Source of the DNA: Escherichia coli
GTDB taxonomy: Bacteria; Pseudomonadota; Gammaproteobacteria; Enterobacterales; Enterobacteriaceae
Assembly: GCF_003334255.1 (NCBI RefSeq)
Contig: NZ_QOWU01000006.1
Strand: one strand, 5' to 3'
Length of the DNA stretch: 64,000 nt
Part shown: positions 1 through 64,000 of the stretch, one piece after another
Layout: every line of letters starts with the position of its first letter
Position numbering within the stretch: the stretch's first letter is position 1
Notes under the pieces: model-generated
Databases searched by the model: none
The model's input: the letters and a program-made list of their open reading frames with translations, nothing else
Told to the model about the DNA's origin: nothing
Translations under genes and position numbers: made by a program

Positions 1-23938: not shown

Positions 23939-25072
23939 GTGAATGACGCTATCCCTCGCCCGCAGGCGAAAACCCGTAAGGCGCTGACGCCGCTATTAGA
24001 AATCCGCAACCTGACCAAATCCTACGATGGTCAACATGCGGTGGATGATGTCAGCCTGACCATCTACAAAGGTGAAATCTTCGCGCTGCTGGGCGCATCC
24101 GGCTGTGGCAAGTCCACGCTGCTGCGTATGCTGGCAGGTTTCGAACAACCTTCTGCCGGACAGATAATGCTTGATGGCGTCGATTTGTCACAGGTTCCGC
24201 CTTACCTGCGCCCCATCAATATGATGTTTCAGTCTTACGCGCTGTTTCCGCATATGACCGTGGAACAGAACATCGCTTTTGGCCTGAAACAGGACAAACT
24301 ACCGAAAGCGGAAATTGCCAGCCGGGTCAATGAGATGCTCGGCCTGGTGCATATGCAGGAGTTCGCCAAACGCAAACCGCATCAGCTTTCCGGTGGTCAG
24401 CGACAACGTGTGGCCCTGGCCCGAAGCCTTGCGAAGCGCCCGAAACTATTACTGCTCGATGAGCCGATGGGCGCGCTGGATAAAAAGCTGCGTGACCGGA
24501 TGCAGCTTGAAGTGGTGGATATTCTGGAGCGCGTCGGTGTGACTTGTGTGATGGTCACCCACGATCAGGAAGAGGCGATGACCATGGCGGGGCGCATCGC
24601 CATTATGAATCGTGGGAAATTTGTCCAGATTGGCGAACCGGAAGAGATCTACGAGCATCCGACTACCCGCTATAGCGCCGAATTTATTGGCTCGGTAAAC
24701 GTCTTTGAAGGCGTACTCAAAGAGCGTCAGGAAGATGGCCTGGTGCTTGATTCGCCGGGGCTGGTGCATCCACTGAAAGTCGACGCGGATGCCTCGGTGG
24801 TCGATAACGTGCCGGTACATGTGGCGCTGCGCCCGGAAAAAATCATGCTTTGCGAAGAGCCGCCCGCCAATGGTTGTAACTTCGCGGTGGGGGAGGTGAT
24901 ACACATTGCCTATCTCGGCGATCTTTCGGTGTATCACGTTCGTCTGAAAAGTGGGCAGATGATTAGCGCCCAGCTACAAAACGCCCATCGTCATCGTAAA
25001 GGGTTACCGACCTGGGGCGACGAAGTGCGTTTGTGCTGGGAAGTGGACAGCTGTGTGGTGCTGACGGTTTAA
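23939..25072 (+). CDS. potG: Putrescine ABC transporter ATPase PotG
   Basis: ORF 23858..25072; GTG at 23939 (NDAIPRPQAK) gives 377 aa; Walker A GASGCGKST, signature LSGGQRQR. Confidence 0.85.
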   Translation: MNDAIPRPQAKTRKALTPLLEIRNLTKSYDGQHAVDDVSLTIYKGEIFALLGASGCGKSTLLRMLAGFEQPSAGQIMLDGVDLSQVPPYLRPINMMFQSYALFPHMTVEQNIAFGLKQDKLPKAEIASRVNEMLGLVHMQEFAKRKPHQLSGGQRQRVALARSLAKRPKLLLLDEPMGALDKKLRDRMQLEVVDILERVGVTCVMVTHDQEEAMTMAGRIAIMNRGKFVQIGEPEEIYEHPTTRYSAEFIGSVNVFEGVLKERQEDGLVLDSPGLVHPLKVDADASVVDNVPVHVALRPEKIMLCEEPPANGCNFAVGEVIHIAYLGDLSVYHVRLKSGQMISAQLQNAHRHRKGLPTWGDEVRLCWEVDSCVVLTV

Positions 25073-25081
25073 GGAGCAAAG

Positions 25082-26035
25082 ATGAGTACACTTGAACCTG
25101 CTGCCCAGTCGAAACCGCCGGGCGGATTTAAGCTGTGGTTGTCGCAGCTGCAAATGAAGCATGGGCGCAAACTGGTCATTGCGTTGCCATATATCTGGTT
25201 GATCTTGCTGTTTCTGCTGCCATTTCTGATTGTCTTTAAAATAAGCCTGGCGGAGATGGCGCGCGCTATTCCACCTTATACCGAACTGATGGAGTGGGCT
25301 GACGGGCAACTGTCCATCACTCTTAATCTCGGTAATTTTCTGCAACTGACCGACGATCCGCTCTATTTCGATGCTTATCTCCAGTCGCTACAGGTGGCTG
25401 CGATTTCGACATTTTGCTGTTTACTGATCGGCTATCCGCTGGCGTGGGCGGTGGCGCACAGTAAGCCTTCGACCCGTAATATTTTATTACTACTGGTGAT
25501 CCTGCCGTCGTGGACCTCGTTTCTGATCCGCGTTTATGCCTGGATGGGAATATTAAAAAACAACGGTGTGCTGAATAATTTTCTGCTGTGGCTGGGGGTT
25601 ATCGATCAACCGCTGACCATTCTGCATACCAATCTGGCCGTTTATATCGGCATTGTTTACGCTTACGTGCCGTTTATGGTACTGCCGATTTATACCGCGT
25701 TGATTCGTATTGATTATTCGCTGGTGGAAGCAGCGCTGGATCTCGGTGCACGACCGCTGAAAACGTTCTTTACTGTGATCGTGCCGCTGACTAAAGGTGG
25801 GATTATTGCCGGATCGATGCTGGTGTTTATCCCGGCTGTGGGCGAGTTTGTGATCCCGGAACTGCTCGGTGGCCCGGACAGCATCATGATCGGGCGCGTG
25901 CTATGGCAAGAGTTTTTCAATAACCGCGACTGGCCGGTGGCCTCGGCGGTAGCGATCATCATGTTGCTGCTGCTAATTGTGCCGATAATGTGGTTCCACA
26001 AACACCAGCAAAAAAGCGTGGGAGAACACGGATGA
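25082..26035 (+). CDS. potH: Putrescine ABC transporter permease PotH
   Basis: 317 aa ORF. Confidence 0.9.
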   Translation: MSTLEPAAQSKPPGGFKLWLSQLQMKHGRKLVIALPYIWLILLFLLPFLIVFKISLAEMARAIPPYTELMEWADGQLSITLNLGNFLQLTDDPLYFDAYLQSLQVAAISTFCCLLIGYPLAWAVAHSKPSTRNILLLLVILPSWTSFLIRVYAWMGILKNNGVLNNFLLWLGVIDQPLTILHTNLAVYIGIVYAYVPFMVLPIYTALIRIDYSLVEAALDLGARPLKTFFTVIVPLTKGGIIAGSMLVFIPAVGEFVIPELLGGPDSIMIGRVLWQEFFNNRDWPVASAVAIIMLLLLIVPIMWFHKHQQKSVGEHG

Positions 26036-26877
26036 ATAATTTACCGGTAGTTCGTTCGCCCTGGCGGATTGTGATTTTGCTGCTGGGCTTTACCTTTCTC
26101 TACGCGCCAATGCTGATGCTGGTTATCTATTCGTTTAACAGCTCGAAGCTGGTGACGGTGTGGGCCGGCTGGTCAACGCGCTGGTATGGTGAGTTATTGC
26201 GCGATGACGCGATGATGAGTGCGGTTGGTTTAAGTCTGACAATTGCGGCCTGTGCGGCGACGGCGGCGGCGATCCTCGGAACTATTGCGGCGGTGGTGCT
26301 GGTGCGCTTTGGCAGGTTTCGCGGATCAAATGGCTTTGCCTTTATGATCACCGCGCCGCTGGTAATGCCAGATGTCATCACGGGCTTGTCGCTGTTGTTA
26401 TTATTCGTCGCGCTTGCTCATGCCATTGGCTGGCCTGCGGACCGCGGTATGCTCACCATCTGGCTGGCGCATGTCACTTTTTGTACGGCTTATGTGGCGG
26501 TCGTTATTTCTTCAAGATTGCGGGAACTGGATCGCTCGATAGAAGAAGCAGCGATGGATCTCGGTGCGACGCCGCTGAAAGTGTTTTTCGTCATTACGCT
26601 ACCGATGATCATGCCCGCGATCATTTCTGGCTGGTTACTGGCTTTTACTTTGTCGCTTGATGATCTGGTGATCGCCAGCTTTGTTTCCGGGCCGGGAGCC
26701 ACCACGTTACCGATGCTGGTCTTTTCCAGCGTGCGGATGGGGGTGAATCCGGAAATCAACGCCCTGGCAACATTGATCCTCGGCGCGGTCGGAATTGTCG
26801 GATTTATCGCCTGGTATCTGATGGCTCGCGCAGAAAAACAGCGGATACGCGACATCCAGCGTGCAAGACGTGGCTGA
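26032..26877 (+). CDS. potI: Putrescine ABC transporter permease PotI
   Basis: ORF 25990..26877; ATG at 26032 (MNNLPVVRSP) gives 281 aa; ATGA overlap with potH stop. Confidence 0.9.
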   Translation: MNNLPVVRSPWRIVILLLGFTFLYAPMLMLVIYSFNSSKLVTVWAGWSTRWYGELLRDDAMMSAVGLSLTIAACAATAAAILGTIAAVVLVRFGRFRGSNGFAFMITAPLVMPDVITGLSLLLLFVALAHAIGWPADRGMLTIWLAHVTFCTAYVAVVISSRLRELDRSIEEAAMDLGATPLKVFFVITLPMIMPAIISGWLLAFTLSLDDLVIASFVSGPGATTLPMLVFSSVRMGVNPEINALATLILGAVGIVGFIAWYLMARAEKQRIRDIQRARRG

Positions 26878-26936
26878 AGACACTAAAATTTGCCAACCTG
26901 GCTACATAATGCCGCGCATGTCGCGGCATTGTTTTC

Positions 26937-27425
26937 ATGGAAGACGAAACGTTGGGATTTTTTAAGAAAACATCTTCATCTCATGCTCGCCTGAATGTGC
27001 CTGCGCTGGTGCAGGTGGCGGCGCTCGCCATTATTATGATCCGTGGCCTCGACGTGCTGATGATTTTCAATACGCTGGGCGTGCGCGGTATTGGCGAGTT
27101 CATTCATCGCAGCGTACAAACCTGGAGTTTAACGCTGGTCTTTTTAAGCAGTCTGGTGCTGGTTTTCATTGAGATCTGGTGTGCGTTTTCACTGGTGAAA
27201 GGGCGTCGCTGGGCGCGCTGGCTATATCTGCTGACACAAATCACCGCCGCAAGTTACTTGTGGGCGGCTTCGCTGGGGTACGGTTATCCGGAGCTGTTCA
27301 GCATTCCCGGTGAATCAAAACGTGAAATCTTCCATAGCCTGATGCTGCAGAAGCTGCCGGATATGCTCATCCTGATGCTGCTGTTCGTTCCCTCGACCAG
27401 TCGGCGGTTCTTCCAGTTGCAATAA
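26937..27425 (+). CDS. ybjO: Inner membrane protein YbjO
   Basis: 162 aa ORF. Confidence 0.8.
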   Translation: MEDETLGFFKKTSSSHARLNVPALVQVAALAIIMIRGLDVLMIFNTLGVRGIGEFIHRSVQTWSLTLVFLSSLVLVFIEIWCAFSLVKGRRWARWLYLLTQITAASYLWAASLGYGYPELFSIPGESKREIFHSLMLQKLPDMLILMLLFVPSTSRRFFQLQ

Positions 27426-27465
27426 TGTGTATAATCGTCGCCCCTGATGATGTGAAGGTCAATGT

Positions 27466-28593
27466 ATGCAGTGCGCACTTTACGACGCGGGTCGCTGTCG
27501 TTCCTGTCAGTGGATAATGCAGCCGATTCCAGAGCAACTCTCCGCTAAAACCGCCGATCTTAAAAATCTGCTCGCCGACTTTCCGGTTGAGGAATGGTGC
27601 GCGCCGGTGTCAGGCCCGGAACAAGGGTTTCGTAATAAAGCCAAAATGGTGGTGAGTGGTAGCGTTGAAAAACCACTGCTCGGTATGCTGCATCGCGATG
27701 GCACACCAGAAGACCTTTGTGACTGCCCGCTTTATCCTGCCTCATTTGCGCCCGTTTTTGCGGCGCTAAAACCGTTTATCGCCCGAGCGGGGTTAACGCC
27801 CTACAACGTGGCGCGTAAGCGTGGCGAACTGAAATACATTCTGCTGACTGAAAGCCAGAGTGATGGAGGCATGATGCTGCGCTTTGTACTGCGTTCTGAT
27901 ACCAAGCTGGCGCAACTGCGTAAGGCGCTGCCGTGGTTACACGAACAACTACCGCAGCTGAAAGTTATTACCGTCAATATTCAGCCGGTACATATGGCGA
28001 TTATGGAAGGGGAGACGGAGATCTACCTGACCGAACAACAGGCACTGGCGGAGCGTTTTAATGACGTACCGCTGTGGATCCGTCCGCAAAGTTTCTTCCA
28101 GACTAATCCGGCGGTCGCCAGCCAGTTGTACGCCACCGCGCGCGACTGGGTACGACAGCTGCCGGTTAAACATATGTGGGATCTGTTCTGCGGTGTGGGG
28201 GGCTTTGGTTTACACTGCGCGACGCCTGACATGCAGTTAACCGGGATCGAAATTGCATCAGAGGCCATTGCCTGTGCAAAGCAGTCAGCCGCTGAACTGG
28301 GCTTAACGCGTTTGCAATTTCAGGCGCTGGACTCCACTCAGTTTGCCACCGCTCAGGGGGATGTGCCGGAGCTGGTGCTGGTTAACCCGCCGCGCCGCGG
28401 CATTGGTAAACCGCTGTGTGATTATCTCTCAACGATGGCACCGCGTTTTATCATCTACTCCAGCTGTAACGCCCAAACTATGGCGAAAGATATCCGCGAA
28501 CTGCCTGGGTTTCGTATTGAACGGGTGCAGCTTTTCGATATGTTCCCGCATACCGCGCACTATGAAGTGCTGACGCTGCTGGTGAAGCAATAA
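27466..28593 (+). CDS. rlmC: 23S rRNA (uracil747-C5)-methyltransferase RlmC (RumB)
   Basis: 375 aa ORF, N-terminal Cys cluster (CRSCQW) and SAM-MTase motifs. Confidence 0.9.
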
Positions 28594-28641
28594 AAAAGCC
28601 GCATGTGCGGCTTCAGATTGCTGACAAAGTGCGCGTTGTTT

Positions 28642-28742
<101 letters not shown>

Positions 28743-28791
28743 ATTTTACCTTTGTCATCAGTCTCAAGCCGCGGTTGCGGCTTTCTGAATC

Positions 28792-29523
28792 TTACTGTGG
28801 GAACCACTGGTCACTGATTTTTTGATAAGTACCGTCAGCTTTAATTGCTGCCAGCGCGTTATTCAGTTTTTCCAGCAGGGCTTTGTTATCCGGACGTACA
28901 GCGATGCCCAGGCCGGTGCCAAAATATTGCGGATCGGTCACTTTCTCAGTAGCAACACCAAGTTGTGGATTGGTTTTCAGCCATTCGTTTACCACCGCTG
29001 TGTCACCAAATACCCCATCAATACGACCATTTTTCAGATCGATAAAGGCATTCTGATAACTGTCATAAGAGACAGTTTTCACTTCCGGGTGCTGATCCTG
29101 AATATATTTCTGGTGCGTAGTACCGTTTTCCATCCCAATACGTTTGCCTTTCAGATCGGCAAACGTTTTGTAGGTATCTTTTTTGGCAATCACGACGGCT
29201 GAGTTTTCATAGTAGGGCGTGGTAAACGATACCTGTTTGCTACGCTCCGGGGTGATATCCATACCGGAGATTACGGCGTCATATTTTCTGAATTTCAGGG
29301 ACGGGATCAGGCTGTCGAACGCGTGATTAGTAAAAGTACATTCTGCCTGCATTTGTTTGCACAAGGCTTTTGCCAGATCGATATCAAAGCCGACAATCTC
29401 ATTATTAGCACCTATAGATTCAAAGGGTGGATAGGTGGCTGAAACGCCAAAATTGATTTTCTCTGCGGCAGAAGCACCGAAAGTAAAGGAAGCAAGTAAA
29501 GCGGCAAGAACTAACTTTTTCAT
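28792..29523 (-). CDS. artJ: Arginine-binding periplasmic protein ArtJ
   Basis: ORF 28792..29574; ATG at 29523 (MKKLVLAALLA) gives 243 aa; paralog of artI in this window. Confidence 0.9.
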   Translation of the reverse strand: MKKLVLAALLASFTFGASAAEKINFGVSATYPPFESIGANNEIVGFDIDLAKALCKQMQAECTFTNHAFDSLIPSLKFRKYDAVISGMDITPERSKQVSFTTPYYENSAVVIAKKDTYKTFADLKGKRIGMENGTTHQKYIQDQHPEVKTVSYDSYQNAFIDLKNGRIDGVFGDTAVVNEWLKTNPQLGVATEKVTDPQYFGTGLGIAVRPDNKALLEKLNNALAAIKADGTYQKISDQWFPQ

Positions 29524-29629
29524 GATGGAACTCCCGTCTGTCAATCTTATGATTTTTGGCCGTGTCTGCGGCATGGGATAACAATGCCATCAAGTGAATT
29601 TATATGCAATAAACATGATTAAATAATTT

Positions 29630-29672
29630 AAATGAAATAAAAAAGACGGACAACTTAGTGGGTTGTCCGTCT
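29630..29672 (-). terminator. Intrinsic terminator of artPIQM operon
   Basis: Minus strand hairpin GACGGACAAC-cccactaa-GTTGTCCGTC followed by TTTTTTATTT. Confidence 0.7.
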
Positions 29673-29695
29673 TCATTATAAGAATTTATGCACTA

Positions 29696-29784
29696 TGTAG
29701 GCCGGATAAGGCGTCCCCGCCGCATCCGGCACAGGCACCGTGCTGATGTCTGATGCGACGCTGGCGCGTCTTATCAGACCTACA
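29696..29784. repeat. BIME: two inverted REP elements
   Basis: TGTAGGCCGGATAAGGCGtccccGCCGCATCCGGCA and GATGCGACGCTGGCGCGTCTTATCAGACCTACA. Confidence 0.8.
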
Positions 29785-29813
29785 AAACCCCCCGGCGAAT
29801 GTACGCAGCCACA

Positions 29814-30482
29814 TTAATTTCGCCGTTCGAATGCCAGCGCTTTGCGCTCGATCAGACGCATCATCAGCGTCAGCAGGCCGTTAACGACCAGGTAAATAAT
29901 CCCTGCCGCACCGAACACCATTACATCGTAGGTGCGTCCGTACAACAACTGGCTGTATCCCATCACTTCCATCAGCGTAATGGTGTATGCCAGAGAGGTA
30001 CTTTTGAATACCAGCACCACTTCGTTGGAATAAGAAGAGAGCGAGCGTTTAAAGGCATACGGCAGCAGGATCGCCAGCGTATCTTTTTTGCTCATTCCCA
30101 GGGCGCTACAGGACTGCCACTGACCTTCCGGGATCGCACGAATTGCACCGTAAAACAGCTGCGTGGTATACGCCGCACTATTCAGCGACAACGCAATCAG
30201 CGCACATAACCACGGTTCTGACAACAAATGCCACAGTGCCGGATACTCCTGCAAAGTCGGAAACTGGCCCGGCCCGTAATAAATCAGGAAGATCTGCACC
30301 AGCAGCGGCGTACCGGTAAACAGCGTGATATAACCCCGCACCAGCCACACCAGCACCGGCGTTTTCAGCGTCAGGATGATGGTAAAAATCAATGCCAGAA
30401 TCAGTGCCACAATCAGCGAGGCAACGGTTAGCGTCAGGCTGGTGTGTAGCCCTTTCATCAGTTCGGGTAAATACTCAAACAT
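29814..30482 (-). CDS. artM: Arginine ABC transporter permease ArtM
   Basis: 222 aa ORF. Confidence 0.9.
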   Translation of the reverse strand: MFEYLPELMKGLHTSLTLTVASLIVALILALIFTIILTLKTPVLVWLVRGYITLFTGTPLLVQIFLIYYGPGQFPTLQEYPALWHLLSEPWLCALIALSLNSAAYTTQLFYGAIRAIPEGQWQSCSALGMSKKDTLAILLPYAFKRSLSSYSNEVVLVFKSTSLAYTITLMEVMGYSQLLYGRTYDVMVFGAAGIIYLVVNGLLTLMMRLIERKALAFERRN

Positions 30483-31198
30483 TAGCTGGGCCTCCGCTCA
30501 AAACGTGTCGCGCGCAGGTCAATGCGTTTGAGAATGTACTGACTGAGCAGGGTGATCACCAGGTAAATCGCCGCCGCCACAATGTACCAGGTAAATGGTT
30601 CCTGGGTACGAGTAGCGATGCTTTTTGTTTGCAGCATTAAATCATTCACACTAATCAAACTGACCAGCGCGGTATCTTTCAGCAGCACCAGCCACTGGTT
30701 ACCGAGGCCAGGCAGCGCATGACGCCACATCTGCGGCATCACCAGACGGAAAAAGATAGCCGATTTCGACAGCCCCAGCGCCTGACCAGACTCCCACTGA
30801 CCCACCGGCACCGCTTTCAACGCGCCCCGAAGCGTTTGCGAGGCATAGGCGGCATACAGCAGTGACAGAGCGATGACACCACAAAGGAACGGGCTAACGT
30901 CGAAGTTCTCAATGTCCATCTGCACTGGGATCTGCACGAACCCAAGATTGATAGTGAAGCCATCCGAAAGCGTCAGCAGCAGCTGCGAGGAGCCAAAATA
31001 GATAAACAGCACCACCAGAATTTCTGGCAGGCCACGCAGAATGGTTACCAGCGCTGAACCTGCCCACGCGACAGGACGCCATTTTGCCGACTCCCATACC
31101 GCAAAGAACATCGCCAGCGCCAGCCCGACAATCAATGCACAAACGGCAAGGCCGACGGTCATCCCGGCGGCGCTTGCTAAAGGAAAAAATTCATTCAT
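30482..31198 (-). CDS. artQ: Arginine ABC transporter permease ArtQ
   Basis: 238 aa ORF. Confidence 0.9.
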
Positions 31199-31204
31199 CA
31201 GGAA

Positions 31205-31936
31205 TTACTTCTGGAACCATTTGTTGTAGATGGTTTCGTAAGTGCCATCTTTCTTCACTTTTTCCAGCGCAGTGTTGAGTTTCTGCTGCAGCTCAGTGTT
31301 GCCCTGACGTACCGCGATGCCGAGGCCAGTGCCGAAGTAATCTTTATCGGTCACTTTGTCGCCCACCGCCGCCAGTTTCGGGTTATCTTTCAGCCACTCA
31401 GTGACCACTGCGGTGTCACCGAAGACGCCGTCGATACGCCCGTTTTGCAGATCCAGTTTTGCGTTCTGGTAGCTGTCATACGGAACGGTAGTGATTTCCG
31501 GGTGCTTATCCATAATGAATTTCTGGTGTGTCGTCCCGTTCTGTACGCCGACTTTTTTGCCTTTCAGCTGATCAACACTGGTGTATTTGCCTTGCTGACC
31601 CACAAACAGGGCAGAGTTGTCATAGTACGGGGTGGTAAACAGCACCTGCTTTTCACGCTCCGGAGTGATATCCATGCCCGCCATCACGGCTTCTACGCGA
31701 CGGAATTTCAGGCTTGGGATCAGGCTGTCAAACGCCTGGTTAGAGAAAGTGCAGGTTGCATCAATCTCTTTACACAGCGCTTGTGCCAGGTCGACGTCAA
31801 AACCAACGATCTGGTTGTTTGCATCAATCGATTCAAACGGAGGATAGGAGGCTTCGGTAGCAAAACGAATGGTTTCGGCAGCTGTGGCGGAAAGACTAAA
31901 ACCTGCAATTAACGCGGCAATCAGAACTTTTTTCAT
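31205..31936 (-). CDS. artI: Arginine-binding periplasmic protein ArtI
   Basis: 243 aa ORF with signal peptide. Confidence 0.9.
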   Translation of the reverse strand: MKKVLIAALIAGFSLSATAAETIRFATEASYPPFESIDANNQIVGFDVDLAQALCKEIDATCTFSNQAFDSLIPSLKFRRVEAVMAGMDITPEREKQVLFTTPYYDNSALFVGQQGKYTSVDQLKGKKVGVQNGTTHQKFIMDKHPEITTVPYDSYQNAKLDLQNGRIDGVFGDTAVVTEWLKDNPKLAAVGDKVTDKDYFGTGLGIAVRQGNTELQQKLNTALEKVKKDGTYETIYNKWFQK

Positions 31937-31953
31937 TGTTGTTATCCCGAATC

Positions 31954-32682
31954 TTAGTGAGAGAGATAGTTTTTAAATGCTTCGGTTTGCGGCTCGGTAA
32001 AGCAGCTCGCGTCGCCTTGTTCTACGATATGACCATTTTCCATATACACCACTCGGCTGGCGGTTTTACGCGCCACTTCAACTTCGTGGGTGACGATCAC
32101 CTGGGTAATATTCGTTTCTGCCAGCTCACGAATGATGCTGACGATTTGTGCCGTAATTTCCGGGTCCAGTGCGGCGGTCGGTTCATCGAACAGCAGTACC
32201 TGCGGTTCCATCATCAACGCACGGGCAATAGCAACACGCTGCTGCTGACCACCAGAAAGATGCAGCGGGTAACGATCGCTATAAGGTTTGAGACGCAGAC
32301 GTTCCAGCAGTTTTTCTGCACGGGCCAGCGCCTGATCTTTACTCAACCCCAGTACACGGCAGGGCGCTTCAATCAGGTTTTGCTGCACGGTCAGATGCGG
32401 CCACAGGTTGTATTGCTGAAACACCATGCCAACGTTACGACGCAAATCGCGAATCGCTTTGTCAGAGGGTGTTTTGGTGAAATCGAAATGGTTGCCTGCA
32501 ATGTTGAGCGTACCGGAGCGCGGCATCTCAAGCAGATTGAGTACACGCAGCAGCGAGCTTTTACCCGCGCCGCTGGGGCCAAGTAACACCAGCGTTTCGC
32601 CCTGTGGGCAATCCAGCGTGATATCGAACAGCGCCTGATGCGCGCCGTAGAAGCAATTAATGCCGTTTAATTGAATACTCAT
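31954..32682 (-). CDS. artP: Arginine ABC transporter ATPase ArtP
   Basis: ORF 31954..32781; ATG at 32682 ([10 protein letters not shown]) gives 242 aa; Walker [10 protein letters not shown], signature LSGGQQQR. Confidence 0.9.
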
Positions 32683-32899
32683 TGACACTCGTATACTGGC
32701 AGTCTGATAGCTATTGAGGTCGAAGATAGTACCTTTGACAGAATAATTATGCAATATTTCTGCTTTAAAAGTTAAAAGCAAAGCGCATTATTCAATAAAC
32801 ATAGCACAAAATAACGGGGGCGGTGGTCGGCGAGCATAAATGTCGGCATTCCTCACGAAATGCCGGACAATTTACGGGGTTTATTGGTTGATCAAGGCG

Positions 32900-33415
32900 T
32901 TAGCGATTCTCGATGGACTGACGGAGCGTACCCGCCGTGGCATGAACGCTACCGCCTAAGTAACGCACATCGTCGATGACCCAACACTGGCCTTCCTGAA
33001 TCATTAACACTTCATCCTGCCAACCCTGGTCACCCTGTTTGAGATCCACGCGCAATGGAATGTTACGGGCATCACGATTAGGGATAGTCGATGCACTGGC
33101 AACGTGGGCGCTATCTGGCAAGGTGGTTCGACTGGAGAATGGATCGTTGGTCAGTAGTTCCCGATGGTTATTATCCTGGGAGGCATCGCTAAGCAGTGTC
33201 GCCAGTTTGTCGCTCAGATAAGGGCGCAAGGCGGTGATGTCGTTGCTGCGGTGCAAAATGCGGTAGTCATAAAATTGCTGGGCCACGTTATCCGGGCCTC
33301 CTTCAACGCAAGGACCACTGCGTGTGCCGTTATCTTTATAAGCTGGAGTGACTGTGGTGCAGGCACTGAGGAGCAGTGCGCAGGGGATAAGCATTGTCAA
33401 TTTGCTGTAGCGCAT
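32900..33415 (-). CDS. ybjP: Lipoprotein YbjP
   Basis: 171 aa ORF, lipobox LLSAC. Confidence 0.85.
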   Translation of the reverse strand: MRYSKLTMLIPCALLLSACTTVTPAYKDNGTRSGPCVEGGPDNVAQQFYDYRILHRSNDITALRPYLSDKLATLLSDASQDNNHRELLTNDPFSSRTTLPDSAHVASASTIPNRDARNIPLRVDLKQGDQGWQDEVLMIQEGQCWVIDDVRYLGGSVHATAGTLRQSIENR

Positions 33416-33540
33416 AATGATTTCCTTATAAGCGATCGCTCTGAAAGCGTTCTACGATAATAATGATATCCTTTCAATAATAGCGTATCAGTCTGATAAT
33501 GCTTTTGAGATCGAAGGCTTAGCAAACAAGGAGATCGATC

Positions 33541-33864
33541 ATGCAATTTTCTACAACCCCAACTCTGGAAGGCCAGACCATCGTTGAATATTGCGGTGTG
33601 GTGACCGGCGAAGCGATTTTAGGTGCCAATATTTTCCGTGATTTCTTTGCCGGTATCCGCGATATCGTTGGCGGACGTTCCGGTGCGTATGAAAAAGAAC
33701 TGCGTAAAGCACGGGAGATCGCCTTTGAGGAATTAGGCTCCCAGGCGCGGGCGCTGGGGGCCGATGCCGTCGTCGGTATTGATATCGACTACGAAACGGT
33801 CGGGCAAAACGGCAGTATGCTGATGGTTAGCGTCAGCGGTACGGCGGTGAAAACGCGTCGATGA
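33541..33864 (+). CDS. ybjQ: YbjQ (UPF0145 family)
   Basis: 107 aa ORF. Confidence 0.85.
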
Positions 33865-34691
33865 GAAGATTCTTCTGGCTGGTCGCTGCCGCTCTGTTAT
33901 TGGCAGGGTGTGCAGGCGAAAAAGGCATTGTCGAGAAAGAGGGATATCAGCTTGATACCCGACGCCAGGCGCAGGCGGCGTATCCGCGCATTAAAGTGCT
34001 GGTGATCCACTACACCGCAGATGATTTTGATAGCTCGCTGGCGACACTGACCGATAAGCAGGTCAGCTCGCATTATCTGGTCCCTGCGGTACCACCGCGA
34101 TACAACGGTAAACCGCGCATCTGGCAACTGGTGCCGGAACAAGAACTGGCCTGGCATGCGGGGATTAGCGCCTGGCGCGGGGCAACGCGCCTTAACGACA
34201 CCTCTATTGGCATTGAGCTGGAAAACCGTGGCTGGCAAAAATCGGCCGGAGTGAAATATTTTGCCCCGTTTGAACCGGCACAGATTCAGGCGCTTATTCC
34301 ACTGGCGAAAGATATTATTGCCCGTTATCACATCAAGCCGGAAAACGTAGTGGCACATGCGGATATCGCACCGCAGCGCAAAGACGATCCGGGGCCATTA
34401 TTTCCCTGGCAGCAACTGGCGCAGCAGGGGATTGGTGCCTGGCCGGATGCGCAGCGGGTTAACTTTTACCTTGCCGGGCGCGCGCCGCACACACCGGTAG
34501 ATACCGCGTCATTGCTGGAGCTTTTGGCGCGCTACGGTTATGACGTTAAACCTGATATGACACCGCGCGAGCAGCGGCGCGTGATTATGGCATTCCAGAT
34601 GCATTTCCGCCCGACGTTATATAACGGCGAAGCGGATGCAGAAACTCAGGCGATTGCCGAAGCATTGCTGGAGAAATACGGGCAGGATTAG
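33861..34691 (+). CDS. amiD: N-acetylmuramoyl-L-alanine amidase AmiD (lipoprotein)
   Basis: 276 aa ORF, lipobox LLAGC; ATGA overlap with ybjQ. Confidence 0.9.
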
Positions 34692-35701
34692 CGCGGCAGT
34701 TTTCCGTGGTCGCGTAGCCAGGCGGCAGTTTTCTCGATACCTTCATCCAGGGTGATGACCGGCTGATAACCTAACTCTTCCTGCGCACGCGTAATATCCA
34801 GCGTAAAGTCAAAATTCAACTTGGAGACGCCGTAGTGGGTCAGCGGCGGCTCTTTTGCTGACTTGCGGCCTAAACGCTCCATGCTGCGGGCGATCATATC
34901 CAGCATCGGGTAGGGGACGGAACGAATACGACAGTCAATATTCAACTCGTCGATCAGCTTCTGCACGATGCTGCGCAGTGTGCGATGCTCGCCGTTGGTG
35001 ATGTTGTACACACGCCCGGAAGGTAGCTTATCGCAGGCTTCCTGGCTTGCCAGCCACATTGCGTGCACGGCATTTTCATAGTAGGTCATATCGACCAGCG
35101 CACTGCCGCCATGCGGTAACAGAATACTGCCGTAGTGGTGCATCATATGCGCCAGACGGGGAATAAAGACTTTATCGTGCGGTCCGAACAGACTTTGTGG
35201 GCGCAGAATAGTAAAGCGCGTTTGTGGATTCGCCTGCGAAAGCATATTGATCACTTCTTCGCTGGCTGCTTTGCTGCGGGCAAACTCGTTGGCGAAGCGG
35301 TGAGGGCGAAAATCTTCTTTAATATCGCGATGGTGGTGATAATCGAAGTACAGGGAGGGGGAAGAGATATGAATAAAGTTACGCACACCCCAGGCGACAG
35401 CCCATTCACCCAGGCGGCGAGTGGCGCGAACGTTAGCCAGATCGAAAGCCTGTTGTGTCCCCCAGGGTGAGGTAAAGCTGGAGCAGTGCCACAGCGTATC
35501 AATGCCCGCGAGCATCACTTTAGCTTGTGATGAAACCAGCTCGGTCAGATCCGCCGGAACAAACTCTGCGCCCATTTTTTCCAGCAATTTGCCCATTGCC
35601 TCGTTGCGACCGGTCGCTCGCACGCTGATGCCTTTCTGGCATAAAAACTCTACCGCGTTTCGACCTAAGCCGCTGGTGGCGCCGGTAACCAGTACCTTCA
35701 T
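34688..35701 (-). CDS. ybjS: NAD-dependent epimerase/dehydratase family protein YbjS
   Basis: ORF 34688..35764; ATG at 35701 ([13 protein letters not shown] Rossmann motif) gives 337 aa. Confidence 0.85.
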
Positions 35702-35799
35702 ATCAATCCACTGTTGTTGAGAAAATAACGTGCGCATTCTTCCGTGATTTCCCCCATGATGCAATGGGAAACATGAAAGAATAACGCAGGTTTTGTCGA

Positions 35800-37230
35800 T
35801 TAATCTGTGCTTTGTTCTGCCAGTCTGGCGATTTGTTTTGCCATTCCGCGAAAAATAAACAGATGCGCGGGGATCATCAATAACCAGTAAAACAGCCCCG
35901 GCATACCGTGCGGATGCCAGAAAGCGCGGACATCGATAGTACGATAGTCGCCTTTATCTTCCAGGCTAAAACACAGTCGTCCCAGCCCCGGCGCTTTCAT
36001 GCCAAATAACAACGTAAGTTGTTTTTCCGGTTCAACGACAATCACTTTCCAGCTATCCACCGCATCGCCAGTCTGTAAATATTCGCGCTCCGGGCGGCCT
36101 TTCGCCAGCTTATGACCGATCGCGCGGTCCATCAACGCCCGTGTCTGCCACAAAATATTGCCAAAGAAATAACGCTCTTTACCGCCGATTTGGTTCACTA
36201 CCTGCCATAAAGCAGCAAGGCTGGCGGACGTTTTAACGGTAAACCCCGCCTGTTTGGCAAAATAACCGTACTCCGGTCGCCAGCGGGCAAAGGCCTGAGC
36301 GTCGTAGCCCCAGTCGCTGGAGTTGACCAGTTTTTCCTCCTCTTTCAACGTGCTACGTACCGCGTCATCGAAAGCGATCAGCCGTTGTGGGATGAGTGCA
36401 CGTAGCGCGGTATCATCCGCCAGCAGATCGTGTTTCAGCCCCTGAATCAACGCCCTGGCGGTGGTGGGCGGTACGGAAGTAATCACATTGAGAAACCACA
36501 CCGAAATCCAGCGGGTGGGGAGGGGGATGGGGATCAACCAGCGGCGCTTACCGCTCACCGCCATAAAATGTTCAAACTGTTGCTGATAACTGAGCACCTC
36601 TGGTCCGGCGGCTTCGAAGATGCGGTGTTCGCTGGCCGGATGATCTAACAACGCAACCAGATAGTGCAGCAAGTTTTCCAGCGCAATGGGCGTGGTGCGT
36701 GAACGAACCCAGCGCGGAGGCGTTAAGACTGGCAGGTTGTAGACCATATCGCGCATGACTTCGAACGCCGCGGAACCTGCGCCAACGATAATTCCGGCCC
36801 GCAGTTCGGTCACGGGTACATTCGCTTCACGCAGAATGTCCGCCGTAGCCTGACGAGCACGCAGATGATCCGACTGCTCATGTGGCGGGGCCTGCAACGA
36901 ACTAAGAAAGATTAATTGCTTAACTGGTACTTCACGTAGCGCATCGCGGACGTTGAGAGCCACCTGGCGCTCCTGAGCGATAAAATCGCCGCCTTCGCCC
37001 ATGCTGTGCACCAGAAAATAGACCGTATCGATATCCTGCAACAGGGCCGGTAGGTTATCCGGCCAGCTGAGATCGACTTTATGGCAACTGACGTTTGCCA
37101 GTTGCAGCTTTGCAAGCCTGTCGACATGACGTGCCGCCGCCAGGATCTGATGCCCTTGCTGGCTGAGTGTGCGCACCAGATGCTGACCAATGTAGCCACT
37201 GGCACCGAGAACTAAAATGCGTTGCGGCAC
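35800..37230 (-). CDS. ybjT: NAD(P)-binding Rossmann-fold protein YbjT
   Basis: ORF 35800..37305; start taken at GTG 37230 ([15 protein letters not shown]) giving 476 aa; exact start uncertain. Confidence 0.75.
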
Positions 37231-37240
37231 GTCTCTCTCC

Positions 37241-38242
37241 TTAACGCGCCAGGAATGCACGCCAGTGGGCGGCGACTTCCGCCAGTTGTTCGCGCGAGAC
37301 GTCAAGATGCGTCACCAGGCGGACAATCGGCGAGGCGTTAATCAGCACGTTTCTCGCTTTCATGTATTCGCCTAACGCGGCAGCATTTTCTTCCCCGACG
37401 CGAACAAACAGCATATTGGTGTCCTGACGCATCACATCCGCGCCTGCTTCACGCAGCTGCTCCGCCATCCAGGCAGCGTTGTCGTGGTCTTCCTGCAAGC
37501 GCGCAACGTTATTTTTCAGGGCATATATCCCGGCGGCAGCCAGAATGCCGGACTGGCGCATCCCGCCACCTGTCATTTTCCGCCAGCGAATGGCACGTTT
37601 AATGTAATCACGATTACCGACGAGTAATGAACCGACTGGCGTCCCAAGACCTTTCGACAGGCAAATGGTGAACGAATCACAATATTGCGTGATCTCTTTC
37701 AGTTCGCAGCCGTAAGCCACCACGGCATTAAAGATGCGCGCACCGTCAACATGCAGCGCCAGATTGCGCTCGCGGGTAAATTCCCATGCTTCTTTCAGGT
37801 ATTCCCGCGGCAACACTTTGCCGTTGTGGGTGTTTTCCAGACTGAGTAATTTGGTGCGGGCGAAATGGATATCGTCGGGTTTGATTTTCATCGCCACTTT
37901 ATCCAGCGGTAGCGTGCCGTCGGCAGCCGCGTCTATGGGTTGCGGTTGAATACTGCCCAGCACCGCCGCGCCACCGGCTTCAAACAGATAGTTATGCGCG
38001 GCCTGACCGACAATATACTCTTCGCCGCGTTCGCAGTGACTGAGCAGAGCGACCAGGTTGGCCTGAGTGCCGGTAGGCAGAAAAATGGCGGCTTCTTTAC
38101 CGGAAAGCTCTGCTGCGTAGTCCTGCAGAGCATTAACGGTAGGGTCGTCTCCGTAAACGTCGTCCCCAACCGGGGCGGCCATCATCGCTTCGAGCATGGC
38201 GCGGCTTGGTCGGGTAACGGTATCACTGCGTAAATCAATCAT
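37241..38242 (-). CDS. ltaE: Low-specificity L-threonine aldolase LtaE
   Basis: 333 aa ORF, PLP-dependent. Confidence 0.9.
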
Positions 38243-38278
38243 GGCATGTCCTTATTATGACGGGAAATGCCACCCTTT

Positions 38279-39997
38279 TTACCTTAGCCAGTTTGTTTTC
38301 GCCAGTTCGATCACTTCATCACCGCGTCCGCTGATGATTGCGCGCAGCATATACAGGCTGAAACCTTTGGCCTGTTCGAGTTTGATCTGCGGTGGAATGG
38401 CTAACTCTTCTTTGGCGACCACCACATCCACCAACACCGGACCGTCGATGGAGAAGGCGCGTTGCAGGGCTTCATCAACTTCAGACGCTTTTTCTACACG
38501 GATACCCGTAATGCCGCACGCTTCGGCAATGCGGGCAAAGTTTGTGTCGTGTAGTTCGGTGCCGTCAGTCAAATAGCCACCAGCTTTCATCTCCATCGCC
38601 ACAAAGCCCAGCACGCTGTTGTTAAAGACGACAATTTTCACTGGCAGTTTCATCTGCACTACTGAGAGGAAATCGCCCATCAACATGCTAAAACCGCCAT
38701 CGCCGCACATGGCGACCACCTGACGTTCTGGCTCTGTCGCCTGCGCACCCAGCGCCTGCGGCATGGCGTTAGCCATCGAACCGTGGTTAAACGAACCTAA
38801 CAGGCGACGCTTGCCGTTCATTTTTAGATAACGTGCCGCCCACACCGTTGGCGTACCAACGTCACAGGTGAAAATAGCGTCATCGGCGGCAAAATGACTA
38901 ATTTGCTGCGCCAGATATTGCGGGTGAATGGCTTTCTCGCTCGGTTTAGCTAAATCGTCCAGCCCTTTGCGGGCGTCGCGGTAATCTTCCAGCGCTTTAT
39001 CCAGAAACTTGCGATCGGCTTTTTCTTCCACCAATGGAAGCAATGCACGCAGAGTCGACTTGATATCGCCGACCAGTGCCATATCCACCTTGCTGTGAGC
39101 GCCGATGCTGGCTGGGTTGATATCAATCTGAATGATTTTGGCATCGGTCGGGTAGAAGGCGCGGTAGGGAAATTGCGTGCCGAGTAGCACTAACGTGTCG
39201 GCGTTCATCATGGTATGGAAACCTGACGAGAAGCCGATTAACCCGGTCATTCCAACATCATACGGATTATCGTATTCGACATGTTCTTTACCGCGCAGGG
39301 CATGAACAATAGGCGCTTTAATTTTCCCGGCAAACTCAACTAACTCTTTATGCGCCCCCGCGCAGCCGCTGCCACACATCAGGGCGATATTGCTGGAATA
39401 ACGCAGCAGTTGCGCCAGTTTGCGTAACTCTTCTTCTTCCGGCGTCACGACTGGTTGTGGCGCATGATACCAGTGCATGGTTGCCCCTTCTGGCGCAGGT
39501 TTTAACGCCACGTCGCCTGGTAACACGACAACCGAAACGCCACGGTTAAGCACCGCTTTGCGCATGGCAATCGCCAGTACTTGTGGGATCTGCTCCGGGC
39601 TGGAAACCAGCTCGCAATAGTGACTACATTCGCGGAATAGCTCTTGTGGGTGGGTTTCCTGGAAATAGCCGCTGCCAATTTCGCTGGAGGGAATATGAGC
39701 GGCAATCGCCAGTACCGGAACGTGATTGCGGTGGCAATCGAACAGGCCGTTGATTAAGTGCAGGTTGCCGGGGCCGCACGATCCGGCGCAGACCGCCAGT
39801 TCTCCGCTAAGTTGTGCTTCAGCGCCAGCGGCAAAGGCCGCCACTTCTTCGTGGCGGGTGGACATCCACTCGATGGTGCCCATGCGATTAAGACTGTCAC
39901 TAAGACCGTTCAGAGAGTCGCCTGTGACTCCCCAGATGCGTTTCACCCCTGCCGATTCGAGTGTTTTGGCGATATAAGCTGCAACCGTTTGTTTCAT
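38279..39997 (-). CDS. poxB: Pyruvate oxidase PoxB (ThDP/FAD, ubiquinone-dependent)
   Basis: 572 aa ORF. Confidence 0.9.
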
Positions 39998-40129
39998 GGT
40001 TCTCCATCTCCTGAATGTGATAACGGTAACAAGTTTAGTTCATCTGACGGAGGGGGAAGGGATGGGAGAGAAAGGAGGCACTAACGGTTAAATAGCCCGA
40101 TGAAAGGAATATCATCGGGCATAAGGCGA

Positions 40130-41098
40130 TTATGCGAGAACCAAATCCCCCTGCGGATGGCAGGAGCAGGCCAGTACGTAACCTTCAGCGATTTCGGCGT
40201 CGGTCAGCGTCATTGTGCTGCTCACCGTATATTCACCGGAAACCACTTTTGTCTTACAGCAGCCGCAAACACCCGCACGGCAGGCAGCGACAACCGGAAC
40301 GTTATTGCTTTCCAGCGCCTCCAGTAGCGTGGTGCCAACCGGGGCGTAAAATTCTCGTGCCGGTTGCAGTTTGGTGAATTTCAGACCGCTGGTCGCCGCT
40401 TCTGCTACTGGGGTGAAGAATTTCTCTTTAAAGAAACGCGTCACGCCGAGCGCTTTCACTTCCTGCTCTACCCAATCCATATACGGAGCCGGGCCGCAGG
40501 TCATCACGGTACGTGAAGCTAAGTCAGGTACACCTGCCAGCAGTTCGCGAGTGAGACGACCAGCGATAAAGCCTTCGGTAACGTTATTTTCTGCCACCAG
40601 CGTTACCGGATAGTTACGCCACTCATCGGCGAAAATAACATCCTGCGGCGTACGCACGTTGTAGATCACCCGCACATCGGCCTGTGGACGGTTCTTCGCA
40701 AGCCAGCGACGCATCGACATAATCGGCGTGACGCCGCAGCCTGCCGCCAGCAACAGGAATTTATCTTCTGCTTTATCGTCGCAGGTAAATTCCCCCATCG
40801 CGTCCGAAAGCCAGAGATAATCACCGCGTTTTACATCGCGCGTCAGCCACTGGGAGCCGACACCGTCATCAATCCGCCGCACGGTCAGGGTGATATATTC
40901 ACTCACGCCTGGCGTGGAGGAAATGGTGTAAGCACGCAGCGTTTCCGCTGAGTTTCGCACGCTGACCAGTGCATATTGCCCGGCGCGATATGGGTAGTAA
41001 TCGTGGCAAATCAGGGAAATCGTCCACACATCCGGCGTTTCTTGCGTAATGTGATGAACCTGCATCCGCCACGGGCATTGATTCGTTGGCATCGTCAT
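40130..41098 (-). CDS. hcr: NADH oxidoreductase Hcr (hybrid-cluster protein reductase)
   Basis: ORF 40130..41104; ATG at 41098 gives 322 aa; C-terminal 2Fe-2S ferredoxin Cys motif. Confidence 0.9.
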   Translation of the reverse strand: MTMPTNQCPWRMQVHHITQETPDVWTISLICHDYYPYRAGQYALVSVRNSAETLRAYTISSTPGVSEYITLTVRRIDDGVGSQWLTRDVKRGDYLWLSDAMGEFTCDDKAEDKFLLLAAGCGVTPIMSMRRWLAKNRPQADVRVIYNVRTPQDVIFADEWRNYPVTLVAENNVTEGFIAGRLTRELLAGVPDLASRTVMTCGPAPYMDWVEQEVKALGVTRFFKEKFFTPVAEAATSGLKFTKLQPAREFYAPVGTTLLEALESNNVPVVAACRAGVCGCCKTKVVSGEYTVSSTMTLTDAEIAEGYVLACSCHPQGDLVLA

Positions 41099-41109
41099 CG
41101 ACAAACTCC

Positions 41110-42762
41110 TTACGCGCTCAACAGTTGCTTCATGTCTTCTTCAACAGTGGTGATAGAACGCAGGCCGAATTTCTCGTTCAGCACCGCCAGCAGGTCTGGT
41201 GTCAGGAAACCAGGTGCAGTCGGGCCGGTGACGATATTTTTCACGCCCAGAGAAAGCAGCGTCAGCAGAATGACGATCGCTTTCTGTTCAAACCAGGAGA
41301 GCACCAGCGACAGCGGCAGATCGTTGACACCGCAGCCCAGTTTCTCTGCCAGAGTGACAGCCAGAATAATCGCTGAGTAAGCATCGTTACATTGACCTGC
41401 ATCTACCAGACGCGGCAGACCTTCGATATCGCCAAACTCAAGTTTGTTAAAGCGATATTTACCACAGGCGAGGGTCAGGATCAGGCAGTCATCCGGCACG
41501 CTGGTGGCGAAATCGGTGAAGTAGTGGCGCTCGCCGCGTGCGCCGTCACAGCCACCAAGCAGGAAGATATGACGCAGTTTTTCACGGCTCACCAGATCAA
41601 TCAGCGTATCAGCAGCGCCAAGCAGCGTCTGGCGACCAAAACCCACGGTGATAAGGTGCGGAATTTCGCTGTACGGGAAGCCTGCCATCTGTTGCGCCTG
41701 GGTGATAACCGCAGAGAAATCATCACCGTCCAGATGACGCACGCCAGGCCAGCCAACAATGCTGCGGGTCCAGATACGATCGTCATAAGCGCCTACGGTT
41801 GGGTCGATGATGCAGTTCGAGGTCATCACGATGGGGCCAGGGAAACGAGCGAACTCCACTTGCTGATTCTGCCAGCCGCTGCCGTAGTTACCGACCAGAT
41901 GCTTGAATTTACGCAGCTCCGGGTAGCCATGCGCAGGCAGCATTTCGCCGTGGGTGTAGACATTAACGCCCGTGCCTTCGGTCTGTTCCAGCAGGTTGTA
42001 GAGATCTTTGAGATCGTGACCGGAAATCAGAATGCATTTACCCGCCGTCGCTTTGACGTTGACCTGGGTTGGCGTCGGGTGACCGTATTTACCGGTTTCG
42101 CCTGCATCCAGAATGCTCATCACTTTGAAGTTCATCTGGCCGATTTCCATTGAACACTCAAGAAGCGCGTTCATATCGGCAGGCCAGGTCCCCAGCCACG
42201 CCATGATTTTATGGTACTGGGCATAAATATCGTTGTCGTATTGACCGAGAACATGCGCGTGTTCCATATAGGCCGCCGCACCTTTCAGGCCATACAGGCA
42301 CAGCAGACGCAGGCCGAGAATGTTTTCGCCAATCGCCGCTTTATCTTTGTTAGGGGTAAATTCTGCTGCCTGACGTTGCAGCTCGCCGAGATCGTCGCTC
42401 ACCAGTTGCAGGTCAGCCATCGGGTTATCGACGCGCGCGTTGGCATCTACAGCCAGGCATTGCGCTTTCAGCGCCTCGCGCAGGGCAATCGCTTCACGAG
42501 CGTAGCCGACAATACGCGGAGAATCGAAGTTAACGTTGGTCAGGGTTGAGAAAAAGGCACGTGGCGCGAAGCTGTCAACATCGTGGTTGATGATGCCGTA
42601 TTCACGCGCTTTTACCGCCCAGGCAGAAAGCCCTTGCAGCGCCGCGATGAGTAAATCCTGAAGGTCAGAAGTTTCCGCCGTTTTACCACACATCCCCTGC
42701 GCGTATGAGCAGCCGTTTCCTGCCGGAGTACGGATAGTTTGTTCACATTGCACACAAAACAT
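41110..42762 (-). CDS. hcp: Hybrid-cluster protein Hcp (hydroxylamine reductase / NO-stress)
   Basis: ORF 41110..42768; ATG at 42762 (MFCVQCEQT) gives 550 aa; N-terminal Cys cluster. Confidence 0.9.
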
Positions 42763-42774
42763 GATCACACCTTT

Positions 42775-42800
42775 TAAAGTTATATTTAATATACATGTTT
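42775..42800 (-). promoter_or_regulatory. Candidate NsrR-type AT-rich palindromic operator in hcp promoter
   Basis: aaagTTATATTTAATATACATGttt near-palindrome within 40 bp of hcp start; hcp is a known NsrR target (recall). Confidence 0.35.
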
Positions 42801-42858
42801 AAGGTTAAGACGCTTAACGCGGGGATAAAAGGGATTTTTCATGCAACTTTAAGGGAGA

Positions 42859-42872
42859 TTGATTTAGCGCAA
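42859..42872 (-). promoter_or_regulatory. Candidate FNR-like site upstream of hcp
   Basis: Minus strand TTGCGctaaATCAA resembles TTGAT-N4-ATCAA, about 100 bp upstream of hcp start. Confidence 0.35.
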
Positions 42873-42905
42873 TTTTGGCGGCAGGGATCTACCGCCAGAG
42901 AGGTA

Positions 42906-43805
42906 TTACGCAGAGAAAAAGGCGATGAGGATCGGCACTAACAGGCTAAGAATAAAACCGTGAACAATTGCCGCCGGGACCATATCCAGCCCGCCAGTAC
43001 GTTGAAGAACGGGCAGGGTGAAATCCATTGATGTGGCACCGCATAAGCCCAGTGCAGTAGAGCGGCTGCGGCGAATCAGCCCAGGGATCAACATAATAGC
43101 AATCAGTTCACGGGCCAGATCATTAAAAAACGCCGCGCTCCCGATTACCGGACCAAAAGATTCGGTCAATAAAATACCGGAAAGAGAATACCAGCCGAAA
43201 CCGGAGGCCATTGCCAGCGCGGTATTGATGGGGAGATCAAGAATAAAGGCGTTAATTAAACCACCAATTAATGAACTGACAACCACCACCACGGCGACAA
43301 TCATTCCCCGGCGATTAAGGACAATCTGCTTTAAGGTCATGCCATTATTGCGCAACTGAATACCAACGAGGAAAAGTAGCAAAATTAACGTGTATTCACT
43401 GGCTTCGGTCGCGTGTTGTAAGAAAGCCAGTCCACTTAGACCAATGGCAAAACCAATCACTACTACGCCGCACAGTTTTAGCGACTCCAGCGCCATCGCA
43501 ATACGCGACGGGAGTTTTTCTTGCTGATGGTGGTTGCGCCACGGCAGGCCTCGCTCCAGCCACATCAGGGCGGCAATATTACACAGTAAAATAACGGTAA
43601 TACTGACGGCAGAATAATGCAGAATCGCCAACAGGTTACTGGCGAGGTTATCGAGAAACGCCAGACTGATACCCATAAAAAAGAGAATAAGGTAAACCAT
43701 CCAGCTTAATAGCTGATTAATAACTTTTAACGCAGCTTGTTGGCGAAGCGGAATGAGGTAACCCACAATCAGGGGAACCAGAATGATTAACAGCCCAGAA
43801 AACAT
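42906..43805 (-). CDS. lysO: Lysine exporter LysO (YbjE)
   Basis: ORF 42906..43853; ATG at 43805 (MFSGLLIILVPLIVGYL) gives 299 aa; polytopic. Confidence 0.85.
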   Translation of the reverse strand: MFSGLLIILVPLIVGYLIPLRQQAALKVINQLLSWMVYLILFFMGISLAFLDNLASNLLAILHYSAVSITVILLCNIAALMWLERGLPWRNHHQQEKLPSRIAMALESLKLCGVVVIGFAIGLSGLAFLQHATEASEYTLILLLFLVGIQLRNNGMTLKQIVLNRRGMIVAVVVVVSSLIGGLINAFILDLPINTALAMASGFGWYSLSGILLTESFGPVIGSAAFFNDLARELIAIMLIPGLIRRSRSTALGLCGATSMDFTLPVLQRTGGLDMVPAAIVHGFILSLLVPILIAFFSA

Positions 43806-43979
43806 GAAAACCCAGTCCTTGCAAAGATGAAGTCGAAATGCGCGATGACACACTACTGAAAGCGGAAGGACGAGTAAAGTTGCAATTAAAAGGAAATGTT
43901 ATGCATAAGGAGCAGTAGAGTATTCGTTTTCATTTAAAGATATTCTTGCGCTTTAATTACAAACTGCACCGATGTTGGT

Positions 43980-44200
43980 GGCGTCAAAATCGCCGAGGCG
44001 TTCCCTGAAGGCCGGGGCAGCCCACATGGATGTGGGCTGAGGGCGCGTTTTACAGGGATGTTACCTCGCGCCCGACCCGGTAGCCGTAAGGGATAAGCCG
44101 AGGGCACCGCGCAGCGGCGATTTTGTTCGCCAGAGCCCGGGGGTGCAGGGGGCGGCGGCGATTGGCCGCCCCCTGCGCGCTCCTTGCGCCAGTGGCAATA
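43980..44200. other. GC-rich, stop-rich structured intergenic element upstream of lysO
   Basis: No ORF of 60 aa or more in any frame; 12-bp perfect GC stem 44145-44156/44165-44176; 9-bp stem 44018-44026/44031-44039; long-range inverted repeat 43980-43995 vs 44115-44131. Confidence 0.5.
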
Positions 44201-44260
44201 TGTTGCTTAGCTCATGAAAGGAGCGCAACAAGATGATGAATCAACATATAACAACATCTT

Positions 44261-44289
44261 AAAAAAAGGCCTGACATTACGCCAGGCCT
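44261..44289 (-). terminator. Intrinsic terminator of aqpZ
   Basis: Minus strand hairpin AGGCCTG-gcgtaatgt-CAGGCCT followed by TTTTTTT. Confidence 0.75.
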
Positions 44290-44299
44290 TCTGCGTTAA

Positions 44300-44995
44300 T
44301 TAATCACGCTTTTCCAGCAGGGTCCGGTAAATCAGACCACCGATAATGCCGCCGACAATTGGCACCACCCAGAAGAACCACAGTTGTTCTAATGCCCAGC
44401 CGCCCTGGAAGATAGCAACCGCGGTGCTGCGCGCCGGGTTAACAGAAGTGTTAGTCACCGGAATACTAATTAAGTGAATCAGGGTTAAGGCCAGACCAAT
44501 AGCGATCGGCGCAAAACCTGCCGGCGCGAATTTGTCGGTTGCGCCGTGGATCACCAACAGGAAACCTGCACTCAATACCAGTTCAACTACCAGCGCGGAA
44601 AGCATGGAATAACCGCCTGGTGAATGCTCGCCATAACCGTTAGAAGCAAAACCGCTGGCTGCCGCGTCAAAACCCGTTTTACCACTGGCAATTAAATACA
44701 GCAGCGCCGCTGCAACAATACCGCCGACAACCTGGGCAATTACGTAGCCAACGACTTCTTTTGCCGGAAAACGTCCGCCAGCCCATAAACCAATAGTGAC
44801 CGCCGGGTTAAAATGACCACCAGAAATATGACCAACAGCAAAGGCCATCGTCAGAACGGTCAGACCGAACGCCAACGCCACGCCGGCAAAACCAATGCCT
44901 AATTCCGGGAAGCCTGCGGCCAGTACAGCACTACCACAGCCACCAAAAACAAGCCAGAAAGTACCAAAACATTCAGCTGCTAATTTTCTGAACAT
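44300..44995 (-). CDS. aqpZ: Aquaporin Z
   Basis: ORF 44300..45001; ATG at 44995 gives 231 aa; two NPA motifs. Confidence 0.9.
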
Positions 44996-45420
44996 ATCCA
45001 CCTCAATTAAAAATTGACCCTGTGAAAAATATGGTCGTTTTATAGGGTCGTCGTAAAAAAGTGACGACGGAAATAATGCGCGGCTATTTTAAAAACGAAG
45101 GCGAGTCATTCACCAGATAAATAAATCCAGTAAATTTGATTTAGGGCAACAGCGGGTTGCCCCATATAGTCATTTGTCTGATTGACAGTGTAGTGCACGC
45201 AAAAGATTTAATCCTTTAGGCGTAATAAAAAATAATTTATCATGCTAATTATTTGATTTTGTTGTTTTTGCAGACTTATCAGCAAGAGGGAGTATAACGC
45301 GATTATTCGCTCATTTTTCAGACATTTGCCATGCTTAAATGTGATGTCATCACGTATTAGCAAGGCCTTTCCCGTTATACTGCCAGCGTAAAGGATAAGT
45401 CACATATTTCTGGAGGGGAT

Positions 45421-47079
45421 ATGATTCTTGAGCGCGTTGAAATTGTGGGTTTTCGCGGTATCAACCGTTTGTCGTTGATGCTGGAACAAAACAACGTCCT
45501 GATTGGGGAGAACGCGTGGGGTAAATCCAGCTTGCTGGACGCCTTAACTCTGCTGCTATCGCCAGAATCAGATCTCTACCATTTTGAGCGCGACGATTTC
45601 TGGTTCCCGCCGGGAGATATCAACGGGCGAGAACATCATCTGCATATTATTTTGACCTTCCGCGAATCGCTGCCAGGCCGACATCGGGTTCGCCGTTATC
45701 GGCCGCTGGAAGCGTGCTGGACGCCATGCACCGATGGCTATCACCGTATTTTTTATCGTCTGGAAGGGGAGAGTGCGGAAGACGGCAGCGTGATGACACT
45801 GCGCAGTTTTCTCGATAAAGACGGACATCCGATTGATGTCGAGGATATTAACGATCAGGCACGCCATCTGGTGCGTTTAATGCCGGCGCTGCGCTTGCGT
45901 GATGCCCGTTTTATGCGCCGTATTCGTAACGGCACGGTGCCAAATGTCCCTAATGTGGAAGTCACCGCGCGCCAGCTCGATTTCCTCGCCCGTGAGTTAT
46001 CCTCACATCCGCAAAATCTCTCTGATGGGCAGATTCGTCAGGGACTTTCCGCAATGGTACAGCTGCTTGAGCATTATTTCTCTGAGCAGGGGGCCGGACA
46101 GGCGCGATATCGTTTAATGCGGCGGCGAGCCAGCAATGAGCAACGAAGCTGGCGCTATCTGGATATCATCAACCGGATGATTGACCGACCTGGTGGGCGC
46201 TCGTATCGGGTTATTTTGCTCGGCCTATTTGCTACTTTGTTGCAGGCAAAAGGCACATTGCGACTGGATAAAGACGCCCGTCCATTGTTGCTGATCGAAG
46301 ATCCAGAAACCCGTTTACACCCCATTATGCTTTCAGTTGCCTGGCATCTGTTGAATCTTCTGCCATTGCAGCGCATTGCCACCACCAACTCGGGTGAGTT
46401 GCTTTCGTTAACGCCGGTAGAGCATGTTTGCCGACTGGTACGTGAGTCCTCGCGCGTTGCCGCCTGGCGTCTGGGGCCGAGTGGCTTGAGTACCGAAGAT
46501 AGCCGACGCATATCCTTTCACATTCGTTTTAACCGTCCGTCATCGCTGTTTGCACGCTGCTGGTTGCTGGTGGAAGGGGAAACGGAAACCTGGGTTATCA
46601 ATGAACTGGCGCGTCAGTGCGGACATCATTTTGATGCCGAAGGGATCAAGGTCATTGAGTTTGCCCAGTCCGGGCTAAAGCCACTGGTTAAATTTGCCCG
46701 CCGAATGGGGATTGAATGGCATGTACTGGTCGATGGCGATGAAGCAGGGAAGAAATATGCCGCTACGGTACGCAGCCTGTTGAATAACGATCGGGAAGCC
46801 GAACGAGAACATTTAACGGCGTTACCGGCGCTGGATATGGAACATTTTATGTATCGCCAGGGATTTTCCGATGTGTTCCACCGCATGGCGCAAATCCCGG
46901 AAAATGTACCGATGAATCTACGCAAAATTATCTCGAAAGCGATCCATCGCTCTTCCAAACCCGATCTTGCCATTGAAGTGGCAATGGAGGCAGGACGTCG
47001 TGGTGTGGACTCCGTACCGACGCTGCTGAAAAAAATGTTCTCACGCGTGCTGTGGCTGGCGCGCGGTCGCGCGGATTAA
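45421..47079 (+). CDS. ybjD: YbjD, OLD-family protein: N-terminal ABC-type ATPase plus C-terminal Toprim nuclease domain
   Basis: 552 aa ORF; Walker A GENAWGKSS (nt about 45505-45531), Walker B LLLIEDPE, Toprim Glu motif LLVEGETE (about 46567-46590) and DxD motif VLVDGDEAG (about 46726-46750). Confidence 0.85.
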   Translation: MILERVEIVGFRGINRLSLMLEQNNVLIGENAWGKSSLLDALTLLLSPESDLYHFERDDFWFPPGDINGREHHLHIILTFRESLPGRHRVRRYRPLEACWTPCTDGYHRIFYRLEGESAEDGSVMTLRSFLDKDGHPIDVEDINDQARHLVRLMPALRLRDARFMRRIRNGTVPNVPNVEVTARQLDFLARELSSHPQNLSDGQIRQGLSAMVQLLEHYFSEQGAGQARYRLMRRRASNEQRSWRYLDIINRMIDRPGGRSYRVILLGLFATLLQAKGTLRLDKDARPLLLIEDPETRLHPIMLSVAWHLLNLLPLQRIATTNSGELLSLTPVEHVCRLVRESSRVAAWRLGPSGLSTEDSRRISFHIRFNRPSSLFARCWLLVEGETETWVINELARQCGHHFDAEGIKVIEFAQSGLKPLVKFARRMGIEWHVLVDGDEAGKKYAATVRSLLNNDREAEREHLTALPALDMEHFMYRQGFSDVFHRMAQIPENVPMNLRKIISKAIHRSSKPDLAIEVAMEAGRRGVDSVPTLLKKMFSRVLWLARGRAD

Positions 47080-48068
47080 CCGCGAAACATCGTGGCCATT
47101 TGTGGCTGAATAGCGTCGAGCATCTCATAGCGCCGACGGTATTCAGCCCGTTTTTTACTGGCGATTTCGGCAATCTCTTTTCGTGCTATCTGTGCTGGAA
47201 GGCGGTAATGGCGTTCAGCATCACATACGCCGCCAACCGATTCCCAGAAAGCGTTGTAATCAGCGTGGATCTTGCCTTCTTTATCGCGATAACGCAGGCT
47301 GCGGTAAATATGCGTTTCATTGCTGACGGCAATAATCTGCTCTACCTGCAAACGTTGGGCAAACAGACAGGCCGCTTCCATCACGAGGCGTTTGGGAAAT
47401 AGCCCGTGGCAGGCTTTCGTCGCATTCTGGATTTCCTGATGTGGAATTTCCCATTTTGCGCCTTGCAGTCCGCCAATAAACATCGTTCTTTTCCCCTGAT
47501 ATTCACACAGGGTAAACGTGATCTCTGCCAGAGGAATACCTTCGCTGTTGCGGAACAGGATTGTGCTGTCACCTTCTTTATCCATTGAGATCATCATGGT
47601 CAGCTCAAGCGTGAACTGCTCGCCGTTTTTGCCTTCCAGCTTCGCCAGTTGCAGCCCGGGGGTATTCAAATATAAGCTGAATTCTTCCGCCGACATACAT
47701 TCGCGGAGTAACGCATAATGGTAACGTAACGCCTCCAGCAATTGCTTACGGCTAAGATTCGCCGCAAGGTAAGGGCGATGCAGACGCACAGGCAGTCGCG
47801 GCTGGCGCGTTAACAATACATTGAGATTAGGCCAGTGGGAAAGTTCGTTCATCCACTCAACGCTTAAACGCGGCATAATCAACGAGCGCAGCAAAAATTT
47901 CTGGCGAAAACTACGGCGATGCCAGAATTTACCCGGCCGACACTGTCCACGTGCCAGACTAAGAAAAAGTGACAGGCTGCTGAGAGATTCAGATGGCGTA
48001 AAGGTCCGTTCAGTTAGCTGCGACATATTCATGAAATCAATGGTTATACATGGCGTCGATTTCACCAT
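47076..48068 (-). CDS. ybjX: YbjX (DUF535, VirK-like)
   Basis: 330 aa ORF; convergent with ybjD with overlapping stop codons (TTAA). Confidence 0.8.
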   Translation of the reverse strand: MVKSTPCITIDFMNMSQLTERTFTPSESLSSLSLFLSLARGQCRPGKFWHRRSFRQKFLLRSLIMPRLSVEWMNELSHWPNLNVLLTRQPRLPVRLHRPYLAANLSRKQLLEALRYHYALLRECMSAEEFSLYLNTPGLQLAKLEGKNGEQFTLELTMMISMDKEGDSTILFRNSEGIPLAEITFTLCEYQGKRTMFIGGLQGAKWEIPHQEIQNATKACHGLFPKRLVMEAACLFAQRLQVEQIIAVSNETHIYRSLRYRDKEGKIHADYNAFWESVGGVCDAERHYRLPAQIARKEIAEIASKKRAEYRRRYEMLDAIQPQMATMFRG

Positions 48069-48182
48069 TGCGTATCTTAACCAAACATCAATAGTGTGAT
48101 TACTAACGTAAATTTTAGGGTTTTGTTGATATTTCGTTGAAGTTAATGACCCGGATTGGCATATGGAGTATTCAGAAAATTT

Positions 48183-49298
48183 ATGAAAAAGCGGAAAACC
48201 GTGAAGAAGCGTTACGTTATTGCGCTGGTGATAGTCATCGCCGGACTGATTACGTTATGGAGAATTCTTAACGCACCCGTGCCGACTTATCAGACGCTGA
48301 TTGTGCGCCCCGGTGATTTACAGCAAAGCGTGCTGGCGACCGGAAAGCTGGACGCGCTGCGTAAGGTTGATGTGGGCGCGCAGGTCAGCGGTCAGTTGAA
48401 AACTCTGTCGGTGGCGATTGGCGATAAAGTAAAAAAAGACCAGCTTTTAGGGGTTATTGATCCTGAACAGGCTGAAAACCAGATTAAGGAGGTCGAAGCA
48501 ACGCTGATGGAGCTACGTGCGCAGCGGCAGCAGGCGGAAGCGGAGCTGAAACTGGCGCGGGTGACGTATTCCCGTCAGCAACGTCTGGCACAAACGAAGG
48601 CTGTTTCACAGCAGGATCTCGACACCGCCGCGACGGAGATGGCTGTGAAACAGGCGCAAATTGGCACCATTGACGCGCAAATCAAGCGCAATCAGGCTTC
48701 TCTCGATACGGCTAAAACCAATCTCGATTACACTCGCATCGTTGCCCCGATGGCCGGGGAAGTCACGCAAATCACCACTCTGCAAGGCCAGACGGTGATT
48801 GCCGCACAACAAGCACCGAACATTCTGACGCTGGCAGATATGAGCACCATGCTGGTAAAAGCGCAGGTTTCTGAAGCGGATGTAATCCACCTGAAGCCGG
48901 GGCAAAAAGCCTGGTTTACGGTGCTTGGCGATCCACTGACGCGCTACGAGGGGCAAATCAAGGATGTACTACCGACGCCGGAAAAGGTTAACGACGCTAT
49001 TTTCTATTACGCCCGTTTTGAAGTCCCCAACCCCAATGGTTTGCTGCGGCTGGATATGACTGCGCAAGTGCATATTCAGCTCACCGATGTGAAAAATGTG
49101 CTGACGATCCCTCTGTCGGCGTTAGGCGATCCGGTTGGCGATAATCGTTATAAAGTCAAATTGTTGCGTAATGGTGAAACACGCGAGCGTGAAGTGACGA
49201 TTGGCGCACGTAACGATACCGATGTTGAGATTGTCAAAGGGCTTGAAGCGGGCGATGAAGTGGTGATTGGTGAGGCCAAACCAGGAGCTGCACAATGA
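48183..49298 (+). CDS. macA: Macrolide export membrane fusion protein MacA
   Basis: ORF 48156..49298; ATG at 48183 gives 371 aa. Confidence 0.9.
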
Positions 49299-51241
49299 CG
49301 CCTTTGCTCGAATTAAAGGATATTCGTCGCAGCTATCCTGCCGGTGATGAGCAGGTTGAGGTGCTGAAGGGCATCAGCCTCGATATTTATGCGGGTGAGA
49401 TGGTCGCGATTGTTGGCGCTTCGGGTTCCGGTAAATCGACCCTGATGAATATTCTCGGCTGTCTGGATAAGGCCACCAGCGGCACCTATCGCGTCGCCGG
49501 TCAGGATGTTGCCACGCTGGACGCCGATGCGCTGGCGCAACTGCGCCGCGAGCATTTCGGCTTTATTTTCCAGCGTTACCATTTGCTTTCGCATTTAACC
49601 GCCGAGCAGAACGTTGAAGTACCCGCCGTCTATGCTGGTCTTGAGCGGAAACAGCGACTGCTTCGTGCCCAGGAGTTGCTGCAACGGCTGGGGCTGGAAG
49701 ACCGTACAGAGTATTATCCGGCACAGCTTTCGGGTGGTCAGCAACAGCGCGTCAGCATCGCGCGGGCATTGATGAACGGTGGTCAGGTAATTCTTGCCGA
49801 TGAACCAACCGGCGCACTGGACAGCCATTCTGGCGAAGAGGTGATGGCGATCCTGCATCAGCTGCGCGATCGTGGGCATACGGTGATTATCGTCACCCAC
49901 GATCCGCAGGTCGCTGCTCAGGCCGAGCGGGTGATCGAAATTCGCGACGGCGAAATTGTGCGCAATCCTCCCGCCATTGAAAAAGTGAATGTTACTGGCG
50001 GGACGGAACCTGTTGTCAACACGGTGTCTGGCTGGCGGCAGTTTGTCAGCGGTTTTAACGAGGCGCTGACGATGGCATGGCGGGCGCTGGCAGCGAATAA
50101 AATGCGTACTTTACTGACCATGCTGGGGATTATTATCGGTATTGCGTCGGTGGTTTCCATTGTCGTGGTGGGTGACGCCGCCAAACAAATGGTGCTGGCG
50201 GATATTCGTTCTATTGGTACGAATACTATTGATGTCTATCCCGGGAAAGATTTTGGCGATGACGATCCGCAATATCAGCAGGCGCTGAAGTACGACGACT
50301 TAATCGCCATCCAAAAACAACCGTGGGTCGCCTCAGCCACACCTGCCGTCTCGCAAAACCTGCGCCTGCGTTATAACAATGTTGATGTTGCTGCCAGTGC
50401 CAATGGCGTGAGCGGCGATTATTTTAATGTCTATGGCATGACCTTCAGTGAAGGAAACACCTTTAATCAGGAGCAGCTGAACGGTCGTGCGCAGGTCGTG
50501 GTTCTCGACAGTAATACTCGCCGCCAGCTTTTCCCCCATAAAGCAGATGTGGTTGGCGAGGTGATTCTGGTCGGCAATATGCCCGCCAGAGTCATTGGTG
50601 TGGCGGAAGAAAAACAGTCGATGTTTGGTAGCAGTAAAGTGCTGCGTGTCTGGCTACCTTACAGCACGATGTCCGGGCGAGTTATGGGCCAGTCGTGGCT
50701 TAACTCCATTACTGTCAGGGTGAAAGAAGGATTTGACAGCGCCGAGGCGGAACAGCAACTCACGCGTTTACTTTCACTGCGCCACGGAAAGAAGGATTTC
50801 TTTACCTGGAACATGGACGGCGTCTTGAAAACTGTTGAAAAGACCACACGTACTTTACAACTGTTTCTGACGCTGGTGGCGGTGATTTCGCTGGTGGTGG
50901 GCGGTATTGGTGTAATGAATATTATGCTGGTGTCAGTGACCGAGCGGACGCGGGAAATTGGCATTCGCATGGCTGTAGGTGCGCGAGCAAGCGATGTTTT
51001 GCAACAGTTCCTGATCGAAGCCGTACTGGTTTGCCTGGTCGGTGGCGCGTTGGGAATAACACTGTCACTGTTAATTGCTTTCACCTTGCAGCTTTTCTTA
51101 CCCGGCTGGGAGATTGGTTTTTCACCGTTGGCGCTGCTGCTGGCGTTTCTCTGCTCGACGGTCACCGGGATTTTATTTGGCTGGTTACCCGCACGAAATG
51201 CGGCACGACTGGATCCAGTAGATGCTCTGGCACGAGAGTAA
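49295..51241 (+). CDS. macB: Macrolide export ABC transporter MacB (ATPase + permease)
   Basis: 648 aa ORF; Walker [10 protein letters not shown]; C-terminal FtsX-like TM domain; ATGA overlap with macA. Confidence 0.9.
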
Positions 51242-51256
51242 TTTTTGAGATAAAAA

Positions 51257-51281
51257 TGCCAGCCGATCGGGCTGGCATTTT
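51257..51281. terminator. Bidirectional intrinsic terminator between macB and cspD
   Basis: TGCCAGCC-gatcg-GGCTGGCA hairpin flanked by A-run on the left and T-run on the right. Confidence 0.7.
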
Positions 51282-51313
51282 GCCTTTAGGATGTACACAA
51301 TGAGACAGAAGAG

Positions 51314-51538
51314 CTATGCGACTGCCGCTTCTACTTCGACGGGCACAATAACACTGGCGTGATTGCCTTTTGGCCCCTGGTGGACATCAAACTGAACGGA
51401 TTGTCCAGCTTTTAGCGTTCTGTAACCATCCATCTGAATGGTGGAATAATGAGCGAAAATATCTTCGCCGCCGCCTTCAGGGCAGATGAAACCAAACCCT
51501 TTGGCATTGTTGAACCACTTAACAGTACCCTTTTCCAT
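51314..51538 (-). CDS. cspD: Cold-shock-domain protein CspD (stationary-phase replication inhibitor)
   Basis: ORF 51314..51568; ATG at 51538 (MEKGTVKWFNNAKGFGFI) gives 74 aa. Confidence 0.9.
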   Translation of the reverse strand: MEKGTVKWFNNAKGFGFICPEGGGEDIFAHYSTIQMDGYRTLKAGQSVQFDVHQGPKGNHASVIVPVEVEAAVA

Positions 51539-51860
51539 GCTTCGACATCCTTCGCAAATCTTATACAAGTAAGATGGAATAAACCGGGGTCAGAGAGGGG
51601 GCTGTTCAAAACCTCGCCAACTCTAGAAATACAATTTAGAGAATTAGGGCGAGCCGTCAAGCATTTGACAGGGGACAAGGGGCAGGTATGAATCAAAAAT
51701 TTGAAGCAGTTAACGCTATTGACAGGAATGTGACAGATGTCGCTGATGCCAACGATAGATGATAGTTATCTATCATGTGGAGTAGATTGGTCAGGCAAAT
51801 AAGCTCTTGTCAGCGGCAGGGCGTTCTGCCGATAACCGTAACCGAAGATGATAACTGACA

Positions 51861-52181
51861 ATGGGTAAAACGAACGACTGGCTGGACTTTGATCAACTGG
51901 CGGAAGAAAAAGTTCGCGACGCGCTAAAACCGCCATCTATGTATAAAGTGATATTAGTCAATGATGATTACACTCCGATGGAGTTTGTTATTGACGTGTT
52001 ACAAAAATTCTTTTCTTATGATGTAGAACGTGCAACGCAATTGATGCTCGCTGTTCACTACCAGGGGAAGGCCATTTGCGGAGTCTTTACCGCCGAGGTT
52101 GCAGAAACCAAAGTGGCGATGGTGAACAAGTACGCGAGGGAGAATGAGCATCCATTGCTGTGTACGCTAGAAAAAGCCTGA
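51861..52181 (+). CDS. clpS: ClpS, N-end rule adaptor for ClpAP
   Basis: 106 aa ORF. Confidence 0.9.
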
Positions 52182-52211
52182 ATGCAGGCATAAAAATTGG
52201 GGGAGGTGCCT

Positions 52212-54488
52212 ATGCTCAATCAAGAACTGGAACTCAGTTTAAATATGGCTTTCGCCAGAGCGCGCGAGCACCGTCATGAGTTTATGACCGTCGAGCACTT
52301 GTTACTGGCGCTGCTCAGTAACCCATCTGCCCGGGAGGCGCTGGAAGCGTGTTCTGTGGATTTGGTTGCGCTCCGTCAGGAACTGGAAGCCTTTATTGAA
52401 CAAACCACACCCGTTCTGCCTGCCAGTGAAGAGGAGCGCGACACACAGCCGACGCTGAGTTTTCAGCGTGTACTGCAACGTGCGGTCTTCCATGTCCAGT
52501 CCTCCGGTCGCAATGAGGTTACCGGTGCAAACGTTCTGGTCGCTATCTTTAGCGAACAGGAGTCGCAGGCGGCATATCTGTTGCGTAAACATGAAGTCAG
52601 CCGTCTCGATGTGGTGAACTTTATCTCTCATGGCACGCGTAAAGACGAGCCGACACAGTCTTCTGATCCTGGCAGCCAGCCAAACAGCGAAGAACAAGCT
52701 GGTGGGGAGGAACGTATGGAGAATTTCACGACGAACCTGAATCAGCTTGCGCGCGTGGGCGGAATCGACCCACTGATTGGTCGTGAGAAGGAGCTGGAGC
52801 GTGCTATTCAGGTTCTCTGCCGTCGCCGTAAAAACAACCCGCTGCTGGTGGGGGAATCTGGTGTCGGTAAAACCGCGATTGCGGAAGGTCTTGCCTGGCG
52901 AATTGTTCAGGGCGATGTGCCGGAAGTGATGGCTGACTGTACGATTTACTCTCTCGATATCGGTTCTCTGTTAGCGGGCACAAAATATCGCGGCGACTTT
53001 GAAAAACGTTTTAAAGCGTTGCTCAAGCAGCTGGAGCAGGACACTAACAGCATCCTGTTTATTGATGAGATCCACACCATTATCGGTGCGGGTGCAGCGT
53101 CTGGTGGTCAGGTCGATGCGGCTAACCTAATCAAACCGTTGCTCTCCAGCGGTAAAATTCGTGTAATTGGTTCGACAACCTATCAGGAGTTCAGCAACAT
53201 TTTCGAGAAAGACCGTGCTCTGGCGCGTCGCTTCCAGAAAATTGATATTACTGAACCGTCGATCGAAGAAACTGTTCAAATCATCAATGGCCTGAAACCG
53301 AAGTATGAAGCGCACCACGACGTGCGTTATACCGCAAAAGCGGTGCGTGCGGCGGTAGAGCTGGCGGTGAAATACATTAACGATCGTCATCTGCCGGATA
53401 AAGCCATTGATGTTATCGACGAAGCGGGCGCTCGCGCACGCCTGATGCCGGTAAGCAAACGCAAGAAAACCGTTAATGTGGCGGATATTGAGTCCGTGGT
53501 GGCCCGTATTGCACGCATTCCAGAGAAGAGTGTTTCTCAGAGTGATCGTGATACCCTGAAAAACCTCGGCGATCGCTTGAAAATGCTGGTCTTCGGTCAG
53601 GATAAAGCCATTGAGGCGCTGACTGAAGCCATTAAGATGGCGCGTGCAGGTTTAGGTCACGAACATAAACCGGTTGGTTCGTTCCTGTTTGCCGGCCCTA
53701 CCGGGGTCGGGAAAACAGAGGTGACGGTACAGCTTTCGAAAGCTTTGGGCATTGAGCTTCTGCGCTTTGATATGTCCGAGTATATGGAACGCCATACCGT
53801 CAGCCGTCTTATTGGTGCGCCTCCGGGATACGTTGGTTTTGATCAGGGCGGTTTGCTGACTGATGCGGTCATCAAGCATCCACATGCGGTGCTGCTGCTG
53901 GACGAAATCGAGAAAGCGCACCCGGACGTGTTCAATATTCTGTTGCAGGTGATGGATAACGGTACGCTGACCGATAACAACGGACGCAAAGCAGACTTCC
54001 GTAACGTGGTGCTGGTGATGACCACCAACGCCGGGGTACGGGAAACTGAGCGCAAATCCATTGGTCTTATCCACCAGGATAACAGCACCGATGCGATGGA
54101 AGAGATCAAGAAGATCTTTACACCGGAATTCCGTAACCGTCTCGACAACATTATCTGGTTTGATCATCTGTCAACCGACGTGATCCATCAGGTGGTGGAT
54201 AAATTCATCGTCGAGTTGCAGGTTCAGCTGGATCAGAAAGGTGTTTCTCTGGAAGTGAGCCAGGAAGCGCGTAACTGGCTGGCCGAGAAAGGTTACGACC
54301 GGGCAATGGGCGCTCGTCCGATGGCGCGTGTCATCCAGGACAACCTGAAAAAACCGCTCGCCAACGAACTGCTGTTTGGTTCGCTGGTGGACGGCGGTCA
54401 GGTCACCGTCGCGCTGGATAAAGAGAAAAATGAGCTGACTTACGGATTCCAGAGTGCACAAAAGCACAAGGCGGAAGCAGCGCATTAA
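52212..54488 (+). CDS. clpA: ATP-dependent Clp protease ATPase subunit ClpA
   Basis: ORF 52197..54488; ATG at 52212 ([11 protein letters not shown]) gives 758 aa; two AAA+ modules with Walker A GESGVGKT and GPTGVGKT. Confidence 0.9.
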
Positions 54489-54513
54489 TCTGATTGTTAG
54501 GTAGGTTGGTCAA

Positions 54514-54550
54514 GTCCGTAATCTCGAAAGAGGTTACGGACTTTTTGTTT
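54514..54550 (+). terminator. Intrinsic terminator of clpA
   Basis: GTCCGTAATCTC-gaaa-GAGGTTACGGAC hairpin followed by TTTTTGTTT. Confidence 0.75.
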
Positions 54551-54700
54551 ATGGGGTGGAGGAGGTTCAGACCCTTTTTTTAATGATGATGGTAAGTTGT
54601 TGATAATTAGTGCTGCGGGAAGGTAAGGATAAAAAAGGGTGCTGCAGGAGAATGGGATGGTTTTGCTTTATTAACAACGGGCTAAACGTGTAGTATTTGA

Positions 54701-54788
54701 GTTCACTGCCGTACAGGCAGCTTAGAAATTCACAGGTAACATACTCCACCCGCCCACCATGTTCACTGCCGTACAGACAGATAAAATG
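54701..54788 (+). CRISPR. Orphan type I-F CRISPR mini-array (2 repeats, 1 spacer)
   Basis: Repeat 1 GTTCACTGCCGTACAGGCAGCTTAGAAA (54701-54728); 32-bp spacer TTCACAGGTAACATACTCCACCCGCCCACCAT (54729-54760); degenerate terminal repeat GTTCACTGCCGTACAGACAGATAAAATG (54761-54788); no cas genes in window. Confidence 0.85.
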
Positions 54789-54790
54789 CG

Positions 54791-54820
54791 AAAAAAAAGC
54801 TCGCACTTTCGTACGAGCTC
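54791..54820 (-). terminator. Intrinsic terminator of serW
   Basis: Minus strand imperfect hairpin GCTCGtac-gaaa-gtgCGAGC followed by 8 T. Confidence 0.7.
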
Positions 54821-54831
54821 TTCTTTAAATA

Positions 54832-54919
54832 TGGCGGTGAGGGGGGGATTCGAACCCCCGATACGTTGCCGTATACACACTTTCCAGGCGTGCTCCTTCA
54901 GCCACTCGGACACCTCACC
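54832..54919 (-). tRNA. serW: tRNA-Ser (anticodon GGA)
   Basis: Minus strand reads GGTGAGGTGTCCGAGTGGCTGAAGGAGCACGCCTGGAAAGTGTGTATACGGCAACGTATCGGGGGTTCGAATCCCCCCCTCACCGCCA; long variable arm; encoded CCA. Confidence 0.95.
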
Positions 54920-55105
54920 AAATTGTTTTGCTACCAAACCTCATGGGTGGCAACGGGGCGCTACTATAGGGAGTTGGAGTAAAACGGTCAAGAAGAATTT
55001 TAATGATAATTATTGTTTGCTCATACTGTAAACAAGTTGTGCAGTATATCTACATCGAGACAAGTTACGGACTTATACTTCCAAAGTACTTCATACATAT
55101 CACAA

Positions 55106-55140
55106 AATAAAAAGGCCGGTTAAACCGACCTTTTACTCGT
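55106..55140 (-). terminator. Putative intrinsic terminator of infA
   Basis: Minus strand AAGGTCGGTT-taa-AACCGGCCTT (one mismatch) followed by TTATTTTGTG. Confidence 0.55.
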
Positions 55141-55172
55141 TCTTTCTCTTCGCCCATCAGGCGGTAAAACAA

Positions 55173-55394
<222 letters not shown>

Positions 55395-55675
55395 ATCCTC
55401 TGGGGTATCACTACCGTAATTTGAACCGGCAAGATAATGCCGAAGTTCTGTAAATAAGTAAAGATTTGCGCGCTAAATCGCAACAAACAGGTTCGGCACA
55501 TTACTCCGAAAACACACGGCTAAGCCGCACCAAAAGCGCAACGTATAAGGGAGCGGTGAGATAAACGATGGGCGTTACCTGACGCGAAAAATTCCTTATC
55601 GGCAGCGGGGTAATGAGCGTAACCAACTCTGCGACCGCAATTATAACACTCTGGGGAGAAATGTGCCGAAAACAT

Positions 55676-56380
55676 TCATTCTTGTGGTGAAAACAAGCAT
55701 CGTGGTACCCAGAAATTATTCGGCAATCGTCCGAGGCGCATTTGATTGAGATAATTAAGGTAATCCCGGCGGGGAATTTCGCAGGCACCAAGCGATGCTG
55801 TGTGATCGTTAAGGACCTGGCAGTCGATAAGCTTACCGCCATGACCGATAAATTCCTCACAGAATACCAGAAGCGCCGTTTTAGACGCATTTTCCATCCG
55901 GCTGAACATGGACTCGCCACAAAATAGCGTTCCCTGGGCCACGCCGTACATACCGCCGACAAGCTCATCTTCACGCCAGACTTCAATGGAGTGGGCATGG
56001 CCGAGTTCGTGAAGGCGATGGTAGGCTTCGACCACGCCACGCGTGATCCAGGTTCCTTCTTCGCGATCGCTGGCACAGCCTTCAATGACCTGACCAAAAG
56101 CGTAATTCATCGTGACACGATAGGGCGAGCGTTTATGAAATCGCTTCATACTACGGCTGATATGCAGTGATTCTGGCCATAGCACCGCGCGGGGATCGGG
56201 CGACCACCAGAGGATGGGGTCGCCTGGAGAAAACCACGGAAAAATACCACGCTGGTAAGCCATTAACAGGCGCGCAGGGCTAAGATCGCCCCCAAGTGCC
56301 AGCAGGCCGTTAGGCTCACGTAATGCGCCTTCCGGGGAAGGGAAGGCTATTGAATGGCGAGAAAGCTGAACCAGGCGCAT
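55676..56380 (-). CDS. aat: Leucyl/phenylalanyl-tRNA--protein transferase
   Basis: 234 aa ORF. Confidence 0.9.
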
Positions 56381-56421
56381 GACCGCAAAACTCCACGCAA
56401 GTCGGATCGTTCAATAATAGC

Positions 56422-58143
56422 TTACAAACCCTGCTTGAACTGGTAATAACGCCCCTGTCTGGCAAGCAGTTCTGCGTGAGTACCTTGCTCAATAATTTGC
56501 CCGTTGTCCATCACTATTATTTGTTGGAAACGAGAGAGTCCGCGAAGTCGATGGGTGACCATTAACACCGTTTTCTCACGCATCATTTCTGCAAGCAATT
56601 CAAGGATCTGGCTTTCGGTTGTGGCATCTAAGCCTTCGGTAGGTTCATCCAGCAACACCAGTGGCGCATCATGTAACAGCGCACGGGCGATAGCCAGACG
56701 GCGCAGTTCACCACCGGAGAGCTGGCGTCCGCCTTCACCTAACCAACTGTTGAGACCTGCATCCTCGAGCAGCTTTTCCAGGCCAACGCGACGCAAGATC
56801 TCCGACAGAGCCTCATCACTACTGCCAGGCGAGGCGAGTAAAAGATTATCACGCAGCGTGGCGCTAAACAGATGCACTCGCTGAGGAACAACGCTGATGG
56901 TCTGTCGTAGAGCCGCTTCATTCAGGCTGGCTATGGGGCTATCGTTAAGCAAAATCTCGCCCTGTTGCGGGTCCCATGCGCGGGTCAGCAGTTGTAACAG
57001 TGTTGATTTGCCGCATCCGGTTCGCCCGAGAATCGCTATATGTTCCCCGGCGTTTACCTGAAGAGAAATCCCTTTAAGTGCCTGTTGAGATTGCTCCGGA
57101 TAAGTGAACTGAACATCCCGTAACGTCAGCGAAACGCGATCGGCAACACGAGTTTGGGTATCAGGAAAGGTGACCTCCGGTTTTTGATCCGTTAAGTCAG
57201 AGATACGTACGGCAGAGGCAATGACTTGCCCCAGATGCTGAAATGCACCCGTTACTGGTGCCAGTGCTTCAAACGCGGCTAACGCGCAGAAGACAAACAG
57301 GGCAATTAACGCGCCGGGTTGAGCATTGCCGCCAACGCCGCCAGACGCCATCCACAGCATCAGGATCACCGCTAACGCGCCAATGAGCAGCATTATCGCT
57401 TGCGACAATGCGGTCAGTTCAGATTGACGGCGTTGCGCTTCCAGCCATTGAATTTCTGTATTCTCTAGTTGCGTGCGATAACGATCGCTGGCACCAAAAA
57501 TGGTCAGCTCAGCTTGCCCTTGCAGCCAGGCCGTCAGTTGTTGGCGATACTGTCCGCGAAGATGAGTCAGATTTTGCCCGGTGCTTTTTCCCGCACGATA
57601 AAACAGCGGTGGCATCAGGAAAAGCGTCAGTAACATAATGCCGCCCAGCGTAAAGGCGAGGGTGAAATCAAGGAAACTTAACCCGATTGTCACCACCATA
57701 ATCACCACAAAAGCGCCCACCAGCGGCGAGATAACGCGCAGGTAAAGATGATCGAGCGTATCAACATCCGCCACCACGCGATTGAGCAATTCGCCCTGAC
57801 GATAGCGCGCCAGTCCGGCAGGGGAGAGGGGCAGCAATTTGCTGAAGGTGTAAATGCGCAGATGCTGCAACACGCGGAAAGTCGCGTCGTGACTTACCAG
57901 ACGTTCAAAATAGCGCCCGGCAGTACGGGTGATTGCTGCGCCACGCACGCCCGCAGCGGGTAGCATATAGTTGAAGCTGTACAGTCCGGCAACCCCCGCA
58001 ACCGCTGAGGCCGAGAGGAACCAGCCGGAAAGTGTCAACAGACCGATACTGGCGAGCAGCGTCACAATTGCCAGCACAATACCAAGACTTAACATCCATT
58101 TATGACGTTTATACAGTGCCAGATAGGGTAGCAAAGCGCGCAT
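56422..58143 (-). CDS. cydC: ABC transporter CydC (glutathione/cysteine export, cytochrome bd assembly)
   Basis: 573 aa ORF, N-terminal 6-TM domain and C-terminal ABC ATPase. Confidence 0.9.
   Translation of the reverse strand: MRALLPYLALYKRHKWMLSLGIVLAIVTLLASIGLLTLSGWFLSASAVAGVAGLYSFNYMLPAAGVRGAAITRTAGRYFERLVSHDATFRVLQHLRIYTFSKLLPLSPAGLARYRQGELLNRVVADVDTLDHLYLRVISPLVGAFVVIMVVTIGLSFLDFTLAFTLGGIMLLTLFLMPPLFYRAGKSTGQNLTHLRGQYRQQLTAWLQGQAELTIFGASDRYRTQLENTEIQWLEAQRRQSELTALSQAIMLLIGALAVILMLWMASGGVGGNAQPGALIALFVFCALAAFEALAPVTGAFQHLGQVIASAVRISDLTDQKPEVTFPDTQTRVADRVSLTLRDVQFTYPEQSQQALKGISLQVNAGEHIAILGRTGCGKSTLLQLLTRAWDPQQGEILLNDSPIASLNEAALRQTISVVPQRVHLFSATLRDNLLLASPGSSDEALSEILRRVGLEKLLEDAGLNSWLGEGGRQLSGGELRRLAIARALLHDAPLVLLDEPTEGLDATTESQILELLAEMMREKTVLMVTHRLRGLSRFQQIIVMDNGQIIEQGTHAELLARQGRYYQFKQGL

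Positions 58144-64000: not shown

Follow-up and report, generated by a model that had tools for sequence, protein, structure and literature searches.

The hcp promoter of an Escherichia coli chromosomal segment carries the published FNR and NsrR sites of the K-12 hcp-hcr promoter

The two motifs found upstream of hcp in this 64,000-nucleotide stretch of Escherichia coli DNA (hereafter the window) have both been described before: one is the FNR activator site and the other the NsrR repressor site of the E. coli hcp-hcr promoter, and in that respect they hold nothing new. The promoter as a whole is almost certainly the K-12-type hcp-hcr promoter, which is activated by FNR and repressed by NsrR across the transcription start. 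An initial annotation, made by eye from the letters of the DNA, had suggested nitric oxide (NsrR) and anaerobic (FNR) control of hcp. That suggestion is supported here, since both assignments coincide with published sites, and comparison with the mapped hcp promoter placed the published sites where they had been noted and none elsewhere.

The motifs lie on the E. coli chromosome in a neighborhood formed by poxB, hcr, hcp, lysO (ybjE), aqpZ, and ybjD. A 401-bp query spanning the promoter motifs matched 5425 of 5426 complete E. coli genomes, in which the flanking genes are annotated as hcp and lysO. The coding sequence of hcp (hybrid-cluster protein/hydroxylamine reductase) occupies 41110..42762 on the minus strand, with its ATG at 42762-42760, according to the RefSeq annotation of an identical E. 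coli record mapped on the window; the open reading frame listing gave a longer frame with a GTG start at 42768. The TAA stop codon of lysO is at 42908-42906, and a spacer length of 143 bp was used for chance estimates. The spacer together with a few bases of each flank (42763-42910, 148 bp) is 100% identical to K-12 MG1655, and thus the literature on the K-12 hcp promoter is applicable base for base. In particular, the promoter in the window and the K-12 hcp-hcr promoter (ybjW-ybjV, nipAB) are the same locus: the FNR 14-mer, NsrR 19-mer, and mapped start all coincide, and there are no differences between them. Filenko 2005/2007 and Chismon 2010 are also said to have described the promoter of this operon. 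The hcp promoter is moreover in routine use as an NsrR-dependent reporter of cytoplasmic NO. The accounts compared with the window below are those of Rodionov 2005, Myers 2013, and Mehta 2015.

The NsrR operator at the transcription start

The NsrR operator, on the minus strand at 42777..42799, reads AACATGTATAT T AAATATAACTT and forms an 11-1-11 inverted repeat with a 19-mer core at 42779-42797. Its halves match at 7 of 11 positions as an inverted repeat, and the center of the element is a perfect 13-bp palindrome, TATATTAAATATA, at 42793..42781; a repeat search extends it to an imperfect 18+1+18 palindrome (42769..42805, 72% complementary). The initial annotation had described an AT-rich near-palindrome at 42775-42800 overlapping the likely -10 region. 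The element itself was found, but what it overlaps is the experimentally mapped transcription start rather than the -10. This start, the T of AAACATG-T-AT at 42793 on the minus strand, leaves a 31-nt leader (Rodionov 2005 Fig. S1), and relative to it the operator spans -6..+17, a position where binding can repress.

The strength of the operator was assessed with a 19-mer matrix built from 24 non-hcp enterobacterial sites, namely those of ytfE/dnrN, hmp, ygbA, tehB, and narK (Rodionov 2005 Table S2). With hcp thus left out, the hcp 19-mer scored 19.8 bits and ranked first in the window, where the next match reached 11.2 bits. This score was attained in none of 100 random 64-kb sequences (maximum 18.2) and in none of 2000 spacer shuffles, and it lies slightly under the range of the training sites (21.8-32.3). 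The right half of the operator is degenerate, with 6 of 22 positions deviating from the AAGATGCATTT consensus. Compared with the operators of ytfE, hmp, and ygbA, which have the form AAGATGCATTT-N-AAATGCATCTT and are each, like that of hcp, near the promoter of an NO-stress gene, the hcp operator shares the 11-1-11 dyad architecture and the AA and TT flanks but is more degenerate: a T replaces C in its left half (ATGTAT), and its right half reads ATATAA where the consensus has ATGCAT.

Published data assign the same element to NsrR. The FNR and NsrR sites of hcp were both predicted from an alignment of seven enterobacteria, cATGtATaTTAAATatAaC being given for E. coli hcp-hcr, and the Salmonella hcp operator 19-mer is identical to the E. 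coli one (Rodionov 2005 and its Table S2). Occupancy in vivo was observed in strain CFT073, where the NsrR ChIP-seq peak at hcp has 12-fold enrichment and its summit 22 nt upstream of the hcp ATG (~42784 in the window); the NsrR half-sites given there, 15 and 27 nt upstream of the ATG, correspond to 42777-42787 and 42789-42799 (Mehta 2015). In the same strain, nitrate induces hcp 44-fold (Mehta 2015), and in a Salmonella nsrR mutant hcp is derepressed, with its mRNA up 284-fold.

One may argue that the AT-rich palindrome is mainly a piece of core promoter rather than a repressor operator, as TATATT (42792-42787) and TATAAC (42784-42779) within it are similar to TATAAT and AT-rich DNA just upstream of genes often contains a -10, which could serve this promoter or a second one further downstream. 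This is very unlikely, as the mapped start at T 42793 is upstream of both hexamers, and any transcript initiated beyond them would have a leader of no more than ~15 nt. Furthermore, a consensus scan found no sigma-70 promoter there, the conserved positions of the element track the NsrR dyad (ATGyAT..ATrCAa) and not TAnnnT, and the NsrR ChIP-seq summit falls on the element.

The palindrome was also considered as an RNA element and rejected as such, with no Rfam match at E <= 1 and a leader that folds no better than its shuffles (z = 0.41).

The FNR site

The FNR binding site, TTGCGCTAAATCAA, is on the minus strand at 42859..42872. A TTGCG-N4-ATCAA motif had been noted there within about 110 bp upstream of hcp, and TTGCG-CTAA-ATCAA, read in the sense of hcp, fills exactly 42872..42859, its far end being 110 nt from the hcp ATG. 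The by-eye motif calls thus proved accurate to the base, and in the matrix scan that the initial annotation had named as a check, neither the FNR site (12.8 bits) nor the NsrR site fell below threshold.

The FNR matrix was symmetrised and built from 61 ChIP-seq-supported sites (Myers 2013 Table S6), with those of hcp and aqpZ left out. The score of the hcp site lies within the range of the training sites (11.7-21.4 bits) and ranks third among the 63,987 positions of the window. Markov-1 random sequence would yield about 1.6 sites this good per 64 kb, and the score by itself is therefore unexceptional over 64 kb; the corresponding expectation for the 143-bp spacer is ~0.004. The left half-site, TTGCG, departs from the consensus dyad TTGAT-N4-ATCAA.

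Two other positions of the window score above the hcp site on this matrix. The best match, TTGATTTAGGGCAA at 45136-45149 (13.75 bits), is in the divergent intergenic region between aqpZ and ybjD and is one base different from the hcp site; it is a predicted site under an FNR ChIP-seq peak, with a PatSer score of 13.95, and overlaps IHF enrichment (Myers 2013). The other, GTGATATTAGTCAA at 51948-51961 (13.4 bits), is within the clpS coding sequence and probably belongs to the chance-level or silent sites, of which ~1.6 are expected per 64 kb.

At hcp, an FNR peak was found by all ChIP-seq and ChIP-chip methods, the underlying site is listed as TTGATTTAGCGCAA, the plus-strand spelling of 42859-42872, with a PatSer score of 13.11 and an ln p of -11.6 that passes the threshold of -10.75 used in that study, and hcp-hcr is categorised as directly activated by FNR (Myers 2013). 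The dyad is centered at 42865.5, and a start at T 42793 places it at -72.5, which is the published value (Myers 2013 Table 1). This position resembles those of class I FNR/CRP-dependent promoters, in which the activator is near -61.5, -71.5, or -72.5: as in these, there is a single FNR dyad, well upstream of the -35 and facing the same side of the helix, together with weak core hexamers and an A-tract at -46..-42. It differs from most FNR-activated promoters, since 19 of 23 of these have a site centered at -41.5 +/- 4 (class II), and -72.5 is thus uncommon (Myers 2013); hcp also differs in its left half-site, which is non-consensus yet conserved.

Related dyads are recognised by other members of the Rrf2 and CRP/FNR families, and the palindrome could in principle be bound chiefly by another Rrf2 protein (IscR) or by OxyR, and TTGCG-N4-ATCAA by CRP or another protein of the CRP/FNR family. 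OxyR is reported to influence hcp (work ascribed to Almeida 2006 and Seth 2012), which counts for OxyR as a ligand, and Almeida 2006 is cited elsewhere in connection with Hcp and oxidative stress. Nevertheless, another protein as the main ligand of either site is extremely improbable. The palindrome resembles the NsrR sites of ytfE, hmp, and ygbA far more than the rest of the window does, the NsrR and FNR ChIP signals lie on the two sites, and published nsrR and fnr phenotypes point the opposite way. In addition, CRP would need TGTGA-N6-TCACA with its 6-bp spacing, which is absent. With NsrR and FNR as the main ligands, any additional binders (IscR, OxyR, CRP) would be secondary ligands at most, given their poorer fit.

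Core promoter and neighboring elements

A scan of the hcp-lysO spacer for sigma-70 consensus promoters and terminators gave no matches, and the lack of a strong sigma-70 match is consistent with an activator-dependent promoter. On the basis of spacing and conservation, the -10 is probably TAACCT (42802..42807, minus strand; -14..-9), in which TA...CT is conserved in 93 aligned upstream regions, and the -35 is probably TTTTAT (42825..42830, minus strand; -37..-32), where CTTTT at 42831-42827 is 80-90% conserved; the two hexamers are separated by 17 bp. With regard to the sigma factor, a sigma-70 ChIP peak was not seen at hcp, and dependence on sigma-E was attributed to the promoter with reference to Rhodius 2006 (Myers 2013). 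The main text of Rhodius 2006 makes no mention of hcp or ybjW, and a simple scan for GGAACTT-N15-17-TCTGA/TCAAA found no sigma-E-like promoter in the 540 nt upstream of hcp. In our view, occlusion of the start by NsrR in nitrite-free medium would account for the missing sigma-70 signal.

The probable -10 is also overlapped by a perfect 6-3-6 palindrome, GTTAAG-CGT-CTTAAC, at 42804-42818. It is unconserved outside Escherichia, with column identities mostly of 10-60%, and it may be a chance occurrence or a species-specific site.

Between the FNR site and the -35 lies a further conserved block, AAGTTGCATGA A AAATCCCTTTT, at 42827..42849 on the minus strand (-56..-34), recognised in the footprint of 93 upstream regions. 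It contains an A-tract, AAAAATCCC (-46..-38), that resembles a proximal UP element. In CFT073, AAGTTGCATTA was given as a possible NsrR half-site (Mehta 2015), and that strain differs from the window at one base of the block: position 42840, within the AAGTTGCAT(G/T)A element (42839-42849), is polymorphic in E. coli, with G in K-12 and the window and T in CFT073 and in one further locus of our set (L049). The half-site scores 2.5 bits with the G allele of the window versus 9.8 bits with T, and as a full NsrR site the allele of the window reaches only 2.2 bits. At a fixed offset, the block scores >5 bits as a full NsrR site in 17 of 92 Enterobacterales loci and >12 bits in 5 of 92. It is doubtful that the block (AAGTTGCAT.A-A-AAA..CCTTTT, 42849-42827) is a second, weak NsrR operator whose strength varies among strains through G or T at 42840. 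If it were, this operator would sit where the C-terminal domain of the alpha subunit (alpha-CTD) and region 4 of sigma dock, and NsrR would block FNR-dependent recruitment as well as the start. A UP-like A-tract plus the -35 is the simpler and more ordinary reading of the conservation of this block.

Just upstream of the FNR site there is a NarL/NarP-type 7-2-7 site that the initial annotation had not mentioned, TACCTCT-CT-GGCGGTA, at 42890..42905 on the minus strand, which adjoins the lysO stop codon (42906-42908). It has two mismatches to TACYYMTNNAKRRGTA; measured against TACYYMT, the left heptamer is perfect and the right one matches at 5 of 7 positions, which makes it a candidate site. 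In 36 of 92 loci, a NarL/NarP-type site with <=4 mismatches stands at an unchanged distance from the FNR site. In the window its center is at -104.5, reportedly also the NarL/NarP position in Filenko 2007 and Chismon 2010. Experimental dependence of the hcp promoter on NarL/NarP has been cited as well (Rodionov 2005).

A hairpin, GGCGG-TAGATCCCTG-CCGCC (42877-42896), directly follows the lysO stop codon, and the right heptamer of the NarL/NarP-type site forms its left arm. The terminator scan did not call this hairpin because it has no T-run, and it could be a weak lysO terminator or a barrier to read-through.

Conservation and proposed mode of regulation

The conservation of the promoter was assessed in contigs from one genome per species, in which 120 loci were identified by exact matches to the conserved beginning of the hcp frame, 105 of them with the hcp ATG in register. 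An FNR-type site of >9 bits is present in 104 of these 105 loci, ~101-128 nt upstream of the ATG, an NsrR-type site of >12 bits in 91, and both in 90. In 54 loci the two centers are 77.5 bp apart, which is also their distance in the window, and the distance falls between 75.5 and 83.5 bp in 89 of the 90 two-site loci, all of them from Enterobacterales; the sole exception is an Aeromonas locus. Among the 92 Enterobacterales loci, 90 have an NsrR-type site above 12 bits, centered 24-31 nt upstream of the ATG (52-53 nt in Proteus), 53 have the identical FNR 14-mer including the non-consensus TTGCG, and 22 have the identical 23-bp NsrR operator.

In an alignment of 93 distinct hcp upstream regions, conservation is confined to discrete blocks: the FNR site, AAGTTGCA at -56..-49, AAA at -44..-42, CTTTT at -38..-34, TA..CT at -14..-9, the NsrR operator, and the ribosome-binding region. 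The stretches separating these blocks vary freely. That both motifs are chance matches in an AT-rich spacer, with no regulatory role, thus has a virtually negligible probability: short AT-rich palindromes are common in intergenic DNA and the FNR score is of a kind expected by chance in 64 kb, but shuffled and random sequences do not reach the NsrR score, both sites stand at fixed spacing in 89 Enterobacterales hcp loci with variable sequence between them, and published ChIP-seq shows both to be occupied.

Two lineages depart from this arrangement. In Proteus penneri and P. hauseri, the FNR and NsrR sites remain 75.5 bp apart but both stand ~25 nt farther upstream of the hcp ATG, which implies a longer leader. 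In Aeromonas, the NsrR operator is absent from 12 of 13 loci, and the lone match of >12 bits merely overlaps the FNR site. All 13 Aeromonas loci have a consensus FNR dyad at a similar distance, ~106-108 nt upstream of the hcp ATG; TTGATCNNNATCAA occurs in 12 of the 13, and TTGATCTGCATCAA is the dyad in 11 of the 13 upstream regions. Because an NsrR-type operator is missing, NO or nitrite control of Aeromonas hcp, as judged from these upstream regions, must be exerted by another regulator or be absent.

The following mode of regulation, which none of the observations contradicts, is proposed for the promoter in the window. Transcription starts at T 42793 from a weak sigma-70 promoter with the probable hexamers TTTTAT and TAACCT, and FNR bound to TTGCGCTAAATCAA switches hcp-hcr on when oxygen is lacking. 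At the class I position of -72.5, FNR would be too far upstream to contact sigma, and because of this position and of what is established for class I promoters of CRP and FNR, polymerase would be expected to be recruited via the alpha-CTD, with the A-tract AAAAATCCC offering a suitable docking site. The [Fe-S] repressor NsrR, bound to the operator across the start, keeps the promoter off and would exclude polymerase or block formation of the open complex, presumably by steric hindrance. NO arising from nitrite or nitrate damages the cluster of NsrR, upon which NsrR leaves and FNR-dependent transcription proceeds, and the NarL/NarP-type site at -104.5 may add an input from nitrate and nitrite.

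In summary, the hcp-hcr promoter is a long-studied case of combined control by oxygen (FNR), nitrate/nitrite (NarL/NarP), and nitric oxide (NsrR), and the window leaves this picture unchanged. A small comparative addition is that loci across Enterobacterales keep both the TTGCG half-site and a distance of ~77.5 bp from FNR to NsrR center, and that Aeromonas has a consensus FNR site and no NsrR operator.

Follow-up and report, generated by a model that had tools for sequence, protein, structure and literature searches.

The lysO-aqpZ Spacer and the Identity of Its Element

The 64,000-nucleotide stretch of Escherichia coli DNA analyzed here (the window) carries the gene order hcp-lysO-aqpZ-ybjD, the same as in K-12. 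The spacer between the start of lysO (position 43805) and the stop codon of aqpZ (44300) is 494 bp long, as a previous sequence-only reading of this DNA had measured. As described there, it contains a GC-rich block amid AT-rich flanks, with a G+C content of 0.59 to 0.74 in 100-nt windows between 43950 and 44199 and of 0.35 to 0.41 on either side. The block holds no ORF of 60 amino acids or more, the longest being of 57 and 56 amino acids on the minus strand and of 37 on the plus strand. Its size had been put at about 220 bp; the block is real, but the true unit is wider, running from approximately 43956 or 43964 to 44229 or 44231, and includes a third hairpin at 44177-44226.

Comparison with published descriptions and with other genomes showed that the GC-rich structured block of the lysO-aqpZ spacer is the TRIP1a repeat, which is also RRS-lysO; it is an already described element and not a new one. 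The TRIP1 repeats are those of Rudd (1999), re-surveyed by Li (2024; PMC10888264). The same element was reported as RRS-lysO, a "replication risk sequence," by Pham, Wood, Cox and Goodman (2023/2024; PMC10287960; PMC11194060) and is also the subject of a 2026 preprint (10.64898/2026.06.16.732529). The terminus region of E. coli is flanked by two GC-rich repeats of 222-266 bp that are nearly identical, and RRS-lysO is one of them. TRIP1a was described as 266 bp long, with 62-65% G+C, and as lying upstream of ybjE/lysO, 158 bp from its start, and downstream of aqpZ, 70 bp from its stop (PMC10888264). Applied to the lysO start and the aqpZ stop of the window, these offsets give 43964-44229, on the plus strand, as the published extent of the element, and the homology shared by the family extends from about 43956 to 44231, the edges being set by comparison of alleles and paralogues. 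In addition, the published G-quadruplex (G4)-forming motif of RRS, GGGGGTGCAGGGGGCGGCGG (PMC11194060), has a single exact match in the window, at 44139-44158 on the plus strand, with 0 expected by chance.

The search for other genomic copies that the sequence-only reading had recommended found the block in 5426 of 5426 complete E. coli genomes by megablast. It was matched at a median of 3 places per genome, with a maximum of 8, and is therefore a dispersed repeat. A paralogous copy lies between yohP and dusC (yohI), as published for TRIP1/RRS, and a shortened one, with an internal deletion of about 125 bp, lies between efeU (ycdN) and putP, also as published; a further copy is located between alx and sstT in some E. 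coli strains. Sequence identity among the copies is 91-94%. Locus, G4 motif, size, G+C content and paralogues all agree, and nothing distinguishes the lysO-aqpZ copy from the published RRS/TRIP1a.

The possibility of a repeat element, one of several that the sequence-only reading had raised, was thus the right one (PMC10888264; PMC11194060), and the idea of a novel RNA fails because the block matches a known dispersed repeat. The sequence-only reading had not recognized the element as REP, ERIC or a known riboswitch. No sequence or model similarity to REP-derived families was found; the naRNA4/REP model matched positions 29700-29780 in the window and two of the family loci collected (L002 and L007), never the element. 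An Rfam scan of the whole window at gathering level had no match at the element, and the scan at a permissive E-value, another check that had been suggested, gave no riboswitch and no sRNA match there but a sub-threshold match to the TwoAYGGAY motif, considered below.

Domain Architecture of the Element

The 285-nt element folded as plus-strand RNA at -146.5 kcal/mol (z = -5.8), with z = -5.3 as minus-strand RNA and z = -6.8 as plus-strand DNA; in each case 0 of 200 dinucleotide shuffles were as good. The fold is far better than that of shuffled sequence on both strands, in agreement with the earlier description of the block as highly structured and non-coding. Three domains were recognized on the plus strand.

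Domain I (43983-44129), delimited by minimum free energy folds and by covariation helices 1-9, consists of a long outer stem, GUCAAAAUCGCCG/CGGCGAUUUUG, round a junction with two adjacent GGA-loop hairpins. The long-range inverted repeat that had been noticed in the sequence is present here (16 nt, 88% complementary, 43985-44000/44110-44125), and about 15 pairs in total covary in the outer stem (helices 1-3). Hairpin H1 (44018-44039), located by the inverted-repeat search, had been credited with a stem of 9 bp; the stem exists and its length is 10 bp, all of them paired, with ACAUGGAUGU (44024-44033) in the loop. Among 102 family copies the H1 loop CA(U/G)GGAUG is invariant or nearly so and the stem covaries (CG:74, GC:24-28, AU:13). 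Hairpin H2 (44041-44073), supported by the repeat search and by the folds, has the stem GGGCGCG/CGCGCCC and carries UUACAGGGAUGU (44050-44061) at its tip; its loop CA(N)GGA(U/C)G is invariant and its stems covary (helices 6-8). A third conserved GGA motif, AAGGGAUAAG (44088-44097), is unpaired within domain I; the family alignment (A3) shows little or no variation in its AUAAG or in the G(G/A)A just before it. Domain I is the TwoAYGGAY-like module of the element. Natural deletions have removed it from TRIP1b and from the B2 allele, and the ST131 allele is devoid of both of its GGA hairpins.

Domain II (44145-44176), identified as an inverted repeat and in the folds, is the perfect 12-bp GC stem previously reported (GCAGGGGGCGGC/GCCGCCCCCTGC, 12 of 12 pairs, 44145-44156/44165-44176), and its G-rich 5' arm overlaps the G4 motif. 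It folds as DNA at -20.5 kcal/mol and covaries family-wide (helices 10-11). Covariation is evident even among the E. coli paralogues, the arms being GGGGGAGGAGG/CCTCCTCCCCC in TRIP1c and GGGAGCGGC/GCCGCTCCC in the B2 allele; the natural arms of the Citrobacter type are GTAAAGGGCGTGG/ACGCCCTTTAC. Domain III (44177-44226) is a hairpin closed by GCGCUCCUU/AAGGAGCGC, recognized by inverted repeat and covariation, which in other genera reads CGUUCAC/GUGAACG (helix 12).

A Shine-Dalgarno-like AAAGGAG followed by ATGATG at 44217-44240 was considered as the beginning of a small protein and rejected. It opens 9 codons only, and this look-alike is not a coding start because it is unconserved outside the Escherichia subfamily. 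Beyond the element lies allele-specific junction DNA. That on the lysO side (43906-43963) was delimited by spacer comparison and is wholly different in K-12-type and O157-type spacers; that on the aqpZ side (44230-44299), delimited by repeat search and spacer comparison, includes the aqpZ terminator hairpin (44266-44290), which is present in the K-12-type allele only.

Family Distribution, Covariation, and the Strand under Selection

A motif pattern matched at least 120 loci in species-representative genomes, often at least 6-9 loci per genome. The genera among the loci listed were Escherichia, Citrobacter, Klebsiella, Enterobacter, Kluyvera, Leclercia, Lelliottia, Trabulsiella, Silvania, Pseudescherichia and Pseudocitrobacter. 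One 5.4-Mb Klebsiella record holds the element at 13 places, and copies were also found in K. aerogenes and Citrobacter. The element therefore belongs to a multi-copy family present in at least 11 enterobacterial genera. Two groups of pattern matches were set aside. Those in Xanthomonadales, none of which was recovered by nhmmer and which scored at most 20 bits (E of at least 0.015) with a covariance model of the enterobacterial domain I (R1), were treated as unproven; those in MAGs, in a 'Bacillus' and in a 'Chryseobacterium' are near-identical to E. coli/Klebsiella copies on tiny contigs and are probably contamination.

A search with nhmmer gave 153 matches in the fetched loci, from which 102 distinct full-length copies were aligned (alignment A3). 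RNAalifold predicted 51 pairs on these copies, with compensatory double changes in 30 of them. Covariation analysis had also been recommended in the sequence-only reading, and the paired positions proved to be conserved: standard pairs occupied 98.1% of the pair cells in the 102 distinct family members, vs. 39-43% when the partners were slid by 1-3 columns, and the covariation score was 0.384 vs. 0.04-0.08 for the slid partners. All three domains covary, and the fold is conserved family-wide. Besides the hairpin loops, other unpaired motifs are invariant or nearly so in the alignment, namely the linker AGGG, CCCG(A/G)CCCG and G(G/A)AUAAG.

Among one-sided changes, G.U accounted for 76 cells (11 pairs, each in two or more sequences) and A.C for 14 (2 pairs); therefore, folding is selected on the G-rich strand, which is the plus strand of the window. 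The strand selected to fold is the one singled out by the published experiments. This bias leaves RNA and DNA undistinguished because the G.T wobble is also tolerated in single-stranded DNA.

With respect to the G4 motif, the G4Hunter score was 1.84 at 44139-44158 and the best value on the minus strand was 1.2, a one-strand G4 signal like that of RRS. In the family, scores of at least 1.5 were reached by 34 of the 102 copies and scores of at least 1.2 by 61, the canonical four-run G3 motif was present in a single copy, and only the Escherichia/Klebsiella-type subfamily carries the G4 motif. The hairpin overlapping it covaries everywhere, always with the G-rich arm at the 5' side. We infer that selection acts on the conserved hairpin fold rather than on the G4 by itself. 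In this regard, the main text of the 2024 paper (PMC11194060) mentions neither potassium, lithium or KCl nor a G4 mutant.

Replication-Gap Formation at RRS-lysO

The behavior of the element during replication has been characterized previously. By ssGap-seq, strong deposition of RecA and SSB was detected on the lagging strand from each RRS over about 2 kb; deletion of an RRS abolishes its peak, and insertion elsewhere, with the G strand as lagging template, creates a peak at the new site (PMC10287960; PMC11194060). In vitro, the G strand is a barrier to Pol I, II and IV (PMC11194060). Both RRS can be deleted only with a compensating 200-kb amplification or in the presence of ectopic or inverted copies, so that at least one copy is conditionally essential, and supercoiling is altered genome-wide (PMC11194060). 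In single-molecule replication, a gap formed at almost every encounter when the G strand was the lagging template and in about two thirds of the encounters when it was the C strand, and neither strand was efficient at gap formation as leading-strand template (10.64898/2026.06.16.732529). Gap formation, its dependence on strand and orientation, conditional essentiality and the effects on supercoiling were thus demonstrated by published experiments. In the window, the GC skew outside the element over the 64 kb is +0.03 on the plus strand; therefore, as judged from this skew rather than from a mapped origin, the G strand serves as lagging template at this locus, as it does in K-12.

Given these data, the best explanation of the element, to which we assign a probability of about 85%, is that RRS-lysO acts as a DNA-level gap trigger and is neither a gene nor a regulator of lysO. 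During fork passage, the G-rich strand (window plus strand) would be briefly single-stranded as lagging-strand template and would fold into the two-hairpin junction, the 12-bp GC hairpin overlapping the G4 motif and the third hairpin. The lagging-strand polymerase would stall at the folded RRS and re-prime downstream, leaving a post-replication gap of about 2 kb loaded with SSB and RecA, and this gap is proposed to serve as a transient swivel that relieves topological stress.

The pilE G4 element of Neisseria gonorrhoeae was cited by the RRS authors as the sole analogue (PMC11194060). In both systems a folded G-rich strand triggers gap or nick formation during replication, but sequence, size and organism are unrelated, and the output is pilin antigenic variation for pilE and topology for RRS.

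Orientation, Genomic Context, and Mobility

The K-12-type spacer was found in the same orientation, with at least 80% query coverage, in 4027 of the 5426 complete E. coli genomes. A full-length copy is inverted in place at the lysO locus in 896 of them, as in O157:H7, and about 500 further genomes are without the K-12-type lysO allele. Among the latter are B2 strains, of which BH100N is an example, with a lysO copy that is both inverted and truncated by an internal deletion; the lysO allele of ST131 is a forward copy that has lost 80 bp (43996-44075) and with them both GGA hairpins. At the yohP-dusC locus, 3310 of the 5426 genomes are arranged as in K-12, and in 2000 the copy is flipped. Orientation is thus flipped in 17-37% of the E. 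coli genomes, depending on the locus. Both loci are flipped in BH100N and, therefore, their G strands are on the leading template. Over 55 single-copy loci from many genera, the GC skew of the flanks on the G strand was positive in 25 and negative in 30; therefore, there is no family-wide lagging-template rule.

These observations qualify the published picture of RRS/TRIP1, since other genera have dispersed copies, E. coli is polymorphic for orientation, and conservation extends to the hairpins but not to the G4. They also count against the gap-trigger explanation: orientation is variable at lysO and dusC, the 55 loci have no skew bias, many genera carry at least 7-13 dispersed copies per genome rather than one Ter-flanking pair, and the G4 has a limited spread (34 of 102 copies at G4Hunter 1.5).

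The copies sit at the 3' ends of genes, and the gene pairs flanking them were convergent in 34 cases, tandem in 34 and divergent in 2. No significant orientation bias relative to genes was found in the tandem contexts (22 sense and 12 antisense). Adjacent inverted copies were head-to-head in 31 of 31 pairs and never tail-to-tail, with their 5' ends mostly 56-143 bp apart; in the two pairs read closely (loci L018 and L035), the partners came from different subfamilies. Presence or absence of the element varies within E. coli (PMC10888264). A MITE was considered and rejected, as no terminal inverted repeat (TIR) with target-site duplication and no clean empty site was found at lysO-aqpZ, yohP-dusC or alx-sstT. 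Between alleles with the element, without it or with it inverted, 40-100 bp of the junction DNA at either side is unrelated, and a candidate 13-nt terminal repeat falls in the allele-specific flank. The alx-sstT spacer without TRIP1d carries other repeats.

In attention to this variability, the family might be primarily a selfish or neutral dispersed repeat, like MITEs, REPs and BIMEs, that gathers at the 3' ends of genes. The gaps would then follow incidentally from its strong fold and would have been put to use, if at all, only in the case of the two K-12 copies. We regard this as possible, although rather unlikely. Consistent with it are the dispersed multi-copy state in Klebsiella (13 places in one record), Enterobacter, Citrobacter, Leclercia and Silvania; the many contigs of 222-583 bp that end in the element, typical of assembly breaks at repeats; and the variation of presence, orientation and internal deletion within E. 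coli. The distribution over convergent, tandem and divergent gene pairs, the lack of orientation bias with respect to GC skew and the pairing of unlike subfamily members in a fixed inverted geometry, which recalls BIME mosaics, point the same way. The absence of a TIR with target-site duplication and of a clean empty site at the three loci speaks against it, as do the published findings that at least one copy is conditionally essential and that supercoiling is affected genome-wide. No associated transposase was seen with the copies. Strong purifying selection on the loops and compensatory evolution of the stems argue for a function, which may be one that serves the element itself.

The family resembles REP/BIME and ERIC in being extragenic, palindromic, GC-rich, located at gene 3' ends, variable among strains and arranged in inverted pairs with unlike partners; it differs in its length, about 270 bp vs. 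35-127 bp, and in its three-domain fold. To our knowledge, there is no RAYT-type partner for the element.

Resemblance to the TwoAYGGAY Motif and Possible RNA Roles

The best Rfam match in the spacer was that of the full-length TwoAYGGAY model (RF01731; Weinberg et al., 2010), at 43984-44123, with 30.2 bits and E = 0.012. This score and those of other E. coli copies (30.9-33.1 bits) can be compared with the 49.2 bits of a divergent partner element in Pseudocitrobacter, which is above the gathering score of 43; the E. coli scores are below it. Covariance models match in both directions. The motif pattern also retrieved Lachnospiraceae loci, two of which (L093 and L094) are bona fide TwoAYGGAY RNAs (Rfam 87 bits). 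The R1 model matched three Lachnospiraceae loci at 27-40 bits, with E-values that are optimistic because these loci had been pre-selected with a related pattern, derived from the same motif.

L093, L094 and RRS share the core GGG-H1(CAYGGAUG)-A-GGG..H2(CAxGGAYG)..CCC-GA-CCCG. The likeness comprises two adjacent hairpins with CA(Y/G)GGAYG loops, a single-A joint, a short GGG/CCC helix and a very long outer stem, and a very long P1 stem was noted for TwoAYGGAY by Weinberg (supplement). The H1 loop fits with AUGGAU, and the H2 loop reads AGGGAU here, with R for Y, many members having AUGGAU or AUGGAC in H2. RRS differs in adding the GC hairpin with the G4 motif and the third hairpin, both outside the Rfam model; furthermore, TwoAYGGAY is presumed to be an RNA and RRS was shown to act as DNA. 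As judged from sequence and predicted structure, the link is a resemblance and not a demonstrated membership. It appears to be unrecorded in the portions of the literature consulted, and none of six enterobacterial accessions looked for occurs in the examined part of the original Weinberg TwoAYGGAY alignment.

The invariant loops and covarying stems suggest a sequence-specific partner, which the gap model does not require. One tentative reading, which we hold to be unlikely, is that RRS/TRIP1 is the enterobacterial branch of TwoAYGGAY and that its GGA loops bind a conserved partner, either CsrA on RNA or a protein on single-stranded DNA.

Still less probable is that the element is also, or instead, a transcribed TwoAYGGAY-type RNA whose GGA hairpins bind a CsrA dimer, as a sponge or as a 3'-UTR element; an RNA role is speculative. 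Binding of CsrA has been proposed for TwoAYGGAY (PMC4333381), and the CsrA SELEX consensus is RUACARGGAUGU (PMC4347634; PMC2896534). By resemblance, the loops ACAUGGAUGU and UUACAGGGAUGU nearly match this consensus, and they remain invariant while their stems covary. The two GGA-loop hairpins are 28 nt apart. Work by Mercante et al. in 2009 is said to place such a two-site spacing within the range bridged by a CsrA dimer. The GGA loop motifs, close to the CsrA consensus, also recall CsrB/CsrC; RRS differs from these in having 2-4 GGA sites vs. about 9-22, in having no promoter or terminator of its own and in its variable orientation to genes.

Several observations weigh against transcription. 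By consensus scan, which is weak evidence, no sigma-70-like promoter was found in 43700-44400, and none reaching 9 of 12 matches in the 90 nt that precede each of 101 family copies. For the independent sRNA that the sequence-only reading had raised as an option, neither a promoter-like site in the spacer nor a promoter and terminator of the CsrB/CsrC type was found. A recurrent weak promoter, TTGAAG-18-GAAAAT, was discarded, as transcription would start inside the covarying outer stem. The sense bias in tandem contexts is not significant, and in the window the strand with the GGA loops runs antisense to lysO and aqpZ alike. The TRIP1b, ST131 and B2 alleles have lost the GGA module, and the strand bias is no proof of RNA given the tolerance of G.T in single-stranded DNA. 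In the literature, no transcript or CLIP support for the element was found, including CsrA CLIP with aqpZ, and nothing usable was found on RSA/boxC or on the lysO transcription start site.

Finally, control of the lysine exporter gene lysO by this highly structured element, which lies 158 bp upstream of the gene's start, is hardly credible, whether as a riboswitch or, in the leading idea of the sequence-only reading, as a structured 5' leader or cis-regulatory RNA: the folding strand of the element (window plus) is antisense to lysO, it has no Rfam riboswitch match, its paralogues adjoin unrelated genes (yohP-dusC, putP-efeU and alx-sstT), about a quarter of the E. coli genomes keep lysO but have the element inverted, truncated or replaced, and the upstream DNA common to all alleles ends at about 43905, at ...GTTATGCAT, short of the element, which therefore places the conserved lysO promoter between element and gene.

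Significance for the RRS/TRIP1 Family

By itself, the observation in the spacer re-discovers a described element and adds nothing new. Besides that element, for which we favor the role of a DNA-level gap trigger, just one other bacterial sequence is known to program post-replication gaps. The comparison across genera indicates that evolution keeps the three-domain hairpin fold and the GGA loops on the G-rich strand, and keeps neither the G4 motif, nor the Ter-flanking position, nor the lagging-template orientation. If the TwoAYGGAY link is real, RRS would be the first experimentally studied relative of that orphan motif. In such a case, an unrecognized RNA- or protein-mediated function may lie behind the conditional essentiality of RRS or, alternatively, what is called 'TwoAYGGAY RNA' in gut Clostridia may be a structural repeat that works at the DNA level and is coupled to replication; the strictly head-to-head arrangement of partners from unlike subfamilies would then be part of the same biology.

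Arrangement and Copy Number of the Family Elements

All 31 adjacent pairs of elements of the TRIP1a family (L018, L035 and 29 further loci) were arranged head-to-head and none tail-to-tail, with the gap between the 5′ ends ranging in most of the head-to-head pairs from 56 to 143 bp. In the two pairs that were examined closely, located at 3649-4238 of L018 and 1868-2430 of L035, the partners belonged to different subfamilies. In Klebsiella pneumoniae strain 176 (L016, 2551-3268), two near-identical elements lay in direct tandem, with 437 bp from start to start, and the record of this strain contained 13 element places. Element copies were far more numerous in Klebsiella than in E. coli.

Pattern Matches and TwoAYGGAY RNAs in Other Bacteria

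The GGA-hairpin motif pattern also matched Xanthomonadales (L025, L033, L045, L062, L063, L089, and L107-L109), including, among the matches listed, several Pseudoxanthomonas, Stenotrophomonas, Arenimonas and Lysobacterales genomes, with three matches in P. mexicana. At these loci, nhmmer gave no family match and R1, the covariance model built from the enterobacterial domain I, scored at most 20 bits. The matches are either the result of chance in GC-rich genomes or a distantly related family.

Bona fide TwoAYGGAY RNAs (Rfam RF01731) were present in Lachnospiraceae UBA7093, at 2480-2740 of L093 (minus strand) and 1200-1460 of L094 (plus strand). Each is enclosed by a near-perfect inverted repeat of about 43 nt, whose sequence is wholly different between the two loci while the TwoAYGGAY core is conserved. 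Either a P1 stem of great length that covaries or insertion into palindromic targets could account for these repeats.

Other RNAs and Repeats in the Window

Rfam revealed, at gathering level, the RybB sRNA (16924-17002, minus strand) and, on the plus strand, ES036 (28678-28720) and the REP/BIME-derived naRNA4 element (29700-29780). In addition, a type I-F-like CRISPR repeat pair at 54702-54788, adjoining a tRNA gene (54835-54919), consisted of GTTCACTGCCGTACAGGCAGCTTAGAAA and a degenerate second copy separated by one 32-nt spacer, with 50 bits for Rfam CRISPR-DR4. This pair appears to be the vestige of the clpA-infA CRISPR locus in E. coli.

Variation of the Spacers

The alx-sstT spacers lacking the TRIP1d copy (L013, L014) carried one or two units of other short GC-rich repeats, of the GGGTGAGGG / CCCTCACCC type. 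This spacer is a hotspot for differing repeat families.

The lysO-aqpZ spacer includes the intrinsic terminator hairpin of aqpZ (AAGGCCTG/CAGGCCTT followed by a T-run, 44259-44290), which, in the comparison with the O157-type spacer (L008), was exclusive to the K-12-type allele. Given that in the O157-type allele, in which the element is inverted, the sequence past the aqpZ stop codon is unrelated to that of the K-12-type, aqpZ 3′-end formation would have to differ across lineages.

Follow-up and report, generated by a model that had tools for sequence, protein, structure and literature searches.

YbjD of Escherichia coli: a core, vertically inherited stand-alone OLD-family protein with a Class 1 gene context and a predicted Class 2-type nuclease module

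Amongst the described OLD proteins, those assigned to Class 1, from Thermus scotoductus (Ts OLD, 6p74) and phage P2 (P2 Old), have a nuclease that lacks both the alpha3-beta4 insert helix and the C-terminal helical domain and carries an arginine or lysine seven residues past the metal B glutamate (R487 in Ts OLD, K550 in P2 Old), while in the Class 2 protein of Burkholderia pseudomallei (Bp OLD) the equivalent lysine, K562, is supplied by the helical domain (Schiltz, 2020; PMC7049728). P2 Old, which is carried by a prophage, is lethal to recBC cells and cleaves the anticodon arm of tRNA, the second cut being ATP-dependent (PMC12445682). GajA belongs to the mobile two-gene system Gabija, where it is paired with GajB. 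A bacterial stand-alone OLD, as YbjD is, has been characterised in Vibrio cholerae (Vc OLD); it defends irrespective of RecBCD perturbation, requires both ATPase and nuclease residues to do so and is countered by a phage inhibitor, and the protein is described as highly diversified within its own clade (Patel and Seed, 2025; PMC12392090). Finally, the OLD-family ATPase and nickase Cran1 of the Sulfolobales is conserved within its lineage and apparently serves cell-cycle progression rather than defence (PMC12796447).

YbjD (b0876) itself was used as the query for collecting OLD homologues in a study that placed E. coli among the Class 1 OLDs, which are encoded by a single, isolated gene (Schiltz et al., 2019; PMC6755086), and ybjD was studied directly in a micropublication that proposed the name oldB (Atahualpa et al., 2026; PMC13261556). 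According to the latter, the gene is non-essential, and plaque assays of the BASEL phage collection were unchanged on the Keio ybjD deletion strain. At an inducer level that was not toxic, arabinose-induced ybjD lowered the plating of Bas18 and Bas20 and made Bas64-68 plaques smaller; these anti-phage phenotypes of over-expression are weak. The ATPase half of the protein (residues 1-377) was both necessary and sufficient for these effects, deletion of the Toprim domain or mutation of its acidic residues left the phenotype the same as wild type, and the K35A variant retained the phenotype with raised toxicity, so that ATP binding is dispensable for it. The toxicity was independent of RecBC, and a recBC(ts) host was not killed, unlike with P2 Old (PMC13261556). 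Literature searches on DUF2813 and b0876 returned nothing beyond the YbjD papers named here. The gene and its OLD classification are already published, and the finding as first written was already known; PMC6755086 and PMC13261556, as far as consulted here, do not report core status and vertical inheritance, constraint by domain or a C-terminal region of Class 2 type. The comparative points that we add are the strictly core and vertical status of ybjD, the constraint on its Toprim domain, and the combination of a Class 1 context with a predicted nuclease module of Class 2 type. The initial annotation had described the function as not established, which holds only in part now that over-expression phage phenotypes and RecBC-independent toxicity have been published (PMC13261556).

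The window analysed here is a stretch of 64,000 nucleotides of an E. coli contig. Positions 45421..47079 of its plus strand form one intact ATG-start open reading frame of 552 aa, in agreement to the base with the ORF list and with the initial annotation. The frame is E. coli ybjD: its DNA is 100% identical to that of strain G1/2, where it is annotated as 'ybjD: ATP-dependent endonuclease', and 99.9-100% identical to E. coli records with a ybjD annotation, and its architecture and neighbours match the published description of the same gene in K-12 (b0876, proposed OldB; PMC6755086, PMC13261556). With aqpZ, ybjX and macAB as its neighbours, ybjD is a single isolated gene whose GC content (0.51-0.55) is like that of its flanks. 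The downstream neighbour is a convergent frame of 330 aa (47076..48068, minus strand) that RefSeq names a VirK/YbjX family protein, as had been expected for ybjX. The products of the flanking ybjE, aqpZ and ybjX genes had no PADLOC match, and neither a retron RT or ncRNA nor a split AriA/AriB partner was found beside ybjD. The features of the locus are as follows.

45412..45416, plus strand: Shine-Dalgarno sequence GGAGG, 4 nt 5' of the ybjD ATG, read directly from the sequence
45421..47079, plus strand: ybjD (oldB) coding sequence, 552 aa and stop, from the ORF list, the RefSeq annotation and Pfam and PADLOC matches
45421..45900, plus strand: predicted N-terminal lobe of the ABC ATPase, residues 1-160, with Walker A at 45505-45528, K35 and the family-invariant E30
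45901..46251, plus strand: predicted helical insertion in the ATPase, residues 161-277, with AF2 helices at 177-195, 202-220, 240-255 and 259-277
46252..46491, plus strand: predicted C-terminal lobe of the ABC ATPase, residues 278-357, from column counts, hhalign to P2 Old and the Ts OLD motif definitions
46285-46323, plus strand: Walker B E293, D294 and E296, and D-loop H300
46369-46392, plus strand: Q317 and the H-loop position N323
46492..46557, plus strand: predicted linker helix, residues 358-379, with invariant R362, H367 and R379
46558..46830, plus strand: predicted Toprim core, residues 380-470, from PF20469, invariance, lowest dN and secondary structure
46831..47076, plus strand: predicted alpha4 and C-terminal three-helix region, residues 471-552, with D472/E474 and invariant K513-P514 and a fold match to 6njw and 6nk8
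47076..47079, no strand assigned: TTAA, the overlapping stop codons of ybjD (plus) and ybjX (minus), from the sequence

Profile searches assign residues 1-375 to Pfam DUF2813 (E 1.8e-159), residues 376-440 to OLD-like_TOPRIM (PF20469, E 7.8e-16) and residues 1-49 to AAA_15, and the PADLOC collection matches YbjD with many GajA profiles (best E 1.6e-79) as well as with the Old profile (1.9e-24). NCBIfam gave no family for YbjD, just sub-threshold P-loop matches (MAD3, RecF, PtuA). Walker A (GENAWGKS) lies at residues 29-36, Walker B together with the D-loop (LLLIEDPETRLHP) at residues 289-301, and the Toprim motifs LVEGETE and LVDGDEAG supply E385 and E389, and D438 and D440, respectively; every motif named in the initial annotation sits at its place in the translation. 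In an hhalign alignment with P2 Old, E293 falls opposite D299, H300 opposite H306 and N323 opposite H332. From conservation, E385, D438 and D440 were assigned as the metal A ligands and E389 and D472/E474 as the metal B ligands, in correspondence with P2 Old E398/D453/D455 (metal A) and E402 (metal B). The residues that characterise an OLD-family ATPase (Walker A lysine, Walker B acid, D-loop histidine and H-loop histidine or asparagine) are present in YbjD, and the ligands of both metals in the C-terminal Toprim domain are kept. The proposed fusion of an N-terminal ABC ATPase to a C-terminal Toprim domain is thereby borne out by Pfam and PADLOC profiles and by catalytic residues that are retained on the family alignment: judged on its sequence, YbjD is a stand-alone OLD-family protein in which an SMC/Rad50/RecF-like ABC ATPase head is fused to a predicted two-metal Toprim nuclease. 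The AF2 monomer model places a four-helix insertion at ~177-277, in the same place as in Ts OLD and GajA. This insertion has the highest dN, is the segment with the least column identity across the aligned family and, by analogy of position with the domain of Ts OLD, probably matches the OLD dimerisation domain.

To place YbjD with respect to the OLD classes, we compared its predicted structure with the solved proteins. The AlphaFold model (pLDDT 88.5; residues 356-552, used as the C-terminal model, pLDDT 94.8) contains a helix at 458-464, after alpha3 and before beta4, and three C-terminal helices within residues 500-547, the second of which is opened by K513. The C-terminal model superposes on the C-terminal regions of Class 2 OLDs with TMq values of 0.67-0.72 (TM 0.72/0.68 with Xanthomonas campestris 6njw, about 0.70 with Bp 6nk8), as compared to 0.42-0.56 with GajA of B. 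cereus and 0.38 with Class 1 Ts OLD (6p74). The C-terminal sequence profile matches Bp at 2.2e-7, Xcc at 1.6e-6 and Ts at 7.7e-4. A weak match of this profile to Panoptes mCpol (E 0.05) was taken as chance.

In the predicted structure, YbjD therefore differs from Ts OLD and P2 Old in each of the structural features of Class 1: it has an insert helix, it has a C-terminal helical domain, and the position seven residues past E474 (481), where these proteins have arginine or lysine, is an invariant glycine in the YbjD family, with the invariant basic residue, K513, following later. The C-terminal fold type is instead shared with the Class 2 OLDs of B. pseudomallei (6nk8) and X. campestris (6njv/6njw/6njx). 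As the HMM and HH alignments of YbjD to Ts OLD, GajA, Bp OLD and P2 Old all end at the DxD motif, we infer the correspondence of K513 to Bp K562 from predicted structures and conservation rather than from a residue-level superposition. The gene context, on the other hand, is that of Class 1, in YbjD and likewise in its Yersinia, Salinivibrio and seven distant relatives. No GajB/UvrD-like helicase was found beside ybjD or in the 90 relatives' loci examined, a survey that comprised E. coli, 82 other annotated or genome loci and 7 distant family members. Three proteins that match residues ~255-550 alone (P0212, P0184 and P0216) were considered as true GajA and rejected, being stand-alone DUF2813 proteins. 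YbjD is thus Class 1 by gene context, with a predicted nuclease module of Class 2 (Bp/Xcc OLD) type. The class 1 architecture assigned in the initial annotation stands for the context, which is isolated and without a helicase, but not for the predicted nuclease module with its Class 2-type C-terminal region.

Defence systems are usually accessory and show fast turnover. A megablast search over 5426 complete E. coli genomes recovered ybjD in 5425 of them, 95-100% identical and usually single (median copy number one), which agrees with its description in the initial annotation as a single gene in what looked like core chromosome of ordinary GC. Sampling one genome per species yielded 80 orthologous loci, including Escherichia, Citrobacter, Salmonella, Klebsiella, Enterobacter, Kluyvera, Kosakonia, Buttiauxella and Atlantibacter. 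The gene is intact in 80/80 of these Enterobacteriaceae orthologues, identity to YbjD ranges from 79 to 99%, and all 552 residues are matched in 79 of them. The gene order ybjE-aqpZ-ybjD-(ybjX)-macA-macB is kept in the loci of the 80 species, and in Yersinia the order reads poxB-hcr-hcp-lysO-ybjD-ybjX-macAB-cspD-clpSA. Identity declines along the host phylogeny, from 99% to 90, 85, 64 (Yersinia), 45 (Aeromonas) and 42% (Vibrio), with 40% in Photobacterium. Among 50,697 phage records there was no member of the YbjD family apart from one unannotated 2-kb fragment, and true plasmids likewise yielded no family member, only distant OLD/AAA ATPases with less than ~35% identity and partial coverage; full-length 'plasmid' copies of ybjD were rejected as mobile, these records being chromosome-sized, chromids or mis-assigned contigs. 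More distant DUF2813 proteins occur in Vibrio, Motilimonas, Succinivibrionaceae and Acidobacteriota, where their genes are also solitary and lie amid metabolic or housekeeping genes; the family as a whole is patchy (gammaproteobacteria and some Acidobacteriota) and not universal. We conclude that ybjD belongs to the strict core of E. coli and has been passed on vertically across Enterobacterales, with its synteny conserved. None of the marks of an accessory, patchy, mobile or defence-island gene was found, ybjD being core and confined to one locus with non-defence flanks, and its inheritance pattern is that of a vertical chromosomal gene, not of an accessory defence system. This also sets it apart from Gabija GajA: YbjD is without GajB, chromosomal, core and vertical.

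These observations bear on the possibility that YbjD is a resident anti-phage defence that became fixed in Enterobacterales, which at its native level would sense infection, for instance by way of a phage protein or of nucleotide depletion, and turn its Toprim domain against phages outside the tested panel. Most characterised members of the OLD family act against phages, GajA profiles are the best PADLOC matches of YbjD, and Vc OLD provides the precedent of a stand-alone bacterial OLD able to defend (PMC12392090); in addition, the reduced plating of Bas18 and Bas20 and the shrunken plaques of Bas64-68 upon over-expression were seen at a non-toxic inducer level (PMC13261556). However, deletion of ybjD had no phenotype on the BASEL phages, and the over-expression effect required neither the Toprim domain nor the acidic residues in it (PMC13261556). 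The YbjD phenotype, which needs neither Toprim nor K35, differs from the defence by Vc OLD with its requirement for ATPase and nuclease residues (PMC12392090, PMC13261556). A strictly core and syntenic gene with housekeeping-like dN and neither defence neighbours nor mobile copies also speaks against this reading, which we regard as possible but rather doubtful.

To assess the selection acting on the gene, we compared substitution rates along the locus. Against E. albertii, dN/dS is 0.016 for ybjD, 0.022 for aqpZ, 0.024 for macB and 0.073 for ybjX; as most species pairs have a saturated dS, this ratio and dN are the reliable measures, and at larger distances ybjD has the same dN (0.06-0.15) as ybjE, aqpZ and macAB, as compared to 0.26-0.5 for ybjX. 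In every comparison, dN within YbjD reaches its minimum in the Toprim segment (0.005-0.095). A family alignment of 56 full-length members (28-53% identity) contains 22 invariant columns; the Toprim core accounts for 12 of these, the C-terminal region for 5, the linker helix for 3 and the P-loop for 2. E385, E389, D440, D472, E474 and K513-P514 are invariant in this alignment and D438 is kept in 55/56, while the ATPase residues are less strict (K35 in 50/56, E293 in 51/56, H300 and Q317 each in 55/56). The two-metal residues are retained down to ~30% identity, and in the 80/80 intact Enterobacteriaceae orthologues K35, E293, H300, the Toprim metal residues and K513 are all invariant. By this sequence evidence, both predicted catalytic centres of YbjD are intact, and purifying selection on them is strong, with the predicted Toprim domain as the most constrained part of the protein.

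It is therefore very improbable that YbjD is a decaying relic or a catalytically dead scaffold in which the ATPase half alone matters and the Toprim domain is vestigial. In the sole functional assays, Toprim deletion and acidic mutants did behave like wild type (PMC13261556), as such a reading would have it, but at either evolutionary depth no segment is as well conserved as the Toprim domain, which has 12 of the 22 family-invariant residues and the lowest dN, and all 80 orthologues are intact, data that already contradict a relic. Since the Toprim domain is the most constrained part and yet dispensable in the over-expression assay, the published phenotypes would not report the selected function; they probably arise as a by-product of the ATPase/DNA-binding half. 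As these phenotypes bypass the most conserved stretch of YbjD, the assays to date have probably missed its real function.

The ATP gating, substrate and oligomeric state of YbjD considered in the following are drawn from its relatives and one short paper. In GajA, DNA binding and cleavage are inhibited by ATP (as cited in PMC13261556), and ATP hydrolysis by Ts OLD depends strictly on K34, E276 and H310, with a contribution from H283. By analogy, the ATP-bound head may hold YbjD in a restrained state, and nucleotide-free or ATP-depleted YbjD would engage nucleic acid and license nicking or cleavage by the Toprim domain. The position after Walker B is occupied by aspartate in YbjD (D294) and by aspartate or glutamate across the family; this aspartate suggests that the ATPase might be slow and switch-like. 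As the best overall explanation, to which we give an even chance of being right, YbjD would be an ATP-restrained OLD enzyme with a resident cellular nucleic-acid role rather than a classical mobile defence. The inheritance pattern together with the selection data leads us to rate a cellular role somewhat above classical defence, that is, a selected function in resident nucleic-acid surveillance or maintenance that requires the nuclease is somewhat more likely. A precedent for a housekeeping reading is given by the non-defence role of Cran1, although the likeness is at the level of the family: Cran1 is essential, cell-cycle regulated, archaeal and of a different OLD class (PMC12796447), and ybjD is non-essential (PMC13261556).

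A more specific version, which we put forward tentatively as possible rather than probable, is that the YbjD/DUF2813 clade is a bacterial OLD lineage taken over for a cellular job and thus the counterpart of Cran1 in archaea, a former Gabija-type (Class 2) protein that lost its helicase, is inherited vertically and would act as an ATP-gated nickase or endonuclease on the cell's own nucleic acids, such as stalled or broken replication intermediates, the anti-phage effect being a by-product of over-expressing the ATPase half. The substrate might alternatively be RNA rather than DNA, with YbjD cutting tRNA or processing stable RNA in the manner of P2 Old, PARIS AriB or the Toprim enzyme RNase M5. 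The tRNA cleavage by P2 Old (PMC12445682) points in this direction, as do AriB, a Toprim tRNA nuclease, and the active-site geometry of Bp OLD, which mirrors that of RNase M5 (PMC6755086). We nevertheless consider an RNA substrate unlikely, given that the predicted nuclease module of YbjD is similar to Bp and Xcc OLD, both of them DNA-cutting enzymes in vitro, that the recBC(ts) host survives YbjD, unlike P2 Old (PMC13261556), and that the C-terminal region of P2 Old cannot be aligned to YbjD past the DxD motif.

Several observations count against a cellular role. The patchy distribution of DUF2813 is unusual for true housekeeping, ybjD is non-essential, and we know of no repair or growth phenotype for the gene. 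The phage-specific effects of over-expression at a non-toxic inducer level fit defence. No LexA box was matched in 45002-45420, and matches over the whole window were at chance level, which likewise weighs against a cellular role and leaves SOS regulation of ybjD, which we had considered, unsupported. A promoter and terminator scan of 44900-48300 found no consensus promoter upstream of ybjD and only weak terminator-like sites. In E. coli K-12, ybjD is among the genes still awaiting characterisation, and it is rare for an OLD-family nuclease to be, as here, core to an entire bacterial order. Should its selected function prove cellular, OLD proteins could no longer be read automatically as defence genes, and the context-based split into Class 1 and Class 2 would be shown not to track structure.

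Lastly, we examined the relation of ybjD to its convergent neighbour. In every E. coli record among the matches listed, ybjX lies under the ybjD match, while across the 80 syntenic loci it is absent in 19, including Klebsiella, Raoultella, Superficieibacter and some Enterobacter, and macA directly follows ybjD in 18 of these; one further locus (L066), where an unrelated insert of ~1.1 kb precedes a retained ybjX, was scored as ybjX present. Outside Escherichia, YbjX is 44-74% identical, as compared to 79-91% for YbjD, the gene evolving much faster than ybjD (dN 0.26-0.5), and its product had no PADLOC or NCBIfam match. On account of its absence from these loci, its faster divergence and the lack of such matches, ybjX was rejected as a functional partner of ybjD. 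As the stop codons of the two genes overlap and leave zero intergenic space, their transcripts must overlap, and an RNA-seq study includes the pair among its convergent excludons (PMC12288877). The ybjX gene is a neighbour with possible regulatory cross-talk and not an obligatory partner of ybjD.

The ATPase lobe of YbjD is marked by a glutamate at the second position of its Walker A loop, G-E-N-x-x-G-K-S, which is located as follows:

window 45505-45528, + strand: Walker A loop, YbjD residues 29-36

This glutamate is invariant across the full-length alignment of the family (56/56 members at 28-53% identity) and thereby exceeds in conservation even the Walker A lysine, which is kept in 50 of the 56 sequences. 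The corresponding loop reads GPNGAGKT in Ts OLD and GMNDIGKT in GajA.

YbjD is present in essentially all E. coli genomes and was found in 80/80 loci sampled at one genome per species, nearly all of them from Enterobacteriaceae. DefenseFinder, however, is cited as reporting Class 1 OLD in just 0.45% of genomes (PMC13261556, PMC12392090), and the DUF2813 clade is evidently not counted by its Class 1 OLD model. In Salmonella genomic island 1 (SGI1), gene S024 is labelled 'ybjD' and adjoins S023 (uvrD), the two making up a Gabija-type pairing of helicase and endonuclease. Through annotation transfer, helicase-linked OLD genes carried by mobile islands therefore bear the name ybjD as well.

At its 3' end, ybjD meets the convergent ybjX with zero intergenic space, the two stop codons overlapping in a palindrome read directly from the sequence:

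window 47076-47079, both strands: TTAA, shared by the stop codons of ybjD and ybjX

An RNA-seq survey includes ybjD-ybjX among its convergent excludons (PMC12288877). Taken together with the gapless overlap, this listing means that transcription of ybjX could interfere with expression of ybjD. With respect to regulation in a pathogenic strain, ybjD (UTI89_C0880) is among the genes that uropathogenic E. coli induces on exposure to a cathelicidin-derived peptide (value 1.31), alongside arnF, evgS and marR (PMC6737244); this may represent an envelope-stress or PhoPQ-linked response.

Klebsiella, Raoultella, Superficieibacter and some Enterobacter carry no ybjX between ybjD and macA, and a gap of ~70-210 bp separates the two genes there. 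Where ybjX is kept outside Escherichia, its product shares just 44-74% identity with the E. coli protein and is much more diverged than those of neighbouring genes. Additional DNA of ~1.1 kb separates ybjD from ybjX in Kluyvera and one other Enterobacteriaceae genome. Upstream, all that is left of aqpZ in Escherichia sp. MOD1-EC7003 is a remnant of 51 residues, and Salmonella diarizonae and several other genera have no aqpZ between ybjE and ybjD; ybjD is intact in all of these. The sampled ybjD loci concerned are:

L023, L027-L029, L031, L039-L042, L045, L047-L049, L055, L058, L061, L064, L076: ybjX absent between ybjD and macA
L066, L069, L071, L072, L079 (~7660-8800 in 13.6-kb loci): ~1.1-kb extra DNA in the ybjD/ybjX interval
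L004 5377-5529: aqpZ remnant of MOD1-EC7003
L022, L041, L045, L057, L064, L074, L075: aqpZ absent between ybjE and ybjD

Among distant DUF2813 relatives, one metagenomic lineage (L092 832-4882) carries a family-B DNA polymerase gene 47 nt after the OLD gene on the same strand, a single case, though one suggestive of a connection with DNA metabolism; a PhD/PIN toxin-antitoxin pair lies upstream of this OLD gene. Giant DUF2813/OLD relatives of 1000-1867 aa also occur (proteins P0151, P0161, P0163, P0164, P0176, P0196 and others), one being encoded at:

L089 5001-9314: giant DUF2813/OLD relative

P0164 is bacterial and encoded by a stand-alone gene with polA, ddl and yicC nearby. In P0161, an insertion of ~220 aa interrupts the ATPase lobe at the N-terminus, and the Toprim domain is succeeded by a stretch of ~490 residues that matches no Pfam family.

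Follow-up and report, generated by a model that had tools for sequence, protein, structure and literature searches.

A perfect palindrome upstream of clpS in Escherichia coli as the apparent attB core of PICI-like islands and part of the clpS-proximal promoter

The intergenic region between cspD and clpS of Escherichia coli carries a perfect palindrome at 51759-51776 that insertion junctions show to be the apparent attB core of a family of approximately 10.5-kb PICI-like islands. The same 18 bp overlap the -35 region and the spacer of the clpS-proximal sigma-70 promoter. The symmetry of the palindrome probably serves the mobile element, and the functions of the host use part of the sequence. 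The stop signal of a small protein, the -35 region of a promoter, probably part of a stress-regulator operator and the integration target of a mobile element all coincide in this 18-bp stretch. All positions refer to the window, that is, the whole stretch of 64,000 nucleotides of E. coli DNA that was analyzed (contig NZ_QOWU01000006.1).

The palindrome and the islands inserted at it

The palindrome, ATGATAGTTATCTATCAT, is composed of two perfect 7-nt arms and a 4-nt loop, ATGATAG-TTAT-CTATCAT. An earlier note on this DNA had described a 7-4-7 palindrome about 85 bp upstream of the clpS start and preceded by a direct GATAG repeat, and this description proved accurate. The palindrome ends 84 nt before the clpS ATG at 51861, and the direct repeat GATAGATGATAG was found just 5' of it at 51754-51765. 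A second perfect dyad that the note did not mention, GATAGAT-N7-ATCTATC, overlaps the palindrome, with arms at 51754-60 and 51768-74. Dinucleotide shuffles were employed to estimate the chance expectation. The 64-kb window contains 84 perfect inverted repeats with 7-nt arms and loops of 0-10 nt, compared with 47.7 +/- 6.7 expected, and 10 perfect 7-4-7 repeats, compared with 4.6 +/- 2.0. When the 322-bp intergenic region was shuffled, the probability of at least one was 0.13 and the probability of at least two was 0.03. Although the palindrome is real, statistics do not set it apart when it is taken by itself, and it is the context that gives it meaning.

A BLAST search of 5,426 complete E. 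coli genomes recovered the intergenic region in one piece in ~5,058 genomes and in two pieces in ~367 (~7%). In the split genomes, the left-hand match extends as far as 51775/6 and the right-hand match begins at 51759, so that exactly the palindrome is shared by the two. Three of the ~367 split genomes, 09-00049, F11 and AH21E028, were inspected in sequence and found to carry inserts of 10,631 bp, 10,831 bp and 10,543 bp, respectively, located between yljB and clpS. Direct repeats of 17-18 bp, equal to the palindrome, flank the island in all three strains. The attR copy is ATGATAGTTATCTATCAT in each of them, and the attL copy is ATGATAGTTATtTATCA in 09-00049 and F11 and ATGATAGTTATtTATCAT in AH21E028. 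Because the direct repeats flanking the islands match the palindrome, the latter (51759-51775/6) can be assigned as the attB core.

The junction is common to all three islands, which have differing packaging modules. In each of them the gene of a 412-aa tyrosine integrase lies 180 bp from attL. The integrase has the Pfam domains Arm-DNA-bind_3 and Phage_integrase, which is the P4-type architecture, and falls into PHROG 1 (integrase); its nearest counterpart among 50,697 deposited phage records shares 46% identity with it. The genes that follow int encode an AlpA-type excisionase/regulator, an Icd-like protein, a P4-family primase, SSB, capsid and small-terminase proteins. No tail or lysis genes were present in the gene content of the three islands. 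Judged by their gene set and size, the inserted islands are classed as Gram-negative PICI-type phage satellites.

The hexamer TGTTCG occurs at positions 22, 32, 95, 105, 10504, 10514 and 10524 of the 10,648-bp island, mostly with a spacing of 10 bp. Of the eight forward copies in the island, these seven are all no more than 145 bp away from an end, and the eighth lies elsewhere. The TGTTCG repeats are candidate arm-type integrase sites, as expected from their placement at the ends. The core can be read as ATGATA / GTTAT(C/T) / TATCAT, which is the crossover layout of a tyrosine recombinase. Position 12 of the core is T in attL and C in attR, a difference suggesting that strand exchange may occur to the left of position 12. 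If the general mechanism of tyrosine recombinases applies, two integrase protomers would bind the inverted arms ATGATA and TATCAT, the strands would be exchanged within the central ~6 bp of the core, and the arm-binding domain of the integrase would grip the TGTTCG repeats at both ends of the island. The earlier note had read the symmetry as the operator of a dimeric regulator. Recognition by paired protein subunits is consistent with the symmetry, but the evidence is strongest for the attB core of a satellite integrase.

The searchable full-text literature, queried with the core sequence and with cspD/clpS together with integrase or PICI terms, returned no description of this att site. PICI catalogues were outside the search, and no claim is made that the site is unreported.

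In strain Z1323HEC0475, the chromosome record NZ_CP148326.1 has a break precisely at the 51758/51759 boundary. Its clpS side adjoins a truncated tail gene of a P2/186-like prophage with a retron Ec67 reverse transcriptase, and the cspD side is the end of a 42-kb record labelled as a plasmid, NZ_CP148327.1. The possibility of a P2-like prophage at the clpS site was set aside in view of the truncated-tail junction and of the missing chromosome segment on the "plasmid" record; the break at the att core is a rearrangement or an assembly artefact. A separate peculiarity was seen in AH21E028, where a type I-F CRISPR array with cas1f/cas3f lies directly downstream of clpA (30585-34117 in the numbering of the AH21E028 locus, not of the window), at the place occupied by serW and infA in K-12.

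yljB and the transcription map of the region

The gene order in this E. coli window is macA-macB, cspD, yljB, clpS, clpA. By annotation, cspD occupies 51314-51538 on the - strand, and the clpS coding sequence, downstream of the palindrome, extends from 51861 to 52181 on the + strand. The small protein yljB (24 aa; 51688-51762, + strand) is present in the RefSeq annotation; it has been validated by western blotting (Weaver et al.) and has a Salmonella homologue. The reading frame places tandem yljB stop codons in the left arm of the palindrome, TGA at 51760-62 and the next in-frame TAG at 51763-65. The relatives were compared by eye. The peptide is kept in Salmonella and terminates at the second stop codon, TAG. 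In Klebsiella and Leclercia, a -1/+1 indel pair scrambles the middle of the peptide, and the ORF still begins at the same ATG; it shares the E. coli stop in Klebsiella and extends to a TGA ~17 nt downstream in Leclercia. The Citrobacter ORF is shortened to 14 codons. Across these relatives, the sequence comparison makes it seem that what is conserved is the DNA rather than the peptide.

The cspD start reported by Kim et al. 2012, 921,899(-) in U00096.2, corresponds to 51624 in the window and agrees with the scanned -35 TTGACG and -10 TAAATT. The offset between U00096.2 and the window was fixed from the cspD, clpS and clpA rows of the same data. Cappable-seq (Ettwiller 2016) places + strand start sites at 51308 (U00096.2 921,583; score 277), antisense to cspD, at 51795 (922,070; score 35.9), proximal to clpS, and at 51956 (922,231; score 40.9), inside clpS and serving clpA. 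The conserved hexamer TAGATT (51783-51788, + strand) lies at -12 to -7 of the start at 51795 and is the -10 of the clpS-proximal promoter. The palindrome therefore spans -36 to -19 and overlaps the -35 region and spacer of this sigma-70 promoter. The -35-like hexamer, deduced from the start and the -10, is ATGATA (51759-51764, + strand), a weak 4/6 match followed by an 18-bp spacer. The sigma-70 scan tool called the cspD promoter alone, the clpS promoter with 8/12 being under the cut-off. In both NC101, which has an empty site, and the island carrier AH21E028, the clpS -10 is TAAATT instead of TAGATT (window 51785) and there is a C-to-T change at the position equivalent to 51750; the palindrome is unaltered in both.

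The start at 51308 is the strongest + strand start of the region, located 553 nt upstream of clpS and just past the macB/cspD terminator, and transcription from it runs antisense across the whole of cspD. It is the sole clpS start given by Kim 2012 (368 reads). This start is likely to be the source of the yljB mRNA, and the transcript may also serve as a long leader of clpS or as an antisense RNA to cspD. A Term-seq 3' end was located at 52158 inside clpS, 54 nt ahead of the clpA ATG. This 3' end, together with the clpA-specific start at 51956 within clpS, indicates that the expression of clpS and clpA can be uncoupled. The 5' UTR of clpS, downstream of the start at 51795, contains an imperfect inverted repeat, GTCAGCGGCAG / CTGCCGATAAC, at 51809-51836. 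The corresponding sequences of relatives differ but stay complementary, for example CGGCCG...GCCGCCGG, which suggests that the repeat may form a conserved leader hairpin.

Other reported or putative protein binding sites lie just upstream of the palindrome. The PhoB ChIP-seq site TGTCACATTCCTGTCAAT, a near-consensus Pho box on the - strand at 51718-51735 (peak 922,786 in v3 coordinates, 51734 in the window), overlaps the CRP-like and OxyR-like elements; its source detected no effect on cspD or clpS expression. The CRP-like site TGTGA-N6-TCGCT (51729-51744), recognized by its sequence and conservation, is centered at -112.5 from the cspD start and overlaps the distal part of the OxyR-type motif described below. 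The AAAATTTGAAGCAGTTAACGCTATTG block at 51696-51720 is almost invariant and is kept in Serratia, Yersinia, Rahnella and Erwinia, and more loosely in Photorhabdus, so that it is conserved far more widely than the remaining intergenic region; it scores 10-14.5 bits with the OxyR matrix. The element at 51729-51744 is a putative CRP site, and 51696-51720 would fit a weak CRP site at -83.5 of cspD, both as reportedly described by Uppal et al. 2014. The block at 51696-51720 is more conserved than a weak CRP site would require.

Conservation, a candidate OxyR operator and alternative readings

Fifteen Enterobacteriaceae were aligned, with the loci obtained by a clpS-based genome scan and by exact-protein look-ups; the latter supplied Salmonella, Klebsiella, Pluralibacter, Cronobacter, Buttiauxella and Cedecea. 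The conserved blocks are TTTGAAGCAGTTAACGCTAT at 51700-19, TGTGA...TCGC at 51729-43, ATAGATG.T.GTTATCT at 51755-71 and GTAGATT at 51782-88, the last of which lies 18 bp after the ATGATA position without exception. TAGATT is invariant or near-invariant at this fixed spacing in 12 of the 15, and ATAG and TTATC are likewise invariant or near-invariant in 12 Enterobacteriaceae. The arms of the 7-4-7 dyad are fully complementary (7/7) in E. coli and E. albertii, and the dyad was also found intact in a B2 strain that is divergent; complementarity is lower in Klebsiella (6/7), Salmonella (5/7), Citrobacter (4/7) and several further genera (1-4/7). Conservation across genera is confined to the left 13-14 bases of the palindrome, and outside Escherichia the right arm is not maintained. 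The second dyad, GATAGAT-N7-ATCTATC (51754..51774), is better kept, with 7/7 in Salmonella and 6/7 in Klebsiella and Citrobacter. The earlier note had held that its operator would be refuted if the palindrome were not conserved in closely related genomes. That Salmonella, Klebsiella, Citrobacter and other genera do not keep the right arm speaks against a host operator on the 7-4-7 dyad.

The OxyR consensus of Toledano et al. 1994 is reportedly ATAGnTnnnAnCTAT-N7-ATAGnTnnnAnCTAT. This consensus was scanned against both strands of the whole window, a total of 127,928 positions. The top match (17/20) is the promoter of grxA, a - strand gene, at 19761-19797; this known target provided an internal positive control. 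The second rank among the 127,928 positions is held by ACAG-N7-TGAT-N7-ATAG-N7-TTAT at 51733-51769, with 15/20, and no other site in the window reaches at least 15/20. The last 11 bases of this motif are the left arm and loop of the palindrome. The best matches in thirteen MG1655 OxyR-target promoters range from 12 to 17 of 20. A matrix was also constructed from 15 of those sites, which excluded clpS and were chosen by consensus match rather than footprints; 51733-69 was again second in the window with 13.9 bits, the leave-one-out scores of the training sites being 1.6-23 bits. An alternative register at 51755-51791, which shares the central ATAG-N7-TTAT, scores 10.6 bits in E. coli, and in Salmonella and Klebsiella the two registers score about equally. 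The OxyR-type motif ranks first or second at the aligned position in most relatives; Cronobacter, Buttiauxella and Cedecea have lost it. When column conservation was correlated with matrix information, register 51733 gave r = 0.33, the second-best value, and register 51718 gave 0.43. A register one helical turn upstream (51722-58), at the standard -73 to -37, was rejected, since it matched 7/20 by hand and was missing from the best scan matches.

The OxyR motif ends at -38 in oxyS and at -37 in ahpC and grxA, compared with -26 in clpS when the start at 51795 is used. Either the geometry of the clpS site is atypical or the H2O2-induced start lies ~11 nt downstream of 51795. Reviews from the Imlay laboratory place clpSA among the OxyR-induced genes, with a 4.1-fold induction, citing Sen et al. 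2020. A PclpS reporter goes up under H2O2, and the Imlay laboratory reports that ClpSA is required so that iron stays available for enzyme repair under H2O2 stress. Accessible OxyR binding datasets do not list the clpS site. The motif matches, their conservation and the place of clpSA in the OxyR regulon make it somewhat probable that OxyR binds an element containing ATAG-N7-TTAT (51755-69), which is a candidate site. The left arm and loop would then constitute a conserved OxyR operator half-site, and H2O2 would induce clpSA through that operator. Some host regulator probably binds this region, with OxyR as the candidate; the OxyR-type motif uses the left arm and loop alone and lies on a different axis. 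An attractive palindrome can mislead about the true binding axis of a host regulator.

Other explanations of the symmetry were considered. It is very unlikely that a host dimeric repressor, Fur or another, uses the 7-4-7 dyad as its operator and silences the clpS-proximal promoter by covering the -35 and spacer. The placement of the dyad at -36 to -19 of a mapped promoter would suit such a repressor, as would its perfection in E. coli and E. albertii and its integrity in the divergent B2 strain; however, the arms decay across genera while the ATAG, TTATC and TAGATT blocks stay fixed, and no such regulator is named in the accessible literature. The likeness to an iron box that had been pointed out did not survive a Fur consensus scan, in which the best match to GATAATGATAATCATTATC around the palindrome was 11/19, a background level attained by 0.5% of the window positions. 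The Fur box was rejected for this reason and because the GATAG units recur every 7 bp, not every 6.

The palindrome could also act as RNA: a hairpin formed by it within the long yljB-encoding leader transcribed from 51308 would hide the stop codons of yljB and influence termination, re-initiation or stability upstream of clpS. The strong + strand start upstream, the translation of yljB and a predicted folding energy of -5.6 kcal/mol (-8.5 for an extended form) agree with this proposal. Nevertheless it is extremely improbable, as the stem is short, A/U-rich and not kept in relatives, and the palindrome is upstream of the proximal clpS start and therefore missing from that mRNA. An intrinsic terminator or attenuator was ruled out: the terminator scan made no call and there is no T-run at the palindrome, and no + strand Term-seq 3' end was found in the intergenic region. 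Rfam gave no match at the palindrome and, elsewhere, just a sub-threshold cspA-thermoregulator match on cspD. The symmetry may instead be unused by the host and a chance by-product of the yljB stops, the OxyR half-site and the -35, the satellite having adopted a conserved target. Perfect 7-nt-arm palindromes are indeed common, cross-genus conservation is limited to the left 13-14 bases, and mobile elements commonly target conserved sequences. This explanation departs from the preferred one on origin only, the present use being identical, but it gives no account of the perfect right-arm complement precisely in the genus of the islands and is considered unlikely. The preferred reading is still that the symmetry serves the satellite and that the host uses part of the sequence.

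Consequences of insertion and comparison with known systems

In this preferred reading, the host uses the left two thirds of the palindrome, which hold the end of yljB, belong to the -35 and spacer of the promoter and probably supply one half of an OxyR site. Integration duplicates the core, and therefore yljB and the promoter from -36 to +1 survive the insertion. On the attL side, yljB remains complete with its two stop codons, and the carriers still have it annotated. The attR side keeps -36 to +1 of the clpS promoter, and everything upstream of -36 becomes island DNA. The insertion replaces three quarters of the OxyR-type motif, and the OxyR matrix score at attR drops from 13.8 to 4.3 bits; the island arm carries a 12-bit AT-rich match to the OxyR matrix 6 bp upstream. 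The prediction is that island carriers keep the core clpS promoter and lose most of the candidate OxyR operator, which would constitute a strain-to-strain difference.

A bolder proposal, which we regard as doubtful, is that one DNA segment serves both as the att core and as the OxyR/-35 control region of clpSA and that the two systems interact through it. If this is true, island insertion would strip clpSA of a peroxide-responsive operator, and the oxidative-stress and iron-pool response would be rewired in ~7% of E. coli strains. Furthermore, OxyR or RNA polymerase bound to attB, attL or attR could gate integration or excision by oxidative stress, and the perfect dyad, found only in Escherichia, could be the footprint of repeated cycles of integration and excision. 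Each component is of a known kind, and the modest interest of the site lies in the coincidence of an att core with a promoter regulated by stress. The annotation gains a precise attB/attP core and arm-type repeats for an E. coli satellite family found in ~7% of complete genomes, and the clpS-proximal promoter is located.

The palindrome can be compared with three known kinds of site. Like Fur boxes, it has AT-rich, GATA-containing repeats, and ClpSA is functionally linked to iron pools. However, the spacing of TGATA...TATCA is N6 at the palindrome, whereas in the Fur 7-1-7 motif it is N5. The candidate OxyR site resembles the operators of oxyS, ahpC, grxA and katG (ATAG-N7-CTAT-N7-ATAG-N7-CTAT) in having four elements at 11-bp spacing with a 15/20 match, in preceding an operon that is induced by H2O2 and belongs to the OxyR regulon, and in the conservation of the central half-site in Enterobacteriaceae. 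It differs in that the clpS motif ends one helical turn nearer to the start (-26 as opposed to -37/-38) and in that its register is ambiguous.

The resemblance to the attB sites of P4-type integrases and PICIs extends over several features. Both ends of the ~10.5-kb island carry a copy of the 17-18 bp identity segment, and the integrase gene next to attL is followed by genes for an AlpA-type regulator, a P4-family primase and capsid/small-terminase proteins. Additionally, the core has inverted arms, short arm-type repeats are present in both attP arms, and the interrupted host features are regenerated on insertion. One difference is that the clpS target is an intergenic promoter/operator region and not a tRNA gene.

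Follow-up and report, generated by a model that had tools for sequence, protein, structure and literature searches.

The window analyzed here, a 64,000-nt stretch of Escherichia coli DNA, carries at positions 54701-54788 what is very probably the orphan type I-F CRISPR array of E. coli K-12, with an anti-cas identity: a leader is followed by an intact repeat, a single spacer derived from cas1f, and a degenerate terminal repeat. This element is not new: its description dates from 2010 and its experimental testing from 2016.

Short arrays at this locus were described in all genomes without I-F ("Ypest") cas genes by Touchon and Rocha (2010; PMC2886076), who reported spacers matching Cas1, Cas3 and Csy2 and found these spacers to be strictly associated with the absence of the I-F cas genes. 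These authors named the arrays anti-CRISPR, noted that the terminal repeat is conserved, and argued for selection against I-F invasion. An alternative view, that of Diez-Villasenor et al. (2010) as cited in PMC2886076, is that spacer acquisition selected for loss of the cas genes. In the nomenclature of Almendros et al. (2014; PMC3903273), the clpA-infA locus is CRISPR-III, and its form without cas genes is CRISPR4.1-2. According to the summary in PMC8616872, Almendros et al. (2016) reported constitutive expression of such orphan arrays, interference against plasmids carrying I-F cas genes, and priming. The initial annotation of this DNA, made from the sequence alone, had referred to literature on cas-less strains of this kind, which exists in these three papers (PMC2886076, PMC3903273 and PMC8616872).

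Array anatomy and the clpA-infA locus

The features of the locus are as follows, in window coordinates.

52197-54488, plus strand: clpA coding region, the left boundary (open reading frame list; annotation of identical RefSeq loci)
54489-54700, plus strand: CRISPR leader, from the clpA stop codon to repeat 1 (I-F-positive strains have a homologous leader before their clpA-side array)
54512-54543, plus strand: intrinsic terminator hairpin of clpA, upstream of the CRISPR leader (terminator scan, 14-bp stem then a T run; inverted repeat)
54701-54728, plus strand: repeat 1 (R1), a canonical type I-F repeat (Rfam CRISPR-DR4, 50.1 bits; hairpin of -8.6 kcal/mol)
54729-54760, plus strand: anti-cas1f spacer of 32 nt (opposite-strand match to cas1f with a CC PAM)
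54761-54788, plus strand: degenerate terminal repeat (R2), 20 nt of repeat-derived sequence with G17A, then 8 diverged nt
54791-54826, minus strand: serW terminator hairpin and right edge of the missing cas operon (terminator scan; homology to MS1665 resumes)
54832-54919, minus strand: tRNA-Ser (GGA), serW (ARAGORN; Rfam tRNA, 53.8 bits)
55020-55108, no strand: 89-nt serW-infA stretch that replaces 1.64 kb of I-F-positive strains (the second array and most of its leader)
55173-55391, minus strand: infA, the right boundary gene of the CRISPR-III locus (open reading frame list; annotation of identical loci)

The two 28-nt repeats start at 54701 and 54761 and enclose a 32-nt spacer, giving the array a 60-nt period. 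R1 (GTTCACTGCCGTACAGGCAGCTTAGAAA) equals the consensus of Rfam CRISPR-DR4, the I-F repeat family, at 27 of 28 positions and is recovered on the plus strand with an E value of 4.6e-10, its 50.1 bits exceeding the gathering score of 35. R2 (GTTCACTGCCGTACAGACAGATAAAATG), identical to R1 at 22 of 28 positions, reaches 20 bits and falls under that gathering score; its diverged last 8 nt read ATAAAATG. The window contains two copies of the 20-nt core that opens the repeat, spaced 60 nt apart, where shuffled sequences predict 0.01; a search for this core returned no other copy in the 64 kb. R1 contributes the 8-nt crRNA 5′ handle, CUUAGAAA. The initial annotation had placed two I-F repeats and a 32-bp spacer at 54701-54788, between clpA and tRNA-Ser, and was right on coordinates, family and neighbors. 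It had also called the second repeat degenerate at its 3′ end; this is accurate for the last 8 nt, but degeneration is not confined to them, as R2 also carries G17A in its hairpin stem.

A spurious 79-aa open reading frame (window 54567-54806, minus strand) crosses the array and includes the Cas1f-derived peptide GGRVEYVTCE from the spacer. In strain AST262, a PGAP "hypothetical protein" (WP_012602745.1; positions 1207-1605 of locus L010) likewise spans the array.

The array lies in the clpA-infA interval on the clpA side of serW. The listed clpA open reading frame begins at a TTG at 52197, and the annotated 2277-nt gene would begin at 52212. The 3-kb segment that surrounds the array has 100% identity with the region near 920 kb of K-12-derived chromosomes; it has at least a partial match in all 5,426 complete RefSeq E. 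coli genomes and is contiguous in 4,425 of them. A strict sigma-70 scan of the leader returned no plus-strand promoter, a result that is uninformative about silence and is weak evidence either way. Elsewhere in the window, Rfam matches at gathering level were obtained for RybB (16924-17002, minus strand), ES036 (CssrF; 28678-28720) and naRNA4 (CssrE; 29700-29780), and these look like normal small-RNA matches of a chromosome, with no connection to the array.

We found no I-F cas gene in the 64-kb window: tblastn of the six I-F Cas proteins from a cas-positive E. coli gave a best E value of 0.03, in agreement with the initial annotation, and blastn of an 8.6-kb cas operon against the window returned the spacer as its only match (29/32 nt). 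As the 64 kb hold no I-F Cas homolog, the array is an orphan and not a complete system.

For comparison we used two strains in which the locus is interrupted by the full I-F arrangement, MS1665 (locus L001) and DETEC-S589 (locus L002). Both have the order clpA, array, cas1f, cas3f, csy1, csy2, csy3, cas6f, serW, second array, infA, with 15 repeats (MS1665) or 9 repeats (DETEC-S589) in the clpA-side array; the cas operon of I-F-positive strains thus sits between the clpA-side array and tRNA-Ser, and the clpA-infA placement of complete I-F operons given in the initial annotation is seen in both strains. In DETEC-S589, csy2 (L002 13430-14353) is annotated as a pseudogene with an internal stop, so the effector module is in decay in one I-F-positive strain at least.

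Window positions 54301-54728, comprising the clpA 3′ end, the leader and the first repeat, are 99.3% identical over 428 nt to positions 6141-6568 of the MS1665 locus, a stretch that ends in the first repeat of the 15-repeat array beside cas1f. Homology restarts at 54791, where window positions 54791-55019 align with L001 16001-16229 just downstream of cas6f, and this point therefore marks the right edge of the missing cas operon. A further BLAST block pairs window positions 55109-55300 with L001 17869-18060. A repeat search of the window found that no repeat of the infA-side second array remains in K-12.

Two short segments in the serW-infA gap resemble the clpA-side leader and terminator, 54998-55025 against 54578-54605 (71%) and 55055-55074 against 54524-54543 (85%); the leader of the lost second array may have left these similarities behind, or they may be due to chance. 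We considered whether the K-12 array is a fusion of both arrays of cas-positive strains by repeat-repeat recombination and rejected this origin, since serW, which lies between those arrays, is retained and since the ATAAAATG end matches neither terminal repeat of MS1665 or DETEC-S589.

The spacer and its target in cas1f

The spacer (TTCACAGGTAACATACTCCACCCGCCCACCAT) matches the 5′ part of cas1f on the opposite strand, and its minus strand encodes the Cas1f peptide GGRVEYVT(C)E. The number of mismatches varies with the allele: one in strain E69 (locus L012; position 6), two in DETEC-S589 (positions 4 and 6) and three in MS1665 (positions 4, 6 and 10). In all three cas1f alleles examined, a CC PAM lies 5′ of the protospacer on the spacer-like strand. 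Because the protospacer has the correct PAM, the spacer is a genuine I-F acquisition from cas1f. Its match to the gene is also closer than chance would give. The initial annotation had mentioned reports that the remnant spacer of cas-less strains matches I-F cas sequence and had suggested a BLASTN search of the spacer against I-F cas operons, phages and plasmids; the match is confirmed as cas1f with a CC PAM and 1-3 mismatches by allele, and the search recovered neither a phage nor a plasmid target.

When the spacer, its variable positions set to N, was searched in 100,044 species-representative genomes, only two loci were returned: cas1f of E. coli E69, and an E. coli-like metagenome-assembled contig with the same mini-array. 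In this set of one genome per species, the spacer was not found in any representative labeled as another species. The contig (JADFJT010000085.1, positions 1063-1210; locus L013) is filed under "Proteobacteria bacterium" and has the same mini-array and flanks as K-12; it probably comes from E. coli, the bin having been vaguely named.

A search across E. coli with the E69 version of the protospacer brought up a spacer variant whose position 6 is T where K-12 has A; another 546 cas-less genomes, O157:H7 among them, carry this variant as an exact 32-mer. This variant matches E69 cas1f (L012 924-955) at 32 of 32 positions, again with a CC PAM. Given this perfect match, the K-12 spacer is the derived form, one base away from a faithful copy of an existing cas1f allele. 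In type I effector complexes every sixth position stays unpaired with the target, as seen in Cascade and Csy structures, and position 6 belongs to this set.

The difference at position 4 falls in a synonymous AGT/AGC serine codon of cas1f (L002 7708), where the common allele has changed from AGT to AGC, and is a mismatch against both spacer variants. The closest RefSeq cas1f to a 60-mer of the E69 allele is identical to it at 57 of 60 positions. The alleles suggest that all 241 cas1f-positive E. coli genomes carry the position-4 seed mismatch, which was read directly in two RefSeq allele types (those of MS1665 and DETEC-S589) and is extended to the 241 on the basis of identity bands. This synonymous change could be drift, or it could be escape from targeting by the orphan array.

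Distribution in E. coli and the terminal repeat

The exact K-12 spacer is present in 1,433 of the 5,426 complete E. coli genomes, and cas1f in 241. A chimeric query joining the spacer to cas1f matched 1,675 genomes, and no record joined both parts. As the separate counts sum to 1,674 against this union of 1,675, there is no detectable overlap between spacer and cas1f, a zero that is the arithmetic of counts and not a genome-by-genome listing. The result fits mutual exclusion of the spacer and cas1f at population scale.

Nine other cas-less loci (L003-L011), picked for differing length or divergence, carry one to three spacers each, seven of them distinct in total. All seven match cas1f or cas3f with 0-3 mismatches and a CC PAM. 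The ATAAAATG end of the terminal repeat and its junction with the serW terminator are common to all nine loci, and the spacer orders are mutually compatible; where the anti-cas1f spacer is present it is always leader-distal, and it is presumably the oldest. This pattern fits descent from one ancestral cas-less array with subsequent differential loss of spacers. The extra spacers of the sister arrays come from 3.6 kb beside the first protospacer and could have been gained by primed adaptation.

One of the sister loci (L008) has a 4-nt deletion inside the spacer. In some strains, such as those of L003 (E. coli B; about 5650-6045) and L010 (1730-1866), the serW 3′ end and its terminator are tandemly duplicated on the stretch from the array to serW. 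The duplications bear the PGAP label "RtT sRNA", and they explain many of the approximately 1,000 genomes in which the 3-kb locus is non-contiguous.

We then consider the terminal repeat. In R2, G17A replaces a C-G pair of the 5-bp stem with a C-A mismatch. The predicted hairpin has an energy of -1.4 kcal/mol in R2, compared to -8.6 kcal/mol in R1, and the R2 hairpin is gone from the minimum-energy fold of the 60-nt crRNA. As R2 is the sole possible source of a 3′ Cas6f-binding handle for the single spacer of K-12, and G17A weakens its predicted hairpin, the K-12 copy may be poorly processed. The same G17A terminal repeat is found in L003, L006, L007, L008, L009 and L013, and G17 is kept in L004, L005 and L011. 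An 82-nt query covering the spacer, R2 and the junction had full or partial matches in 3,586 genomes, and the A17 terminal repeat is very widespread.

From these changes one might read an arms race at the locus, with the K-12 copy on the decaying side and perhaps unable to exclude I-F systems now, a reading that we hold to be unlikely. The position-4 seed mismatch in cas1f would fit escape of the surviving I-F operons from policing by the orphan array. Loss of exclusion in K-12 would follow from G17A, which breaks the hairpin of its sole possible source of a 3′ handle; the spacer has also changed, at the non-pairing position 6.

History, function and relation to known systems

We infer that the lineage formerly had an I-F system, that this system took up spacers directed at its own cas1f and cas3f, and that the cas operon was lost after this gain of self-targeting spacers. 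The remaining steps are taken from the literature, in which the array is transcribed constitutively. Upon entry of an I-F operon, Cas6f would cut R1 to generate the CUUAGAAA 5′ handle and would bind the R2 hairpin. A Csy complex loaded with the crRNA of the array would then find cas1f through the CC PAM and the seed, and Cas2-3 would be directed at the incoming cas1f, leading to DNA degradation or primed adaptation, such that the I-F system fails to establish. The array does nothing in K-12 as long as the cell lacks I-F Cas proteins.

The initial annotation had taken the spacer to imply that self-targeting drove the loss of the cas genes. This is one of two published readings; in the other, the array persists because it keeps I-F cas genes from entering again, and experimental support is reported for this second reading (Almendros et al. 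2016, as summarized in PMC8616872). The two readings are mutually compatible.

It is possible, if on balance improbable, that the array is an inert fossil: a scar of past cas1f self-targeting and operon loss that has no function in K-12 and is decaying neutrally. There are no I-F cas genes to use the array, G17A abolishes the predicted Cas6f hairpin, the spacer differs by a point change from the variant with a perfect cas1f match, the copy in L008 has lost 4 nt of its spacer, and no consensus promoter was found in the leader. Neutral decay is harder to reconcile with an exact 32-mer kept in 1,433 genomes and a one-base variant in 546 more, with a leader that is 99% conserved, and with the finding that all spacers of all sampled cas-less arrays are anti-cas. 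The K-12 point change itself falls at position 6, which is established as non-pairing in type I complexes. Unselected spacers would moreover be lost by repeat recombination, as argued by Touchon and Rocha (PMC2886076), and interference by native orphan arrays has been reported, according to the account in PMC8616872.

That the spacer is instead ordinary immune memory of a phage or plasmid, with its likeness to cas1f incidental or derived from an I-F system on a mobile element, is very improbable. I-F systems do occur on plasmids (PMC2886076), but blastn with 11-nt words and E values up to 10 found no significant match in 72,556 plasmids and 50,697 phage records. The leftovers of this search were a 17-nt chance hit and a 22/25-nt match (E = 9) that is the sole plasmid match and is itself to cas1f, on a Vitreoscilla plasmid; with only these in hand, a phage or plasmid origin of the spacer was rejected. 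Chromosomal cas1f, by comparison, matches at 29-31 of 32 positions (32 of 32 for the variant) with a CC PAM, and six more spacers of the sister arrays match the same cas1f-cas3f segment, several without a mismatch. A chance pair of repeats or a non-CRISPR element, for example part of the serW or clpA terminator region, can be set aside as exceedingly improbable: there are only two repeat copies and the second is under the Rfam threshold at 20 bits, but none of 100 shuffles reproduced either a single 28-mer match or two 20-mer matches, R1 equals the CRISPR-DR4 consensus at 27 of 28 positions, and the leader and first repeat are co-linear with the 15-repeat array of MS1665.

The preferred reading, an orphan anti-cas array, places the window array among the published CRISPR4.1-2 elements, also called "CRISPR3 anti-CRISPR" of E. 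coli, with which it agrees in its clpA-infA site, I-F repeat and conserved terminal repeat. CRISPR4.1-2 arrays have one to three spacers, all matching I-F cas genes, and no I-F cas genes; the window array is the K-12 instance and shows no difference in kind. Two details that we did not find in the accessible papers on CRISPR4.1-2 are mildly new, namely the position-6 variant of the 32/32 spacer and the stem-breaking G17A in the shared terminal repeat.

Compared to complete I-F loci (MS1665 and DETEC-S589; Yersinia and Pseudomonas), the array has the same repeat, leader (99%), site, 32-nt spacer and CC PAM, but is without cas1f, cas3f, csy1-3, cas6f and the infA-side array. It has one spacer, against 8-22 per array in complete loci, and its terminal repeat ends in ATAAAATG, against TATTCACA and T(T/C)TTCAAA in cas-positive strains.

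The array also resembles cases of CRISPR autoimmunity, in that the spacer is directed at a chromosomal gene of its own species, beside a functional PAM, and the corresponding system has decayed or disappeared. It is unlike general autoimmunity in two respects. The target is the cas operon itself, so that deletion of the target also removes the effector, and the spacer has been retained species-wide and not purged.

As a one-spacer repeat-spacer-repeat unit served by Cas proteins in trans, the array is further comparable to viral and plasmid mini-arrays and to CreR, CreA and crlRNA, which act by repressing promoters through partial matches or by targeting rival mobile elements. Unlike these elements, the window spacer is of full length (32 nt) and has a near-full match inside a coding region, and from this match it should give cleavage and priming, not repression.

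A candidate of the regulatory kind lies within the I-F operons themselves. In the cas3f-csy1 gap of both MS1665 and DETEC-S589 (about 11806-11880, minus strand), a degenerate repeat, a short pseudo-spacer and a repeat are arranged on the strand opposite to the cas genes. The pseudo-spacer, which begins TAGATGTATCTCC in MS1665 and TAGAGGTATCTCC in DETEC-S589, matches a CC-flanked site about 100 nt off in the same gap (near 11982 and 11981, respectively) at positions 1-5, 7-11 and 13. Its mismatches are at positions 6 and 12, which are non-pairing positions, and its position 5 covaries with the target between the two alleles. This mini-array resembles a crRNA-like Cas regulator of the CreR/CreA class; such regulators have been reported for I-F systems (bioRxiv 10.1101/2023.03.10.532045; 10.1101/2024.10.29.618823).

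Our finding is a confirmation of a published element and not new knowledge. Mildly new are the counts on 5,426 genomes, the 32/32 source allele in E69, the synonymous position-4 seed mismatch in extant cas1f alleles, and the possible hairpin defect of the terminal repeat. The locus is a textbook example of an array that has survived the loss of its cas genes, perhaps because it turns an incoming cognate system on itself. This contributes to an explanation for the scarcity of I-F systems in E. coli (241 of the 5,426 complete genomes), and it bears on the engineering of I-F tools in E. coli hosts.
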